Shown here piece after piece: positions 1 to 64,000 of a DNA stretch of 64,000 nt. A model generated the notes under the pieces. It saw nothing but the letters and a program-made list of their open reading frames with translations. It made no database searches and had not been told where the DNA came from. This stretch comes from an uncultured Gemmatimonadaceae bacterium (GTDB lineage: Bacteria > Gemmatimonadota > Gemmatimonadetes > Longimicrobiales > RSA9), in the NCBI GenBank assembly GCA_964430275.1, contig CAYSGF010000027.1, positions 8,133 to 72,132 of the forward strand, in the 5' to 3' direction. Position numbers and translations under genes: made by a program. Within the stretch, counting starts at the first letter, position 1; each line of letters begins with the position of its first letter.

Positions 1-93
1 AGAAGCAGCCGACGCGGTCCCAGTCCTCGTCGTCGTGCGACGCGTTGCCGGCCGGGCGCTCGCGGCGGTCCTGCGGGGGATGCTCGGGCGTCG

Positions 94-363
94 TCAGACC
101 GCGTGGCGCGCCATGTAGTGATACAGGAACGAAAAGAACGAGGCGCCGGCGAGTGCGCCGAGCAGCGCGCCGAAGCGCAGCGGTGTGGGGTCGTGGAAGA
201 TGTACGGAGACGTGCCGAGCATGCCGCCGATGAAGGCGCCGAAGACGCCGAACGTGAACGTCATGAAGGTGGTCGTGCCCTCGGCGCGGTAGAGCGTGCG
301 CACGAGGAACGGCGCAACCAGACCGAACGTGATCCACACGAGAAATCCGGCAACGAACTCCAT
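94..363 (-). CDS. GlsB/YeaQ/YmgE-family (transglycosylase-associated) small membrane stress protein
   Basis: Last 89 codons of track ORF 94..1176. ATG at 363-361 gives MEFVAGFLVWITFGLV...FGAFIGGMLG..., with Gly-rich TM helices typical of this family. The rest of the long ORF is Arg/Ala junk antisense to the MFS gene. Confidence 0.75.
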   Translation of the reverse strand: MEFVAGFLVWITFGLVAPFLVRTLYRAEGTTTFMTFTFGVFGAFIGGMLGTSPYIFHDPTPLRFGALLGALAGASFFSFLYHYMARHAV

Positions 364-443
364 ATCGACCTCCGCCAGTGGCGTATGCGGGCGGGCGCAC
401 GTTATGGCGGCGCCCGGTGCGTCGCAAGTGGCCGCCACGGGCC

Positions 444-1670
444 TCACTCGGCAGCGCCGGGCGTGCCGACGGGCTCCTCGTTCATCCTGACCGGGGCCGC
501 CGGCCGCTCGACACCGGCGCGCGGGATGCGCAGCGCGAGCAGAAAGGCGACGCCGACCACGGTGGCCCCCACGACGAACGGGCTGCGGATGCCGACCTGC
601 TGGAAGAGCCAGCCGGCCCAGAGCGGACCGAGGACGCGGCCAGTGCCGCCCACGACCTGGCTGCCGCCGAGCACAGAGCCCTGCGAGCCGGCGTCCGTGG
701 CACGAGAGACCAGGCTGGCCAGGGCGGGAAAGAGTGTGCCGGCGCCGAATGCATAGAGCGGCGCGACCGGCCAGAGCCAGGCCGCGCTCGGCACCAGCGG
801 CAGAGCGACGAGCGCCGCCAGCAGACCGATCACGCCGACCCGCACCGTCACCGGCTCGCCGAAACGCCTGACGAGCCAGCCCAGCAGCACCCCGCGCACG
901 AGCACCGTGGTCGCACCGGACAGCGTGAAGAGGAGCCCGACGTCGCTCGCATCCAGCCCGAAGCGCGCATCGGCATACAGCGCGAGCAGTGCCGTGATCG
1001 TCGTGAACGACGAGATGCTCAGGAAATAGACCGGGAACAGGAGCGAGAGCGGATAGCGCGTCATCGTGTGCAGCCAGCCCCGCAGCGTTGCAGCCTGCGA
1101 GCTGCGCAGGTCCCGCTGTGCGCGCGGCCGGGATTCCGGCAGCAGCACGATCGCGGCGAAGCCGTTCAGCGTGCACAGGCCCGCGGCGACGAAGCCCGGC
1201 GCCGCCAGCCCGCCCCAGCTGCTGACGAAGCCGCCCAGTGCGGGACCGAGCATGACGCCGAGCCCCGACGCGGCACCGAGCAGGCCGAGACCGTGCGCGC
1301 GCTTCTCCCCCGTGGTCGTGTCCGCGATGTACGCCTGCGCTACGGAGACCGTGCCCCCGGCCGCACCCGCGGCCATCCGCGAGAGCAGCAGCACTCCGAT
1401 GGATTCCGCCAGCCCGAAGATCAGGTAGGAGAACGCGGACGCGAACAGCCCGGCAATGATCAACGGACGGCGGCCACGCCGGTCCGATACACGCCCCCAG
1501 AGCGGCGCCGCCGCCAGCTGCATCGCGGAGAAGGACGCGATGATCAGCGTCACCTGCAACGGTGTCGCGCTCAGCTCCGTGGCATAGAACGGCAGGACGG
1601 GCATCACGATGCCGAACCCCAGCATGTCGATCAGCACCGCCGCGAACAGCACCCCCTCCGACTTCCTCAT
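444..1670 (-). CDS. MFS transporter (DHA1/TetA-like)
   Basis: Track ORF 444..1715. Multi-TM sequence with the MFS loop motif GRVSDRRGRRP. Start moved to ATG 1670-1668, which has GGAGG 5 nt upstream. Confidence 0.85.
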   Translation of the reverse strand: MRKSEGVLFAAVLIDMLGFGIVMPVLPFYATELSATPLQVTLIIASFSAMQLAAAPLWGRVSDRRGRRPLIIAGLFASAFSYLIFGLAESIGVLLLSRMAAGAAGGTVSVAQAYIADTTTGEKRAHGLGLLGAASGLGVMLGPALGGFVSSWGGLAAPGFVAAGLCTLNGFAAIVLLPESRPRAQRDLRSSQAATLRGWLHTMTRYPLSLLFPVYFLSISSFTTITALLALYADARFGLDASDVGLLFTLSGATTVLVRGVLLGWLVRRFGEPVTVRVGVIGLLAALVALPLVPSAAWLWPVAPLYAFGAGTLFPALASLVSRATDAGSQGSVLGGSQVVGGTGRVLGPLWAGWLFQQVGIRSPFVVGATVVGVAFLLALRIPRAGVERPAAPVRMNEEPVGTPGAAE

Positions 1671-1820
1671 CCGCCTCCGGCCGACAGTGAGTGCAGATTC
1701 CCCGTTTCGGCGCAAGCTAACGGCGACCGGTAGGACCGGCCACGCGGATTGGCCGATTCTGCCATGGGCCTGCCGTCACCCGCGCGACATCTTTGCCTGA
1801 CCTGGTGAACGGAGGAAACG

Positions 1821-2666
1821 ATGAACGACGATCCGCGCCCACCCGAACGCCGCCGCGGCGAAGAGCCGGAACGGCCGCCCCGCCGCCGGCGCCGCCCACG
1901 CGAGCTGTGGGAAACCGAAACCGAGCCGTTCCCCGGTGCGCTCGCACTCTGGGACCTCGAGGATGCTCCCGCCGACGACGCCGCCACCGTCCTCGCGCGC
2001 TTCTCGGTGCTGCGCTGTCTCGCGGCGGTCACGGCCGGCCGCCGGGCGGCGGGCCGGCACGCCCGGCGCGCCGCGAAGGGATACCTGGATGTCACGCCGG
2101 AGGCGGCCGCCCGTCCGCTGCGCCGGCTGCTCGGCCGCCGTCGCGCGGCGCCGGCGCCACTGTACCGCGCGCTCGTGGACGCTGGACTTCAGGCCGCGGA
2201 GCGGGGGCACGCGGGCGGGGCGTACGCACTGCTCCGCTGGGCGTACGAGGTGGCGATGGTCGCGGGAAAGTCCAGGCCGGCAGCACGCGTTGCCGCATGC
2301 ATGACGCGCCTCGCCGCGGAGGACGACGCGCCGTACTCCGCCCGACGATGGACCGTCCGCGTCCATGCACTCGTCGGCGACGACGGCGTACCCGGACCGC
2401 TGGTCCGGTCCTACGTTGCAGGCATGAAGCCGAACGAAGAAGCGAAGGGCGGCGGGTACGATGCTGACGCGCGCCGCCGCCTGGCGGCGTCGATTGCCGC
2501 CGGCACACCCGCGATGTGTCCGGTGTGCAATGCCCCGGTCAGCATGACGGAGGTAAGGCCGCCAGAGGGTGTGTCCTACGTACGCCGCCGCGTCTGGGTG
2601 CTGTGCACGGGGTGCCGGCGCACGGCAGCGCTGGACGACCCCGGCCGGGCAGGCGGCGGCGTCTAG
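1821..2666 (+). CDS. hypothetical protein, Arg-rich N-terminus, C-terminal zinc-ribbon-like CPVC...CTGC
   Basis: ATG 1821 preceded by GGAGG at 1811-1815. No family recognised. C-terminus carries CxxC-x27-CxxC. Confidence 0.6.
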   Translation: MNDDPRPPERRRGEEPERPPRRRRRPRELWETETEPFPGALALWDLEDAPADDAATVLARFSVLRCLAAVTAGRRAAGRHARRAAKGYLDVTPEAAARPLRRLLGRRRAAPAPLYRALVDAGLQAAERGHAGGAYALLRWAYEVAMVAGKSRPAARVAACMTRLAAEDDAPYSARRWTVRVHALVGDDGVPGPLVRSYVAGMKPNEEAKGGGYDADARRRLAASIAAGTPAMCPVCNAPVSMTEVRPPEGVSYVRRRVWVLCTGCRRTAALDDPGRAGGGV

Positions 2667-3580
2667 GGCTGCTGCGGGCGCGCGACCATGATGCCGTCCT
2701 GCCCGTCGATGCCCACGATCCGTTCGGCCAGCGGCAGCTCGCTGATCTCCACGCTGCGGCCGACCAGCGGCGCGTGCATGAGGTGCAGCCGTCCGTCCAC
2801 CCAGAGCGCGAAGCCGGTGTGCGCGATGTCGAGGCCGGGCTGCGTGCTGGTGGCGGCAATGACGTCGCCGGAACGGATCTGATCGGCAATGCCTCCGATC
2901 CGATCCTCCGGGATATAGAAGCGCGGCACTTCCGTCAGGTCCCCTTCCCGCTCGCGGATCGCCGCCAGGTTCACCGAGTCGGCGAGCTGCCGGTACGCGT
3001 CGACGTGCGACGTCATGAAGTCGATGCCGGTGCTGTCCTGCACGCCGCCGAGTGCACGCGTAAGGTTCTCGACCACCCCCTTCTCCGCGTTGTCCGAGAT
3101 CCACTCACTGAAGTAGTGCAGGCGGCTGGGGTAGCCGGCGAGCTCGCCATCGCGGTAGCGGATGCGCCGGAGCTGGTTCTTGAACTCGGCGTACGTCGGG
3201 TCCTCTCCGAGCGCCGTGCGCGCCAGCGCGAGCATGTGCTCGACGTAGGTGACGCAGTCGAACTCGCGCAGGTTCACCACCAGCTGCTCCGTCTGCGGCA
3301 CCTCGAGGAGCCCCGGCGTATAGGGCGCACCGACGAACTCGCGCGCGATCTCGGCAGTGAGCGTACCGATCGCGAGCGTATCCAGCCGCTCCTGCGCTAC
3401 CCGTGTCATCGTGCGCTCGAAGATGAGCGAGTCCTCCGGTGTGTCGCTGACCGGCTGCGGCGCCGCATCGTCAGGCTGTTCCTGTGCCGGCGGCGCGGCC
3501 TGGTCGTCGGTATCGGCGGGCGCGCAGGCGGCACCCAGGAGCAGAGCGATGGCGAGCAGCGAGCTGGTGACACGGTTCAT
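2663..3580 (-). CDS. DUF1460-like lipoprotein (amidase-like fold family)
   Basis: AGGAG upstream of ATG 3580. Lipoprotein signal LLLGAAC. The body (FDCVTYVEHMLALA ... HTGF ... HLMHA) matches my recollection of DUF1460. Confidence 0.75.
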   Translation of the reverse strand: MNRVTSSLLAIALLLGAACAPADTDDQAAPPAQEQPDDAAPQPVSDTPEDSLIFERTMTRVAQERLDTLAIGTLTAEIAREFVGAPYTPGLLEVPQTEQLVVNLREFDCVTYVEHMLALARTALGEDPTYAEFKNQLRRIRYRDGELAGYPSRLHYFSEWISDNAEKGVVENLTRALGGVQDSTGIDFMTSHVDAYRQLADSVNLAAIREREGDLTEVPRFYIPEDRIGGIADQIRSGDVIAATSTQPGLDIAHTGFALWVDGRLHLMHAPLVGRSVEISELPLAERIVGIDGQDGIMVARPQQP

Positions 3581-3756
3581 TTTCGAACTCCTGTCGAATC
3601 AGCATACGACCGGCGAAACCGGCCGCACGCATGGCAGTCGAATCCGTCGAAACGGCAAGGATAGCGGGCACACGCGATGCGGTGACGCACGCCGCGCGCC
3701 GCTGTACGGATGCGGCGCTCGTGAGAGAGGAACCAGGTAGACCACAGGAGGACACC

Positions 3757-4230
3757 ATGCTGCCAACGACGAGGCGTGCCAACGGGGGCTGGGGGATGAG
3801 CGACGTGCACAGTCTCCGCCGCGACATGCAGGACCTGATGGACACGTTCGGGCTCAGCCGCCCGCCGGAAGGAACCCTCGTCTGGTCGCCGCCGATCAAC
3901 GTGCGTGAGGATGGCGACCAGGTGATCGTGGAGGCGGAGCTGCCCGGCGTTCGACCCGATGACGTGGACATCAGCGTGGAGAACGGGATGCTGACGATCA
4001 CGGGCGAGAAGCGCGCGGAGCAGGAGAAGAAGGACGCGAGCTGGCACGTGGTCGAGCGCCGGTACGGGCGCTTCGAGCGGACCTTCACGCTCGGGCGGGC
4101 AGTCGACGTCGACAACATCCGCGCCGGCTTCCACGATGGTGTGCTGACGATCCGCATGCCGAAGCGGGAGGAGGCCAGGCCGCGGCGGATCCGTGTCGAT
4201 GCGGGCCAGGATGCGGGCAGGAACGGCTGA
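3757..4230 (+). CDS. Hsp20/alpha-crystallin family small heat-shock protein
   Basis: Alpha-crystallin domain (VREDGDQVIVEAELPGVRPDDVDISVENGMLTITGEKR ... GVLTIRMPK). Start set to ATG 3757, with AGGAG at 3746-3750, inside track ORF 3631..4230. Confidence 0.9.
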   Translation: MLPTTRRANGGWGMSDVHSLRRDMQDLMDTFGLSRPPEGTLVWSPPINVREDGDQVIVEAELPGVRPDDVDISVENGMLTITGEKRAEQEKKDASWHVVERRYGRFERTFTLGRAVDVDNIRAGFHDGVLTIRMPKREEARPRRIRVDAGQDAGRNG

Positions 4231-4274
4231 CGTCCGGGCGTGCCGGTGACCAGCACCGGCGGCTGTCGATGTTC

Positions 4275-4310
4275 GGGCGGGTGAGTCGCGACGCGGCTCA
4301 CCCGCCCTTT
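4275..4310. terminator. GC-rich hairpin between convergent genes (probable bidirectional terminator)
   Basis: Stem GGGCGGGTGAG (4275-4285) pairs with CTCACCCGCCC (4297-4307), followed by TTT. It touches the stop codon of the minus-strand cytochrome gene. Confidence 0.6.
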
Positions 4311-4780
4311 CATGCGCCATCCGGCGCCGACTGCTGCAGTGCCTCGGGCCGCAGCAGTGCGTCGATGTAGTACGCCACGGCGTCGATCTCCCTGAGACTC
4401 AGTCCCGCCACGCCCCAGGTCGGCATGCCTCGCGGGTGGCCGACAAAGATGCGACGGCGTATCGCGTCGAGGTCGCCGGCATGCGGCCAGTCCGGCTCGA
4501 CGAGCGACGGTACGTCGATCTGCTCGCCACGCACCTCCGCCGGACCTCCCCGCCCCAGGTATCCGTGGCAGCGACGGCAGCGTGCGGCGAACAGGTCGTT
4601 GCCGGCCGCCAGCCGCACGCTGTCTCCGTTCCAGGCGATGGTATCGAACATCGCCGGGTCGAACATCGAGTCCGCTTCCGCGACCTGCGCGGCGCGCGAC
4701 GGCGGCTCGAACTCGTGCGACTCGCACGCCGCCAGCGTCGCGGCGAAGAGCATCAGGGTGGGCGCGGCGGCAGGTCTCAT
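4310..4780 (-). CDS. monohaem c-type cytochrome, lipoprotein
   Basis: Single CRRCH motif and a downstream GMPTWG Met-ligand-like motif. Lipobox TLAAC. ATG overlaps the upstream stop (ATGA at 4777-4780). Confidence 0.8.
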   Translation of the reverse strand: MRPAAAPTLMLFAATLAACESHEFEPPSRAAQVAEADSMFDPAMFDTIAWNGDSVRLAAGNDLFAARCRRCHGYLGRGGPAEVRGEQIDVPSLVEPDWPHAGDLDAIRRRIFVGHPRGMPTWGVAGLSLREIDAVAYYIDALLRPEALQQSAPDGA

Positions 4781-5178
4781 GGATGGCCGGGAGGCAGACT
4801 GTCGCCCGCAGGGCTTTCCTCCGGATGGATCAGCGAGGCGCCCGGCGAGATCTCCTGCGTTCGCCGCATTGCGGACTCGGCAGCCTCGAGGTTGCCCAGC
4901 TGCCGCTCGACCATGTAGACGCCGAACCAGACGGCGGGCTCATCCGGTCCGGCTTCGCTCGCCGCATAGTAGTGCCGGCGCGCGCGCTCATAATCCTGCG
5001 CGCGAAATGCCGCATTGCCGCTGTCGAGCTGCGCCTGCACGACGGCCGGCAGCGCACGCGCTTCGACCCAGCTCGTCGAATCGATCGAGCCGGTCGCCTG
5101 GTCATCCGGCGGCCCGTCAGGGCCGCACGCCGCGACGACACCAATCGTCAGCACTGCGATTACCTGCCTGCCCGTCAT
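4777..5178 (-). CDS. TPR-repeat lipoprotein
   Basis: Lipobox VVAAC. Two TPR-like units (GNAAFRAQDYERARRHYYAA..., VYMVERQLGNLEAAESAMRR). ATGA overlaps at both ends (5175-5178 and 4777-4780). Confidence 0.7.
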   Translation of the reverse strand: MTGRQVIAVLTIGVVAACGPDGPPDDQATGSIDSTSWVEARALPAVVQAQLDSGNAAFRAQDYERARRHYYAASEAGPDEPAVWFGVYMVERQLGNLEAAESAMRRTQEISPGASLIHPEESPAGDSLPPGHP

Positions 5179-6686
5179 AGGCTTCCTCCGTCCAGCGGAT
5201 CACCAAGATGGCAGACCTGGCAGATCGCGGCATTGCGCGCCTGTGCGCGCGCCGGATCGAAGCCCGGCCCGTGGGGACTGACCTTGAATGCGCCCAGCAC
5301 CGAGTGGCACTGCATGCACTCGTTCTGCTGGTGACAGCTCGCGCAGCTCTCGAGTCCCTGGCGTGCGGCCTGTCCGTGCCGCAGCAGCCAGAGCGGCTCC
5401 GCATCGTGGAAGCCGGGGCCGAGTCGGCCCGCCACGCGGGCAGAGCTCATGCCCGAGGTCTCGTGGCAGTCGGCGCAGAAGGCACGGCTGTCGTGACAGT
5501 TCGAGCATTCGAGCCGGCGGCCGTACGCCTCTGCCGAGTGACGTGCCAGGTAGTTGGGTGGATGGAATGCACCCGGCCGCAGCGTACGCGACGTGTCGCT
5601 CGCCAGCCCGCCTGCCACCAGCGCCGGTGCACCGGTCGCCGCCGCGTCATGGCACTCTACGCACATCGTGCGGGTGTGGCAGGCCAAGCACGATGCGCCG
5701 CCGGTGGCGGCGACATTGCCGTGATCGAGCGCGAAGAGCGGCGCCTCGTGCGAGGGCGGCCGCTGGCGCTCCACGCCAACGCCGGGTGCGCGCACGTCGC
5801 GCCGCGGCGGCAGCCCGGCAACCGCGTCCGGTTGCGGTGGCACATGACACGACAGGCAGTCCTCCCGTGTGTGACACCGGCTGCAGCGCGCGATGCTTGC
5901 ATTCGCGCCGTGATCCTCGAGGAAGCCCGGCCGCTCGTGTGAGGGGGGAATCGGATAGTGCGCCGCGAAGCGTGGCAGCTCGCGCGCTACGACACCCTGT
6001 GCCGCCGGCATGGCCTGGATCGCCGCGACCTGCGCCGCATCCACGTGGCAGTCGGCGCAGCGCTCACGGGTGTGACACGTCGCACAGCGCGCGAGGTCGG
6101 CCTCCGCCAGCTCCCCATGCAGGTCGCGGATGAACTCGCCGCTCTCGTGGTCCGCCGGATAGGGCAATCCCACGATGCCCGCGCGCTCGAACGGCGCGTC
6201 CGCGAGCGGCATGTGACATGTCTCGCAGTCCGCGTCCACGAAATGGCTCGCGGCCTCGTGCGCGTGGCATTCCAGGCACTGCGGCACGATCGGCTCCTCC
6301 GCTACCGCCATGCGCGGCGCGCCGTCGGGCGTGTGACAGGTCGTGCAGTCGATCGTGACCCCGTCGCGCTCGCCCATCGGGTGGCGCGGATGCTCGAAGA
6401 CGACGTTGTCGGGGTCCTCGATCGGCGCCTCCCATGCGACCCGCTCCTGCTCCACACCGTCGTGGCAGCCGGTACATGTCTCCGCGGGCGGATAGAACCG
6501 GCTGCGATCGCCGGCAGGAACGCCCTCGTGGCAACCTTCGCACAGCGGGAAGAGCCCCGCGTGCTCCTCGTGCGGGAAGTCCTGCTGCCGCTGCGCGACC
6601 ACGGTGAGCGCGATCGCGCTCAGTGCTGCGACGACGGCTGCAGCGGCAAACACCGCAGGCCCCTGGAAGCGCGTGAGCGAGCTCAC
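5175..6686 (-). CDS. multihaem c-type cytochrome, 16 CxxCH motifs
   Basis: I counted 16 CxxCH in the 503-aa translation. N-terminal hydrophobic signal/anchor. GTG start overlaps the upstream stop (GTGA at 6683-6686). Confidence 0.9.
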   Translation of the reverse strand: MSSLTRFQGPAVFAAAAVVAALSAIALTVVAQRQQDFPHEEHAGLFPLCEGCHEGVPAGDRSRFYPPAETCTGCHDGVEQERVAWEAPIEDPDNVVFEHPRHPMGERDGVTIDCTTCHTPDGAPRMAVAEEPIVPQCLECHAHEAASHFVDADCETCHMPLADAPFERAGIVGLPYPADHESGEFIRDLHGELAEADLARCATCHTRERCADCHVDAAQVAAIQAMPAAQGVVARELPRFAAHYPIPPSHERPGFLEDHGANASIARCSRCHTREDCLSCHVPPQPDAVAGLPPRRDVRAPGVGVERQRPPSHEAPLFALDHGNVAATGGASCLACHTRTMCVECHDAAATGAPALVAGGLASDTSRTLRPGAFHPPNYLARHSAEAYGRRLECSNCHDSRAFCADCHETSGMSSARVAGRLGPGFHDAEPLWLLRHGQAARQGLESCASCHQQNECMQCHSVLGAFKVSPHGPGFDPARAQARNAAICQVCHLGDPLDGGSL

Positions 6687-8146
6687 GGTGTGGCTCCACC
6701 GGCCAGCCCCGGATCACGGCCGAAGCCCAGACGCAGAGAGGCAAACGCACGCACCTGGTTCCAGTCCGTGTCGCCGGCGCGATTGTCCCAGCTCTGCCGG
6801 TACACGTGAGCGCCGCCGCTCAGGCGCGCATACGTCGTCACATCGAGATCGACCGCTGCGCCGCCACCGAGCACGACACCATCGCCGAGCCGGAACTCCT
6901 CGATCTGCTGGAACGCGCTCGCATCGACCGTCACCGCGACGCGTTCGTGCACGCTCCAGCGCGCACTCACGTCGCCCGAGCCGAGGTACGCACCGAATCC
7001 GCGCTCGACACGTGCGGAACCATCGAGCCTGAGCGCTGGTGAAGCCGTCCACGACGCGAGCAGCGTTGCGAACACGGCATCGTCCGGGAGGCGGCGGCCG
7101 ATCGTCGTCGTATGGGTGTCGCCATACCTGCGATAGCCGACGGAGCCGCGCAGCTGCACGGCATCGCGGGTGCGCCACGCCGCGCGTCCTTCGATCTCGT
7201 GATAGGCGACCGGGCTGAAGTATCCCCAGATCGTCCACAGCTCGAAGTACGGCACGTAGCGCGAGCCGACCGCCTCCAGCATGACGCGACCGTCGGCGAG
7301 AGGCACGCCGACGTTCAGATTCGCCTTGCCGATGTGGCCGAAGGCGAAATCATAGTCGAGACCGGCAGCCAGCCGTACCGGTGCGAGTGCGCTCGAGTGG
7401 ATGTCGACCGAGCCGCGCTCCGATACGAGGGCCGAGCGGTCCGTCCAGATCTCACGCTGGTAGCGCGCCGCGACACTCGTGTGCGCCCATGGCTCACCCG
7501 CCACCATTCCGCCGAAGATCAGCGCGTTGCGCTCCGGGAAGAACCGCTCGATGCCGGCGAGCACCTCGTGGCGGGGCTCGTAAACGCCGCGTGCGAGGCT
7601 GCGGCCACCGAACAGCTCGAGCCGAAGTGCGCGCCCGGGCGCGTAGTACACACTCGCACCGTCGAAGCTGTTGAAGCCGAGCCCGCTCGTGCTCAGCAGT
7701 CGTCCGCCCCGTGCGCGCCAGTCCCCACGCACGAACTCCGCATAGGCATGGATCACGTCCAGCGGATCGTCGCTGCGCGGCCAGTCGAAGCAACCGCCGG
7801 CCGTTGCGCGCGCGCGCAACTGCACGGTCGCGCTCAGCCCCTCCACGCCGAGTCCCCATGCGGTCATGCCGACGTCCTGCGTCAACGCGACCGCGCTCTC
7901 CGTGTCCGCCGCGAGGTAACGCACACAATGGCTGTCGGGCGCGCAGCTGATCGGCCGCCCCTCGAAGCGGTACGTGCCATCACCCGCCCGCTCCACGGCG
8001 TCGAAGGCAACAGTGTCATGGCGGAGCGGCCGCAGCTCGAAGTAGCGGGCCGTGGTCAGTGCCGAGCCGCGCACCCCCTGCGCCTGCGCGCCCGACGTGC
8101 CCATGAGCATCAGCGCAGCAGCGGCCAGGAGGCGCGGCGCATTCAC
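6683..8146 (-). CDS. predicted outer-membrane beta-barrel protein (porin-like partner of the cytochromes)
   Basis: Start set to GTG 8146-8144, which overlaps the upstream TGA (GTGA). This gives the signal peptide VNAPRLLAAAALMLMGTSGAQAQ. The rest is alternating amphipathic strands rich in Y/W/R/G, with an LRLGF motif near the C-terminus. No haem motifs. Confidence 0.7.
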   Translation of the reverse strand: MNAPRLLAAAALMLMGTSGAQAQGVRGSALTTARYFELRPLRHDTVAFDAVERAGDGTYRFEGRPISCAPDSHCVRYLAADTESAVALTQDVGMTAWGLGVEGLSATVQLRARATAGGCFDWPRSDDPLDVIHAYAEFVRGDWRARGGRLLSTSGLGFNSFDGASVYYAPGRALRLELFGGRSLARGVYEPRHEVLAGIERFFPERNALIFGGMVAGEPWAHTSVAARYQREIWTDRSALVSERGSVDIHSSALAPVRLAAGLDYDFAFGHIGKANLNVGVPLADGRVMLEAVGSRYVPYFELWTIWGYFSPVAYHEIEGRAAWRTRDAVQLRGSVGYRRYGDTHTTTIGRRLPDDAVFATLLASWTASPALRLDGSARVERGFGAYLGSGDVSARWSVHERVAVTVDASAFQQIEEFRLGDGVVLGGGAAVDLDVTTYARLSGGAHVYRQSWDNRAGDTDWNQVRAFASLRLGFGRDPGLAGGATP

Positions 8147-9783
8147 GACCCGGCCTCCGTCTGCAGAGCGTCGGGCAGTGCATGGCACGCCTCGCAGCGC
8201 CTGCCCGGCTGGTGGTCGGTCATGTCCTGGTGGCAGCCGAGACAGAGTGTGCGCGTACGCTGCGCCGCATTGACGGGTGGCGACGAATGGCAGCCCGACC
8301 CCGCGCAGGTCAGATGAGACGCGCGCGTGTGTGCGCCCTGGCGCGGCGTCCGGTGGCACGCCATACAGTCATTTGCCGGCTCGTGGTGCTGCTCATGACA
8401 GAAGGCACAGTCGATGCGCGCGGCACTCAGGTCGGGGCTACGACTGTGGCACGACGCACACGCGACGTCCGTGTGCGCCCGATGATCGAACGGAAAGCTG
8501 CGATCCGCCGCACGACCCACCGTCGGCGTGAACGGGCGCGTCGCCTGGAAGCGCTGCGATGCATACTCGGCCGGCTGATGACACCGCTCGCAGCGCTGCA
8601 CTACGGGACCACTATGGTGACACGCGCGGCATTCGCGCAGGCCGCTCACCGTGACACTGCCGTGCGTGCTCTCCACGTCGTGGCACGCGAGACACTCGAC
8701 CTGTACATGCCGTGCATGGTCGAAGTCCGCCGGAACGTCCGGCTCCGGCTGCTGCGCCGCCGCGCGCGCAGGCAGCACGAGCGCGGCGAGGAGGCGCAAC
8801 GCGCGCGCCGGCGCACGGGAGACCGTGGTGGTCCCGCCAGCCTCCGTGTGGCACGCCTGGCAGTCGCTTCCGTCCGCATGGAAGGTGTGCGCACCATGGC
8901 AGCGGCTGCACGTCTCGAGCACACCGGCATCGAGGCCACGATGGAACGGCGTGAGGGTGTCCGCCTGGCTGTGGCAGCCCGCACAGGTCGCGAAGGCATC
9001 CGCCGGCTGCGCCTGCTCGTGCGGATTGTGACACGCCCCGCACGCACCACCGTGCGGATCGTCACCCGCGAGCGGAAAGTCCGCCAGCCGCTCGCGCATC
9101 GCGTGGCAGCTCAGGCACTCCTCGCGCTGGGGCTGGAGCGCGAGCTGGGCGGAGTCCGCAGCGGCCGAGGCGACCTGCTGGTTGAAGTCGTGACACGTGG
9201 CGCAATGGATCGTCAGTGCGCCCATCTCACCGAGCTGGATGCGCTGGTCCTCATGACAGCCGGACTGGCCGCACGTCTCGTCCGTTGCCGTGAACTCGTG
9301 CACGGACGAGGAATGGCACTGCACACACTCCAGCTCCGCGATCGACGGGTCACCGCTTTCGAGGTGAACGCGATGGCCCGCCGACGACGCAATGTTGCGC
9401 CAGGCGATCGGGTCGCCCTCGACATGGCATTCGACGCACACGCGGTTCGGCACCTCCGCGTGCGCTTCCAGGCTGTCGGGGTTCTCGAGCACCTGTGTCA
9501 GCGCCATCGTGCTGCGCGTCACGAGCGTCGGCTGATGACACGCCTTGCAGCCGAGCCCACGATGCGCACTGCGCGCGAACCGCTCGAACGGATCCACCAT
9601 CAGGTGGCAGGAGAGACAGAAGTCGTTGTCGTGCTGGATGTAGTCGTACGTGCGGTAGAGCTGGAGGCCGCCTGCCACGGCGATGGCGACAACGCCGGCC
9701 CCGATGGCCACCAGTACGGCGGCCGGGAGCCGGCGGACGCGTGCCACGATGCGCTTGGTGAAGCCAGGCTTTTGTTCGGTCAA
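8143..9783 (-). CDS. membrane-anchored multihaem cytochrome, 20 haem motifs (NapC/NirT-like N-terminal module fused to c7/c3-like module)
   Basis: N-terminal TM helix followed by FCLSCH...GCKACH, as in NapC/NirT/CymA. 18 CxxCH plus 2 CxxxxCH. The C-terminal half has FDHARH...CxxCH and FPFDHRAH...CxxCH units like cytochrome c7. The start is TTG 9783; an alternative is an in-frame GTG about 36 nt downstream. Confidence 0.9.
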   Translation of the reverse strand: MTEQKPGFTKRIVARVRRLPAAVLVAIGAGVVAIAVAGGLQLYRTYDYIQHDNDFCLSCHLMVDPFERFARSAHRGLGCKACHQPTLVTRSTMALTQVLENPDSLEAHAEVPNRVCVECHVEGDPIAWRNIASSAGHRVHLESGDPSIAELECVQCHSSSVHEFTATDETCGQSGCHEDQRIQLGEMGALTIHCATCHDFNQQVASAAADSAQLALQPQREECLSCHAMRERLADFPLAGDDPHGGACGACHNPHEQAQPADAFATCAGCHSQADTLTPFHRGLDAGVLETCSRCHGAHTFHADGSDCQACHTEAGGTTTVSRAPARALRLLAALVLPARAAAQQPEPDVPADFDHARHVQVECLACHDVESTHGSVTVSGLRECRACHHSGPVVQRCERCHQPAEYASQRFQATRPFTPTVGRAADRSFPFDHRAHTDVACASCHSRSPDLSAARIDCAFCHEQHHEPANDCMACHRTPRQGAHTRASHLTCAGSGCHSSPPVNAAQRTRTLCLGCHQDMTDHQPGRRCEACHALPDALQTEAGS

Positions 9784-9852
9784 TGCCCTGTTCGTTCCAT
9801 CGACTCACGTCGCTGCGGGTGAAGCAGCAGCCGCTTCACCCGCTCGGCCGCA

Positions 9853-11304
9853 TCAATCGACGCCCAGCTCCCGCTTCAACGAGACCGTCGACGTCGCCGC
9901 GATCGGATAGTCCTCCTCGACCTGCTGGATGGAAGCGATCAGCAGCGCCTCCATGAGGAACGGGTTGTGGATCGCCGAGCCGTCGAAGCCGGTTGCGAGC
10001 TGATAATTGAACAGCGCGCCCTCACCAGTACTGTAGCGGCCGTCGCCGGCGTCGAACTCGGTCTCCGGGATCTGCTCGATCAGCGTGTTGAGCTGACCGG
10101 CCAGCAGGGCGATGCGCTGGCGCGCGACCTGGCGCAGGCTGCGCGCGACGGCTTCCGTGCCGTGGCAACCCGCACCCGTGCACGTCTGGAAGGTGCGCTC
10201 CGTATCCGCGCACTCGCCGCCCGCCTGCGGCACGCCCTGTTCGTCCAGGCAGGGGATCGCCTCGAACAGGTGACCCGTCGACTGCAGCACGAACTCGCCG
10301 GTGATCTGGTCCGTGACCTCGAAGCGGTTCACGTGGCAGCCGGCGCACAGCTGCGGATTCACTTCCGAGCCATGCGTTGCCGCGATGCGCGCGGTGTCAC
10401 CTTCGCCGCCGGGGAACGTGAGGTTGGGTGGCCACCAGCCGCCGTAGCCGAGCAGCACCGGCCCCTCGGGCGAGTGCGGTCCGCGCGACTGCGAGGCGAG
10501 GTCCGGCGTGCCGCGCTTGTGGTGGCACTTCATGCACAGGTTCTGCTCTTCGTTCGGCAGGTCCACCGGATAACGAAGCTGGCGGTCCGTATCGCTCGAA
10601 TGCGGATCGTGGCAGACGCCGCAGGTGATCGCCAGGTGATTGTCGGGCTGCGCGGTTTCCTCCTTCTCGAGGAAATCCGCACGGATGCCCCACGCCCGCA
10701 AGGCGCCCTCTCCCGAGTGGCAGCTCTCGCACTCGGCCCGGCCCGCGGCGGACGCCACCACCTGCCCGTGGCCCGACTGCTCCCACTCCTCGACGAACGG
10801 GTGGTGCGAGCCCTGGTGGCACTCACCGCAGCCGATCGTCAGGTCGAGACCGACGGCCAGGGGCGCGAGAGGAATGTTGTCATCGCCCGGATCGAGAATG
10901 TGGCTCAGTCCCGGACCGTGACAGCTCTCGCACTGGACGTTGTGGTAGCGCGTGTCCTCGACGGCTAGGAAGCCGCCCTCCTCGGTCGCGACATTGCCGA
11001 GCTGGTTCACCGTGTGGCAGCCTTCGCACGTCTCGGCCGCATGCCCGCTCGCCTGCAGAGTCGCCCATGCATCCGCGTGCGCGGTCTGCTCCCACTGCCC
11101 CTGGAAGCTCACGTGGCAGTTGCCACACACCGTCAGGTTCGTCTCTTCTTCGCTCAGACCGACAAACCCGCCGGCTCCGTCGGGCAGCTCGCCGACCAGA
11201 TCGCGATCCCGGAACACGATCCGCTCGTCCACGCACGCGCCGCCCGCCACGACCACGAGCGCCAGCACTGCCACACCGATCGTTCGCTGCACCTGACGTG
11301 TCAT
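9853..11304 (-). CDS. multihaem c-type cytochrome lipoprotein, 9 haem motifs
   Basis: Start moved to ATG 11304 (MTRQVQRTIGVAVLALVVVAGGAC, lipoprotein-type signal). 8 CxxCH plus CTGAGCH. About 100 aa of haem-free helical C-terminus. Confidence 0.9.
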   Translation of the reverse strand: MTRQVQRTIGVAVLALVVVAGGACVDERIVFRDRDLVGELPDGAGGFVGLSEEETNLTVCGNCHVSFQGQWEQTAHADAWATLQASGHAAETCEGCHTVNQLGNVATEEGGFLAVEDTRYHNVQCESCHGPGLSHILDPGDDNIPLAPLAVGLDLTIGCGECHQGSHHPFVEEWEQSGHGQVVASAAGRAECESCHSGEGALRAWGIRADFLEKEETAQPDNHLAITCGVCHDPHSSDTDRQLRYPVDLPNEEQNLCMKCHHKRGTPDLASQSRGPHSPEGPVLLGYGGWWPPNLTFPGGEGDTARIAATHGSEVNPQLCAGCHVNRFEVTDQITGEFVLQSTGHLFEAIPCLDEQGVPQAGGECADTERTFQTCTGAGCHGTEAVARSLRQVARQRIALLAGQLNTLIEQIPETEFDAGDGRYSTGEGALFNYQLATGFDGSAIHNPFLMEALLIASIQQVEEDYPIAATSTVSLKRELGVD

Positions 11305-11642
11305 ACATCCCCCGAAGGTGGGACGGTTACTGAACCCGCACCGACGAATCCACGACCCGCATACTGCCTGCAGCTGCGTCTTGAGACTGCGCCTCCAACT
11401 AGCGCACTGCAAGCCCCTGGCGCATCAGGAAAAGCACCCGACTCCTGTAGTCGAACGCCTCCGGTACATACCGAGGAGCGATCTGGACCATGCGTGTGGC
11501 CGCTCGCAGGACTGCCGGGCCGCACGATTCGCGCCGGTCAGCGCTCACACGCCGGACAATCGCCTTGCCGTTTGGGACGATATTGCGTTCGCGGAGGCGC
11601 GCCTGCGAAAAGCGCTGCGGCCGAATCACGCTCGTGCGTCGC

Positions 11643-12434
11643 TCAGGCGCGCGCCATGCGCGCCCGGCGCACGCCCGCCAGGTAATGCGCCCCGAGCAGG
11701 ATCAGCACGATCGCGAAGACGGCCCGCAGTGCTCCACCCGGCATCCCGAGCGCGAGCCGGCCGCCTGCCCAGGAGCCGGCGGCAATGCCGGGCACGAGGC
11801 CGAGCACGGCGTCGCGGCGAACGCTGCGGTGACGGAGGTGTGCGACGGTGCCGCTCGCGCCGGCGGGCACCATGGCGGCGAGCGACGTACCCTGTGCGAG
11901 GTGCTGTGTCATGCCGACGCCGATCACGAGCAGCGGCACCATGAGCGAGCCGCCGCCGACGCCGAGCAGCCCGGCAGCGGCGCCGACGATCAGACCGGTC
12001 GCGAGCAGAAACACGATCGTCCACGGGCCCTCGGGCGCGTGGAGCGCGAGCAGCTCGTCCTTGATCACGAGCAGGACCGCGGCGACGATCAGGAATGCAC
12101 CGAAGTAGCCGCGCAGGCGGAGTGCGGGGATGCGTCGCGAGTAACGCGCGGCGGTGTACGTCGAAGCGACGGAGATCGTTGCGAGCACGAGCGCGGTGCT
12201 CCAGTCGACGGCATCCTGGTTCGCATAGGTGAGTGCACCGGCGATCCCCGTCGCGACGACGCCGGCGAGGCTGGTCGCGTGCGCCTCGTGTTGGGTGAGG
12301 CGCGCCCAGCTGGTGAGCAGCGGAATCATCACGACGCCGCCGCCCAGCCCCACGAGCCCGCCGAACACGCCGGCGAGCGCACCGATGAAGAAAGACCGCG
12401 TCGTGCAGCGCCGCCATACCGGACCGTCGCTCAT
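11643..12434 (-). CDS. TauE/SafE family sulfite-exporter-like membrane protein
   Basis: Duplicated GGG(V/S)xMxPLL motifs in a multi-TM protein. ATGA overlap with the upstream copCD stop (12431-12434). Confidence 0.85.
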   Translation of the reverse strand: MSDGPVWRRCTTRSFFIGALAGVFGGLVGLGGGVVMIPLLTSWARLTQHEAHATSLAGVVATGIAGALTYANQDAVDWSTALVLATISVASTYTAARYSRRIPALRLRGYFGAFLIVAAVLLVIKDELLALHAPEGPWTIVFLLATGLIVGAAAGLLGVGGGSLMVPLLVIGVGMTQHLAQGTSLAAMVPAGASGTVAHLRHRSVRRDAVLGLVPGIAAGSWAGGRLALGMPGGALRAVFAIVLILLGAHYLAGVRRARMARA

Positions 12435-13714
12435 TCCGGCAGCGGCGTGAACGAGAGGGCGGCCGAGACGACGATGAGCCCGATGAACACCACGGTCTCG
12501 AGCCGCACCGAGGAGCGCAGGATCGCGCCGTCGCCATCCTTGGGCAGCGTCGCGATGATTCGGCGGTGGCGGTAGCCGAACGCGGCGAGCGCGATGAGCC
12601 CCGTCGCCTTCACGAGGACGACCCGCCCGTATCCCGTCTGCAGGAGAGCTGCCGGCGATCCGAGCAACACGAGCGCCTGCGACAGACCAGTCACTGCAAT
12701 GACGCCGAAGGACCAGAGTGCCGCGGTCGAAACGGCGCGCAGCTGCGGCAATCGAGCGGGGCCGCTACGCAGCATGCTCGACAGTGTGATGAGCCCGCCG
12801 AGCCAGACGGCGGCAGCGGCCATGTGCACCGCCCGCAGCGGGATCGCGAGAGCGGACGATACGGCCGCTGCGTGCCCGAGCGCACCGCCCGCCAGCACCG
12901 CGACGAACGCGAGCAGTGCCGCGGCACGCGCCGAGCGGGTCAGCACCCAGACGGCGAGGGCGGCCGCGGCCAGCACCATGCGGGCGAGCAGCGCCTTCCC
13001 CGTTGCGAGCTGCAGCGAAACCGACAGGTCCACGGTGCCCGCGACGTGCGTCGTCCACGTAACGAGCTCCGCGAAGACGGCGAACGGGGCCGCGAGCGCG
13101 AAGGCGGTGAGCAGCCGCTGCAGTGCGTCGGCGGCAGGTACCGAGCGGCTCGCGAACAGCAGACCACCGGCGAGCGCCAGCAGGAGTCCCGTACCCAGCG
13201 CGCGCAGGAGCGGCAGTATGGGCGCAAAATCCGTGGTCGATGGCGGCGGCGCTTCCACCACGAGGATCGGCGCAGCACGCGCGGAATCCGGGTCCGTCAT
13301 TGCCGGCGGCGACGGCACGGCTTCCGGCGACACGAGGAACGGGATTGCGCCACTCAGGACGTGGCCGTCCGCGGACGTGGTACGCCAGCGCAGCACGTGC
13401 GCGCCGGCACCGAGCGACGGCGCGGCTGCAACGATCACGCTGCCGTCGGCGCTGCCCGAGCGCGCGGCCAGTACCACGCTGTCGCGGTCGGGACGTACGA
13501 GCACGAGGCGAGTCGCGTCCACCATCACGCGAGCGCTGAACTCGAGACGTACGGTATCGAGCGGAAGGCGTAGCGTGTCGTCCTCCGCCGGCGTGGACGC
13601 ATCGAGCTGCGCGTGCAGAATGGTATGCGGAAGATTACTGCTGTCCCGTGCCGCGGAGAGCAGCACGAGACTCAGCGCCGGCAGCGCGAGCCAGGTACGT
13701 CGGTTCAGTGGCAT
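12431..13714 (-). CDS. CopC-CopD fusion copper resistance/transport protein (YcnJ-like)
   Basis: Signal peptide, then a CopC-like periplasmic domain (HAQLDASTPAEDDTL ... WRTTSADGH), then a multi-TM CopD-like domain. Confidence 0.8.
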   Translation of the reverse strand: MPLNRRTWLALPALSLVLLSAARDSSNLPHTILHAQLDASTPAEDDTLRLPLDTVRLEFSARVMVDATRLVLVRPDRDSVVLAARSGSADGSVIVAAAPSLGAGAHVLRWRTTSADGHVLSGAIPFLVSPEAVPSPPAMTDPDSARAAPILVVEAPPPSTTDFAPILPLLRALGTGLLLALAGGLLFASRSVPAADALQRLLTAFALAAPFAVFAELVTWTTHVAGTVDLSVSLQLATGKALLARMVLAAAALAVWVLTRSARAAALLAFVAVLAGGALGHAAAVSSALAIPLRAVHMAAAAVWLGGLITLSSMLRSGPARLPQLRAVSTAALWSFGVIAVTGLSQALVLLGSPAALLQTGYGRVVLVKATGLIALAAFGYRHRRIIATLPKDGDGAILRSSVRLETVVFIGLIVVSAALSFTPLPE

Positions 13715-13781
13715 GGTCCCCGTTCGAAGGTCGTGAACGGGTCGTAGTATCGAGCTTCCGCCGCGGTCTCACAACCACGGC

Positions 13782-14396
13782 TCAGCCGCGGAAGCGCGCG
13801 CCCTCTCGCCGGAGCGCGGCCGGCAGCCGAGTCAGGGCGAGCTCTGCCACCAGCAGGTCATCGGCATCGAACGGTCCCCGCGCGAAGCCGCGCAGCAGGC
13901 TCAGCACCACCGTACGCCGGTCCAGAACCGTCGGTGCGACCAGCACATGCACGCACCCCGCAAGGGCTGGCGGGCCGTCTGCCGGGCAGGCGTCGAGCAG
14001 TCGCAGCAGCGCGGTGGACGTCGTTGAGAACAGCAGGGATTCGCGGCGCTGCGCACATTCCCGCAGCGGATGCCCGTCCGGCAGGGAGCCGAAGCGAAGG
14101 CCGTGCGCGCCGGCAAACGCTTCCGTCTCGCCGCGTCGCACGGCCGCATGGATGACGCAGCGGTCGGCCAGCGCCGGGACGAGCGCCGCGCGCAGCGCGG
14201 AGAACGACTCGGCCAGCGACGCCGCACGCGCGATCCGGCGGCTTGCATTCGCGACGATCAGAAAACGACGGCCCTCGTCCTGCTCGCGTGGTCGATCCGC
14301 TCGTATCAGCTGCAGCCGTGCCGCCCTCGTAAGCTCTCCGACGGGGCTGCCCATGCCCTCTTCGCGGGCGCCGCCGTCTACGGCCGTCGTGCTCAT
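13782..14396 (-). CDS. hypothetical protein, GAF-like pattern
   Basis: Best-looking ORF in this interval. The sequence pattern loosely resembles a GAF domain. No firm family call. Confidence 0.5.
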   Translation of the reverse strand: MSTTAVDGGAREEGMGSPVGELTRAARLQLIRADRPREQDEGRRFLIVANASRRIARAASLAESFSALRAALVPALADRCVIHAAVRRGETEAFAGAHGLRFGSLPDGHPLRECAQRRESLLFSTTSTALLRLLDACPADGPPALAGCVHVLVAPTVLDRRTVVLSLLRGFARGPFDADDLLVAELALTRLPAALRREGARFRG

Positions 14397-14487
14397 TTCC
14401 CGTCCTGTTCTGCGAGGTGATGCCGGACTGTAAATGAGCAGAAAACGTACCAGACGAAGGGTCCAGCGGGCGGTCGGAGGCGGGTGT

Positions 14488-15369
14488 TCAGTTCGGTGTT
14501 GCAGGCAGCTCGCGGGCGACGGTCAGGTGGAAGACGGGCTGTTGCCGCTCGAGCGTGACCATCAGAAGACCTTCGTTCTCCATGTCGCGCAGGAGCAGCC
14601 CGAGCACCTTTTTCAGCTCACGCGACTTCCGGGCGGCAACCCGCTCGAGCGCGAGCCGTGCGCTGCGCTGCGCGAACGCCGCGAGCTGCGGGTCGTCCGG
14701 CAGCTCGAGTGAGAGGCGCGCGGGCGCAGCGTACCCTTCATACGCGATGTCGAGCGTAGTGCCGAACTCGTGCGTGCTCGTGCCGACCGCGGCATTCACG
14801 TTCGACTCCCGCAGAGCGGCCTGCGTTTGCGGCGTGCGCAGTGCCGACGTGATCTCGAGCCGGTACGGCGGCAGCCCCATCGTGCCCAGTCGCTCCTGGA
14901 AGCGCGTGCCGATCTGCTCGAGCAGAGCGCGGGCAGCGGGTGTCACGACCGGAAGGGAGTACCCGAGGTCCCGAACGATCCACAGGTCCGTCGAGTCCTC
15001 GAGAACGAGCAGCCGCCCCGCGCCGATCAACTGCTGGAGCTGGGTAGAGTCGCGCACCTGAACCCCGAGCGCCCGCGCGCGTGCCAGCTGCCGCGCATTC
15101 GAGGAGCGTCGAAGCGACGCCTCCTCGCCCGGCGTCAGCAGCGGCACCGGCCGCAGCAGCTCCTCGATGGAGTCTGCCAGCGAAGTCGCAACCTCGATCG
15201 TTCGGTCGAGGGCGACGAGCCGACCTGCACCGGCGTCCGCGTCAGGGGAACCGCCGCTGCGCACTGCATCAGTGTCACTGTCCGGCGTGCACGCAGCCGT
15301 GGCGAGCAGGATGCACATGGCGGCCGGAAAAAAACGGGAGGGTGATATCGGCATGCTGAACCGCGCCAT
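14488..15369 (-). CDS. LAS/M15-type peptidase-like lipoprotein (DUF5715-like)
   Basis: Lipoprotein signal (CILLATAAC). ITSALRTPQTQ and STHEFGTTLD resemble the SxHxxGxAxD zinc site of VanY/M15 peptidases. The start may instead be the second Met (15354). Confidence 0.6.
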   Translation of the reverse strand: MARFSMPISPSRFFPAAMCILLATAACTPDSDTDAVRSGGSPDADAGAGRLVALDRTIEVATSLADSIEELLRPVPLLTPGEEASLRRSSNARQLARARALGVQVRDSTQLQQLIGAGRLLVLEDSTDLWIVRDLGYSLPVVTPAARALLEQIGTRFQERLGTMGLPPYRLEITSALRTPQTQAALRESNVNAAVGTSTHEFGTTLDIAYEGYAAPARLSLELPDDPQLAAFAQRSARLALERVAARKSRELKKVLGLLLRDMENEGLLMVTLERQQPVFHLTVARELPATPN

Positions 15370-15454
15370 GGAAGAACCGCGCCGCGCTGGCCGCCACGCC
15401 CACCGTCGTGCATTGCGTCGACCGGAGTTGACGTGCGGCGGTCCTGCCAGCCGA

Positions 15455-17431
15455 CTACGGCGGGTTGCCCAGGCGGCGCACGCGAATGTTGCGGAACCAG
15501 ACCGGATTGCCGTGATCCTGCAGTCCCAGATGCCCGCTCATGGCCGTGCCATAGCCGGGCCATGCGGCGAACTTGCTCGCCGCCACCCGCTCGCGCCAGT
15601 CCTCGCCGCCCTGCTCGTACTCGAGCAGCTTTACGCCATTCAGCCAGTGCTCGACGTGCGCACCGTGCGCAAGGATGCGCGCTTCGTTCCACTCGCCGAC
15701 CGGATGCGTGACATCGCGTTCGGCAGCGTACAGGGCATAATTCGATCCTGCTGACGTGAGCGGACTCGCGCCGTCCGCGTGTGCGCCATTGTCGAGCACC
15801 TGCATCTCGGCACCGGTCTCGTACATGTAATCGGCATCCTCGCTGCCGCGGTAGAAGATGCCGCTGTTGCCGCCGGGCGAGACCTTCCACTCGAGCACCA
15901 GCTCGAAGTCGTCGAACTCCTCGCGTGTGACCAGGTCGCCGCCATCGCCGGCGGACGGCGCGAACGCGAGCACGTCGTCCTCGATCCGCCACCCGGCGGG
16001 CACGTCGTCACGACGATAGCCGCGCCACGCGTCGAGGTCGGTTCCGTCGAACAGCACGATCCAGGCAGTGTCCATCGTGGTGTCGTCCTGCTGCAGCCCG
16101 TCCGCCGCTGCGGCCTCACCTCCCGGTGCCGCATCGTTGGCGGGATCACCGCCAGCGCCCGTGCCGCCGTCGCAGCCGGCCAGGAGGATCGCGGCGAGTG
16201 CGGCAGTGACGGCAGTGGTGCGGCCGCGGGCGAGCCGCTCGCGGAACGCGAAGCCGAAGTAGATCATGACGAGTGCGGCGAATCCGGCGGGCAGCAGCCA
16301 GAACTGCTGCCACTGCCCGAGCGTGAGCGCGTCGGCGCCGTCCAGAAAGCGATTGTAGACCGCGCCCGCGATCTGCGCGCCGATCAGCATGCCGACGCCG
16401 TACGTCATGAGCACGAGGAATCCCTGTGCCTGGCCGCGCACGGCGGGCGTCGATTTCTTGTCCACGTAGATCTGTCCGGTGACGAAGAAGAAGTCGTAGC
16501 AGACGCCGTGCAGCAGGATGCCGGCGGCGATCAGGGAGAACGTGCCGGCCGGTGCGGCGAGTGCGAACAGCACGTAGCGCACGACCCACGCGGCCATGCC
16601 GGTGAGCAGCATCCACTTCACGCCGAGGCGGGCGAAGAAGAAGGGGATGAGCAGCATGAACGCGACCTCGGACATCTGTCCGAGCGTCTGCGTCGCCGCG
16701 ATGTTCTCGACGCCGGCTGCGCCGAGGAACAGCTGCGTGAAGTTGTAGTAGGCGGCGAGCGGAATCGAGATGAGCAGTGAGCTCAGGATGAAGACGTAGA
16801 AAGACGGGCTGCCGAGTGTGCTCAGCGCGTCGAGACCCACGATGCTGCGCAACGACACGCGCTCGCCCGCGGCCGGCGGCGGCGTATGCGGCAGCGTGAG
16901 GCTGTAGAACCCGAGCAGCAGGCTCGCCACCGCTGCCGTGTAGAGCGGCAGCGGCGATTCCTCGGCGATGCCGCCCGTGACGAACCCACCCAGCACGAAG
17001 CTGATCGCGAGACCCGCCACGATCCAGCCGATCGTGCCGAAGACGCGGATCAGCGGAAACTGCCGCTCCTGCTCCGTGATGTGATGGAACGCGAGCGAGG
17101 TGGACAGCCCGAGCGTCGGCATGTAGCACAGGTTGTAGAGCAGCAGCACGACGATGAACGCGACCGGATCGCCGATCATCGACGGCGCGAGCGCGAGCAG
17201 GCCGGCACCGAGCAGATGCAGCACGGCAAGTACCTTCTCGGTGGCGAAGTAGCGGTCCGCGACGAGCCCGAGAAAGAAGGGCGCGGCAATCGCCGCGATC
17301 GGATTCACCGTGAACGGCCAGTGCGTCAGCGTCTCCATCCCGCTGCTCGTCATGAACACGGCGATCGTCGTGTACCAGGCGCCCCAGATGAAGAACTGGA
17401 GGAACATCATCGCGCCGAGACGCACGGTCAT
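15455..17431 (-). CDS. NupG-family MFS permease fused to a C-terminal DUF1080 (3-keto-disaccharide hydrolase-like) domain
   Basis: Start moved to ATG 17431. The N-terminus MTVRLGAMMFLQFFIWGAWYTT closely parallels E. coli NupG. The C-terminal ~200 aa (WIVLFDGTDLDAWRGY ... GLQDHGNPVWFRNIRV) is a DUF1080 signature. An extra hydrophobic helix ending LLAGC links the two parts. Confidence 0.85.
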   Translation of the reverse strand: MTVRLGAMMFLQFFIWGAWYTTIAVFMTSSGMETLTHWPFTVNPIAAIAAPFFLGLVADRYFATEKVLAVLHLLGAGLLALAPSMIGDPVAFIVVLLLYNLCYMPTLGLSTSLAFHHITEQERQFPLIRVFGTIGWIVAGLAISFVLGGFVTGGIAEESPLPLYTAAVASLLLGFYSLTLPHTPPPAAGERVSLRSIVGLDALSTLGSPSFYVFILSSLLISIPLAAYYNFTQLFLGAAGVENIAATQTLGQMSEVAFMLLIPFFFARLGVKWMLLTGMAAWVVRYVLFALAAPAGTFSLIAAGILLHGVCYDFFFVTGQIYVDKKSTPAVRGQAQGFLVLMTYGVGMLIGAQIAGAVYNRFLDGADALTLGQWQQFWLLPAGFAALVMIYFGFAFRERLARGRTTAVTAALAAILLAGCDGGTGAGGDPANDAAPGGEAAAADGLQQDDTTMDTAWIVLFDGTDLDAWRGYRRDDVPAGWRIEDDVLAFAPSAGDGGDLVTREEFDDFELVLEWKVSPGGNSGIFYRGSEDADYMYETGAEMQVLDNGAHADGASPLTSAGSNYALYAAERDVTHPVGEWNEARILAHGAHVEHWLNGVKLLEYEQGGEDWRERVAASKFAAWPGYGTAMSGHLGLQDHGNPVWFRNIRVRRLGNPP

Positions 17432-17530
17432 GGGATCCGCTCTGTCGTGGAGAGTCCGCGCTGCGCCAGTGATGACCCGCACATCGTAGTGCGCCGGCGG
17501 GGCAGGGGCAACGCCGCCCCGCCTCCCGCC

Positions 17531-17596
17531 CGCTTCCGCTTCCGCCCGCTTCCGCTTCCCCGCTGCTTCCGCTTCCCCACCGCTTCCGCTTCCGCC
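17531..17596. repeat. imperfect tandem repeat (CGCTTCCGCTTCC core, 4 units) in a divergent intergenic region
   Basis: Read directly: cgcttccgcttccgcc / cgcttccgcttcccc / gctgcttccgcttcccca / ccgcttccgcttccgcc. It lies between the gene starts at 17431 (-) and 17664 (+). Confidence 0.8.
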
Positions 17597-17663
17597 TCCG
17601 TACGCTTGCGCCGCCCGCCATCCCCGCTCCACTATCCCCGGACCCCACAAGACATCGAGCGCG

Positions 17664-19361
17664 ATGATCCAGATCCAGCAGAACCGCCAGGATTACGACG
17701 TCTGCATTGTCGGCTCCGGTGCAGGAGGCGGCATGGCGGCGTACATGCTGACGAAGGCCGGTGCGCGTGTGGCGCTGCTCGAGGCGGGCCCGAAGTGGTA
17801 CGCCTCCGAAGACAGCGCGATGCTCACATGGGCGTACGAATCGCCGCGCCGCGGCGCATCCACACCGGACAAGCCGTTCGGCGAGTTCGACGGGTGCATT
17901 GGCGGCTGGCAGGTGGAGGGCGAGCCATACACGACGGCGCCCGATACCCGCTTCGACTGGTGGCGCGCGCGCATGCTCGGTGGCCGCACGAATCACTGGG
18001 GCCGCATCTCCCTGCGCTTCGGGCCTGACGATTTCCGCCGCGCGAGTATGGACGGCCTGGGCGACGACTGGCCGATCGGCTACGACGACGTCGCACCGTA
18101 CTATGACGCGGTCGACCGGCTGATCGGCATCTTCGGCAGCCGTGAGGGGCTGCCGAACGATCCGGACGGCATCTTCCAGCCGGCGCCGCGCCCGCGCTGC
18201 TACGAGCTGCTCATCAAGGATGCCTGCGACCGGCTCGGCGTCACGTGCATTCCGGCGCGGCTGTCGGTCCTCACGCAGCCGTTTGGCGACCGTGTGCCGT
18301 GCCACTACTGCGGCCAGTGCGGGCGCGGGTGCATGACGAACTCGAACTTTTCGAGTCCCGAAGTCCTGATCCGCCCCGCACTCGCGACCGGCCGTCTCAC
18401 GCTCCTGCTCGGCGCCATGGTCCGCGAGGTCGATGTGGATGCGCGCGGCCATGCGACCGGTGTGTCGTACATCGACAAGGCGAGCGGTGAGGAGCGCAGT
18501 GTACGTGCGCGGGTGGTGGTGCTCGCGGCAAGTGCCTGCGAAAGCGCGCGCCTGTTGCTCAACTCGAAGTCCTCGCTCTTCCCGGATGGACTCGCGAACG
18601 GCAGCGGCAAGGTGGGGAAATACCTGACGGACACGACCGGCGCGGGCGTATCCGGCTTCATCCCCAGCATGATGGAGCGGCCGCCGCACAACGAGGACGG
18701 CGCCGGCGGCGGCCACGTCTTCATGCCGTGGTGGCTCGACAACAGCACGCTCGATTTCCCGCGCGGCTACCACATCGAGGTCGGCGGCGGCTTCCACATG
18801 CCCGGCTACGGGTTCATGGGCGGTATCGAGCGCTATCCGTCCGGTGGCGGGTACGGCGCGCAGCTCAAGGAGGACTACCGCCGCTACTTCGGCGCGAGTG
18901 TCGGCTTCGCCGGCCGCGGTGAGATGGTGCCCAGCGAGGACTGCTACTGCGAGATCGATCCGCAGGTCGTCGACCGGTGGGGTATCCCGGTGCTTCGCTT
19001 TCACTGGAAGTGGAGCGACTACGAGATCGCGCAGGCGAAGCACATGCAGGACACCTTCCGCGCGATCATCGATGCGATGGGCGGCGAGGTGTTCTCGCCG
19101 ATGCCGCCGCGCGAGGAGCACTACGGCCTGATGAACGGCGGCTCGATCATCCACGAGCTCGGCTGCGTGCGCATGGGCAACGATTCTGACGCCTCGGTCG
19201 TGAACGCGTACTGCCGCGCCCACGAAGTGCCGAACCTGTTCGTCGCCGACGGCGGGCCGTTCGTCAGCCAGCCCGACAAGAACCCGACCTGGACGATTCT
19301 CGCGCTGTCCATGCGCACGAGCGAGCACATCGCGGACCTGATGAAGCAGGGGGCACTGTGA
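17664..19361 (+). CDS. GMC-family FAD-dependent oxidoreductase (gluconate 2-dehydrogenase flavoprotein-like)
   Basis: N-terminal DVCIVGSGAGGG FAD-binding motif. GMC-type C-terminus (HELGCVRMG). Confidence 0.9.
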   Translation: MIQIQQNRQDYDVCIVGSGAGGGMAAYMLTKAGARVALLEAGPKWYASEDSAMLTWAYESPRRGASTPDKPFGEFDGCIGGWQVEGEPYTTAPDTRFDWWRARMLGGRTNHWGRISLRFGPDDFRRASMDGLGDDWPIGYDDVAPYYDAVDRLIGIFGSREGLPNDPDGIFQPAPRPRCYELLIKDACDRLGVTCIPARLSVLTQPFGDRVPCHYCGQCGRGCMTNSNFSSPEVLIRPALATGRLTLLLGAMVREVDVDARGHATGVSYIDKASGEERSVRARVVVLAASACESARLLLNSKSSLFPDGLANGSGKVGKYLTDTTGAGVSGFIPSMMERPPHNEDGAGGGHVFMPWWLDNSTLDFPRGYHIEVGGGFHMPGYGFMGGIERYPSGGGYGAQLKEDYRRYFGASVGFAGRGEMVPSEDCYCEIDPQVVDRWGIPVLRFHWKWSDYEIAQAKHMQDTFRAIIDAMGGEVFSPMPPREEHYGLMNGGSIIHELGCVRMGNDSDASVVNAYCRAHEVPNLFVADGGPFVSQPDKNPTWTILALSMRTSEHIADLMKQGAL

Positions 19362-19957
19362 GTGCGCTGAACCGCCGCGAGATGCTGCGCGTCATGGCGG
19401 CCGTGCCGCTGGCGCAGGCGCTGGGCGTGCCGCTGCCGACACTCCAGGGCGCCGCCGCACACGCGCACCATGCGACGCAGCAGGCCGCACCCTTCGTCGC
19501 CGAATTCTTCACGCCCCACGAGCTGCGCACCGTCACCCTCCTCGGAGACCTGATCATCCCGCGCGACGAACGCTCCGGCAGCGCGAGTGATGCCGGTGTT
19601 CCGGCGTTCATCGATTTCATGATGATCGACCGGCCCGCGATGCAGGTGCCGATGCGCGGCGGAATCGCATGGCTCGACGGCGAGACGCACGACCGCTTCG
19701 GCGTCGCCTTCGTCGATGCGAGCGACACGCAGCAGGCAGCGATCCTGGACGACATCGCGTGGCCCGCGCGTGCGCCGGCAGCGCTGAGCCAGGGCGTCGC
19801 GTTCTTCAATCGCTTCCGCGACCTGGTCGCATCCGGCTTCTGGTCGTCGCGCATGGGCGTCGAGGACGTGCGCTTCATGGGCAACACCGTCGTGCCGCAG
19901 TGGCAGGGCTGCCCGGAGCCCGCATTGCGACACCTCGGCGTCGCGTACGACGACTGA
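19358..19957 (+). CDS. gluconate 2-dehydrogenase subunit 3 family protein, Tat signal
   Basis: GTG start overlaps the GMC stop (GTGA at 19358-19361). Twin-arginine-like signal (NRREMLRVMAAVPLAQALG). Confidence 0.8.
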   Translation: MSALNRREMLRVMAAVPLAQALGVPLPTLQGAAAHAHHATQQAAPFVAEFFTPHELRTVTLLGDLIIPRDERSGSASDAGVPAFIDFMMIDRPAMQVPMRGGIAWLDGETHDRFGVAFVDASDTQQAAILDDIAWPARAPAALSQGVAFFNRFRDLVASGFWSSRMGVEDVRFMGNTVVPQWQGCPEPALRHLGVAYDD

Positions 19958-19961
19958 CGCC

Positions 19962-21134
19962 ATGGCGGAATCGACGGGCGTGCTGCGCTACGGCATGATC
20001 GGCGGCGGGCCGGGCGCCTTCATCGGCGCCGTGCACCGGCGCGCGATCGAGTACGACGCACGTGCTCGCCTGGTCGCCGGCGCGTTTTCGTCCGATCCGG
20101 AACGCTCCCGCGCGCACGGCCGCACGCTCGGCCTCGACGACGCACGGGTGTATGGCGATTACGCGACCATGGCGGAGACAGAAGCGGCACGACCGGAAAG
20201 GGACCGGCTCGACTTCGTCGTCATCGTCACGCCGAACCACCTCCACCATGACGCCGCTGCCGCCTTCCTCGAGCGCGGGTTCCACGTCGTGTGCGACAAG
20301 CCGCTCACGACGACACTCCCCGACGCCGAAGCGCTCTGCCGGCTCGCAGTGAAGTACGACCGGTTGCTCGCGGTCACGTATGTATACTCCGGCTACCCGA
20401 TGGTTCGGCAGGCGCGTGCGCTCGTCGCGGCGGGCGCACTCGGCCGCATCCGTCGGGTGAGTGTGCAGTACACGCAGGGCTGGCTCGCGCAGCCGGTCGA
20501 GCGCACGGGGCACGGCGGCGCCGAATGGCGGACCGATCCCGCGCGCGCGGGTGCCGGTGCGCTCGGCGACATCGGTGTGCATGCCTTCCACCTGATGTCG
20601 TGGGTAAGCGGGCTGGCGCCGGAGCGCCTGTTCGCGGACGTCGCGACCCACGTCGAGGGCAGACGCGTCGATGATGACGCGTGCGTGCTGCTGGAGTATG
20701 CCGGCGGCGCGCGCGGCCTGCTCGTGTGCACGCAGGTGGCCGGCGGTGTCGAGAACGACGTCCGGCTGCGCATCTCGGGCGAGCAGGGTACACTCGACTG
20801 GTCGCATGCGGAGCCGGAGCGGCTGGTACTGCACGAGGCGAGCGGCGGACAGCGCGTGTATACACGCAGCGGTCCGGACCTCGCGCCTGCCGCGGTGCGC
20901 GCGGCACGCCTGCCGCCGGGACATCCGGAAGGCTTTCACGACGCGTTCGCCAGCCTGTATGCGGGCGTTCTGCGCGTCATCGGCGCGCACGCCGCCGGCA
21001 CGCCGCCGGACCGCCTCGACCTCGAGTTCCCCGACGGTGTGGCCGGCGCGGCAGGTGTGCACTTCATTCACACGGCGCTCCGCAGCAGCCGCGAGCGCGC
21101 GTGGGTGGATGCGACCTACACGCCGCCGTCCTGA
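19962..21134 (+). CDS. Gfo/Idh/MocA family oxidoreductase
   Basis: N-terminal Rossmann motif (LRYGMIGGGPGAFIG) and typical family body. Confidence 0.9.
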   Translation: MAESTGVLRYGMIGGGPGAFIGAVHRRAIEYDARARLVAGAFSSDPERSRAHGRTLGLDDARVYGDYATMAETEAARPERDRLDFVVIVTPNHLHHDAAAAFLERGFHVVCDKPLTTTLPDAEALCRLAVKYDRLLAVTYVYSGYPMVRQARALVAAGALGRIRRVSVQYTQGWLAQPVERTGHGGAEWRTDPARAGAGALGDIGVHAFHLMSWVSGLAPERLFADVATHVEGRRVDDDACVLLEYAGGARGLLVCTQVAGGVENDVRLRISGEQGTLDWSHAEPERLVLHEASGGQRVYTRSGPDLAPAAVRAARLPPGHPEGFHDAFASLYAGVLRVIGAHAAGTPPDRLDLEFPDGVAGAAGVHFIHTALRSSRERAWVDATYTPPS

Positions 21135-21203
21135 TGGCACAGCCGCACGCATCCCAATGCCTCCCTTGCCGTTGATCGCAATCCATACGGAGCCAGGAGC
21201 AGC

Positions 21204-22208
21204 ATGATACGACCCGTCACGCTCTTCACGGGACAGTGGGCGGACATGCCGCTCGCGGAGCTCGCCGCGAAGGCACGCAGCTGGGGCTATGACGGTCTGG
21301 AGCTGGCGTGCTGGGGCGATCACTTCGATGTCCGCCGCGCACTCGATGACGACGACTACTGTGCCGAGCGCCGCGCACTCCTCGGCGACCATGGCCTGGA
21401 CGTCTGGGCGATCAGCAACCATCTGGTCGGGCAGGCCGTGTGCGACCCGATCGACGAGCGGCACCGCGCGATCCTGCCAGCGCACGTGTGGGGTGATGGT
21501 GATCCCGATGGCGTACGGGCGCGCGCGGCGGACGAGATGATCGCGACCGCCCGCGCGGCCGCACGCCTGGGCGTGCGGATCGTCAACGGCTTCACCGGCT
21601 CACCGATCTGGCACCTGCTCTACAGTTTTCCGCCTGTGCCGATGGCGACGATCGACACCGGGTTCGCCGACTTCGCGCGCCGGTGGCAACCGATTCTCGA
21701 CGTGTTCGGTGAGGTGGGCGTCGGCTTCGCACTCGAGGTGCATCCGACGGAGATCGCGTTCGACAGTGTCACTGCCGAGCGTACGCTCGCCGCCCTCGAC
21801 GGCCATCCGGCCTTCGGCTTCAACTACGACCCGAGCCACTTCGGCTATCAGGGCGTGGATTACATCGGCTTCATCGAAGCACTCGGCGCGCGCATCCGCC
21901 ACGTCCACATGAAGGACGCGTGGTGGGCGCATGCACCGCGCGCATCCGGCGTGTTCGGCGGCCACCTCGACTTCGGCGACGCGCGCCGTGCATGGGACTT
22001 CCGCTCACCCGGGCGCGGCCGCATCGACTTCGACCGTGTGCTCCGCGCACTCCACCGCATCGGCTACGAGGGACCGCTGTCCGTGGAATGGGAGGACGCC
22101 GGCATGGACCGCGAGCATGGCGCGCGCGAGGCGTGTGCGTTCGTGCGTCGCATGGACTTCACGCCGTCGGTTCAGGCCTTCGACGCCGCGTTCGCGCGTG
22201 ACGACTGA
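21204..22208 (+). CDS. sugar phosphate isomerase/epimerase (xylose-isomerase-like TIM barrel)
   Basis: AGGAG at 21195-21199. Family pattern ([13 protein letters not shown] ... [11 protein letters not shown] ... HVHMKD ... LSVEWED). Confidence 0.9.
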
Positions 22209-23703
22209 GCCGCGGCACGGCATCAGCTCGGTCGCGGAGGCAGTCGCGCCCGTCGCTGCGATGTTCGTGCTGTTCGTGTCCGGTGCACTCGCGTTCGGCG
22301 CCAGCCAGGAGCTGCTCGTCGCTGTGCTGCTCGCCGCGGCCGCCATCGCCGGTGCGAGCGCGGTGCGCCACGGTGCCTCGTGGAGCGAAATCCAGAGCGC
22401 GACGGGACGACGGCTCGCGGAAGTGCTCCCCGCCCTGCTGATCCTGCTGTCAATCGGCATCCTGATCGCGACGTGGGTGCTCGCCGGCACGATCCCGTTC
22501 CTCGTGTACTGGGGCGTTCGCCTGGTCAGCCCCGAGCTGCTCGTGCCGACCGCTTTCCTCGCCACGGCAGCGATGTCGCTGTTCACCGGCACGTCGTGGG
22601 GCTCGGCCGGGACGATCGGCATCGCGCTCGTGAGCACGGCAATCGCGCTCGGCGCACCAGTCGGCGCAACGGCCGGGGCCGTCGTGTCCGGCGCGTACTT
22701 CGGGGACAAGATCTCGCCGCTCTCCGACACGACGAACATCTGCGCGATCGCCGCCGACGTCTCCCTGTACCGGCACATCCGACACCTGCTCTACACGACC
22801 TTGCCTTCGTTCGTCGTCGCGCTGCTCGTGTACGTCATTGCCGCGCGCATCGGCGGAAGCGGTGCGTCGGGCGCGGTCGCCGCCGGCGCCGTCCTCACGG
22901 ACATCGCGCACGTGTACTCGCTGCATCCGGTGGTGCTGCTGCCGCTCGCAGTCGCGGTCTGGGGCATTGCGCGCCGCACGCCAGCGGCCCTCGCGATCCT
23001 GATGTCATCCGTTGTCGCTGCAGCGCTCGGCGTGCTGCTCCAGGGCTTTGGCGTACACAGCGCGATTCTCGCGGCCGTGACGGGGTTCCGGGTCGAGATG
23101 ATCACCCAGGCGGGCGTGGACGCGACAGGTCTGAGTGACGCGTTCATGCGACTCGCCGAGCGCGGCGGCCTCTATGGCATGGCGACGACCCTCATCGTGA
23201 TCCTCGCCGCGTTCCTGCTCGCCGGCGCCATGGAGGTGTCGGGAGCGCTCGACCTGATCATCGGACGCATGCTCGGCGCCGTCGATTCCGTGTTCGGCCT
23301 CATTGCTGCAACGATGGCGGCCGGCGCGACGACGGTCGCGGTCACGAGCCATGCTGGTGTGACAGCCCTCGTGGTCGGCGGGCTCTTCAAGGATGCGTAC
23401 GCGCAGCGCGGCCTGGCACCGGAGAACCTGTCACGCTCACTCGAGGATTCCGTCACGATTACGGAGCCGCTCATGCCGTGGTCCGTATCGGGCGTCTTCA
23501 TGGCCGGCACCCTCGGCGTGCCGACACTCACATACGCACCGTGGGCCGTCTTCTGCTATGCGGGTCCGCTCTTCTCGCTGCTGATTGCAGGACTCTACCG
23601 CCGAACCGGTTACGGCATTCGCCGCACACCGCCGCCGCCTGCGGAGGATCCCCGCGCGGCGACGACGGCTGCGGCTGCACCGGCTGTTCCTGTTTCGCGC
23701 TGA
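22198..23703 (+). CDS. NhaC-family Na+/H+ antiporter
   Basis: Multi-TM protein with NhaC-like motifs ([30 protein letters not shown]). Start uncertain: GTG 22198 completes the first TM helix; the alternative is ATG 22261. The track ORF start at 21931 lies inside the previous gene. Confidence 0.8.
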
Positions 23704-25644
23704 TCAGCGCTCGTCCGACGCATCCGCGGTAATGCCGCTCAGCCGCCGGGCGATTTCGACCATGCGCACGAACTCCGCGCGGTAGCCGTTCGGATCGGCG
23801 CCGAGCGCACCGCGCGCCAGCGTCAGCACGTCACCGTAGCTCGTGGTGCCACGGTGCTCGGAATCGCGCAGCAGCATACCGAACGCCGCAACGGACGCCG
23901 CAAAGCGCAGGTCCTCGGATGCCTTGCTGCGTGGCGTGCGAACGGGCACCTCCAGCAGCCGGCTGGTCGTTCCGGTCGGCGGCTTGTAACGCAGCTTCAC
24001 GAACGCCAGCTCGGGGCCATTGCGCACGGCGTCGCCAGTGCGCTCCTGGTAGCGCAGCTCACCGGGCTCGCGGACCTCGACGGTGCCCTCGACGCCGACG
24101 GGCACGAGCTCGTACAGAGCCGTGACGGTGTGGCCTGCACCCAGCTCGCCAGCGTCCTTGCGGTCATCATCGAAATCTTCCGCGGCGAGCAGCCGGTTCT
24201 CGTAGCCGATCAGCCGATAGGAACGCACGTGTGCGGGGTTGAACTCGACCTGCAGCTTCACGTCCTTGGCAATCGTGACGAGGGTACCGCCCAGCTCGGT
24301 GACGAGGACCTTGCGTGCTTCCGCGAGATCATCAATGTACGCATAGTTGCCGTTCCCGTGGTCGGCCAGCGCCTCCATCTTCGAGTCCTTCAGGTTGCCC
24401 GTGCCGAAGCCGAGCACGGTCAGGAACGTGCCCTGCTCGCGCTTCGCCTCGATCAGCCGCCGCATCTCCGCATCGCTCGACACGCCGACGTTGAAGTCCC
24501 CGTCGGTGGCCAGGATCACGCGGTTGTTGCCGTTGCGCAGATGACTGGCGCGCGCGATGTCGTACGCGAGCCGGATCCCCGCTCCGCCCGCAGTCGAGCC
24601 GCCCGCCTCGAGGGCTTCGATCGCGTCCAGGATCTCACTCTTCTCGCTGCCGGGCGTCGACTCGAGAACCACGCCGGCACTGCCGGCGTAGACGACCAGC
24701 GCGACACGGTCCTGCGGCCGCAGCTCCTCGACGAGCAGCCGAAGCGCCTGCTTCAGCAACGGCAGCTTGTTCACTGGCGTCATCGAGCCGGATACGTCGA
24801 TGAGGAACACGAGATTGTTCGGTGGCAGATCGCTCATGTCGATGCGCCGCCCCTGCAGACTGATCCGAACGAGCTGATGCTGCGGCTGCCAGGGCGCCGA
24901 CATTGCCTCCGTCACCACCGCGAACGGCTCCTCGCCGCGCGGCTGCGCCACCCGGTAGGGGAAGTAGTTGACCATCTCCTCGATGCGGACTGCGTCCTTC
25001 GGCGGCAGCGCACCGTCCTTCAGGTAGCGACGGATGTTGCTGTATGATGCACGGTCGACGTCGATCGAGAACGTCGACAGCGGATTCGCGCGCACGGACA
25101 GGAACGCGTTCTCCTCGATCGCTGCGTACGATTCCGTGTTCCACGCCTCGCGGCGCAGACGGTAGGACTCGAGACCCGGTGGTGCAGGAGACACGGGCGG
25201 CATCGCGACGGAGCTCTGCATCGCTTCCGTACGCACGGCCGCTCGGTGCCTGCCCTCGCCGGGCAGCACTGGTGATTTGCTGGATGCATCCTGGGCCGTG
25301 ACGGCGAGTGTTTCGAGCGTCACGCCAGCCGGCGTGAGCGCGAAGTCGACCGCCAGCGAGTCACGGGTCAGCGCGAGCTGACGCTGCTGCGTCTCGTAGC
25401 CGATCGTCTGCGCCACCAGCGTGATCGTACTGCCACGCAGGGAAGCCGGCAGCTGCAGCCGGTACTCGCCGCCGGATCCGCTCAGGGTGCCGTGGTGCTG
25501 GCCGGCAACGAGAATCTGCACGCCGGCGACCGGCGTTCCCGCGCCCGCATCGGTCACGTGTCCCGTGACCACGACCGTACGAGTGTGCGCAGCACCCGCC
25601 GCCAGCAGGGCGAGCAGGGGGATGGCGAGGAGTGGTTTCATCAC
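23704..25644 (-). CDS. von Willebrand factor type A domain protein (YfbK-like) with N-terminal CarboxypepD_reg-like domain
   Basis: Signal peptide. A GHVTDAGAGTPVAGVQILV beta-sandwich. vWA MIDAS region (VFLIDVSGSM). Long conserved C-terminal domain. Confidence 0.85.
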   Translation of the reverse strand: MMKPLLAIPLLALLAAGAAHTRTVVVTGHVTDAGAGTPVAGVQILVAGQHHGTLSGSGGEYRLQLPASLRGSTITLVAQTIGYETQQRQLALTRDSLAVDFALTPAGVTLETLAVTAQDASSKSPVLPGEGRHRAAVRTEAMQSSVAMPPVSPAPPGLESYRLRREAWNTESYAAIEENAFLSVRANPLSTFSIDVDRASYSNIRRYLKDGALPPKDAVRIEEMVNYFPYRVAQPRGEEPFAVVTEAMSAPWQPQHQLVRISLQGRRIDMSDLPPNNLVFLIDVSGSMTPVNKLPLLKQALRLLVEELRPQDRVALVVYAGSAGVVLESTPGSEKSEILDAIEALEAGGSTAGGAGIRLAYDIARASHLRNGNNRVILATDGDFNVGVSSDAEMRRLIEAKREQGTFLTVLGFGTGNLKDSKMEALADHGNGNYAYIDDLAEARKVLVTELGGTLVTIAKDVKLQVEFNPAHVRSYRLIGYENRLLAAEDFDDDRKDAGELGAGHTVTALYELVPVGVEGTVEVREPGELRYQERTGDAVRNGPELAFVKLRYKPPTGTTSRLLEVPVRTPRSKASEDLRFAASVAAFGMLLRDSEHRGTTSYGDVLTLARGALGADPNGYRAEFVRMVEIARRLSGITADASDER

Positions 25645-25817
25645 GACCTCCGTGTGGGCAGCAGGCCGGCGTAGCAGAGTGCGCGGCCGGTCGATCTGCT
25701 GCTTTCACCCCGCAATGACGCCGGACCCTCTATTGCTTGCACATCCGCCTGCGCGTTTGCGGTCATCGAGGTCGGCGGGCATTATCCCGCAGCCACTTAC
25801 CCGAGACCCGCCGCCCC

Positions 25818-27335
25818 ATGAGTGACGCAGCGCCCACCAGCCTCCATGCCCTGCTCGCAGCTGCCGGCCTGCCGGCCGCAGGCCTCCCCGACCGCCAGGT
25901 GCACAGCATTACTGCGGATTCGCGGGAGGTGCGCCCGGGCTCCCTGTTCGTCGCGATTCCCGGCACGCGCGTGGATGGGCACCGCTTCGTTGCCGACGCC
26001 GCGCGCGCAGGCGCAGTGGCGGTGGTCCTGGAGCGGCTGCCCACCGGGCCGCTCGACCTGCCCATCCTGCGTGTCGACGACGCACGCAGCGCCATCGCCC
26101 GCCTCGCCGCCGCATGGCACGATCACCCCGCACGGCGGCTGCCCCTGATCGGGATCACCGGTACCGTCGGCAAGACCTCCGTGCTCACCATGGTCGAGGC
26201 GATCCTCAAGGAAGCGGGCATGCGCGTCGGCTCGATTGGCTCGCTGGGACTGCGCATCAACGGCAGCACCGTCGAGGAAAGCAGCTACACGGTGCCGGAG
26301 CCCCTCATGCTGCACCGGCAGCTGGCGCAGCTCGTGGCCGCGGACTGCGACGTGGGCGTCATGGAGGTGACGTCGCATGCGCTCGTGCAGCAGCGCGTCG
26401 CGGGAGTACAGTACGCGGCCGGCGTGTTCACGAACCTGGTGCCGCTCGAGCACGCGGAGTTCCATCGCAACTTCCGCGCATACGTGGAGGCGAAGACCCG
26501 CTTCTTCGACCACCTGGTGGACTGCGCGCCACTCGTGTACAACGCGGACGACCGCACGGTGCGCCGAATCGTTCCCGGCCCGTCCGTGTTACCTGTCGGG
26601 TGTGGCGCTGCGCGCACTGCCATGGTACGGACGGAAGCCGCCGAAGTGACGCCCGGCGGTACCACACTCGTGCTCGACGTGCGACGTCCGCTCCCGCGCC
26701 TCTCCGGTGACACCCTGCCAGAAGTGCAGCTGCCCCTGGAGCTGAAGCTGATCGGCCGCTCGAACGTGACGAATGCGACGCTCGCCGCCGCTACAGCACT
26801 CGTCGCAGGCGCGTCCGGCGCCGCCGTGCAGCGGGCACTCGCCATGCTGCCGGCGCCGCGCCGGCGTATGGAGGTCGTGCATCGGGGCGACTTCGTCGTG
26901 CTCGACGATACGGTCGGCCATCCGGACAGCGTGAGCGTTGTCTTCGAGACCGTCGAGCGGCTGGCACCACGCGCCATCCACGTGGCGTGGGCGGTGCGCG
27001 GGCAGCGCGGGGGCCGCATCAACCGCTACAACGCGGAGGCGCTCGCGATCTGGACTCGACGGCTTCCTGTCGCATCCCTGGTCGTCACGCGCAGCCGCGA
27101 GACCACCGATGAGCGCAACCGCGTCGATGACAAGGAGTACGCCGCGTTTCTCGGACCACTGCAGAAGGCGGGCATCGTGTTCGAGGCCGCTGACGACCTG
27201 CGGCCCGCGATCACGACGGTGCTCGACCGCGCCCGTGCAGGGGACGTCGTGCTGCTGCTCGGCGCACAGGGCATGAACGAGGGCGCCACGATCGCACGGG
27301 AGTGGCTGAGTGCCCACGCGTCGCCATCGGGGTGA
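25818..27335 (+). CDS. Mur ligase family protein (MurE-like paralogue)
   Basis: Start moved to ATG 25818. GITGTVGKTS P-loop and MEVTSHALVQQR. The canonical MurE DHLDYH region reads EHAEFH. It is not in a dcw cluster. Confidence 0.8.
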   Translation: MSDAAPTSLHALLAAAGLPAAGLPDRQVHSITADSREVRPGSLFVAIPGTRVDGHRFVADAARAGAVAVVLERLPTGPLDLPILRVDDARSAIARLAAAWHDHPARRLPLIGITGTVGKTSVLTMVEAILKEAGMRVGSIGSLGLRINGSTVEESSYTVPEPLMLHRQLAQLVAADCDVGVMEVTSHALVQQRVAGVQYAAGVFTNLVPLEHAEFHRNFRAYVEAKTRFFDHLVDCAPLVYNADDRTVRRIVPGPSVLPVGCGAARTAMVRTEAAEVTPGGTTLVLDVRRPLPRLSGDTLPEVQLPLELKLIGRSNVTNATLAAATALVAGASGAAVQRALAMLPAPRRRMEVVHRGDFVVLDDTVGHPDSVSVVFETVERLAPRAIHVAWAVRGQRGGRINRYNAEALAIWTRRLPVASLVVTRSRETTDERNRVDDKEYAAFLGPLQKAGIVFEAADDLRPAITTVLDRARAGDVVLLLGAQGMNEGATIAREWLSAHASPSG

Positions 27336-27401
27336 CGACGTGTACGATTGTTGCAAAGCGGCTCAGCCTCGCACACGCCGAGACCCGGCCGGAGGCAGAA
27401 C

Positions 27402-27887
27402 GTGGACAGACGACGCTGGATGCTGCTGCTCGCAGCTGCACTGATCGGCATTGCGATCGGACTCGGCAGCTTCACGTTCGTGTACGCGAAGGGCTATTCC
27501 TACCTCGGCACTGATCCGGCCGCCTGCGCCAACTGCCACATCATGGATGAGCACTACAGTGCGTGGCTGAAGTCGAGCCATCAGCCCGTCGCCACCTGCA
27601 ACGACTGCCACACGCCTCACGCGCTCGTGCCGAAGTATGCGACCAAGGCACGCAACGGCTTCTGGCACTCGTTCTACTTCACCACCGGCAACTTCCCCGA
27701 TCCGCTGCGCATCACCGAGCGCAATCACGAGATCGTCGAGCAGGCGTGTCGCGACTGCCACGAGGGGCTGGTCGAATCCATGCATGCCGGCGCCGATGCG
27801 CCCCCTGACGAGGTGCGCGGCTCCACCAGCAGAGCCGGAGTGGAATGCACACACTGCCATCGTTACGCAGGACACTGGGTGCGATGA
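27402..27887 (+). CDS. nrfH: cytochrome c nitrite reductase small subunit NrfH (NapC/NirT tetrahaem quinol dehydrogenase)
   Basis: One TM helix plus four CxxCH (CANCH, CNDCH, CRDCH, CTHCH). Start set to in-frame GTG 27402, with GGAGG at 27391-27395. Confidence 0.85.
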   Translation: MDRRRWMLLLAAALIGIAIGLGSFTFVYAKGYSYLGTDPAACANCHIMDEHYSAWLKSSHQPVATCNDCHTPHALVPKYATKARNGFWHSFYFTTGNFPDPLRITERNHEIVEQACRDCHEGLVESMHAGADAPPDEVRGSTSRAGVECTHCHRYAGHWVR

Positions 27888-27923
27888 CTACGCGTACGAG
27901 CACGGACTGAGGAGGCGCAGGGC

Positions 27924-29450
27924 ATGAACGACGCAGCAGACGGCCGACCCAAGATTCGCGCGGAGTGGCTCATCGTTGCGGCGATCGTTGCGGGCGTGGT
28001 CACACTCGGCCTGGCGGCGCTGCTTACGAACATCTTCGAGCGGCGGGCGGAAGCGCGCGACCCCTTCCATCGCGTGGTCGAGCTCAATGACAGCATCGTC
28101 GATCCGGCCGTCTGGGGTCAGAACTTCCCGATCCAGTACGACCTCTACAACAACACCGTCGACATGGTACGTACACGCTATGGCGGCAGCGAGGCACTTC
28201 CCCGCCAGCCGAGCGTCGAGGACCCGCGTGCGGAGGTCTCGACGTCACGGCTGGTCGAGGACCCGCGCCTGCGCGAGTTCTGGGCGGGCTATGCGTTCGC
28301 CGAGGATTTCCGTGAAGAGCGCGGTCACGCCTACATGTTCATCGATCAGGTGTTTACGGAGCGCCAGCAGGTGGTACAGCAGCCCGGTACCTGCCTGCAC
28401 TGCCACGCCTCCGTCTACACCGTGTACCGCGATGCCGGGGACGGCGACCTGATCGCCGGCTTCGAGCGCGTCAACCAGATGCCCTACCAGGAAGCAGCCG
28501 CGCTCGCCGAGCATCCGATCGCATGCATCGACTGCCACGACCCGGAAACGATGAACCTGCGCGTGACCCGCCCCGGCTTCATCGAAGGGATACGCTCGTA
28601 CATGACGGCGCGCGGCGATTCCAGCTTCGATGTGAACGAGGACGCAACCCGCCACGAGATGCGCACCTTCGTGTGTGCGCAGTGTCATGTCGAGTACTAC
28701 TTCCAGGGGCCCGAAAAGCGGCTCACGTACCCCTGGGCCAAGGGGCTGCGCGCCGACGAAATCCTCGCGTATTACGAGGAGACCGGCTTCAGCGACTGGA
28801 CGCACGCGATCAGCCAGGCGCCCGTCCTCAAGGCACAGCACCCCGAGTTCGAGCTGTACATGCAGGGCATCCACGCGCGCAGCGGTGTCATGTGTGCCGA
28901 TTGTCATATGCCCTACATCCGCACGGGCGCCATGAAGGTCAGCGACCACTGGGTGCGCAGCCCGCTGCTGAACGTGGACCGGGCGTGTCAGACCTGTCAC
29001 CGATGGTCGGAGGACGAACTGCGCAGCAGAGTGCATACCATGCAGGATCGCACATACCAGCTTCGGAATGTCGCGATCGATGCAGTGCTCGACCTGGCGA
29101 AGGCGATCCGCACGGAGTCCGCGAACGCAGCGGACGCAGCGCGCCTCACTGCAGCGCGCACCTACCAGCGACGCGCCCAGTTCCTGACGGACTTTATCGA
29201 AGCCGAGAACTCGATGGGTTTCCACGCCGACCAGGAAGCCGCGCGCGTGCTCGGCCTCGCGATCAACTACGCCCGACTCGGCTCGCTTGCGCTCTATGGC
29301 GACGCCATACCGCCCGCCGAGCTGCCGCTGATCCAGCCGCCGCCGCAAACGGTGGCGCCGGCCGAAGGACGACCCGGCGAGGTGTTCCGGCATCGCACCC
29401 AGCTGGATATGGCGCATCCGGAGAACAGGAACCAGGGCAATGATCCCTGA
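27924..29450 (+). CDS. nrfA: ammonia-forming pentahaem cytochrome c nitrite reductase NrfA (CxxCH-type active-site haem)
   Basis: Five haem motifs (CLHCH, CIDCH, CAQCH, CADCH, CQTCH). NrfA hallmarks: RGHAYMFIDQ, KAQHPEFE, AENSMGFHADQEA. N-terminal signal anchor. Confidence 0.9.
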   Translation: MNDAADGRPKIRAEWLIVAAIVAGVVTLGLAALLTNIFERRAEARDPFHRVVELNDSIVDPAVWGQNFPIQYDLYNNTVDMVRTRYGGSEALPRQPSVEDPRAEVSTSRLVEDPRLREFWAGYAFAEDFREERGHAYMFIDQVFTERQQVVQQPGTCLHCHASVYTVYRDAGDGDLIAGFERVNQMPYQEAAALAEHPIACIDCHDPETMNLRVTRPGFIEGIRSYMTARGDSSFDVNEDATRHEMRTFVCAQCHVEYYFQGPEKRLTYPWAKGLRADEILAYYEETGFSDWTHAISQAPVLKAQHPEFELYMQGIHARSGVMCADCHMPYIRTGAMKVSDHWVRSPLLNVDRACQTCHRWSEDELRSRVHTMQDRTYQLRNVAIDAVLDLAKAIRTESANAADAARLTAARTYQRRAQFLTDFIEAENSMGFHADQEAARVLGLAINYARLGSLALYGDAIPPAELPLIQPPPQTVAPAEGRPGEVFRHRTQLDMAHPENRNQGNDP

Positions 29451-29542
29451 GGAACACTTCCTGCCCGCTGCGCGTACTGCAGGCCGCCCCGCATAATGCA
29501 TCGAGTGGGCGGAACACGTATCCAGCATCATGGAGTGGCTTC

Positions 29543-30430
29543 ATGCTTCGGAAACGCTTGCTGTTCGCACCTCTGGCCGCAGCGGCGCTGGTCCTGGGCG
29601 CCTGCGAGGACACCTCTGGACCCGGTGACGGCGACGCACACCTCAGGGTGCTGCTGACGGATGCGCCGGCGGACTACCTCGAGAGTGCCGTCGTCGAGAT
29701 CGGCCGTATCGAGCTTCTGCCGGCCGACGAGGATGACGAGCGCGTCGTGATCGTCGAGGATGGCGGGGTATTCGACCTCCTCGACCTGCAGCATGGTGTG
29801 ACCGCGGAGCTCGCCTCGCTGACGCTCGAGCCAGGCGCGTATCGCGAGATGCGCATGATCGTGGAGAGCGCGGAGCTGACGCTCGCCGAGCCGTACACGT
29901 TCGAGGACGGTTCGATCACGCAGTCGCTCAACGTGCCGAGCGGCGCGCAGAGCGGCATCAAGGTCCGGCTGCATGACGGCGAGGAGGACGGCGATGACGG
30001 TGTCGAGATCCGGCCGGGTGAGACCGTGCTGGTCGTCGATTTCGATGTCTCGCAGAACTTCGTAATGCAGGGGAACGCCGAGACGCCGGCAGGCATCAAG
30101 GGCTTCCTCTTCACGCCGCGGCTGCATGCCGTCGTCCGCGACGTGGCCGGCTCGATCTCCGGTACCGTCAGTGCACCGGCGGAAGTCGAGCTGGAAGGCT
30201 TGCAGGTCACCGCCCTGCCGGTCGGAGCGGATGCGGATGACACCCCCCGCACGGCACTCGTCGAGGCGGACGGCACATACACGATCCACTTCGTCGCCCC
30301 GGACGTCTACGACGTCACGGTCGCTGCGCCCGCCGGGTACGTGGCCACGACCGTGGAGGTGGATGTGGACGAGGACGAGGACGTCAGCGATGTCGATCTG
30401 GAGATAAGTGCCGAGGAGAGCAGCGGCTGA
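29543..30430 (+). CDS. DUF4382-like lipoprotein with C-terminal CarboxypepD_reg-like beta-sandwich
   Basis: Lipobox LVLGAC. LRVLLTDAP ... FDLLDLQ pattern. GGAG-like RBS upstream of ATG 29543. Confidence 0.75.
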   Translation: MLRKRLLFAPLAAAALVLGACEDTSGPGDGDAHLRVLLTDAPADYLESAVVEIGRIELLPADEDDERVVIVEDGGVFDLLDLQHGVTAELASLTLEPGAYREMRMIVESAELTLAEPYTFEDGSITQSLNVPSGAQSGIKVRLHDGEEDGDDGVEIRPGETVLVVDFDVSQNFVMQGNAETPAGIKGFLFTPRLHAVVRDVAGSISGTVSAPAEVELEGLQVTALPVGADADDTPRTALVEADGTYTIHFVAPDVYDVTVAAPAGYVATTVEVDVDEDEDVSDVDLEISAEESSG

Positions 30431-30453
30431 GCCGGCTCTGCACCGGAATGAGA

Positions 30454-30490
30454 AACGGGGGCGGATCGCACGATCCGCCCCCGTTCGTTC
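30454..30490 (+). terminator. rho-independent terminator
   Basis: AACGGGGGCGGATCG (30454-30468) pairs with CGATCCGCCCCCGTT (30471-30485), followed by CGTTCGTT. It starts 24 nt after the DUF4382 stop. Confidence 0.8.
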
Positions 30491-30608
30491 GTTGAGCCGC
30501 TTCCCGCACTGCGCCTGGCGCTTGCATTGTCGCGGCCCGGTCGCGCAGGTTGTTGCCCGCCGTTACAATGCCAGCACCCGCTGACCCGGATCCGATGAGA
30601 CGACGGCC

Positions 30609-32333
30609 GTGAGTGCAGTCCTGTCAGCCGCGATCCCGATCGCCATGGCCGTGATCGGCGGCCTCGGCATCTTCATGCTCGGCATGAAGTTCATGTCGGA
30701 GGGGGTGCAGGCGGTGGCCGGCGGCTCGCTGCGGCGGCTCATCAGCCTGGTGACCGACAACCGGGTCATGGCGGTCGGCGTCGGAACGCTCGTGACGATG
30801 ATGGTGCAGTCGTCGTCCGTCACGACCGTAATCGTCGTCGGGCTCGTGAACGCCGGCCTGATGCAGCTCCACCAGGCGGTCGGCGTGATGGTCGGCGCGA
30901 ACATCGGCACGACGATCACCGGCTGGATCCTGGTCCTGAAGATCGGCGTGTACGGGCTGCCGCTCCTTGGCATATCCGCACTCGTCTACCTGTTCACCCG
31001 CTCCGATCGCCCCCGCTTCATTGCCATGGCCGTCATGGGCCTGGGCATGATCTTCTTCGGACTGGAGCTGATGAAGGACGGCTTCGCCCCGATGGCGGAC
31101 AACCCCCGCTTCGTCGAGGCGTTCTCCTGGTTCCAGGCCGACAGCTACTTCGGTGTGCTGAAGAGCGTCGCCGTCGGCTGCATCCTGACGGTGCTCGTAC
31201 AGAGCAGCTCCGCGACGCTCGGCATCACGATCGGTCTCGCGTCCACCGGCGTCATCCCCTTCACGACCGCCGCTGCGCTCGTGCTGGGCGAGAACATCGG
31301 TACCACGATCACGGTCCTGCTCGCGTCGATCGGCGGAACCACGGATGCGAAGCGCGCCGCCTATGCGCACGTCCTCTTCAATGTCTTCGGTGTGCTCTGG
31401 ATCACTGCGGTCTTCCAGTGGTATATCCGCGTGATCGCCGGCCTCGTGACGGGCCTGCAGGGACTCGATCCGATGCTGCTCACGCTGCCGACCGCCCCCA
31501 GCCCCGAGGTCTTCGCCGCCGTCGTCACGGCTGGCATCGCACTGACGCACACCGGCTTCAATGTCACGAATACCCTGCTCTTCCTGCCCTTCCTGCACCG
31601 CTACGCCGGGTTACTCGAACGGATCGTGCCGGAGCCGGCGCACAAGGAAGTGTCGAAGCTGCGCCACCTCGATGCGCGCGGCGTCGACTCGCCCGTCCTC
31701 GGCGTCGAGGCGAGCCGCCGCGAGGTCGTGCAGATGGCCACCGGCCCCGTCAAGATGATGGACTGGATCCGCACCATCGCCTTCGACGAGCCGGACAACG
31801 AAGAGCTCATCAAGAAGACGTTCCACCGTGAAGAGATCCTCGATGACGTGCAGAAGGAGGTCGTCGCGTTCCTCACGGAAGTGCTCGACGCGAACGTGCC
31901 CTACGCGGTCGCGGAAGAGGGCCGCCAGCAGTTCCGTCTCGCCCACGAGTTCGAGTCGATCAGCGACCGCCTCGCCAGCGTGCTGAAGAGCTACATCCGC
32001 TTGCGTGACCAGAAACTGGAGCTGCCGCCCGAACAGCGCGAGGAGTTGCTCACCCTCCATGACAGTGTCGCGGACTTCCTGCGCCGTGTCACCGAGGCCT
32101 ACGGCGAGCGTCGAACCATCAGCGACGCCGAAGCGGGCGCCGCGAACGGCCGGATCTCCCAGCAGGTCCGCCGGCTGCGCAATGAGCACCTGCAGCGCAT
32201 GACCGACGGCCACATCGACCCGAACATCAGCCTCGTGTTCACCGGCCTGCTCACCGAGTACCGGCGCATTCGCGCACACATCACCAACGTCCACGAGGCC
32301 GCCGCTGGCATGAAGGTCGCCGGCATCGCCTGA
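30609..32333 (+). CDS. Na/Pi cotransporter family protein with PhoU-like C-terminal domain
   Basis: GTG start at 30609. Duplicated Na/Pi-cotransporter motifs (QSSSVTTVIVVGL and QSSSATLGITIGL). Helical PhoU-like tail. Confidence 0.9.
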   Translation: MSAVLSAAIPIAMAVIGGLGIFMLGMKFMSEGVQAVAGGSLRRLISLVTDNRVMAVGVGTLVTMMVQSSSVTTVIVVGLVNAGLMQLHQAVGVMVGANIGTTITGWILVLKIGVYGLPLLGISALVYLFTRSDRPRFIAMAVMGLGMIFFGLELMKDGFAPMADNPRFVEAFSWFQADSYFGVLKSVAVGCILTVLVQSSSATLGITIGLASTGVIPFTTAAALVLGENIGTTITVLLASIGGTTDAKRAAYAHVLFNVFGVLWITAVFQWYIRVIAGLVTGLQGLDPMLLTLPTAPSPEVFAAVVTAGIALTHTGFNVTNTLLFLPFLHRYAGLLERIVPEPAHKEVSKLRHLDARGVDSPVLGVEASRREVVQMATGPVKMMDWIRTIAFDEPDNEELIKKTFHREEILDDVQKEVVAFLTEVLDANVPYAVAEEGRQQFRLAHEFESISDRLASVLKSYIRLRDQKLELPPEQREELLTLHDSVADFLRRVTEAYGERRTISDAEAGAANGRISQQVRRLRNEHLQRMTDGHIDPNISLVFTGLLTEYRRIRAHITNVHEAAAGMKVAGIA

Positions 32334-32336
32334 ACC

Positions 32337-32461
32337 CGGACCATGATTGACTGTTCACTTTTGGCCGTATCGAGCATGCCTCGTTTTGGGCGCTTTCCCT
32401 GCGACCGGCCTGCACTCGTGGGATGGCGCCAACGGCCAAAAGTGAACAGTCAATCATGGTC
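32337..32461. repeat. REP doublet (REPIN-like): two perfect 30-nt inverted copies separated by 65 bp
   Basis: GGACCATGATTGACTGTTCACTTTTGGCCG at 32337-32366 and its exact reverse complement at 32432-32461. It sits between convergent genes and shares the ends GGACCATGATTGA...TTGGCC with the repeats flanking the RAYT gene at 44836 and 45845. Confidence 0.9.
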
Positions 32462-32986
32462 CGGAGTCGGGGTCCGCAGCGTGAACCACGACTGGCGCAC
32501 GATGGCGATGACGCCCCAGGCGAGGGCCGCGGCGACCGCAAAGTCGATGATGCCGCGCCAGGGCTCCGGGAGCCGGCTGACGGTGAGCACGGCGGCGATG
32601 ATGGCGGTGACGCCGGCCCAGGGGCGAGCGACGCCGCGGGCAGAGGGCGCGACGAGCCCCATGGCGAAGAGCGGCGCGAGCACGCGCAGGTCGCGACGCG
32701 GCTCGGTCTGCAGGGCGGCGGACCGAGCCACGGCGCGAGGCACCCATCGGCGGGCGAGGCCGAGGATTCCTTCGCCGTAAACGAACGCGGCGGTGAGGAC
32801 GAGGAACACGACCCACTCGCCGGTGGTAAGTCCTGCGCGTAACGTGGCAATGCCGCGCCCACCCAGGCGCAGGACGGCGCTGAGGAAGAGCAGCACGAGG
32901 CCGGCAACGGCCCACCAGGACGCGAGCTTCACCGCCGAATCCTGCCGGTGCGGCCGTTCAGCCACAAGACCGGCTCGGCAGTTCAC
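32450..32986 (-). CDS. hypothetical membrane protein (about 4 TM helices)
   Basis: Hydrophobic helices throughout. Start uncertain: ATG 32986 or GTG 32932 (AGGA upstream). The last four codons and the stop (PDHD*) are encoded by the REP sequence. Confidence 0.5.
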   Translation of the reverse strand: MNCRAGLVAERPHRQDSAVKLASWWAVAGLVLLFLSAVLRLGGRGIATLRAGLTTGEWVVFLVLTAAFVYGEGILGLARRWVPRAVARSAALQTEPRRDLRVLAPLFAMGLVAPSARGVARPWAGVTAIIAAVLTVSRLPEPWRGIIDFAVAAALAWGVIAIVRQSWFTLRTPTPDHD

Positions 32987-33061
32987 GCGCTTTGCCGGAA
33001 CGGGTCGATGATATCAAGTTGCCGATGGACGTACAGGACGATTCTCGATCAGGGGGCACGG

Positions 33062-34033
33062 ATGATCAGTCGACGTGAATGGCTGGGGCTCACACTTGGC
33101 GCGGGCGCTGCCCTGACACTGGACCCGCGCATGCTGCGCGGGGCGCTGGCACAGGCGCACCCCGGCAATCTCATCACGCGCGCGGTCCCGTCGACAGGCG
33201 AGCAGCTGCCGCTCGTGGGACTCGGCAGCTCCGCGACGTTCTCGCGCGTGGCTCGCAGCGAGGACGTGAGCGCACTGCGTGAGGTCTTCAGCACGATGCT
33301 CGAGCTGGGCGGCACCGTCTTCGACACGGCACCCGGCTATGGTGCGTCCGAGGAGGTTGCGGGCCAGCTCGCGCAGGAGCTCGGCCTTACAGATCGCATC
33401 TTCTGGGCGACCAAGGTGAATGTCGCCGGTCGCGGCGGCGGCGACGCGGACCCGGCGGCCGCGCGCGCGCAGATCGAAGCGTCCTTCGCGAAGCTGCATA
33501 CGCCGGTGATCGATCTGATCCAGGTGCACAACCTGGGAGACGTGCCGACGCAGCTCGCCATTCTGAAGGAGTACAAGGCGCAGGAGCGCGTCCGCTACAT
33601 CGGCGTCACGACCACGAGCGAGAGCCGCTATGGCGATCTCGCCGACATCATGCGCAACGAGCCGATCGACTTCATCGGCGTCGACTACGCGATCGACAAC
33701 CGCGCTGTCGAGGAGACCATCCTGCCGCTCGCCATGGAACGACGCATTGGTGTGCTCGTCTATGCACCATTCGGCCGCACCCGGCTGTGGAGTCGGGTCG
33801 AAGGACGCGAGGTGCCGGCATGGGCGAGTGAGTTCGGCGCGAGCTCGTGGGCGCAGTTCTTTCTCAAGTTCGTCGGGGCACATCCTGCCGTGACCGTGAT
33901 CACGCCCGCGACGAGTCAGGCGCGCCACATGCGTGACAACATGGGTGCTGCCATGGGAACACTGCCCGACGAGGCAACGCGTCAGCGCATGATCGAGCTG
34001 GTCGACAGCCTGCCGGAGGCAGAGCGAGGCTGA
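33062..34033 (+). CDS. aldo/keto reductase with twin-arginine signal
   Basis: Start moved to ATG 33062 (MISRREWLGLTLGAGAALTL). AKR body (FDTAPGYGASEE ... LIQVHN ... YIGVT). Confidence 0.85.
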   Translation: MISRREWLGLTLGAGAALTLDPRMLRGALAQAHPGNLITRAVPSTGEQLPLVGLGSSATFSRVARSEDVSALREVFSTMLELGGTVFDTAPGYGASEEVAGQLAQELGLTDRIFWATKVNVAGRGGGDADPAAARAQIEASFAKLHTPVIDLIQVHNLGDVPTQLAILKEYKAQERVRYIGVTTTSESRYGDLADIMRNEPIDFIGVDYAIDNRAVEETILPLAMERRIGVLVYAPFGRTRLWSRVEGREVPAWASEFGASSWAQFFLKFVGAHPAVTVITPATSQARHMRDNMGAAMGTLPDEATRQRMIELVDSLPEAERG

Positions 34034-34071
34034 GTTCAACGGGCCGTGACCGGGATCGCCCGGTCACGGCC

Positions 34072-35892
34072 TCATGCGCTGTTCGTCGCGAGGAGCCTCG
34101 AGCGCGCTGCCGCCCTGACCGCTGCCACACAGCCGGCTGCACCGACCACCACGACGAAGGCGCCCAGTCCAGGGCGACCCAGCAGCAGCCACCCCACACC
34201 GAACAGCAGCGAGAACACACCCACATTGCCGGCCACCCACGCGAGCGCCGTCCACGCGATCGCACGTCGCGGTGCTGCACCGGGGATGTCTTTCCACCAA
34301 CCTGGCGGACGGACGCGCTCCGCAAAACGGGTGAGCTGCTCGCGTGGTACGGGCGCCGTCAGGAACGTCGCTGCGAGCGCCGCGGTCATCGCAATCGCGA
34401 CGATCGCGACGAGCAGGTACTCGTCACGTGCGTCCGGGAACAGCGGATAGAGCACGATCGCGGTGATCGTCGCGACGATCATCCCGACGATCTCCGTCCA
34501 GGCGTTCACGCGCCACCACAGCCAGCGCAGCATCGAGGGCAGCCCCAGCCCGGCGCCGAGCGCGACGAAGAACCTCCACGCCTGCTCGATGCTTTCGATC
34601 TGCGCTGCGATCACGACTGCCAGCGCAGCGAGCAGGAAGACGCAGGTGCGGCTGACACGGATGAGCTCCTGCTGGCTCGCGTGCGGACGCAGGAACCGGC
34701 GGTACAGGTCACTCGTCAGGTAGCTCGCGCCCCAGTTCAGGTGCGTGTCCACGGTGCTCATGAACGCCGCGAGCAGCGAGGCGAACAGCATGCCGAGCAC
34801 GCCGACGGGCAACAGCATCGCCATGAGCACGGGGTACGCCATTTCCCGGTCGCCTGCGACGATGGCGGCGGCGCCGTCGCCCGTGACACCGAGCGGAAAC
34901 ACCACCATCCCGACCAGGCCGATCAGCACCCACGGCCACGTTCGCAGCGAGTAGTTCGCGATCGCGAACCAGATGCCGCCGGCCTCGGCATGCGCGTCGT
35001 CCTTCGCGGTGAACAGACGCTGCGCGAGATAGCCGCTGCCGTCGCTGAAGTACTGCGCCCACCACTGCACAGCGACGTAGATCAGGAACACCTGCACCGG
35101 CAGCCACGCCGCCTGTGCTCCGGGGAAAAAGGCGAGGACCTGATCGGCGTCGTAGTGCTGCGCGAGCGAGACCCGCAGCTCGCCCAGCCCGCCGACGCTG
35201 TCCACCGCGAACCATGCGAACGTGATGCTGCCGACCAGCGCGAGCACGAACTGCAGCAGGTCCGTCAGGATCACACCGCGGATACCGCCCAGGCTCGAGT
35301 ACAGCGCAATCAGTCCGAAGAGCACGAGCACCGTCAGCGTGTCACCGGCTCCGCCGATCGTGAGCACGTCGGGCCATGTCCGCTCGAATGCCGCGAGCGC
35401 GTCCGCACCGATCCACGTTTCCCAGCGCGCGAACGGCGCGGCGATCTTGACCATCGCACGGATCACCCAGCCGAGCACGATGCCGTTGATCAGCAGGGCG
35501 AAGAACACCGCCTTGAAGCCGCGCAGCAGCGTCGCACTGCTGCCGCCATAGCGCAGCTCGACCAGCTCCGCATCCGTCATGACGCGCGCACGCCGCCACA
35601 GCGCGGCGAATACGACGGCCATCGACACGTGCGAGATCGCCCACGACCACCAGAACCAGTTGCCTGCAATCCCGTGCTCCGCGACCAGCCCTGCAACGAC
35701 CAGCGGCGTATCGGCAGCGAACGTCGTCGCGGCCATCGACGTGCCGAGCCACCACCAGGGCAGCGTGCGGCCAGCTACGAAATACGATTCGAGCGACGTG
35801 CCGGCGCGCCGCGATACCAGCACACCCACCGCCAGTGCGAGCACGAGGTACAGGATGACGATCGCCCAGTCGAGCGGTGCGAGTGCGGCCAT
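34072..35892 (-). CDS. sodium:solute symporter (SSS) family transporter
   Basis: 606-aa multi-TM ORF with an SSS-type N-terminus (DWAIVILYLVLALAVGVLVSRR...YFVAGR). Confidence 0.9.
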   Translation of the reverse strand: MAALAPLDWAIVILYLVLALAVGVLVSRRAGTSLESYFVAGRTLPWWWLGTSMAATTFAADTPLVVAGLVAEHGIAGNWFWWSWAISHVSMAVVFAALWRRARVMTDAELVELRYGGSSATLLRGFKAVFFALLINGIVLGWVIRAMVKIAAPFARWETWIGADALAAFERTWPDVLTIGGAGDTLTVLVLFGLIALYSSLGGIRGVILTDLLQFVLALVGSITFAWFAVDSVGGLGELRVSLAQHYDADQVLAFFPGAQAAWLPVQVFLIYVAVQWWAQYFSDGSGYLAQRLFTAKDDAHAEAGGIWFAIANYSLRTWPWVLIGLVGMVVFPLGVTGDGAAAIVAGDREMAYPVLMAMLLPVGVLGMLFASLLAAFMSTVDTHLNWGASYLTSDLYRRFLRPHASQQELIRVSRTCVFLLAALAVVIAAQIESIEQAWRFFVALGAGLGLPSMLRWLWWRVNAWTEIVGMIVATITAIVLYPLFPDARDEYLLVAIVAIAMTAALAATFLTAPVPREQLTRFAERVRPPGWWKDIPGAAPRRAIAWTALAWVAGNVGVFSLLFGVGWLLLGRPGLGAFVVVVGAAGCVAAVRAAARSRLLATNSA

Positions 35893-35973
35893 CAGCAGAG
35901 TTCGGAGTGCGCGTGCGGAGATTGCATCGGCCTAGGGTAAGGCGAAAGCGCGTGCAGGACAAATCGGGATGCG

Positions 35974-36019
35974 GCGGAATCCGGAGGCGGAATCCGGAGT
36001 GCGGAATCCGGAGTGCGGT
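35974..36019. repeat. short tandem repeat, 13-14-bp unit GCGGAATCCGGAG(T) x3 plus a partial unit
   Basis: Read directly in the intergenic space between the SSS start (35892) and the UbiD-family stop (36024). Confidence 0.85.
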
Positions 36020-36023
36020 ACGC

Positions 36024-37862
36024 TCAGATCACGCCATGGAGGGACCCGCCCGGGGCGCCGAGACGATCCACGCGACGCTCGACGGCGGGATCGGCGGCGA
36101 GCACCGGGGCGTGATGCGGCTTGATGCGCGCGTCGATGATGAGCGGACCGCGGCAGCCCCAGTGCTTGTGCTCGATGAATGCATCCACGCCGTGTATGTC
36201 GTGTGACGGGTTGCTGCGCGTGAACGTCACCCAGAGGAAGTCGTTCAAGGAACGCGCTGTGAATGCCGCATCGTCACAGAGCACGAGTAGTGGCAGACCG
36301 GCGAGGTCATGACGGGAGAGCTCCGCCGTGAGTGCTGCGATCTCGCGTGCCGCCGCGTCGTACGTCGTGAATGGCGGCCCCTCGAGGGCGACGACGCCGG
36401 GCATCACCAGCGCGCTTCCATCGAACGGTCGCGGCAACCGCACGTGGTTGGGGACCTCGTCCCACAGCTCCCGGCGGCGCGGACCCGCCGCCGCGATCGC
36501 CACCTTCGAGCCCGCATTCAGCCCGGTGCCGCTGTAGTCGAGTGTGTCGATCGTCGTGTTCGTCTGGAAGTGCAGGTCCCTCGTCAGGTCGATCCGCTCC
36601 AGCATGTGTCGCAGGAACGCTGCGACGTTGTGAATGTCGAGCGTCGGATCATCCTCGTGCGCGCAGATCCACAGGTACTTCGCGAGGCTGAGCTGATTCT
36701 TGCCGAAGATGTGGTTCGCAATCGTCAGGATCTCCTGCGGCCGGCGCTCCCGCTCGTACGGCGTATAGCGCTCGCTGCCGATTGCGAGCAGCAGTGGGTG
36801 CACGCCCGCGGCGTCCACGGCATGCACGGCCTGCAGCCCGGGAATCTCCTGCGGGATCGCATCGCCCGTGAGCTCGTGGATGAGCGCGCCGAAGCTCGTG
36901 TCTTCCTGCGGCGGCCGACCGACCACGGTAAACGGCCAGATCGCGCCCGGACGGTGGTGCACCTGATGCACACGCATGACCGGGTAGTCGTGCACCAGGC
37001 TGTAGTAGCCGAGGTGATCACCGAACGGCCCCTCCGGCCTCGTATCGTGCGGCTGGACCGTGCCCGTGATCACGAAATCGGCATCGGAGGAGATGCAGAA
37101 GCCGGCATCGTCACGTGTGTAGCGAAAAGCACGGTTGCCGAGCACCCCCGCGAACACGAGCTCGGGCAGTCCTTCCGGCAGCGGCATGACGGCAGCCAGC
37201 GTATGAGCGGGCGGCCCGCCGACGAAGATGCTTACCCGCAGCGGCTGGCCTGCCGCATTCGCGCGGGCCTGGTGCACGCCGATACCACGGTGGATCTGGT
37301 AGTGGAGGCCGATCTCGCGATCCTGCTCGTAGGCGTTGCCACCGAGCTGCACACGGTACATCCCGAGGTTCGCGCCCATCACACCCGGCCTGGCGACGTC
37401 CTCCGTGTACACCTGCGGCAGCGTGATGAACGGACCACCGTCGTCCGGCCAGTGCACGATCTGCGGTAGATCGCTGATGCGCGCCGTGCCCTGCAGGACC
37501 GGCGGCGTGCGTCGCACGCGGCGCGGCAGCGCAGCCGTCGCCAGTGCCGCGGCGGATGCATGCTGAATCGGATGGCGCAGTGCGCGCATCGGATCGTACT
37601 TCAGCCCGACGAGCGTCTGTACACGCGCCAGTGTGTCGCGGAAGAGGAAGCGCGCCCGCTCGAGCGTGCCGAACAGGTTGGACACCGCAGGGAATCGGCA
37701 GCCTTTCACATTCTCGTAGAGCACGGCGGGACCGCCTGCGGCGAACACCCGCTGATGGATCGCCGCCATCTCGAGCCGCGGGTCGACCTCTTCCCGGACG
37801 CGCACGAGATGACCGTTCGCTTCCAGGTCGCGGACGCACGCTTCGAGGGTGGAGTAGCCCAT
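36024..37862 (-). CDS. UbiD family decarboxylase
   Basis: 612-aa ORF. The N-terminus (LEACVRDLEANGHLVRVREEVDPRLEMAAIHQRV) and body are typical of UbiD-family (prenylated-FMN) decarboxylases. Confidence 0.9.
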   Translation of the reverse strand: MGYSTLEACVRDLEANGHLVRVREEVDPRLEMAAIHQRVFAAGGPAVLYENVKGCRFPAVSNLFGTLERARFLFRDTLARVQTLVGLKYDPMRALRHPIQHASAAALATAALPRRVRRTPPVLQGTARISDLPQIVHWPDDGGPFITLPQVYTEDVARPGVMGANLGMYRVQLGGNAYEQDREIGLHYQIHRGIGVHQARANAAGQPLRVSIFVGGPPAHTLAAVMPLPEGLPELVFAGVLGNRAFRYTRDDAGFCISSDADFVITGTVQPHDTRPEGPFGDHLGYYSLVHDYPVMRVHQVHHRPGAIWPFTVVGRPPQEDTSFGALIHELTGDAIPQEIPGLQAVHAVDAAGVHPLLLAIGSERYTPYERERRPQEILTIANHIFGKNQLSLAKYLWICAHEDDPTLDIHNVAAFLRHMLERIDLTRDLHFQTNTTIDTLDYSGTGLNAGSKVAIAAAGPRRRELWDEVPNHVRLPRPFDGSALVMPGVVALEGPPFTTYDAAAREIAALTAELSRHDLAGLPLLVLCDDAAFTARSLNDFLWVTFTRSNPSHDIHGVDAFIEHKHWGCRGPLIIDARIKPHHAPVLAADPAVERRVDRLGAPGGSLHGVI

Positions 37863-37971
37863 CAGATTCGTCGCATCGCTGACGCTGTGCTCATGCCGGG
37901 TTCATCCTCCATGGGAGACGTCCGGTTTCCGGCGTTTGTCGAGTAACGCGGGTTCGTGGCGTCTGCAGGCT

Positions 37972-38254
37972 GCCGGTACAACATCTTCACCACGGAGCCC
38001 GCGGAGCGCACACAGTCATCATTCGCTGAAGACGAAGACTGCGCGGGCGTGCCCGGCGATACCGACGCCTGCTCGTGATCACCATCCGCATTTTTTTCTG
38101 TCAACATACGGCTGCGAACGTTCCGTGCGCGTCGTCGCCAGCCCGGCGGGTCACCAACCAGGAAGCCCGGTCCCTGCTCGACCCCGCAGATACGTCCTCC
38201 GCCGCGAACCCTCTGCGTGCTCCGCGCGCTCCGTGGTGAAAACGCTGTTCCGGC
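37972..38254. repeat. MITE-like element, copy 1 (about 283 bp, long terminal inverted repeats)
   Basis: Left arm GCCGGTACAACATCTTCACCACGGAGCCCGCGGAGCGCAC (37972-38011) is the inverted match of the right arm GTGCTCCGCGCGCTCCGTGGTGAAAACGCTGTTCCGGC (38217-38254). The interior aligns with copy 2 at 42313-42580 (shared core TCAACAyACGGCyGCGAACGTTCsGTGCGCG). Confidence 0.8.
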
Positions 38255-38344
38255 ACGCTGACACGCCGAGCACGCCGAGCACGCCGACGCGCCCGCCAGG
38301 TGCGAGCCCGGCCTGACCGCGAGACCGGGCCCGCACTCTCACCC

Positions 38345-39265
38345 TCAGCTGCAGCAGTCCGGACCGCAGCACGCGGACGAAGAGGCTACAGGCAGCGCAC
38401 CGGGTGTCGCAACCGCAGCCGTGGACCCACCGGCCATCGCATGCTCCGCCGACACCGGCTTGCGCGCCCGAACGAACGCGGACATGAAGCGCCCCTGCAC
38501 CGCTTCCGCGACGGCGTCCACCTCCAACCCCGCCTCCTCGAGAAACGCACGCGCATCCTCGATGTCGTAGATGCGCGTCGGCTCCAGGCTCGCGGCCTCG
38601 AAGCCCGCCTCCTGCAGCAGCGCCTCGAACTGCCGCTCCTCCAGCGCACCCGCGACACACCCGACCCACAGCTCCAAGCTCCGCCGCACTTCCGCAGGTA
38701 CTTCACCACGCACGACGACGTCGGAGACCGCGAACCGCCCGCCCGGCTTCAGCACCCGGAACGCCTCGCGCAGTACCTGCCGCTTGTCCGCCGACAGGTT
38801 GATCACGCAGTTCGAGATGATCACGTCCACGGACGCGTCCGGCAACGGAATCTGCTCGATCTCACCCTTCAGGAACTCGACGTTCTCCGCCCCCGCCGCC
38901 GCCGCATTGCGACGCGCCAGCGCCAACATGTCATCCGTCATGTCCAGGCCGTACGCCTTGCCCGTCGGTCCGACGCGCTTCGCCGAGAGCAGCACGTCGA
39001 TGCCGCCCCCGCTTCCCAGGTCCAGCACCACCTCGCCCTCCTTCAGCTCCGCCAGCGCCGTCGGATTCCCGCACCCGAGCGACGCCAGCACGGCATCCGC
39101 CGGCAGCGTCGACGTCGTCACCGCATCGTACAGGTCCCGCGTGATCGGATCCGTCGAGCCACAGCCGCACGACGTGCCGCAGCAGCTTCCCTTCTCACCC
39201 TCGGCCACGCGCCGCGCTGCCTCCCCGTACTTCTCCCGTACCACTGCCTTCACATCCGCGCTCAT
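38345..39265 (-). CDS. arsM: arsenite S-adenosylmethionine methyltransferase ArsM
   Basis: SAM motif VLDLGSGGGID. Conserved Cys pairs (SCCG, GCGNP, NCVINL). Cys-rich tail ACCGPDCCS. AGGAG RBS upstream. Confidence 0.9.
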   Translation of the reverse strand: MSADVKAVVREKYGEAARRVAEGEKGSCCGTSCGCGSTDPITRDLYDAVTTSTLPADAVLASLGCGNPTALAELKEGEVVLDLGSGGGIDVLLSAKRVGPTGKAYGLDMTDDMLALARRNAAAAGAENVEFLKGEIEQIPLPDASVDVIISNCVINLSADKRQVLREAFRVLKPGGRFAVSDVVVRGEVPAEVRRSLELWVGCVAGALEERQFEALLQEAGFEAASLEPTRIYDIEDARAFLEEAGLEVDAVAEAVQGRFMSAFVRARKPVSAEHAMAGGSTAAVATPGALPVASSSACCGPDCCS

Positions 39266-39276
39266 CGTTCTCTCCT

Positions 39277-39292
39277 ATCAATGAATGTTGAT
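39277..39292. promoter_or_regulatory. candidate ArsR operator upstream of arsM (ATCAATGAATGTTGAT)
   Basis: 6-4-6 near-palindrome ending 12 nt upstream of the arsM ATG. Nearly identical to the site upstream of arsR. Confidence 0.5.
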
Positions 39293-39319
39293 GGGTCTGC
39301 TGAAAAAAAACCGCCACCG

Positions 39320-39655
39320 CTAGCCGCAGCACGTCGGGCCCCGGGCCGCCTCACGCCATGCGGCCGCGTCGCCCGCGTTCACGTCACCCAGAAAGGCGCG
39401 CAGGTCCTCGAGCGCCCCTGGAACGAGGGAATAGTAGACCCAGCGCCCCTCGCGCCGGTCCGTGACGACTCCTGCGTCCTTCAGCTTCTTCAGGCGGAAC
39501 GAAAGCCGTGACTGCCCTGCCCCGAGGTCCGCCTGGAGCTCGCACACGCACCGATCCCCGGCGGTGAGGAGCTGCACGATGCGCAGCCGGGTCTCCTCGG
39601 CAATCGCCTGGAAGCGCTGGAGCAGGACGTCGTTCGAAGGAATCGTCGTGGTCAT
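39320..39655 (-). CDS. arsR: ArsR/SmtB family metalloregulator
   Basis: 111-aa C-terminal part of track ORF 39320..40567, starting at ATG 39655. Winged HTH with the CVCEL metal-site motif and a C-terminal TCCG. Confidence 0.9.
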   Translation of the reverse strand: MTTTIPSNDVLLQRFQAIAEETRLRIVQLLTAGDRCVCELQADLGAGQSRLSFRLKKLKDAGVVTDRREGRWVYYSLVPGALEDLRAFLGDVNAGDAAAWREAARGPTCCG

Positions 39656-39668
39656 GGGACGATGATAT

Positions 39669-39684
39669 ATCAACGCTTGTTGAT
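39669..39684. promoter_or_regulatory. candidate ArsR operator upstream of arsR (ATCAACGCTTGTTGAT)
   Basis: Perfect 6-4-6 palindrome 14 nt upstream of the arsR ATG. Confidence 0.5.
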
Positions 39685-39853
39685 TCGTCAAGGGGGGACG
39701 CCTGGCGTGGTGCGCGGACCGCGGCTGCAGCCGGGGGCGCCACGATGTGCCGCCTGGGCGGCTGCCGTTTGCGCGCGACCTACCGACGGGCGGCGTGACC
39801 GGCGAAATTGCAGGAGTCACCTGATTCTGCCGCAGCCCTGGCGCCGAGATCTC

Positions 39854-40654
39854 ATGCTTCATCACCGCACCTATCTGCTCGATGACGAGGCGGACTGGGT
39901 CGTGCTCGTGCACGGTGCGGGCGGCAGCTCGTCGATCTGGTTCCGGCAGCTGCGCGCCTACCGGCAGGCGTTCAACGTCCTGCTGGTGGACCTGCGGGGG
40001 CATGGTGAATCGGCGAAGCTGCGCGACGGGCGGGAGCGGATGCCCTACACCTTCGACGCTCTCGCGCGCGAGGTGCTGGAGGTTCTGGACGAGGTTGGGA
40101 TCGAGCGCGCCCATTTCGTCGGCATCTCGCTCGGTTGCCTGATCATCCGCACGATTGCCGAGCTGGCGCCCGGGCGAGTGCGCTCGATGGTGCTGGGAGG
40201 GGCGATCCTGCGGCTGAACCTGCGCTCGCGGGTCCTTGTCGTGCTGGGCAACCTGGTCAAGCGGTTCGTGCCGTTCATGTGGCTGTACCGCCTGTACGCG
40301 TGGATCCTGATGCCGCGGGTGGGTCACCGGGAGAGCCGCATGATCTTCGTGCGTGAGGCGCAGAAGCTCGCGCGCCAGGAGTTCCTCCGCTGGTTCCGCC
40401 TCACGATGCAGCTTACGCCGCTGCTGCGCCTCTTCGAGGAGCGTGCACCGGAGATTCCGACGCTGTACCTGATGGGTGACCAGGACCACATGTTCCTGCC
40501 TGCGGCGCGGCGCGCCGCGGAGCGCCACCCGCAGGCGGTGCTGCGCGTGATCCGCGAGTGCGGTCACGTCTGCAACATCGAGCGGCCGGGCGCATTCAAC
40601 CGCCTTTCGATCGAGTTCATGCGCGACCCGCTCGCGGCTGGTGCGGCCGGCTGA
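39854..40654 (+). CDS. alpha/beta hydrolase
   Basis: Start moved to ATG 39854. HGAGGSSSIW oxyanion region and a nucleophile elbow GISLG. Confidence 0.8.
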   Translation: MLHHRTYLLDDEADWVVLVHGAGGSSSIWFRQLRAYRQAFNVLLVDLRGHGESAKLRDGRERMPYTFDALAREVLEVLDEVGIERAHFVGISLGCLIIRTIAELAPGRVRSMVLGGAILRLNLRSRVLVVLGNLVKRFVPFMWLYRLYAWILMPRVGHRESRMIFVREAQKLARQEFLRWFRLTMQLTPLLRLFEERAPEIPTLYLMGDQDHMFLPAARRAAERHPQAVLRVIRECGHVCNIERPGAFNRLSIEFMRDPLAAGAAG

Positions 40655-40704
40655 AGCACTGCGCCCGCCTCTTCAGCGACGCGTCTCGTAATCAAGTGAC
40701 CGGC

Positions 40705-41103
40705 CTACGCGGCGGCCGACGGCAGGGTGCGCCGCCGCAGCCCGTCCTCGACGCGCTCGAGCAGCTCCGTCGCCGCTGCCAGGTCCGCGCGGCTGCCGAG
40801 CCCCGCGTCCTTCAGGATGCGCAGACCGTCGCGCGACGCGTCGACGGCCTGCAGCCCGATCTCGCGGAAGTTCTCACGATCCTCGCGCGTGGGGCCGCGC
40901 GCCGGCGGCGGTGGCTGGTCCGCATGCGCCCCTACGATGCACATCGCCATCAGCATCGCGGCCCGGGTCAGCGGCTTCGCGAAGCGTCGCTGCGCGCGAC
41001 GCGGCAGGCTGCCGAAGATGCGGCCGAGACAGCGGCTGTACTGCTGGGTAGCGATGTACTCCGGGAAGTGTTCCCACGCGTAGACGGTCGGACTCGATGC
41101 CAT
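40705..41103 (-). CDS. hypothetical protein
   Basis: Reasonable third-position GC bias in this frame. No family recognised. Start (ATG 41103 versus 41199) uncertain. Confidence 0.4.
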   Translation of the reverse strand: MASSPTVYAWEHFPEYIATQQYSRCLGRIFGSLPRRAQRRFAKPLTRAAMLMAMCIVGAHADQPPPPARGPTREDRENFREIGLQAVDASRDGLRILKDAGLGSRADLAAATELLERVEDGLRRRTLPSAAA

Positions 41104-41331
41104 TGGCGCGCTCCGGCTGATGACGCGCGCAGAATCGCGCTCGCATGCGTGCGCGGACATAGCGGGATCGGCCGACTTTCGCGGCGTGCGACGACGCACC
41201 TCGGCACGTGCCGCTCGCGCCGCCCTTCGGGCGCACGACGCTCAGTGCGTACGACGCCGCTCATGACGTGCGACGGCGCGCGACGCCGATCAGGCGCAGC
41301 GCCTTCCCGCCCTCGCACGCGAGCCCCGGGG

Positions 41332-42258
41332 TCAGGGAGCGGAAAGGACCGGCAGCGGGGGCAGGATCACGTCCGGGTTGTAGTGCCGGAAGACCGCTCT
41401 CCCGATCCTCGCGATCAGCAGGTGGGCGGCATTGTCTACCGCATACGTCGTGTCCTCGTTCTCGCGCGTCATCACGCACAGTGCGATCGGCGCCGCGGGC
41501 GAGTAGATGATGCCGCAGTCGTTGCGCGTCTCATCGACGGACCCCGTCTTGTGCGCGACACGCGTACCAGCCGGCAGCCAGCGCGTCATCATGTTCGCGT
41601 CCTGATTCGCACGCAGCATCACGAGCGCGAGCGAGTCCAGCGCAGGCGAGACCGCACGCCCCTCGTGCAGCTGTGCGAAGAGCTGCGTCGTCTCGCTCGG
41701 CGTCATGACACCGAAGCCATACAGCACCGATGAATCCATCGCGATCGATGTCTGCCGCCGGAACGTCTTCGAGTGCACCTTGCTGTGCGGCAGCCCGAGC
41801 GCTTCCATCTTCTCGCCGACGGTCGCAATGTCGAGCTTGTCGAGCAGCACATTCGTCGCCGTGTTGTCCGACAGCGTGATCATGAGCCACGCGTAGTCTT
41901 CGAGTGTCAGGTTCAGACCGGAGGCCATGTGCTTCAGGATCCCCGACCCGCCGACGCGGTCGCGCGCGATCAGCGAGGCCCGCTCCTCCAGCCGCATGCG
42001 CCCCTGCTCGACCTCGTCCAGCAGCGTCACCAGGATCGGCACCTTCACGAGCGAAGCAGACGGAAACGTCTCATCCCCCCGCATCGAGATGCTCTCCCCC
42101 GTGCTCAGGTTGCGCACGCTGAGCCCGACGACACCCGCATGGCTCCCCGCAATCCGCTCCAGCTCACTCTGCAGCTGCGCGGATGCGGGCAAAGAGCCAG
42201 CGACCGACATGAGCGCCGCCGCGACGATGAGACCGGCCGACCTTTGACGTGTTCGCAT
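41332..42258 (-). CDS. class A beta-lactamase-family serine hydrolase
   Basis: Start moved to ATG 42258 (signal peptide MRTRQRSAGLIVAAALMSVAGSLPASA). SxxK (SASLVK), SDN and KTG motifs in the correct order. Confidence 0.8.
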   Translation of the reverse strand: MRTRQRSAGLIVAAALMSVAGSLPASAQLQSELERIAGSHAGVVGLSVRNLSTGESISMRGDETFPSASLVKVPILVTLLDEVEQGRMRLEERASLIARDRVGGSGILKHMASGLNLTLEDYAWLMITLSDNTATNVLLDKLDIATVGEKMEALGLPHSKVHSKTFRRQTSIAMDSSVLYGFGVMTPSETTQLFAQLHEGRAVSPALDSLALVMLRANQDANMMTRWLPAGTRVAHKTGSVDETRNDCGIIYSPAAPIALCVMTRENEDTTYAVDNAAHLLIARIGRAVFRHYNPDVILPPLPVLSAP

Positions 42259-42312
42259 GTTCAGTCCAGTTCGTTCATCTCGAGTAGAGCGGGCGTCGTC
42301 TCGGTTCAGGCT

Positions 42313-42580
42313 CCGGAACAACATCTCATCACAGTGCCCGCTGAGCGCGCAGAGGGCTTACCGCGTAGGACGCAGGTGCGGTCCACGGCGAAGCCCGACG
42401 ATCGCCGTTATCATCCATGTACGTCTTTGATCAACACACGGCCGCCGAACGTTCGGTGCGCGACGTCGTCTGGCAGGCCGCGAACCAACGAACAGAAAGG
42501 GCCTGCTCCACCAGGCATCGGCGTCCTCCGCCACGAACCCTCCGTGCGCTCTGTGGGCTCTGTGGTAGAGCTGTTCCGGC
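42313..42580. repeat. MITE-like element, copy 2 (about 268 bp)
   Basis: Left arm CCGGAACAACATCTCATCACAGTGCCCGCTGAGCGCGCAGAGGG is the inverted match of the right arm ...CCCTCCGTGCGCTCTGTGGGCTCTGTGGTAGAGCTGTTCCGG. Same orientation and core as copy 1. Confidence 0.8.
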
Positions 42581-42643
42581 ACGCCGATGACACCAGCGAC
42601 TCGACTCCGCCAAGGACGAGATTGCAGCGCACCATTCCCCAAT

Positions 42644-44767
42644 TCACCAATTCGCAAGATGCCGCTCGAGAAAGTCTGCCGTCGCCTCGTTCACCCGCAC
42701 CCAGTTCGCGTGGCGCAGGAAGTGATGCGTATCGTCGGGGATGATGAGCGTCTCGAAATGTACGTCGGTGTCCTCGAGCCGCCGGGCGAGGTCGACGGTT
42801 TCGGAGAAGCGGACATTACGGTCGTCGTCGCCGTGGATGAGCAGCACCGGCGAGCGCCAGCTGTCGATGTAGGCGATCGGCGACGACGTCCACCCGATCT
42901 CGGCCGCGCGTTCGCGGTCCGTCGGCTCGTAGCGCTCGGCCGGCCCGACGAAGCGATCCGCGTAGTTGTGCACGCCGTGGATGTCGACGCCGGCGGCGAC
43001 CAGGTCGGACTCGCGCGCGAGTGCCATCGCGGTCAGGTACCCGCCATAGGACCCGCCCCACACGCCGATCCGCTCGTCATCGACCTGCGCCAGCGATTGC
43101 AGGTACTCGCCCGCTGCGACGATGTCGCGGTACTCCGATGCCCCGCGCGAGCCGGCACTGTCCGGGAAATGGAAGTCGTAGCCGTAGCCGATGCCGAGCC
43201 GGTAGTTCACCGACAGCGCCACGAAGCCGCGACTCGCGAAGTACTGCTGCGCTGCGTAGGCGTTCGCGTAGTAGTCGGAGTAATGCCAGCCGGCGAGCAT
43301 CTGCCGCGGCGGCCCGCCATGGATGAAGATGACGGCCGGCCTGGGACCGTCCGAGCCGCCGCGCTCGAAGACCTGGCCGTAAACGGTGACGCCGTCGCTC
43401 GCCTCGAACGTCACGCTCCTCGGAACGACGAGCTGCTGCGTCGGAAAGTCGGCGGGGATGCGATCCTGCGCGAGCCAGGTCACGTCGCCGCCCGACGCAG
43501 GCATGACGGCCGGAAGGGGCGGGCGCTGCGCCGTCGCACCGATGAACGCGATCGACGCACCGTCACCCGTGACGACGGGCCCCCATTCCAGCCCCGTCCC
43601 GGGCGTGAGCACCTCCGGCGCCGCGCGATCCACCGGAACCTTCACGACGTGCCGGCGGTCGACGTCGCCGGGGGTCGTCCCCGCGTTCGCCGCGAACACG
43701 AGGAAGCGGCCGTCGCGCGACAGCGAAATCTGCTCCGCCATGTACTCGCCGGGCGTGAGCAGCAGCGGCTCGCCGCCCTGCTCCGTGATCGAGTACAGGT
43801 GCGGCCACCCGTCCACATACGAGACGAACACGATGCGGTCGCCTGCCGCATAGTGCAGGTTCGTGCCCCCCTGGGTGGAAGGCGACGACCCGCGCAGCGT
43901 TTCCGGTGCGCGCCACAGCTCCCGTGCCTCGCCAGTCCGCGCGTCCGCGCTCCACACGGCCCAGCGCTGGTGCGTGCGCTCGAGGATCGGATCCGGCGGC
44001 CCGCCGCGTCCCGCCCGGCGCACGAACGCGATGCGCTCACTGTCCGGTGACCAGCGCGGCGATGCGTCGCGATCCGTGCTCGGCGCAATCCACAGGATCG
44101 GCGTCGTGCCGTCCTGGTAGACCCCGATGAATGCATGATCGCCGCGGCTCGAGACGAACGCGACGCGCGCGCCGTCGGGGGAGAAGCGGGCGTCGCCGTT
44201 CACGCCACGCGCGAAGAAGAGCTGCGTCGCGTCCGCGGAGCCGTCGATCGGTACCGACCAGATCTGTCGATTGCGCTCGAAGAGCACGACGTCACTCGCC
44301 GGGGAGATCACCGGACCGTCGCCGCCCTCCGCCAGCGCGCGTGCGGTTCCCCCCTCGAACGGCGCCGCCCACAGCTCGATCTTCGGGCGCATCGGCAGGG
44401 ACGCGGCGTTTACGCCGGCCAGGCCCCAGTTGTCCTCGTCCCAGTTCGCGTCGTCGCCGCCGCGCCGGAACACCACCCAGCGGCCGTCCGGCGAGAGCTG
44501 CACGCGTGAGAGCATCTGACCGTCGTCGCTATCGAACGACGTCAGCTTGCGCGCCTCCCAGTGCGGGCCTTCCGCGACGTAGATGTTGCGGCGGCCTTCC
44601 TCGTTGAATGCCCACGCGATTCGCTGACCCGTCGGCGCCGCCGCGAGCTCGTTCGGGAACGGGTAGCTCCTGACCTGCTCCATCGTGAAGGAGACGCTCT
44701 GGCCGGCGACCGGCAGCGCCATCGCCAGGCCGAGCACGAGCATGGAGAGCACGCGCGTCTTCGTCAT
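42644..44767 (-). CDS. S9 family peptidase (prolyl oligopeptidase/dipeptidyl-peptidase type with beta-propeller)
   Basis: Start moved to ATG 44767 (signal MTKTRVLSMLVLGLAMALPVAGQ). TolB-like propeller repeats. Catalytic GGSYGG and a C-terminal HGDDD...H triad region. Confidence 0.9.
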   Translation of the reverse strand: MTKTRVLSMLVLGLAMALPVAGQSVSFTMEQVRSYPFPNELAAAPTGQRIAWAFNEEGRRNIYVAEGPHWEARKLTSFDSDDGQMLSRVQLSPDGRWVVFRRGGDDANWDEDNWGLAGVNAASLPMRPKIELWAAPFEGGTARALAEGGDGPVISPASDVVLFERNRQIWSVPIDGSADATQLFFARGVNGDARFSPDGARVAFVSSRGDHAFIGVYQDGTTPILWIAPSTDRDASPRWSPDSERIAFVRRAGRGGPPDPILERTHQRWAVWSADARTGEARELWRAPETLRGSSPSTQGGTNLHYAAGDRIVFVSYVDGWPHLYSITEQGGEPLLLTPGEYMAEQISLSRDGRFLVFAANAGTTPGDVDRRHVVKVPVDRAAPEVLTPGTGLEWGPVVTGDGASIAFIGATAQRPPLPAVMPASGGDVTWLAQDRIPADFPTQQLVVPRSVTFEASDGVTVYGQVFERGGSDGPRPAVIFIHGGPPRQMLAGWHYSDYYANAYAAQQYFASRGFVALSVNYRLGIGYGYDFHFPDSAGSRGASEYRDIVAAGEYLQSLAQVDDERIGVWGGSYGGYLTAMALARESDLVAAGVDIHGVHNYADRFVGPAERYEPTDRERAAEIGWTSSPIAYIDSWRSPVLLIHGDDDRNVRFSETVDLARRLEDTDVHFETLIIPDDTHHFLRHANWVRVNEATADFLERHLANW

Positions 44768-44835
44768 CGCACACCTGCGTGAGGGGGACCTGCCGCGGAG
44801 ATTGCGACGACGGAGCGAACCCCGCAAGCACAACC

Positions 44836-45845
44836 GGACCATGATTGATCTTTGCGCGTTGGCCGGTCTCGCCATTCCAGCGCCCCGGGAGGCCAGCCAG
44901 GTTCCGACCATGAGCCGCGTCATCCGCCATCAGCAGCCGGGGTGTGTATTTCACATCACGTCCCGAACCCAGGGCCACGAGCCATGGTTTACCGCTAATC
45001 TGCGCGGTCCGGTTGTCAGCATGATCGTGGACGGCGTAGCGTCAGCCGGCGCGGCACTCATCGCGTATGCCGTTATGCCCAACCATCTCCACATAATTCT
45101 GGCGCAGGGACATCAGACTCTCGGCTGGACGCTGCAGCCGATCCTTCGACGCATCGCGCTGCTCGTACAGCGCGCTCACGGCGTGACCGGGCATGTTTTC
45201 GAGCGACGGTTCCGCAGCAAACCCTGCCTGGATCAGGATTACGTCCGGACAGCGGTTCTTTATACGCACTTCAATCCTGTCAAGGCGGGAATCTGCTCGA
45301 GCATACACGACTACTCCTGGACGTCGCATCCGGCATACTGTTCGGAGGGAGAGGCGTTCCAGGGCATCATTCCGGATGACGCGCTCCGACTCTTCGCAGC
45401 CGACGGTCGATGCACCAGTCGTGACGAGCTGCGCAGAGATTATCTGGCGCACGTCGACGCCTGGCAGCGCGTGCTGCGCGTATCCAGCGCGCCCCCCTCG
45501 TTGCCACCTCCGAACGGCAGCTCATTCTTTGCCCAACGCTTCTGCACACAACTCGACCATCCCCACACGCTGGCAAGGATCGATCTGCGAGACCGTGCAC
45601 AGCGAATTCTGCAGTCGATCGCACGCGACTGCGACCTCGACCTGCTGCGCGGCTCGTACGTCGGTCGACATGCAGCCGAAATACGACGCCAACTGATCGC
45701 CGCCCTTCTCACGGCGGACTATCCGGGCAGCGCTATCGCACACTTCTTCAAGATCAGCCCTTCCGTCGTATCGCGGATCAGCACGCAGATGCGCTGGCAC
45801 CGGTCATAGATGAATAGGCCAAAACGCAAAGTTCAATCATGGTCC
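44836..45845 (+). mobile_element. RAYT unit: REP-associated tyrosine transposase gene flanked by inverted REPs
   Basis: Left REP GGACCATGATTGATCTTTGCGCGTTGGCC (44836-44864). Right REP GGCCAAAACGCAAAGTTCAATCATGGTCC (45817-45845) is its inverted near-copy. The interior is visibly lower in GC than its surroundings. Confidence 0.85.
44910..45809 (+). CDS. REP-associated tyrosine transposase (IS200/IS605 Y1 HUH family) with C-terminal DnaA-C-like HTH
   Basis: Start moved to ATG 44910. HUH motif MPNHLHIIL, FERRFRSK, and catalytic-Tyr region YTHFNPVKAG. The C-terminal ~70 aa resemble the DnaA domain IV HTH. Confidence 0.85.
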   Translation: MSRVIRHQQPGCVFHITSRTQGHEPWFTANLRGPVVSMIVDGVASAGAALIAYAVMPNHLHIILAQGHQTLGWTLQPILRRIALLVQRAHGVTGHVFERRFRSKPCLDQDYVRTAVLYTHFNPVKAGICSSIHDYSWTSHPAYCSEGEAFQGIIPDDALRLFAADGRCTSRDELRRDYLAHVDAWQRVLRVSSAPPSLPPPNGSSFFAQRFCTQLDHPHTLARIDLRDRAQRILQSIARDCDLDLLRGSYVGRHAAEIRRQLIAALLTADYPGSAIAHFFKISPSVVSRISTQMRWHRS

Positions 45846-45901
45846 GGGTCCGCAACTTGCCCAGATCAGGCCGGGCCCACAAACGCCAGTCAGGAGCACG
45901 C

Positions 45902-46654
45902 ATGTACCTGCAGGACCGCACTGCAATCGTTACGGGCGCAGCATCCGGTATCGGCCGCGCAATTGCCCTCGCCTATGCACGGGAAGGGGCGCACGTCATC
46001 GTCTCCGATATCGATGAGAAGGGCGGCCAGGAGACCGTCCGCCTGATCGACCAGGCGACGCCCGGCTCGAAGTCCCTGTTCGCCCGCGCCGACGCTGCCA
46101 GCCCCGAGGATCACGAGCGCCTGGTGCAGACCGCGCTCGACCAGTTCGGCGCACTGCACATTGCGTGTAACAACGCAGGCATCGGCGGTGAGCTGAAGCC
46201 GGTCGGTGAGCTCAGCATCGATGGCTGGCGTAAGGTCATCGAGATCAATCTGTCCGGTGTGTTCTACGCCATGCGCGCACAGATTCCGCGCATGCTCGAC
46301 GCAGGCGGCGGTGTGATCGTGAACATGGCATCGGTGCTCGGACAGGTGGGATCGGCGACGGCATCCGGCTACGCCGCTGCGAAGCACGGAGTGGTGGGCC
46401 TCACGCAGACCGCTGCAATCGAGTACGCCGCGCAGGGTATCCGCATCAACACGGTCGGTCCGGGTTATATCGACACGCCCCTGCTCGAATCACTCCCGAC
46501 GGACGCGCGCAATGCGCTGGTCGAGCTCCACCCGATCGGCCGGCTCGGCACTGCCGAGGAGGTCGCCGAGCTCGTCCTGTGGCTGAGCAGTGATGCGGCG
46601 AGCTTCGTGACCGGGGCCTACTATCGCGTCGATGGCGGCTACCTCGCGCGGTAG
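45902..46654 (+). CDS. SDR family oxidoreductase
   Basis: AGGAG at 45891-45895. TGAASGIGRA cofactor motif, NNAG, and catalytic YxxxK (YAAAKHG). Confidence 0.9.
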   Translation: MYLQDRTAIVTGAASGIGRAIALAYAREGAHVIVSDIDEKGGQETVRLIDQATPGSKSLFARADAASPEDHERLVQTALDQFGALHIACNNAGIGGELKPVGELSIDGWRKVIEINLSGVFYAMRAQIPRMLDAGGGVIVNMASVLGQVGSATASGYAAAKHGVVGLTQTAAIEYAAQGIRINTVGPGYIDTPLLESLPTDARNALVELHPIGRLGTAEEVAELVLWLSSDAASFVTGAYYRVDGGYLAR

Positions 46655-46683
46655 CCGAGCGGCGCGCGCCGTATCGAACTCTG

Positions 46684-47118
46684 CTACATCGCGCGCTGGC
46701 CGGCGACGTAGTCGCGCAGCACGCCGGTCTCGACTTCCAGCTCTTCCAGCCGCCGCTTCACGATGTCGCCGACGGAGATGATGCCGCGCAGCTCCTCGCC
46801 GTCGACGACCACGAAATGGCGCAACCGCTCGCCGGTCATGCGTGCCATCAGATCGCGTACGTCGTCATTTGCATTGCACGTCGGTGCCCGGCGCATGATG
46901 CGGGCGACTTCGATACCGCGGACGTCGCCATGTTCGCGCCCCAGCGTTTCCACCACATCACGCTCGGCAATGATGCCCAGGAGCCGGCCGCCCTTCATGA
47001 CGGGCAGTGCACCGACATTGTGATCGAGCATCATCCGGATCGCTCCGGCAACGCGGGTGTCCGGCTCGACGGTCACGACCCGCGCGGGCCGCTGGCCCAA
47101 CAGTTCTCCGACACGCAT
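46684..47118 (-). CDS. CBS domain pair protein
   Basis: Start moved to ATG 47118. Two CBS units (VGALPVMKGGRLLGIIAERDV and HFVVVDGEELRGIISVGDI). Confidence 0.85.
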   Translation of the reverse strand: MRVGELLGQRPARVVTVEPDTRVAGAIRMMLDHNVGALPVMKGGRLLGIIAERDVVETLGREHGDVRGIEVARIMRRAPTCNANDDVRDLMARMTGERLRHFVVVDGEELRGIISVGDIVKRRLEELEVETGVLRDYVAGQRAM

Positions 47119-47201
47119 CTGATCACCTCCATCGTCGTGCAGGGGTCGCACGGGAGGGACGCAATCCACATACCCGGCGTCGGCTGCGGAACGGCCTGCG
47201 C

Positions 47202-47867
47202 TCAGTCGCTCGACGCATTCCGGACGTCATCGACCATCGCCTGCACTCGCGCGATCTCGTCCGCGTTCACGCTGTGCCCCATGCCCGGATACAGCCGCGA
47301 TGCGACGCTGGCACCCAGCCGCTCCAGCACGCGTGCACTCGACGCCACCCGTTCCACCGGAATGTGCGGATCGGGATCGGAGCTGCCGATGAACACCGGC
47401 GTGCCCGCGAGCGAACCGGCGTAGTCGCGCGGTGTGTCATCGGGCCCGATGAGCCCGCCGGTCAGCGCGACGACACCGCCGTAGCGCCGGGCGTTGCGCG
47501 CCGCGAACTCGAGCGTCAGACATGCCCCCTGGGAGAAGCCGAGCAGGACCAGGCGCTCCGGCGGGATCCCACCGGCCGTGACCCGCTCGACCACCGTGCC
47601 GAGCAGCGCGAGCGCGGAGCTCAGGTACGGCTCGTTCTGCGCGATCGGCGCGAGAAAGCTGTAGGGATACCACGTATGGCCGGCCGCCTGCGGCGCGAGG
47701 TACGCGACGTCCGGGCTGTCGAGCTCGCCGGCCAGACCGAGGATGTCTTCCGCACTCGCTCCGCGGCCATGCACGAGAATCATTGCGACGTCCGCATCCG
47801 CCAGGGCGCGGCCAGCGCTGAGCACCGGCTGGCCGCTGTGTGGATCGTTGGAGTTCACTCGATGCAT
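47202..47867 (-). CDS. phospholipase/carboxylesterase-family alpha/beta hydrolase
   Basis: GFSQGA nucleophile elbow. Start set to ATG 47867, with AGGAG 6 nt upstream. The track start at 47873 is a GTG. Confidence 0.8.
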   Translation of the reverse strand: MHRVNSNDPHSGQPVLSAGRALADADVAMILVHGRGASAEDILGLAGELDSPDVAYLAPQAAGHTWYPYSFLAPIAQNEPYLSSALALLGTVVERVTAGGIPPERLVLLGFSQGACLTLEFAARNARRYGGVVALTGGLIGPDDTPRDYAGSLAGTPVFIGSSDPDPHIPVERVASSARVLERLGASVASRLYPGMGHSVNADEIARVQAMVDDVRNASSD

Positions 47868-47883
47868 CTGCACTCCTGGAAGC

Positions 47884-47919
47884 GAAAACGGGCCCGACAG
47901 CGATCTGCTGCCGGGCCCG
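47884..47919 (-). terminator. rho-independent terminator after susD-like gene
   Basis: CGGGCCCG (47889-47896) pairs with CGGGCCCG (47912-47919), with a 15-nt loop. On the minus strand it is followed by GTTTTCGCTT. Confidence 0.6.
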
Positions 47920-47938
47920 CTCGGTACTTTACCTCACG

Positions 47939-49261
47939 TCAGGCGGGGCACAGCCACACCTGGCCGGTCGGCGCGTTCGGGTTGAGGTTGCACTCGCTCG
48001 TGGGAATCGGCAGCCATGGATACTTCAACGGCTCGCCGAATCGACGCTGATCCTCGTAGTGCAGGCCCAACAGGTACAGCTCGTAGCGGCGCTGCCGGAA
48101 GATCTCGTCCAGCACTTCCTCCTGCGTGGAGTGCGTGACGATCGTGATCTCGTCGAGGCACGGCATCGGCTCCTCGGGATCATCACCCGCCGCGCACTGC
48201 GTGCGGACCTCGTTGATCAGGTCGATCGCCTCAGGCAGCTGATTGTTGCGCGCGAAGATCTCCGCCTGGATCAGCCGGATCTCGTCGTACGTGTACGCCG
48301 GAATCGGCGGATTCGCCGATGGCCCGTAACTCGCCAGCGAGTCCATCGGAGCCACGGCCCCTGGCACATCGTCCGCGACGACCCAGAAATCGACCCGCTC
48401 GTCACCTGCTTCGGCTTCGAGACGGAACGTCTGCTCGGGCCTCATCTGATACGCGTTCTGCGATCGGTACATGATGTTGAAGATCGGATTGCCATCGGAG
48501 CTGGAGAATCGGAACTCGGATGTTGCGGTCGGATCCACGCGCTGCGCCCCGGCCGCCGCCTGTGCCAGATCGCCTGCCGACAGCGCGTAGCGGGCAATCA
48601 TCGCCTCGATCGTGTTCTCCAGGTCGAACCCGTCGGCAACTACATCCGCATTGAACTCGTCGGATGCCGGCGTGGCGGCCAGCTCCTGGCGCGCCTCGTT
48701 CAGCAGACGCAGTGCTTCCTCGAGCGCAGCCTGCCGGCTCACGAACGCAGCTTCCGGGTTGTCCAGCCCGGTCGAGATCGGCAGCTGCTCGTAAAGGTAG
48801 GCGAGGTTCCCGATCGCCATGGCCTTGTAGAGCTTCGCCAGCGCCGAGAGACCCGACGCCGTACCCGGCACGAAGTCGACGTTCGGAATCGCCGCAAGCA
48901 GCTCGTTCGCGAGCGTGACTACCCGGTACATCCCGATCCAGGGATCGTTCGCGATGCCAGTCGTGGGCAGATCCAGCACGTTGCCGGCATCCGCATTCTG
49001 GTAGTTCGCAAACGACGCCGAACCCGCGCCGATCTCGTCCGATACCAGACCCACGCTGGTGATGTACCAGCCGAGCTGATTGCTGTACTCGGCCTGCAGG
49101 CCGACGCCCAGCGATTTCACACCCGCCGGATTGTTGAGTGTCACCTCCGCAGACGGAAAGTTCGGATCGACCAGGTCCAGGTTGCACGCGGTCGTGGACC
49201 CGGCCAGGGCAATTGTCAGTGCGAGCGTTGCGCGTCGCATCTTCATGATTGGCATCCTCAT
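47939..49261 (-). CDS. RagB/SusD family nutrient-binding outer-membrane lipoprotein
   Basis: Lipobox GSTTAC. SusD-like helical body. It lies directly downstream of the SusC-like gene. The start may be a later Met (49246), which has GAGGA upstream. Confidence 0.85.
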   Translation of the reverse strand: MRMPIMKMRRATLALTIALAGSTTACNLDLVDPNFPSAEVTLNNPAGVKSLGVGLQAEYSNQLGWYITSVGLVSDEIGAGSASFANYQNADAGNVLDLPTTGIANDPWIGMYRVVTLANELLAAIPNVDFVPGTASGLSALAKLYKAMAIGNLAYLYEQLPISTGLDNPEAAFVSRQAALEEALRLLNEARQELAATPASDEFNADVVADGFDLENTIEAMIARYALSAGDLAQAAAGAQRVDPTATSEFRFSSSDGNPIFNIMYRSQNAYQMRPEQTFRLEAEAGDERVDFWVVADDVPGAVAPMDSLASYGPSANPPIPAYTYDEIRLIQAEIFARNNQLPEAIDLINEVRTQCAAGDDPEEPMPCLDEITIVTHSTQEEVLDEIFRQRRYELYLLGLHYEDQRRFGEPLKYPWLPIPTSECNLNPNAPTGQVWLCPA

Positions 49262-49262
49262 G

Positions 49263-52184
49263 TCAGTAGCTCATCCGCACGCCGAAGGTGAACTGGCGCG
49301 GAATCGGATAGACGGCGAAGTCAGTCCCCCGCTCGACGGTGTTCGTGCCGAACATGTTGATCTCGGGATCGTAGCCCGTGTAGTCGGTCCACGTGTACAG
49401 GTTCCGGCCGCCGACTTCCACCTGCGCAGTGCTGACCCCGAGGCCACTCACCATGTCGGAGATGTCGTAGGTGACATTCAGCTGACGGAGCTTCACGTAC
49501 GAGGCATCCTCGACGTACGGCTCGAACATGCCCTGGATACGCGTCTTCGTGTCATTCGAGATGTCGCCGCGGTCACGGGCCTCGGCGAGCGGGCCCGCCT
49601 GGAAGAGGTCCATGATGCGGACCGTCTGATTCCACATATCGTGACCGAACATGCCGTCGAGCAGGAAGTTCACGCGCAAATTGCGTCCAATCCGGAAGTC
49701 GTTCAGCAGGGAGCCCTGCCAGTCCGGGTTCGGATCACCGATGTACAGCGACGTCGGTGCGCGGACCGGCCCGATTTCATCGGTCACGATTCGGCCATTG
49801 TCGTCACGCAGGTAGCCGGAGTTGAAGAAGACACCCAGGGGCTTGCCTTCCGCCACTCGATTCAGGTACCCCACCGTGAAGTCGCCACCCGCAAGCGTCA
49901 CGACTTCATTGCGGTTGCGCGAGTAGTTCGCGGTCGCGTTCCAGCCGAAGCTCTCCCCGTCCATGATGACGCCGGTGAGCTGCAGCTCCAGCCCCTTGTT
50001 CGTCATCTCGCCGACATTGTCCAGGATCGACGTGTAGCCGGTGCTGGGTGCGAACACGCGCGACAGCAGCAGGTCCTCGATGAACTGGTCGTAGTACGTG
50101 AACGCGATTCCAACGCGATCATCGAGCACCGACGCGTCAAAACCAGCCTCCCATTCGCGCTGGCGTTCCGGCTTCAGGTTCAGATTGCCGGGATTGCCGA
50201 GGTGCGTGAGCCCCGTGCGATCGATGTTGATCGTGTTCTGGTAGCGGGGGAATCGCGCATATGCCGACCCGGTTGGCGGCTGGTTGCCCGCGTAGCCGAG
50301 TGCGCCGCGAACCCGGAAGTTCGTGAACAGGTTGCCCAGCCCGCCATCAGCGAAGAAGGACTCCTCGGAGACCACCCAGGAGCCGCTCAGCTTCGGATAC
50401 AGCTGCCAGCGCTCGTCGTCACCGAACGTGGACGACGCGTCCCAGCGAAGCGCACCCGTCAGGAAAAGGCGGTCGTTGAACGCGACCTGCTGCTGTCCGA
50501 AGAACCCGAGTGTGGCTGTCTCGAATCGACTCTGCGACACGAACTGGTTCGCACCGCGCGCCAGATCCACGAACAGCGGAAGGTCCGTGACGACCGCACT
50601 CACGTTCTCTTCGTGCGTGTACGTGTGATTCATCCCTGCGGTCGTCGTCAGGCCGATGCTCTCGCCGGCACCGAACCGATAATTGGCTATCAGGTCGTTG
50701 TTGACGAGATACTGGTTGCGCGCCACATCGTTCGACTCGCCCAGCGGCTGTGCGGGCGTACCGCGCGGTATGTAGAGCCGCGTCTGCATGTCGTATGTGT
50801 CGTAGCCGAACCGGTAGTCGAGACTGAGATTCGTGATCGGCGTCGCCCGCGCCTGGAACGAGCCCACGAAGCGGCTCACGTTCTGTGGCGTCAGCCAGTT
50901 CTCCACCACCTCGAGCGGATTCGGGAACGTCGTTGCACGCACCACGAACTCGCCCGTGACCGGGTCGCGCTCGGAAAAGTCAACCGTCGTCGGCGTGAAC
51001 ACGATCGCCGTCAGCAGACCGCCGCGCCCCTGCTCGCCGTTGATGACCAGGTCGCTCTCGGAGCGGATGTAGTTCGCACCACCCGATAGCGTCAGCCAGT
51101 CGCCCAGCCCCTGCTCCAGGTTCAGCCGCACACTCTTCCGCTCATTGTTCGAGCCGATCATGATCCCGTTGTCGACGGTGTAGCCGCCGGACAGGAAGTA
51201 GCGCGTCTGATCCGCACCGCCCGAAACAGACACGTACGTGTCGCTGCCCCAGCTGTCGTCGAAGATCAGGTCCTCGTGATTGAACCGCTCGACCGGCGTG
51301 CCCGTAGCGTCCGTCGGCGCCATGTTCCATGGCAGCTCGCTCGCGAGCTGGCCCAGTGTCGCGCGCGTCTCGACCGTGATCACCGGACGGCCGGCCGCCC
51401 CGCGCTTCGTGAAGATCTGAACCACGCCATTGTTCGCACGCGAGCCGTACAGCGCCGCAGCTGCCGCGCCCTTCAGCACTTCGATGCGTTCGATATCGTT
51501 GGGGTTCAGATCGGAGAGGCGGTTCGAAGGATTCGAGCGGTAACCGAAATTGATCTGCTGGTCCGATCCATTATCGACAATCACGCCGTCGATAATGTAG
51601 AGCGGCTCCGCGCCGCCCGTAATCGAGCTCGTGCCCCGAAGCCGAACCGACACACCGCCACCCGGTGTGCCGCTGTTCGTCATGACCTGCGCGCCGGCCA
51701 CCTTGCCCGAGAGCGCCGCGTCGATCGTCACCGCGTTCGACCGGGTAAGCTCCGGACCGCCCACCACTGCGACGGAGTTTCCCAGCGCACGCCGCTGCGT
51801 CGGTGCACCCGTACCCGTCACGACGATGCCCTCCAGCGTCACCGCGGATTCGCGCAGCGCGATCTGCGGCACCTCTACCGTACGCTCCGTGCCAAGCGTC
51901 ACTTCCTGCGTCGCCTCGCCCCGCCCGATCAGCGAATAGCTCAGCGAATACGTACCCGCAGGCAGCCGCGCCTGAAGTGAAAATCGGCCCGACTGGTCCG
52001 TCAGCGTGCCGAATTGCGTGCCTGACACCGTGACCGCCACGGATGCCAGCGGCCGCTCCGTCGCCTGGTCGACGACGGTGCCGTTGATGATGTAGGCCTG
52101 GCTCGCCTGTCCTGCTGCTGGCGCGGCTACAGCCGCACTGAGCAGCACGAGCAGCGCGAAGCTCGTTGATCGCCCGGCAAACAT
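49263..52184 (-). CDS. SusC/RagA family TonB-linked outer-membrane transporter
   Basis: Start moved to ATG 52184 (GAGGTGG RBS). Signal peptide, CarboxypepD_reg domain (INGTVVDQATERPLASVAVTV), TonB plug (IDGVIVDN), and a C-terminal barrel ending in aromatic residues. Confidence 0.9.
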   Translation of the reverse strand: MFAGRSTSFALLVLLSAAVAAPAAGQASQAYIINGTVVDQATERPLASVAVTVSGTQFGTLTDQSGRFSLQARLPAGTYSLSYSLIGRGEATQEVTLGTERTVEVPQIALRESAVTLEGIVVTGTGAPTQRRALGNSVAVVGGPELTRSNAVTIDAALSGKVAGAQVMTNSGTPGGGVSVRLRGTSSITGGAEPLYIIDGVIVDNGSDQQINFGYRSNPSNRLSDLNPNDIERIEVLKGAAAAALYGSRANNGVVQIFTKRGAAGRPVITVETRATLGQLASELPWNMAPTDATGTPVERFNHEDLIFDDSWGSDTYVSVSGGADQTRYFLSGGYTVDNGIMIGSNNERKSVRLNLEQGLGDWLTLSGGANYIRSESDLVINGEQGRGGLLTAIVFTPTTVDFSERDPVTGEFVVRATTFPNPLEVVENWLTPQNVSRFVGSFQARATPITNLSLDYRFGYDTYDMQTRLYIPRGTPAQPLGESNDVARNQYLVNNDLIANYRFGAGESIGLTTTAGMNHTYTHEENVSAVVTDLPLFVDLARGANQFVSQSRFETATLGFFGQQQVAFNDRLFLTGALRWDASSTFGDDERWQLYPKLSGSWVVSEESFFADGGLGNLFTNFRVRGALGYAGNQPPTGSAYARFPRYQNTINIDRTGLTHLGNPGNLNLKPERQREWEAGFDASVLDDRVGIAFTYYDQFIEDLLLSRVFAPSTGYTSILDNVGEMTNKGLELQLTGVIMDGESFGWNATANYSRNRNEVVTLAGGDFTVGYLNRVAEGKPLGVFFNSGYLRDDNGRIVTDEIGPVRAPTSLYIGDPNPDWQGSLLNDFRIGRNLRVNFLLDGMFGHDMWNQTVRIMDLFQAGPLAEARDRGDISNDTKTRIQGMFEPYVEDASYVKLRQLNVTYDISDMVSGLGVSTAQVEVGGRNLYTWTDYTGYDPEINMFGTNTVERGTDFAVYPIPRQFTFGVRMSY

Positions 52185-52577
52185 TGCCACCTCATGGTAT
52201 GGGTAGTTGATGCGCATGATTCTCGAAGATGCTGCGCAGGAACATCTTATCGGGCTTTACGCTGTGCTCGATGACGCTCCCGCGCAAGAGTGACGTCCCG
52301 GCGCGCCTCGCCATTGCAGCGCCCCATGATGCCTTGCGCTCGACGATCGAGCAACAGGCCAGGCGCAGAATAACATGCGCGCGCGCGATATCGCGCAAGC
52401 GCCCTGTTGCCATCGCATCGCTGCGTGTGGCGTGCGTACTCGACGCGGACACGGCCGCCACGGTGATTCGGCGCACATCGCCGCCCTCAATGAACGTTTC
52501 AACAGCGGTTCGACGGACGATCGCAGCGGGCACCGTTCGACCGACCCGCCGATCCGGCCAGTCGCAGTCCACCAGCG

Positions 52578-52595
52578 TGTAAAGCACGCTTTACA
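52578..52595. promoter_or_regulatory. 18-bp AT-rich perfect palindrome TGTAAAGC-AC-GCTTTACA (candidate operator)
   Basis: Read directly. It lies in the unassigned 490-bp region between the divergent susC-like start (52184) and the histidine kinase start (52675). Confidence 0.45.
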
Positions 52596-52674
52596 TTCGC
52601 GCAAGACTGTCCCCACCCACGGAACGCCGGGTTCGGTCTTTGCAGCACCCGCCGCGAATGTTTCCTGACCGTCT

Positions 52675-54291
52675 TTGAAAACGATGCAAGTCGAGACTGC
52701 GGATACACTGTTCATCGGTGCGGGCGAAATGTTCGAACGCTGTCGCGCGTTCGACTGGGCCGCCACGCCGCTCGGTCCAGTGGATCGGTGGTCGCAGAGC
52801 CTGCGCACGATGGCGTCTGCCGTGCTCGCCTCGCGGAATCCGATGCTGCTGTTCTGGGGCCCGCATCTCATCCAGATCTACAACGACGCGTTTCGTCCGA
52901 GTCTGGGGCCGTCCGAGGGCGCGGCATCACGCCATCCGCGTGCGCTGGGGATGCCTGCGGCTGAGTTCTGGAAGGATGTGTGGGAGACGGTGGGTCCGCA
53001 GATCGAGGGTGTGATGGAGCGGGGCGAGGCGGTGTGGTTCGAGGATCTGTACCTGCCGATCGAGCGTGGCCGCGGCGGTCTCGAGGATGCGTGGTGGACG
53101 TACAGTTACAGTCCTGTACGCGACGATGACGGCCGGATCAATGGGACGCTCGTCGTGTGTCTCGAGACGACGTCGTCCGTGCGAGCGCGCGCCGCAATCG
53201 AGTTCGAACGCACTCGCCTGGCCGATCTTTTCCGGCACGCGCCGGCGTTCATGGGTGTGCGGCGCGGTCCGGACCACATTTTCGATCTCACGAACGACAA
53301 CTACCAGAGGCTGATCGGGTTTCGTGATGTGATCGGCCGGCCGGTGCGTGAGGCGCTTCCGGAGCTCGAGGGACAGGGGCTGTTCGGGCTGCTGGACCGC
53401 GTTCTCGACACCGGCGAGCCGTACGTCGGGGAAGCGGTTCCGATCGACGTTCCCATGACGGCGGATGGTCCGCCGGAGCGACGGCACCTGAGCTTCGTAT
53501 ACCAGGCGATCACCGAGCCGGACGGCTCGCGTTCCGGGGTGTTCGTGCATGGCGTCGACCTGACCGAGGCCATCCGGGCGCGCGCGGCGGCGGAAGCCGC
53601 GAGTCGTGCGAAGAGCGAGTTCCTCGCGATCATGAGTCATGAGTTGCGCACGCCGCTGAATGCGATCGAGGGGTATGCAGAGCTGCTCGAGCTGGGCGTG
53701 CACGGGCCGTTGACAGCCCAGCAGCGCGAGGACGTGGCGCGCATCCGCCGGAGCGAGCGGCACCTCCTGGGTCTGATCAATGAAGTCCTGAACTACTCAC
53801 GACTGGAGGCCGGTGCTCTGCAGTACGACGTAGGCGACGTCATGCTGGACGATGTCGTCCGGACATGCGAGGCACTCATCGAGGCGCAGCTCCGCGCCCG
53901 TCGGCACGTATTCGAGTTTGGGGGCTGCCCGCCGGAGCTGCGTGTCCGGGCCGATCGGGCGCGGCTCCAGCAGATCCTGCTCAACCTGCTGTCGAACGCG
54001 ATCAAGTTCACGGATCCGGGTGGTCGCATCGCGGTCACCTGCGAGGCCGACGAGCAGCTCGTGCGGATCTCCGTCACGGATACGGGCCGCGGCATCGCGC
54101 CGGAGGAGATCGCGCGGATCTTCGAGCCGTTCGTCCAGGTGGATGCCCGCTATGCACGGGAGCATGAAGGTGTCGGACTGGGGCTGACGATCAGTCGTGA
54201 CCTGGCCGGCGGCCTGGGCGGCGAGCTTGGAGTCGAAAGCGTCCCCGGCGTTGGCAGCACCTTCACACTGACTCTGCCGCGCGCGCAGTAA
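52675..54291 (+). CDS. cytoplasmic PAS-domain sensor histidine kinase
   Basis: Two PAS-like regions. H-box SHELRTPLNAI. N, G1 and G2 boxes (LLNLLSNAIKF, DTGRGI, GVGLGL). No TM segment and no receiver domain. Confidence 0.9.
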   Translation: MKTMQVETADTLFIGAGEMFERCRAFDWAATPLGPVDRWSQSLRTMASAVLASRNPMLLFWGPHLIQIYNDAFRPSLGPSEGAASRHPRALGMPAAEFWKDVWETVGPQIEGVMERGEAVWFEDLYLPIERGRGGLEDAWWTYSYSPVRDDDGRINGTLVVCLETTSSVRARAAIEFERTRLADLFRHAPAFMGVRRGPDHIFDLTNDNYQRLIGFRDVIGRPVREALPELEGQGLFGLLDRVLDTGEPYVGEAVPIDVPMTADGPPERRHLSFVYQAITEPDGSRSGVFVHGVDLTEAIRARAAAEAASRAKSEFLAIMSHELRTPLNAIEGYAELLELGVHGPLTAQQREDVARIRRSERHLLGLINEVLNYSRLEAGALQYDVGDVMLDDVVRTCEALIEAQLRARRHVFEFGGCPPELRVRADRARLQQILLNLLSNAIKFTDPGGRIAVTCEADEQLVRISVTDTGRGIAPEEIARIFEPFVQVDARYAREHEGVGLGLTISRDLAGGLGGELGVESVPGVGSTFTLTLPRAQ

Positions 54292-54346
54292 CCTGCCGGA
54301 GCACGGGCGCTCCGCCAGCCACCAACCGAATGGACGGATCGTGCGA

Positions 54347-55651
54347 TCAGGTGCCCGGTCGCGTCAGCCGATAGATCAGTACTGCAGCGCGCTGCGCCGC
54401 TCGTTCGATGGAGTTCAGGTTCACGGTCTCCTCGACCGTGTGCGACCCCCTGCCATCGGGGCCGAGCCCGTCGATGCCGGCATCGATGACGGCTGCGACG
54501 AAGGAGATGTCGGCCGCCCCGCGGCGTCCGGGATCGAACGGTTCGACCGGACCCATGGCGAGAGCTTCACTGACGTTGCTGAGAACGCCGAGCAGCTCCC
54601 GATTCGCGGCAGTCGGGGGCATGGACGGGTAGCCATCGTAGAACGTGATGCGCGACGTCGCGCCCGGCAGCGGCCGCGCGACGATCGCGCGCATCTTCTC
54701 GCGCGTGCGCTCGAGCTGCTCATCCGTGAGCGTGCGGATGTCGCCAGTGATCACGGTGGTCGGAGGCACGACGTTCGTCTTGCCGAATGCACTGCCGCGC
54801 GCACGTTCATCGTCCCAGCTCGCCTCCGTGCCGCCGACGATCGTCGCGGCATTGAACGTCAGGTTCTCCTCACCGCGGATCTCTGCATAGAAGTCTTCCA
54901 GAATTCGCGCCGCCTCGTAGATCGCACCCGCACCGACGCGATCGTTGAACACGCCGGACGAGTGCGCCGTCGTCGCTTCGACGTCCACCCGCCATGCGCT
55001 CGCACTGCGGCGCGCGATGACGCCAATGCCCTGCGTGCCGCCCTCGAAGCCGAGGGCGATGTCCGCCGCCGCGCCCGCTTCCACGAGCGCGCGCCGCGCT
55101 TCCTCGAGCGGATCGCCCGGCCGTTCCTCGTCGCCCGTCATGACGATCGTGATCGACGTGCCTTCCAGCGCGCCTTCGTCGTGCAGCGCTTCGAGTGCGG
55201 ACCAGATCACGACGTCGCCGCCCTTCATGTCGGCCGCGCCCGGACCGTGTGCGACGCTGTCGTTCACGAGCTCCCACGCCTGGAACGGGCTGTCCTCCTC
55301 GAAGACCGTATCGAGGTGGCCGATCAGCAGCAGATGGCGGCCCTGTCCGCCGTTCCGCGTGGCGACGAGGTGACCGCCCCGGTTCGCGACCGCCGGATTC
55401 TCGACGTAGCGCACCGCGAAGCCGAGCGCCTCGAAGCGCGGGGCGAGCACGTCGTGCACACGGCGCACACCCGCCGCATTCAGCGTCCCGCTGTTGATGT
55501 TCACGATCTGCTCCAGCAGCGCGATGGCGTCCTGCTGGTTCGCGCTCACCGCGGCTGCGATGCGGCGTTCTTCGTCGCTCAGCTGCTGCGCCGTCAGAGG
55601 CGCCGCTGCCATGAGGAGTGCCGCAATGGTCGTAATCACATGGGAGGTCAT
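54347..55651 (-). CDS. M20 family metallopeptidase (carboxypeptidase G2-like)
   Basis: Signal peptide. M20 motifs (LLIGHLDTV, GPGAADMKGG, TGDEE). Confidence 0.9.
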   Translation of the reverse strand: MTSHVITTIAALLMAAAPLTAQQLSDEERRIAAAVSANQQDAIALLEQIVNINSGTLNAAGVRRVHDVLAPRFEALGFAVRYVENPAVANRGGHLVATRNGGQGRHLLLIGHLDTVFEEDSPFQAWELVNDSVAHGPGAADMKGGDVVIWSALEALHDEGALEGTSITIVMTGDEERPGDPLEEARRALVEAGAAADIALGFEGGTQGIGVIARRSASAWRVDVEATTAHSSGVFNDRVGAGAIYEAARILEDFYAEIRGEENLTFNAATIVGGTEASWDDERARGSAFGKTNVVPPTTVITGDIRTLTDEQLERTREKMRAIVARPLPGATSRITFYDGYPSMPPTAANRELLGVLSNVSEALAMGPVEPFDPGRRGAADISFVAAVIDAGIDGLGPDGRGSHTVEETVNLNSIERAAQRAAVLIYRLTRPGT

Positions 55652-55753
55652 GACTGTCCGGGTGCTGGTTCACGTGGAGCAGCGCCGCGCCTCTTGACGC
55701 GTCGCGTTTCAACCGCAATGCTCGACGCCCTATTCCTCTGCGACGGGCATTCC

Positions 55754-56911
55754 ATGACGACGAACCGACGGGACTTCCTCAGGTCCGCCTCGATTGCCGG
55801 TGGACTCTCGCTGCTGCGCCCGCCTGCGCTGAGCGCATTCCCCGGTACACGCTCGGTCGAGCGCGCCGATGCGCCGCTGCGCATCCTGATCCTCGGCGGC
55901 ACCGGCTTCATCGGCCCCCACCACGTGGCGTACGCGGTTGCACGCGGTCATCAGGTCGCGGTGTTCAACCGCGGCCGTCAATCGACGGTGCTTCCTGACG
56001 GTGTCGAAGAACTCATCGGCGACCGCAACAGCGACCTGCGCGCGCTGGAGGGCCGCGACTGGGACGCCGTGATCGACCTGCCCACCACGCTGCCGAAGTG
56101 GGTGCGCGATGCCGGCGCGGTGCTGCGAAAGCGCACGCCGCACTACACCTTCATCTCCACGCTCGGTGTCAACGCCGATTTCTCTGGCGACACGCTCACC
56201 GAGGACGGCCCGGTCCAGGAGTACAGTGGGGCCGAAGACCCGTTCTCGCTGACGCAGCTCGACCCGCAGTACTACGGGTCGCTCAAGGCGATCTCCGAGC
56301 AGGAGGCCGAGCGCCAGTTCCCAGGCAGAACGCTCATCGTGCGGCCCGGCCTGATCGTCGGGCCGCGCGATCCGACGGACCGCTTCACCTACTGGCCGGT
56401 CCGCATGGAGCGCGGCGGCGAGATCCTCGCACCCGGCGATCCGACCGATCCCGTGCAGCTGATCGACGCCCGCGACCTGGCCGGCTGGGTGATTCGCAAT
56501 GCCGAGGCGCGCACGACCGGTGTGTACAACCTCGTGGGTCCGGCGCAGACGCTCACGATCGGCGAGATGCTCGGGGGAGTGCGTGCCGTATTCGGGGAGC
56601 CGATGCACCTCACCTGGGTTCCGTCCGACTTCCTGCTCGCACAGAACGTTGCGCCCTGGCACGGCGCCGCAGGACCGCTGCCGCTCTGGACACCGACGCC
56701 GCAGGTCCGTGCACTCATGCGCGCCGACAACAGCCGCGCGTTGGCGCAGGGACTGACCTTCCTGCCGCTGGCCGAGACGAGCCTGGATACGATTACCTGG
56801 CACAATACGCGACCGGCAGAGCGCCGTGCTGCGATGCAGTCCGGTATGAGCGCCGAGCGCGAGCGCGAGCTGCTCGACGCCTGGCACGCCGCGCGGCGGA
56901 GTGGTGGATGA
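55754..56911 (+). CDS. NAD(P)-binding epimerase/dehydratase-family protein with twin-arginine signal
   Basis: Only the C-terminal 385 codons of track ORF 54341..56911 are credible. ATG 55754 gives MTTNRRDFLRSASIAGGLSLL, then ILILGGTGFIGPH. Confidence 0.8.
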   Translation: MTTNRRDFLRSASIAGGLSLLRPPALSAFPGTRSVERADAPLRILILGGTGFIGPHHVAYAVARGHQVAVFNRGRQSTVLPDGVEELIGDRNSDLRALEGRDWDAVIDLPTTLPKWVRDAGAVLRKRTPHYTFISTLGVNADFSGDTLTEDGPVQEYSGAEDPFSLTQLDPQYYGSLKAISEQEAERQFPGRTLIVRPGLIVGPRDPTDRFTYWPVRMERGGEILAPGDPTDPVQLIDARDLAGWVIRNAEARTTGVYNLVGPAQTLTIGEMLGGVRAVFGEPMHLTWVPSDFLLAQNVAPWHGAAGPLPLWTPTPQVRALMRADNSRALAQGLTFLPLAETSLDTITWHNTRPAERRAAMQSGMSAERERELLDAWHAARRSGG

Positions 56912-56949
56912 CCCTTCGCGGTACGCTCCGATCGACCGCGGACTGAGAC

Positions 56950-56982
56950 GATCGCCACGTCGCACACGACGACGTGGCGATC
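56950..56982. terminator. 13-bp-stem hairpin between convergent genes (probable bidirectional terminator)
   Basis: GATCGCCACGTCG (56950-56962) pairs with CGACGTGGCGATC (56970-56982), with a 7-nt loop. No clear U-tract. Confidence 0.5.
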
Positions 56983-57008
56983 GCTGATACTCCCGATCCC
57001 CGTTTCCG

Positions 57009-58784
57009 CTACCGCGACTCGTTCGCGAGGTCCCGCACCGCCGCGGCCATGGCGCGGACGCGCGTGCCGTCCGCCGCGTTCGCCACGTCCGCGTCGAGCG
57101 CGACCGCGAGCCGGTTGAGCTGATCCCGACGTGCTGCACCCGTGGCCGCTTCCGCTGCGCTGAGCGCTCGGTCGATGGCAGCCGTCCGCTCCGCGGACAG
57201 ACCGTCGTTCCGCTCGAGCTGGTCGAGGTACGAACGGATCACCGGAAATGCGGCCGGCCATTCGAGCAGCGGCTGGCTCTGCGGATTGTACTGCTCCATC
57301 GTGACGAGCTTCGCGGCATCGATCTCGTTCTGCGACAGGAACTCGCTGGGCACGAGCTCGAGCACGTCGAGGCCGCGCGACAGCTCGGACGAGTAGATCT
57401 GACCGTTGTACCAGTATGCCCCCCACGATCCGCCCACGACGAGCTCCTCGTCATCGACGGGCCCGCGGTCGAAGTACGCAATCTCGATGGGGTTCTCCGG
57501 ATCGGTGAAGTCGAACACGTTCACGCCGCCCTGATACCAGCCCTGCACCATGATGTCGCGCCCGGGCACCGGGATCAGCCCGCCATTGTGCGATACGCAG
57601 TTCTCCGTTTCCGTCTGGGCAGCCAGCATCTTGAAGTAGCCGTGCTGCGTCATCGCACCGTCGTCGATGGACAGAATCGTGTTGCCGCCCAGCCGCTGCG
57701 GATCCGTGATGCGGCAGCGCGGCGACGTCCCGCCGCCCCATTCGTCCGTGAACACGACCGACTCCGCGTCGTTGCTGAAGACTGCCGTGTGCCAGAGCGA
57801 GAAGTTCAGGTCGGACTTCGCGTCCAGGACCACCGGCTTCTCGGGGTCCGCAGCGTCGAGCAGGATGCCGAAGGTCCCGCACGAGCCGGCGACGAGGTTG
57901 AACGCCGGGTAGGCAGTCAGATCGTGGCACCCGCGCGGCCCGCTGGCGATGCGACCGGTCGCGGTGTCACTCAGTGCGACGCCCGCACGCCCCGGCGGCC
58001 GCGGCAGATCTTCGAAGATCCGCGTGAAGCCGACTACCGATGCCTGCGCGGGCTCGGACAGCGGCACGCGGATGATGTCTACGCGGTACTGCGCCGTGTT
58101 CGGGTTCTCCGCCACCGTGCCGTCCGAGCACTCGGCCATTTCCGCCGCGTCACGCACACCGGAGGATCCGCCGACATAGATGTAGACCACGTTCGCGTCC
58201 GAGGGATCCGGCACGAGCGTGTGCGTATGCGAACCGCGGCACGTCTGCACGTTCTTCACCAGCCGCGGACTGCGTGGATTGCTGACGTCGAAGATGCGCA
58301 CACCACGCATCCGGTCCGCACCGTCCTCGACACCCTGTGTGCCGCAGTCGGTCCGCGAGCGCAGTGACTCGGCGGAGATGAACAGCAGGTCACCGTAGAT
58401 CGTGGGGTCGCCCTGATCGGTGGCACACACGACCGTCGCCAGGAGCGCCGGCTGCGTCGCGTCGCTGACGTCCCAGACGGAGAAGCCGCTGAAGTTGCCC
58501 TGGTAGACGATGTCGCCGCGGAACGCGAGATCCGAGTTGATGTAGGCCAGCCCGCTGGCCGAGTCGAACTCCATCGGCTTCGATGAATACGAGACGAGCC
58601 GCATGTTCTCCAGCGCGATGCCCGCCGTATTCTCCGCCCCCGGACCCAGTCCCACGCGCGGATCCTCCATGGTCGCGATCGTGTCCTGCTGCGCGACCAG
58701 CGGCGCCGTCCATGCCGCCGTAAGGAGGATGGCGACCGCGCTGATGCACCGGCCGCGTCTGACGCTGCTTCCCTGCTCTCTCAT
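57009..58784 (-). CDS. LVIVD-repeat beta-propeller protein, secreted
   Basis: Start moved to ATG 58784 (signal ...AVAILLTAAWTAPLVAQQ). Repeats such as GFSVWDVSDATQP, GVRIFDVSNPRSP, GVNVFDFTDPENP. Helical C-terminal tail. ATGA overlap with the upstream stop. Confidence 0.8.
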   Translation of the reverse strand: MREQGSSVRRGRCISAVAILLTAAWTAPLVAQQDTIATMEDPRVGLGPGAENTAGIALENMRLVSYSSKPMEFDSASGLAYINSDLAFRGDIVYQGNFSGFSVWDVSDATQPALLATVVCATDQGDPTIYGDLLFISAESLRSRTDCGTQGVEDGADRMRGVRIFDVSNPRSPRLVKNVQTCRGSHTHTLVPDPSDANVVYIYVGGSSGVRDAAEMAECSDGTVAENPNTAQYRVDIIRVPLSEPAQASVVGFTRIFEDLPRPPGRAGVALSDTATGRIASGPRGCHDLTAYPAFNLVAGSCGTFGILLDAADPEKPVVLDAKSDLNFSLWHTAVFSNDAESVVFTDEWGGGTSPRCRITDPQRLGGNTILSIDDGAMTQHGYFKMLAAQTETENCVSHNGGLIPVPGRDIMVQGWYQGGVNVFDFTDPENPIEIAYFDRGPVDDEELVVGGSWGAYWYNGQIYSSELSRGLDVLELVPSEFLSQNEIDAAKLVTMEQYNPQSQPLLEWPAAFPVIRSYLDQLERNDGLSAERTAAIDRALSAAEAATGAARRDQLNRLAVALDADVANAADGTRVRAMAAAVRDLANESR

Positions 58785-59449
58785 CTGGATCGGCTCCCTC
58801 GATTGGTACCGAGCATGTCCAGCATGCTCTGCATGACATAGATCTCGTCGCGCTGATCGGCGTCGACGTCCGTGACGAAGCGGAAGATCTCGGAGTCCTG
58901 TCCCGCACCCGGGCTCGCGAAGAGATCCTCGACCATCTCCAGCGCCCCACGATGGTGCTGGATCATGAAGCTGAGGAACAGTCGCTCGAACTCGGTGCCG
59001 CGCGCCCGATCGAGCTGCACGAGCTGCTCGGGAGTCAGCATGCCCGGCATGCGCATGGCGCGCGCGTGGGCGTCGTCCGGCACCACCTGGTCCCGCTCCC
59101 GCAGCCATCGCTCCATGAATGCAATCTCGTCGCGCTGCGAGATGTCGATCTTCCCGGCCAGCGTGCGCAGTTGTTCCCCGGCCCCGTGCGTGGGGACCAT
59201 CGCCGTCATCGTGAGCGCCTGTGCGTGGTGTCCGATCATGTGCTGCATGAAGCGAACATCGGCCGCCGTGTAGCCGGGACCGTCGCTCGCAGGCAGCGCC
59301 ATCGCGTGGCCTTGCTCGTGCGCGTGTGCATCTGGCGACCGGGCGGCGTCCTGCGGCGGCGCGGCGGTTCCCCGCGCTGCACTGCGGGAACCACACGCCG
59401 CGAAAGCCAGACAGGCGACGAGAGACGTCGCTCGGAGGAATCGATTCAA
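58781..59449 (-). CDS. DUF305 family lipoprotein
   Basis: Two DUF305 units (FMQHMIGHHAQALTM and FMIQHHRGALEM). Start proposed at TTG 59449 (AGGAG 8 nt upstream), giving the lipoprotein signal MNRFLRATSLVACLAFAAC. Confidence 0.8.
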   Translation of the reverse strand: MNRFLRATSLVACLAFAACGSRSAARGTAAPPQDAARSPDAHAHEQGHAMALPASDGPGYTAADVRFMQHMIGHHAQALTMTAMVPTHGAGEQLRTLAGKIDISQRDEIAFMERWLRERDQVVPDDAHARAMRMPGMLTPEQLVQLDRARGTEFERLFLSFMIQHHRGALEMVEDLFASPGAGQDSEIFRFVTDVDADQRDEIYVMQSMLDMLGTNRGSRSR

Positions 59450-59594
59450 TTGCTGGACGCTCCTGCTCGATCCACTCGCCGGGGGGCCCGGAAAGCCCGT
59501 TCGGCAACGGATGCATCCTAAGCCCGCAGGGCGAACGGCGCTACTCGTGGCACGCACACCTCCCCTGTGCGTGCCAGCGCGCAGGCAGGGATCC

Positions 59595-60530
59595 TCAGTG
59601 TCGGATGTTGTTGCCGCGCCGTAGCCACTCCCCGAAATCGGCGGCACCCGGAATGTGACGCAGCTTGTCCGGATTCACGACCGAACGCACGGCGGCGACG
59701 CCGTCGTCCGTGACATCCAGCGCCCATACCCCGACGACCGCCCCTTCCGCGCTCAGGATGAGCGCACCAGGCTGTCCGTTCACGGTCGTGCGACGTACCT
59801 CGTAGCCGCCGGATCGTGCACCGGCGCGTGACCAGCCGCGCAGCACCCGCGCGACTGCGCGTCTGCCGTGCACCGACTGCGCGAGCGCCGGCACGCGGCC
59901 GCCACCGTCGCCGTGCAGGGATACGTCCTCCGTGAGCAGAGCCTCCAGCGAGGCCAGCTCCCCTTCGTCGATGGCGGCAAAGAACCGGTCGACGAGTGCC
60001 GCCTGCTGCTCTGGCCGTGCATCGAAGCGGGGACGTCGCTCCAGAACGCGCGCACGCGCGCGTACCGCGAGCTGTCGACATGCAGCCTCCGTTTTCCCGA
60101 CGATGCGCGCGATCTCCGCAAACCCGTAGTCGAAGACGTCGCGCAGCAGGAACACGGCGCGCTGCTCCGGCGACAGCGTTTCCAGCAGTACGAGGAACGC
60201 CATGCCGAGCGAGTCGCCCAGCTCCGTGCGTTCGACAGCATCCGCGCCCGGTGTCTCGAGGAGCGGCTCGGGCAGCCACGAACCCACGTAGGTCTCGCGG
60301 CGCACCCGCGCCGAGCGCAGCTCATCGATGCACAACCGGGTCACGACCGTGGCGAGGTACGCCTGCGGCGATGCGATCGTTTCCCCCTGCTGCATCGTAC
60401 GATGCAGTCTCAGCAGCCCTTCCTGGACGATGTCTTCCGCATCGCTCACACTGCCGAGCATCCGGTAGGCGATCCCGAACGCGTTCGGCCTCAGCTCCTC
60501 CAGCAGCGTGGCCATCTCATTCGAGTCCAT
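59595..60530 (-). CDS. ECF RNA polymerase sigma factor, SigJ-like with C-terminal SnoaL-like domain
   Basis: Start moved to ATG 60530. Region 2 (FGIAYRMLGSVSDAEDIVQEGLLRL) and region 4 (AVFLLRDVFDYGFAEIARIVGKTEAACRQL), followed by about 130 extra residues. Confidence 0.85.
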   Translation of the reverse strand: MDSNEMATLLEELRPNAFGIAYRMLGSVSDAEDIVQEGLLRLHRTMQQGETIASPQAYLATVVTRLCIDELRSARVRRETYVGSWLPEPLLETPGADAVERTELGDSLGMAFLVLLETLSPEQRAVFLLRDVFDYGFAEIARIVGKTEAACRQLAVRARARVLERRPRFDARPEQQAALVDRFFAAIDEGELASLEALLTEDVSLHGDGGGRVPALAQSVHGRRAVARVLRGWSRAGARSGGYEVRRTTVNGQPGALILSAEGAVVGVWALDVTDDGVAAVRSVVNPDKLRHIPGAADFGEWLRRGNNIRH

Positions 60531-61467
60531 GGACGAACCCCTCGCGCCAGCTGCGATACTGCGGCTCCCACGCCAGCTCCCGGCGGGCCTTCGCATTCGA
60601 CGCGCCGCTCGATTCCGTCATCATCGTTACTGCCGCCGGACCCGCCGCGATCCGCGCGAGCCACTTCGGCACCCGCCGCGGCGGCTTCGCACCGAGCGCT
60701 GCGGCGAGAGCGGGCAGCCACTCGAACGCAGCGGCCGGTTCGTCGTCCGTCACGTGGTAGATGCCGCGCCGGCCCCGCTCGATCGCGAGCGCCGTGGCGC
60801 CCGCAACGTCGTCGATGTGGATGAAGGACATGATGCCGGCCCCATCGCCGATGATCGGGAACTGCCGCTTCCGCACCGCCTCGCTCTGCACGCCCGGCGG
60901 CCGCACGGACATCGAGGTGCCGGGGCCATAGAACGCACCGTAGCGCAATACGATGCCTTCCGTCCAGGACGCGCCCGTCACCGCGGTTTCCATGTGCCGG
61001 TGCACCGACATGATGCGACGAAACGGCTTCGGCGGATCAGGATCGAGCGCATCGTCTTCACTCAGGATGCCGCGCTCGCCTGCAGCGAGCAGAAAGCCCG
61101 CGTAACTCTGTGCAATGAAGCGACGCACGCCCGCAGCGCGACTCGCCGACAGCAGGATGTCCGTGCCCTCGCCGCGCAGGCGCGCCGTCTGTGCGAACGC
61201 GCGGTCGAAATTGCGCACACTGCTGAGGTCCGATAGCGCCGTGAGCTGCTGCACGACCACTTCCGGCGCCGCTTCACTGATGGCACGACCCACTGCATCG
61301 GGATCGAGTGCATCCGCCACGACCGGCCGCGCGCCCAGGCGCTGCAGCAGGTCGCGCTTCGACGGTGTCCGGGTCGTGCCCGTCACGTCGTGCCCGCCCT
61401 GCACGAGGAGAGGCACGAGGCGCGCACCTACAGCGCCCGTAGCTCCCGCAATGAAGACCCTCATCAT
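60517..61467 (-). CDS. NAD(P)H-binding (NmrA/atypical SDR-like) protein
   Basis: MRVFIAGATGAVGARLV Rossmann motif. ATGA overlap with the upstream gene. 14-nt overlap with the sigma gene start. Confidence 0.85.
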   Translation of the reverse strand: MMRVFIAGATGAVGARLVPLLVQGGHDVTGTTRTPSKRDLLQRLGARPVVADALDPDAVGRAISEAAPEVVVQQLTALSDLSSVRNFDRAFAQTARLRGEGTDILLSASRAAGVRRFIAQSYAGFLLAAGERGILSEDDALDPDPPKPFRRIMSVHRHMETAVTGASWTEGIVLRYGAFYGPGTSMSVRPPGVQSEAVRKRQFPIIGDGAGIMSFIHIDDVAGATALAIERGRRGIYHVTDDEPAAAFEWLPALAAALGAKPPRRVPKWLARIAAGPAAVTMMTESSGASNAKARRELAWEPQYRSWREGFVHGLE

Positions 61468-61964
61468 GCACCTCCTGGCCTGCCGAAGAGCACGGCCGGC
61501 TCACCCTCGTGCCACACAGTGCGGATCACCATCGATGTGATCTGCCATCCTGCACCGGCGCGCGCGAGCGCAACGTCGTAGAAGTTCTTCAACAGCAGGC
61601 GGCGTTCCGGCGCTGCTCGTACGACGTGCTGCGCTTCGACCAGTGCGTGCAGCATCGCGTCGTCGCCGTCCACCGCCACGCGCGGGTTGCTCACCGTATG
61701 GGTCGTGTCGAGCGGTGCGAGCGTCGTCAGGATCCCGCTGATCGCATCACGGCCGCTCATCAGCGGGACCTCCGCGCCGAAGCGGCGGGCCGGCTGCGTG
61801 AAGTCCAGACGGGCATCAGGCGCGAATGCGGACAGGAAGAGCTCGGCCCGGCGCAGGTCCTGGCCCGCTGCGAAGCGGTAGAGCGCGTCTACGACCTGCT
61901 GCTCGTCGCGCAGCGCGCGGACCTCCGCAGCCAGGTTAGTGTCATGTATGGATGTCGTGGTCAT
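61464..61964 (-). CDS. SnoaL-like / NTF2-family protein
   Basis: 166 aa. Pattern DEQQVVDALYRFAAGQD ... H.VSNPRV ... typical of SnoaL_4/NTF2-like proteins. GGAG RBS upstream. Confidence 0.75.
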   Translation of the reverse strand: MTTTSIHDTNLAAEVRALRDEQQVVDALYRFAAGQDLRRAELFLSAFAPDARLDFTQPARRFGAEVPLMSGRDAISGILTTLAPLDTTHTVSNPRVAVDGDDAMLHALVEAQHVVRAAPERRLLLKNFYDVALARAGAGWQITSMVIRTVWHEGEPAVLFGRPGGA

Positions 61965-61980
61965 GAATCGACTCCGTCAG

Positions 61981-62003
61981 GTTGTAGTGTCGCTGTCTAC
62001 AAC
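61981..62003. promoter_or_regulatory. 7-9-7 inverted repeat GTTGTAG-N9-CTACAAC upstream of the SnoaL/NAD-binding/SigJ operon
   Basis: Read directly. It lies 17-39 nt upstream of the first start codon of the operon. Confidence 0.35.
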
Positions 62004-62043
62004 TCTAGACGGGAAGGCCTGCAGTCCTGTGACAGGAGAGCGG

Positions 62044-62415
62044 TCACAGAGGCTTGTAGATCGCGATGCCGGCAGCCAGCAGCGCGAGCAGCGGGGCCGC
62101 AACGACCACGGCGCGGGCGGCAGCAGTCGTGCGCAGGGCGAGGGTGAGTGCGAGCGAGAGCACCAGCCAGATCGTGAGCTTGACCAGGATCCAGCCCGGC
62201 AACCCGTCCTGCACGATGCCCAGCCGGGCGAGCATGCCGAAGCCACCGAGCAGGATCAGGAACGATGCGGCAGCGTGCGCGGTTACGAGCGTGCGCCGGC
62301 GTGGAAAGTCAGTGCGCGTGCCGCCGCGCAGCAGGTGCATGCAGGGCAGCGCGAGCGTCGTCAGAAGGACGAAGATGCCGAGCAGATGGACGAGCTTGTA
62401 GATGGAGTAGGGCAT
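62044..62415 (-). CDS. small 4-TM membrane protein (SirB2-like)
   Basis: Start set to ATG 62415 (MPYSIYKLVHLLGIFVLL...). Hydrophobic throughout. The family call is tentative. Confidence 0.6.
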   Translation of the reverse strand: MPYSIYKLVHLLGIFVLLTTLALPCMHLLRGGTRTDFPRRRTLVTAHAAASFLILLGGFGMLARLGIVQDGLPGWILVKLTIWLVLSLALTLALRTTAAARAVVVAAPLLALLAAGIAIYKPL

Positions 62416-62508
62416 TCGATCGCCTCGCACCCGGTCCGTGAAACCTCAACGCGCAAGCGGTGCCGAGGTCTCCGCATACCCCCAGCGCCTTCCGGCCGGC
62501 GAGCAACG

Positions 62509-64000
62509 CTATTCCGCCCTCAGTGCCTGCGTCGGCTGCACCCGCAGTACGCGCAGCGTGGGCACGACACAGGCGAGCATACACACGCCGAGCATGAGGA
62601 TCGCGTAGCCCATCAGCAGCGCGACCCCGCCGGACGTCAGCCCACCGGTCTCGGTCCCGCGGAACTGCTCTGTGTTCTGAATGGCAATCGCCGCCAGCGC
62701 AATCAAGCCGCTTCCCGCGAGCACGCCCAGCGTGACCTGGATCAGCGGGCGCTTGAAGATCGACGTGATCACTAGCCGCGCGCTGGCACCCAGCGCAACC
62801 CGCACTCCGATCTCGCGCGTACGGCGGGCGACGATGTACGACAGCACCGCGTAGATCCCGGCAAGTGAGAGCAGAAGGGCGACCGCCGTAAGACCGAGGA
62901 TGATTCGCATCCACAGGCCGAGGAACCAGAGCAGGGGTGCCACCACCTGGTCGAGGCGCGTCATCTGCTCGATCCGTAGCGCCGGGTCGACGGCCGTCGC
63001 CAGTTCGCGGACACGTGGAGCGAGCGCTGCTGGGTCGCCGCGGCCGTGCACGATCATGTGGAGGGCGCCCTGGCTTCCAGGAACGGCCGGCAGGTACACG
63101 CCCGCCGGCCGCTGCGACTGTGCGGCGCTCCCCATGCCGAGGTCCGGGACCAGCCCGATGATCTCGTACCACGGCTGCTGTACGGCGTTCGAGTCGGGCA
63201 TCTGCCCCGCGCTGAAGCGCACGCGATGTCCGACCGGATTCCGCCCGGGCATGACGAGGTCCGCGAAGCCCTGATCGACGATCACTACATGGGCGTCCGG
63301 AGAGAGGTCGCCGCTGGTGAACGCGCGACCCGAGATCATCGGTGCCTGCAGCACGGCAAAGTACGACGGATCGATCGATGCCGTTGTCACCCAGGATCCC
63401 GGGTTCCCCGGGAGGGACACCACTTCGAGGCGCCGGTGGACGTGACTGTCTCGCGGCAGCGCATCGACGAATGTCACGCCGGCAATACCCGGCTCCGCTT
63501 CCAGCCGTTGGCGCAGTGCTTCGAGCGAGGTGCTGACCCGCGCGTCCGGCGCGGCGCCGGTAACGGGGGTCAGCGCTTCCTCCGGCAGAGCGTCGATGCC
63601 AATGGTCACGCCAAGGTACTCCTCAATTGGAAAGCCGGGTTCGTACGAGGCGACGCGTTTGCTCTCACCGCGCACGATCATCGCGACCGACGGCAACATG
63701 ACGGTGAGTGCAACCTGCGTGATGATGACCGCCGTCCATACGCCCCCGAAGCTCACGCCACCGCTGCCGGCGGTTCCCGCCCGAAGCCGCGTCCCGAGCT
63801 CACCTGTGATCTTCCGCGCCGGCATCACGCCAGCCACGACTGCGCCGATCACGGCGAGCGCGAGCCCGTACGCGATGGTGGTCGGCGACAGATTGAAGTC
63901 GTACCAGAAGGGCAGCAGCCCGTAGTTCATCTCGAGATACGGCTCGCCCCAGCGCGTCAGTGCCAGCTGGGCCGCCCCCAGCCCCACCACCGCCGCAACG
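62509..64000 (-). CDS. ADOP-type duplicated FtsX/MacB-like ABC transporter permease (5' end beyond the window)
   Basis: C-terminal FtsX domain ending RVQPTQALRAE. An upstream periplasmic domain and the tail of a first FtsX repeat (GVMPARKITG). The ORF stays open to the window edge. Confidence 0.85.
   Translation of the reverse strand, partial: VAAVVGLGAAQLALTRWGEPYLEMNYGLLPFWYDFNLSPTTIAYGLALAVIGAVVAGVMPARKITGELGTRLRAGTAGSGGVSFGGVWTAVIITQVALTVMLPSVAMIVRGESKRVASYEPGFPIEEYLGVTIGIDALPEEALTPVTGAAPDARVSTSLEALRQRLEAEPGIAGVTFVDALPRDSHVHRRLEVVSLPGNPGSWVTTASIDPSYFAVLQAPMISGRAFTSGDLSPDAHVVIVDQGFADLVMPGRNPVGHRVRFSAGQMPDSNAVQQPWYEIIGLVPDLGMGSAAQSQRPAGVYLPAVPGSQGALHMIVHGRGDPAALAPRVRELATAVDPALRIEQMTRLDQVVAPLLWFLGLWMRIILGLTAVALLLSLAGIYAVLSYIVARRTREIGVRVALGASARLVITSIFKRPLIQVTLGVLAGSGLIALAAIAIQNTEQFRGTETGGLTSGGVALLMGYAILMLGVCMLACVVPTLRVLRVQPTQALRAE

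Follow-up and report, generated by a model that had tools for sequence, protein, structure and literature searches.

The DNA analysed here, a stretch of 64,000 nt from an uncultured Gemmatimonadaceae bacterium (the window), contains a transposase gene enclosed by terminal inverted repeats (TIRs), together forming a unit at 44834-45847, and elsewhere a gene-less doublet of related repeats (Table 1). The unit occupies a divergent intergenic region between an S9 peptidase gene, whose start is 66 nt away, and an SDR gene, whose start is 54 nt away. No tnpB accompanies it. The program-called open reading frame (44685-45809) includes the stretches AVMPNHLHIIL and YTHFNPVKAG; if its GTG at 44685 were the start, translation would run through the left repeat. 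Because the N-terminus MxRxxRxHxPG is conserved in an alignment with 74 homologues and M1 is nearly invariant, we place the start at ATG 44910, as an earlier note on this DNA, made from the letters alone, had proposed, and the annotated start should be shifted from 44685 to this position. The same note had described the interior as less GC-rich than its neighbourhood, which the base composition bears out: the element has a GC content of 61.3% compared with a window mean of 67.9% (sd 2.3, same-size windows), a value as low being reached by only 0.16% of same-size windows, and GC3 is 71% in the transposase gene versus 80–89% in both neighbouring genes. A promoter and terminator pattern scan of the unit (44600-46000) yielded nothing useful, a comparison of the entire window with Rfam matched zero families, and a search of a plasmid collection returned only distant matches limited to the N-terminal domain.

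Table 1 Coordinates of the gene-bearing unit, its predicted protein domains and the gene-less doublet within the window.
Feature	Position	Strand	Description and basis
Gene-less TIR doublet (MITE/REPIN-like)	32336..32464	.	129 nt; perfect 33-nt arms 32336-32368 and 32432-32464; 63-nt spacer
Left TIR	44834..44864	.	31 nt, CCGGACCATGATTGATCTTTGCGCGTTGGCC; 90% complementary to right arm
TIRYT gene (probable class)	44910..45809	+	299 aa + stop codon TAG 45807-45809
N-terminal Y1 HUH nuclease domain	44910..45344	+	~residues 1-145; Pfam Y1_Tnp, NCBIfam NF047646, invariant columns, Foldseek
C-terminal five-helix DNA-binding domain (predicted)	45573..45806	+	~residues 222-299, HTH ~residues 253-298; profiles, AF2 domain model
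Right TIR	45817..45847	.	31 nt; inverted-repeat pair with left arm; starts 7 nt past stop codon
Second terminal-motif copy abutting right TIR	45847..45853	.	GGTCCG|GGTCCGC, element membership uncertain; sequence reading

The protein encoded by this gene belongs to the RAYT (TnpA-REP) branch of the Y1 HUH enzymes. Its HUH motif is intact (H59-L-H61 within MPNHLHII), with both histidines invariant in 75 sequences, and so is Y118 in YTHFNP, which aligns with the tyrosine of the YIYINP stretch of 4er8 and which we presume to be the catalytic residue. The Y-x3-N-P signature is present (Y118-T-H-F-N122-P, with Y and N invariant in the 75 sequences), and a downstream motif, Y-x-W-[ST]-S, has Y135 and S139 conserved at 90% or more in the same set. 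The Y1 transposase signatures that the earlier note had recognized in MPNHLHIIL and YTHFNPVKAG are both in place, with H59, H61 and Y118 invariant. In the Y1_Tnp profile search that it had suggested, Pfam Y1_Tnp matches 75/75 family members at E ≤ 0.1 (best 1.6e-9), but the window protein itself scores 20.8 bits, below the gathering cutoff of 23. NCBIfam REP_Tyr_transpos (NF047646) matches residues 5-137 with E 2.4e-17, spanning profile positions 3-145 of 146, at 63.2 bits and hence under the equivalog cutoff of 80 bits. In a profile search, the family profile matches 4er8 and IS200-type TnpA. The AF2 model of the 299-aa protein has a mean pLDDT of 90.7, and the best Foldseek match in the PDB is E. 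coli TnpA-REP (4er8_A; E 3e-7, 156 columns, TM 0.69 normalised to target), followed by the TnpA proteins of IS200, IS608 and ISDra2; the best 30 PDB matches are all Y1 transposases.

The two arms of the unit are plain terminal inverted repeats. They are complementary at 28 of 31 positions, and the outer end of the left arm lies 76 nt upstream of ATG 44910. Inverted repeats of 29 nt, taken for REPs, had been reported at these borders; the repeats are indeed inverted and bracket the unit, but each is 31 nt long, two more than stated, and they are not REPs. Classical REPs are imperfect palindromes of short length, each able to fold into a stem-loop by itself, and one of their ends is marked by a conserved GTAG (or CGTC) tag. 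Folded singly, the window arms behave like shuffled sequence (z +0.29 to +1.82), as do the 36 arms of 18 elements (mean z +0.11, 0/36 below -2). Hairpins sought by folding the terminal 40 nt of the elements were not found, and a GTAG tag is absent from the window arm (CCGGACCATGATTGA...). Shuffled-like folding across 36 arms of 18 elements and the absent GTAG together rule out the arms as REPs. No target-site duplication is visible in the 18 elements.

The repeats link the unit to the doublet. The window contains exactly four copies of a 13-mer, GGACCATGATTGA (32338+, 32450-, 44836+ and 45833-), in agreement with the earlier observation of a 13-nt end common to a doublet at 32337, although the exact stretch common to the unit TIRs and the doublet is longer, a 15-mer (CCGGACCATGATTGA) found at no other place in the window. 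The chance expectation for a given 15-mer in 64 kb is ~1e-4. Beyond these outer 15 nt, the doublet and the TIRs of the gene-bearing unit have an inner TTGGCC in common. The doublet follows a Na/Pi-cotransporter gene, beginning 2 nt past its stop codon, and folds into a hairpin whose stem pairs perfectly over 33 bp (-55.7 kcal/mol, z -12). What had been called a REP doublet is a cognate doublet whose units are not REPs. The 64-kb window holds one gene copy, one doublet and four arms in total. No match was obtained when 185,579 species-representative genomes, a collection that excludes the source genome, were scanned for the exact pattern, nor in two scans of JGI metagenomes, likewise lacking the source genome, for the TIR pattern and for the doublet pattern. 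Across 1.3 Mb of related loci gene-less copies are few; a second doublet was seen in L014.

We found ~17 relatives of the element in Gemmatimonadota MAGs. Most of these, together with L081 and L082, keep the layout of the unit, with TIRs of ~18-44 nt whose outer start lies ~75 nt upstream of the ATG. Across the clade the TIR terminus reads (G/C)CGGACC, and the flanks are without a direct repeat. One relative at 66% protein identity has an identical terminal 14-mer, with other genes around it, and relatives at 59-66% identity are surrounded by unrelated genes. In several MAGs there are two or three divergent paralogues, which each have a TIR sequence of their own. Of 36 flanks, 5 contain the terminal 6-mer once more, in the same orientation and no further than 30 nt beyond the TIR (0.6 expected). 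Such an outer copy is seen at both window elements, and L014 and L017 have tandemly duplicated ends, also with an extra terminal 6-mer. Only L010 has GGGGACAC, just outside the left TIR.

The C-terminal domain, joined to the nuclease domain via a helical linker, is an extension that classic E. coli RAYT does not have (a 165-aa protein without such a domain), as the earlier note had pointed out. That note had further compared the last ~70 residues, whose quoted sequence is found in the window protein, with DNA-binding domain IV of DnaA, a resemblance that may hold for the fold and fails for the sequence. The AF2 model of the isolated domain has five helices (pLDDT 84), and its top Foldseek match in the PDB is DnaA domain IV (3pvp_B; probability 0.98, TM 0.66), superposed with an rmsd of 1.9 Å over 67 columns, but with an E of 0.5 and for a small domain. 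The DnaA domain IV matches together (3PVP, 1J1V) reach TM 0.66-0.67 with an rmsd of 1.9-2.5 Å over 67-72 of 82 residues. At the level of profiles, Pfam HTH_23 is matched in 63/75 family members and HTH_28 in 13/75, the C-terminus of the window protein gives a weak Pfam HTH_38 match, and Bac_DnaA_C is matched by 0/75 family members. A PDB profile search of the domain lists Pax, DeoR and resolvase HTH, with DnaA not in the list. Profile–profile comparison, by which the earlier note had proposed to judge the resemblance, formally went against it: hhalign gave a probability of 0.2% for E. coli DnaA-IV (sequence checked against 1J1V) and 1% for a four-species DnaA-IV alignment built from PDB alignments. 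These weak alignments run in colinear register.

An HMM search of the C-terminal domain against 1.84 billion representatives returned 635 matches at E ≤ 0.001, which is far below the number expected were DnaA matched, so that the HMM does not reach DnaA; among the 150 matches listed of these 635, all are TIRYT-type and none is DnaA. HMM searches of the related loci for DnaA homology by sequence were negative, and Pfam found no Bac_DnaA_C in five Y1 proteins that are more distant and have long C-termini. A bridging family of ~263-aa Bacillota Y1+HTH proteins has a C-terminus that matches the Gemmatimonadota domain with a probability of 63% (E 7e-5), whereas its comparison with DnaA-IV yields a probability of 2.6%, though colinear across 56 columns. 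DnaA homology by sequence finds no support in Pfam (0/75), in hhalign (0.2-1%) or in the HMM searches. In place of the DHTTV stretch invariant in DnaA, the TIRYT C-terminal domain has S-x-x-x-V-S, and the window TIR sequence is unlike a DnaA box. By profile the domain scores as HTH_23/Pax-like, and its likeness to DnaA-IV, by fold only, would not be imaginary.

These features match a class known from the literature. TIRYT genes, in units termed TIRtrons, were described as RAYT-like Y1 genes flanked by TIRs, which also form gene-less dimers (Di Nocera, De Gregorio & Rocco 2013, PMC3733652), and were later equated with TnpA-Y1 subclass 2.1, group 2.1.2, a subclass that Quentin et al. 2018 (PMC6006769) detected in ~15% of their strains. 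In that classification, class 2 TnpA-Y1 proteins bear the signature Y-x-x-x-N-P, and those of subclass 2.1, which are without REPs, have a serine motif after the catalytic tyrosine and a C-terminus of the Bac_DnaA_C, HTH_23 or HTH_28 type (PMC6006769). We consider it probable (roughly 80%) that 44834-45847 is a 1,014-bp TIRtron with a TIRYT gene of TnpA-Y1 subclass 2.1 and that the doublet at 32336-32464 is its cognate non-autonomous partner. The placement in subclass 2.1, drawn from motifs and architecture, should be read as putative. The TIR motif GGGGWSAS, shared by the majority of published TIRYT examples but not by all, is not in the window element, whose (G/C)CGGACC terminus is that seen throughout the clade. 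The unit would be a new member of an already described, little-studied class, and we infer that it is active in transposition. In the literature searched there is no laboratory work on any TIRYT, the class being described there by computation (PMC3733652, PMC6006769).

Several other explanations have to be weighed against this reading. The gene could be domesticated or immobile, encoding a nuclease or regulator of the host that is passed on vertically, with the repeats as operator or regulatory sites or as relics and the doublet as a bidirectional terminator or mRNA-stabilising hairpin. Such a gene would account for the single copy in the window and the very sparse gene-less copies in related loci, and RAYTs in general behave as single-copy, vertically inherited genes (PMC5581495). 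The position of the doublet 2 nt past a stop codon would fit as well, as would the intact state of the gene in many lineages at only 35-70% identity, a sign that purifying selection has acted over the long term. We nonetheless judge immobility improbable, since relatives at 59-66% identity occupy unrelated neighbourhoods, GC and GC3 are clearly under the host level, and several divergent paralogues per genome each come with a matching TIR pair. A terminator would moreover have no reason to carry the 15-nt terminus of the gene's TIRs, and the simple pattern scan found no intrinsic-terminator-like site in the gene-bearing unit and its surroundings (44600-46000).

A classical REPtron, with a RAYT between inverted REPs and the 32336 doublet as a REPIN of a genome-wide REP population, is suggested by the core domain, which is closest to E. 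coli TnpA-REP, and by the inverted orientation of the flanking repeats; the doublet folds to a long REPIN-like hairpin and lies just past a stop codon, like many REPs, and JGI pipelines label the relatives 'REP element-mobilizing transposase RayT'. This is distinctly improbable in our view. Single arms are not palindromic (z ~0, 0/36 below -2), the GTAG tag is absent, and arm copies in 64 kb number only four; the protein is nearly twice as long as a classical RAYT, adds an HTH that RAYTs lack and stays under the NCBIfam equivalog cutoff (63 vs 80 bits), and the literature sets exactly such a configuration apart (PMC3733652, PMC6006769). Highly improbable is an ordinary insertion sequence of the IS200/IS605 family, whose members have subterminal hairpins without TIRs, the reverse of the window unit. 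The weak Pfam Y1_Tnp match, the fold matches with IS608, ISDra2 and IS200 TnpA and the absent target duplication would be as expected for that family, but Y-x3-N-P and the best fold match indicate the class 2 (TnpA-REP) branch, tnpB is missing, and an HTH extension does not occur in the ~130-150-aa IS200-type TnpA.

Whether the C-terminal domain recognizes the TIR was explicitly left undecided by Quentin et al. 2018 (PMC6006769). If the TIRtron reading is correct, the HTH domain may read the TIR as duplex DNA, either as the ordinary helix at the unit ends or as the 33-bp stem of a single-stranded doublet, with the outermost conserved CGGACC as the likely core of its recognition site. The HUH/Tyr domain, a single-strand-DNA nuclease-ligase, would thereby be brought to the repeat boundary, where it would cut and reseal one strand via a 5'-phosphotyrosine intermediate, by analogy with IS608 TnpA and E. 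coli TnpA-REP at hairpins, and insertion would leave no target-site duplication. The 129-nt doublet, two TIRs minus the gene, would act as the non-autonomous partner of the TIRYT unit. A more specific proposal, in which a DnaA-IV-like HTH on the duplex TIR or doublet stem delivers a single-strand nuclease and insertion takes place beside mimics of the element's own hexamer, is tentative and, on balance, unlikely; to our knowledge, a hybrid recognition mode of that kind has not been shown for any HUH transposase. The extra 6-mer in 5/36 flanks is a hint that elements may insert beside mimics of their terminal hexamer, and the TTAC rule of IS608 would be loosely analogous to such a target rule.

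As a compact and intact unit, the element is a good substrate for a first in vitro test of a TIRYT. It offers a confident structural model, clean TIRs, a cognate doublet and ~20 natural variants that display the conserved TIR positions, and such a test would reveal how a single-strand nuclease handles TIRs and whether a DnaA-like HTH reads them. Within the HUH/Y1 superfamily TIRYTs form a large branch, and annotation labels of the 'RayT/REP' kind mislead for genes of this type.

Compared with known systems, the C-terminal domain has a modelled five-helix topology that superposes on DnaA domain IV (3PVP, 1J1V), but sequence similarity is insignificant (Foldseek E 0.5, hhalign ≤1%). The TnpA proteins of IS608 and ISDra2 share with the window protein the HUH/Y1 fold, the presumed 5'-phosphotyrosine chemistry on single-stranded DNA and the absence of a target-site duplication; they belong to another class of the Y1 superfamily, with subterminal hairpins and asymmetric ends in place of TIRs, and with no HTH. 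The 129-nt doublet resembles bacterial MITEs in having TIRs that match a gene-bearing unit and no coding capacity. MITEs normally depend on DDE transposases and come with target-site duplications, whereas here the partner is a Y1 HUH enzyme, no duplication is seen, and the inner arm halves differ between doublet and gene-bearing unit. With REPtrons and REPINs, the window has in common inverted flanking repeats and a non-autonomous doublet with a long hairpin, and with E. coli TnpA-REP (4ER8) the HUH and Y-x3-N-P motifs; the window protein is 150 residues longer, including the HTH, the arms are non-palindromic and without GTAG, and repeat abundance seems low. The doublet at 32336-32464 is like a REPIN in placing two inverted units in one long hairpin, but a REPIN is built of REP-type units in a replicating population, while these units are non-palindromic and the window has one doublet.

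The most extensive likeness is to TIRYT/TIRtron units. Two differences stand out, the terminus (G/C)CGGACC in place of the published majority GGGGWSAS and the Gemmatimonadota hosts, a lineage that Quentin et al. 2018 (PMC6006769) do not mention in their main text. Like the window unit, TIRtrons have long TIRs, and not REP hairpins, on either side of a RAYT-like Y1 gene, at a fixed distance from TIR to coding sequence, and like the window protein, TIRYTs are longer than RAYTs, carry a conserved serine motif past the catalytic tyrosine and end in a C-terminal HTH of the HTH_23 type. In both TIRtrons and the Gemmatimonadota set, gene-less TIR dimers occur occasionally, and a genome may hold several TIRYT genes, each with TIRs of its own.

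The region spanning 44834–45847 contains one real gene, and the longest ORF obtained by mechanical calling starts at GTG 44685. An alignment with 74 homologues shows an N-terminus, MxRxxRxHxPG, that is conserved from ATG 44910, so that the product comprises 299 aa; this supports the start codon chosen in an earlier note made from the sequence alone. The same note had placed the protein in the RAYT branch of Y1 HUH transposases, citing the motifs MPNHLHIIL and YTHFNPVKAG, both of which are present in the ORF (the former as part of AVMPNHLHIIL), and this assignment proved broadly right. The Pfam Y1_Tnp match is sub-threshold (20.8 bits vs a cutoff of 23), and NCBIfam REP_Tyr_transpos (NF047646) aligns to residues 5–137 over nearly the whole profile with E 2.4e-17 (63 bits, below the equivalog cutoff of 80). 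The family profile matches IS200-type TnpA structures and 4ER8 (E. coli TnpA-REP). The AlphaFold2 model, built with 75 sequences, has high confidence (mean pLDDT 90.7, pTM 0.74), and its best PDB match is 4er8_A, a REP-associated tyrosine transposase in complex with a REP hairpin (E 3.3e-7 over 156 columns, TM 0.69 target-normalised), followed by ISDra2, IS200, IS608 and Sulfolobus TnpA structures. Across the 75 family sequences H59, H61, Y118 and N122 are invariant and Y135 and S139 at least 90% conserved, a pattern that, judged from the alignment, agrees with the class 2 TnpA-Y1 signature Y-x3-N-P and with the serine motif downstream of the Tyr described for subclasses 2.1, 2.2, 2.3 and 2.6 (PMC6006769).

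The gene and its terminal inverted repeats (TIRs) together fill a divergent intergenic region. The less GC-rich interior noticed earlier is borne out by the figures, with 61.3% GC for the unit vs a window mean of 67.9% (sd 2.3, equal-size windows, 0.16% of which are as low) and a GC3 of 71% vs 80–89% in the flanking genes. The window's only other stretch as GC-poor (about 61–62%), at roughly 48850–50260, spans two adjacent minus-strand long ORFs, 47939–49261 and 49263–52217, whose translations by eye look like a lipoprotein and TonB-dependent (SusC/SusD-type) receptor pair.

Coordinates of the gene-bearing unit, its neighbouring genes and the gene-less doublet within the window
Feature	Position	Strand	Description
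Left TIR	44834–44864		31 nt, 28/31 complementary to right TIR
Right TIR	45817–45847		31 nt, 28/31 complementary to left TIR
TIRYT gene	44910–45809	+	299 aa, stop TAG 45807–45809
Gene-less doublet	32336–32464		129 nt, perfect 33-nt arms, 63-nt spacer
Peptidase_S9 gene	starts 44767	-	66 nt from left repeat
Short-chain dehydrogenase gene	starts 45902		54 nt from right repeat

Inverted repeats bracketing the gene and sharing their end with the doublet are present, as the earlier note had described. The window contains four copies of their outer 15 nt, CCGGACCATGATTGA, two at the ends of the gene-bearing unit and two at those of the doublet; all four arms also have an inner TTGGCC in common and differ in the ~10 nt between the two blocks. 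The label REP, which that note had given to these repeats, did not hold. REPs are defined by a short palindrome. Single window arms, folded as DNA with their flanks, show no gain in stability over shuffled sequence (z +0.08 to +1.82), and 36 arms of 40 nt from 18 related elements have a mean fold z of +0.11, with none below -2; the arms therefore lack the palindrome that defines a REP, and the GTAG tag is absent from them as well. The doublet as a whole has a folding energy of -55.7 kcal/mol (z -12). With TIRs that carry neither hairpin nor GTAG, a REPtron, that is, a Y1 gene with REP hairpins, is very unlikely as the identity of the unit.

The doublet begins 2 nt past the stop codon that ends a Na/Pi-cotransporter gene. 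A 178-aa minus-strand ORF without Pfam match (32450–32986) has its stop codon (TCA 32450–32452) inside the doublet's right arm; if that ORF is real, its end was either provided or exchanged by insertion of the doublet. Another inverted repeat in the window has 50-nt arms (37966–38015 and 38211–38260, 80% complementary), and the 195 nt that they enclose contain a T-rich stretch. This repeat has no sequence relationship to the TIRs and could represent either a small element of another kind or a regulatory region.

Full-length relatives in species-representative genomes come almost entirely from Gemmatimonadota MAGs (Gemmatimonadales, Longimicrobiales), with two exceptions, a 2.6-kb contig that bears the label Thermomicrobiales and another contig that is unclassified. 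Inverted repeats of about 18–44 nt bracket the gene in most of 17 loci (none were found in L005 or L009) and likewise on two metagenome contigs with 66% and 59% identical proteins. The repeats start with (G/C)CGGACC, a few with GGGCC, and the distance from their outer end to the downstream ATG is about 75 nt (76 nt in the window unit); no related element shows a direct duplication of its flanks. The 66%-identical relative has the same terminal 14-mer amid different gene neighbours, and the 59%-identical one adjoins rplU-rpmA. In several MAGs there are two or three divergent paralogues (L001/L007, L002/L014, L005/L011/L013 and L016/L017; 33–46% identical to the query). Wherever TIRs were found (none in L005), every paralogue has a matched pair of its own, which suggests specificity between protein and TIR. 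Other gene-less copies are rare in 1.3 Mb of related loci; a further doublet lies at L014 14395–14600, about 3.3 kb from its cognate gene. At another relative, L010, two tandem copies of GGGGACACCGC sit directly outside the left CGGACC terminus (about 905–927).

Copies of the terminal motif also occur just outside the TIRs. In the gene-bearing unit a second one in the same orientation abuts the right TIR (GGTCCG/GGTCCGC, 45841–45853), and in the doublet an extra one lies 7 nt outside the right TIR (32471–32476). Counted post hoc, 36 flanks of 30 nt contain five same-orientation recurrences of the terminal 6-mer of the adjoining element vs 0.60 expected (Poisson P 4e-4); these five lie at the two window elements and at L006, L015 and L017. 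The inverted orientation is not enriched in the 36 flanks (1 vs 0.6 expected). Without the two window flanks we estimate 3 in 32 vs about 0.5 expected (P about 0.02). Tandemly duplicated ends in L017 and in the L014 doublet, where both termini are affected (period 30 nt left, 19 nt right), point the same way. Such copies could reflect an insertion preference beside end-like sequences or a duplication of ends during insertion.

The C-terminal domain (residues about 222–299) forms five helices, and the earlier note had likened it to domain IV of DnaA. In sequence it is a transposase-type HTH by its Pfam matches, with HTH_23 in 63 of 75 members, HTH_38 in 34 and PAX, HTH_28 and Trp_repressor in 13 each, while Bac_DnaA_C matches none of the 75. 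Against the PDB a domain-only profile finds the Pax paired domain, DeoR, a LuxR-type regulator and Tn3 resolvase, and none of the five DnaA sequences there. Profile-profile comparison failed too: hhalign gives a probability of 0.2% with E. coli DnaA domain IV (sequence identical to 1J1V) and 1% (E 0.055) with a four-species alignment, over 21 columns in the register seen earlier. Searching 1.84 billion representative proteins exhaustively with an HMM yielded 635 matches at E <= 0.001; the 150 listed are mostly ~300-aa proteins with this domain at the C-terminus, the others are shorter, fragmentary sequences plus a few proteins with tandem repeats, and no DnaA is among them. In fold, by contrast, the isolated domain (pLDDT 84) best matches the DNA-binding domain of M. 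tuberculosis DnaA in complex with box DNA (3pvp_B, probability 0.98, TM 0.66, rmsd 1.9 Å, 67 columns, Foldseek E only 0.5; 3pvp_A, TM 0.67), with resolvase, DeoR, TrpR and MarR at TM about 0.3–0.5 or matching through the three-helix core alone. A Bacillota Y1+HTH family of ~263 aa, whose C-terminus matches the Gemmatimonadota domain (probability 63%, E 7e-5) and is colinear with DnaA-IV over 56 columns (probability 2.6%), weakly suggests a bridge between the two. With literature precedent also on its side, we read the DnaA likeness as real in topology, as modelled, and unproven as homology. Related C-terminal domains in ~288-aa Y1 proteins of Sphaerochaeta sp. UBA6084 (L024, L025; E 6e-6 and about 1e-7 to 2e-7) show that the fusion is not confined to one phylum. 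In five further proteins (P0133, 740 aa; P0202, 689 aa; P0244, 511 aa; P0197; P0245) the HTH profile matches 5–10 tandem stretches each, so proteins built from several repeats of this type of HTH exist.

IS608 TnpA and E. coli TnpA-REP are known to nick and rejoin one strand at hairpins. By analogy, the HUH/Tyr domain of the TIRYT would nick and rejoin one strand at the element boundary, with the HTH binding the TIR as a duplex, either as ordinary helix at the unit ends or as the stem of a folded doublet; CGGACC would be the common recognition core, and the enzyme may act in trans on doublets. The sequence data themselves show an intact RAYT-branch nuclease domain, an HTH at the C-terminus of the same protein, matching TIRs whose position and end are kept throughout a diverged family, no duplicated target, a gene-less doublet that is cognate to the unit, an unusual base composition and relatives at non-syntenic sites.

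RAYT-like genes with flanking long TIRs, unrelated to GTAG REPs, were described by Di Nocera et al. 2013, who named the proteins TIRYTs and the units TIRtrons (PMC3733652). Their TIRs often lie at a constant distance from the gene, one genome may hold several TIRYTs with different TIRs, and some genomes contain moderately abundant gene-less TIR families, often as dimers (PMC3733652). In the Y1 superfamily classification of Quentin et al. 2018, TIRYTs are equated with subclass 2.1, which includes some of the longest proteins, and near its genes no REPs were found (PMC6006769). The C-termini reported for this subclass resemble Bac_DnaA_C, HTH_23 or HTH_28 (PMC6006769). In the literature searched only these two studies mention TIRYTs, and both are without experiments. 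The window unit agrees with this class in every respect tested, but it lacks the GGGGWSAS motif common to many published TIRs (PMC3733652); within the clade, only GGGGACAC, next to the left TIR of L010, matches that motif. In conclusion, the unit is not a REPtron; it adds a new member, from Gemmatimonadota and of CGGACC type, to the known TIRYT/TIRtron class.
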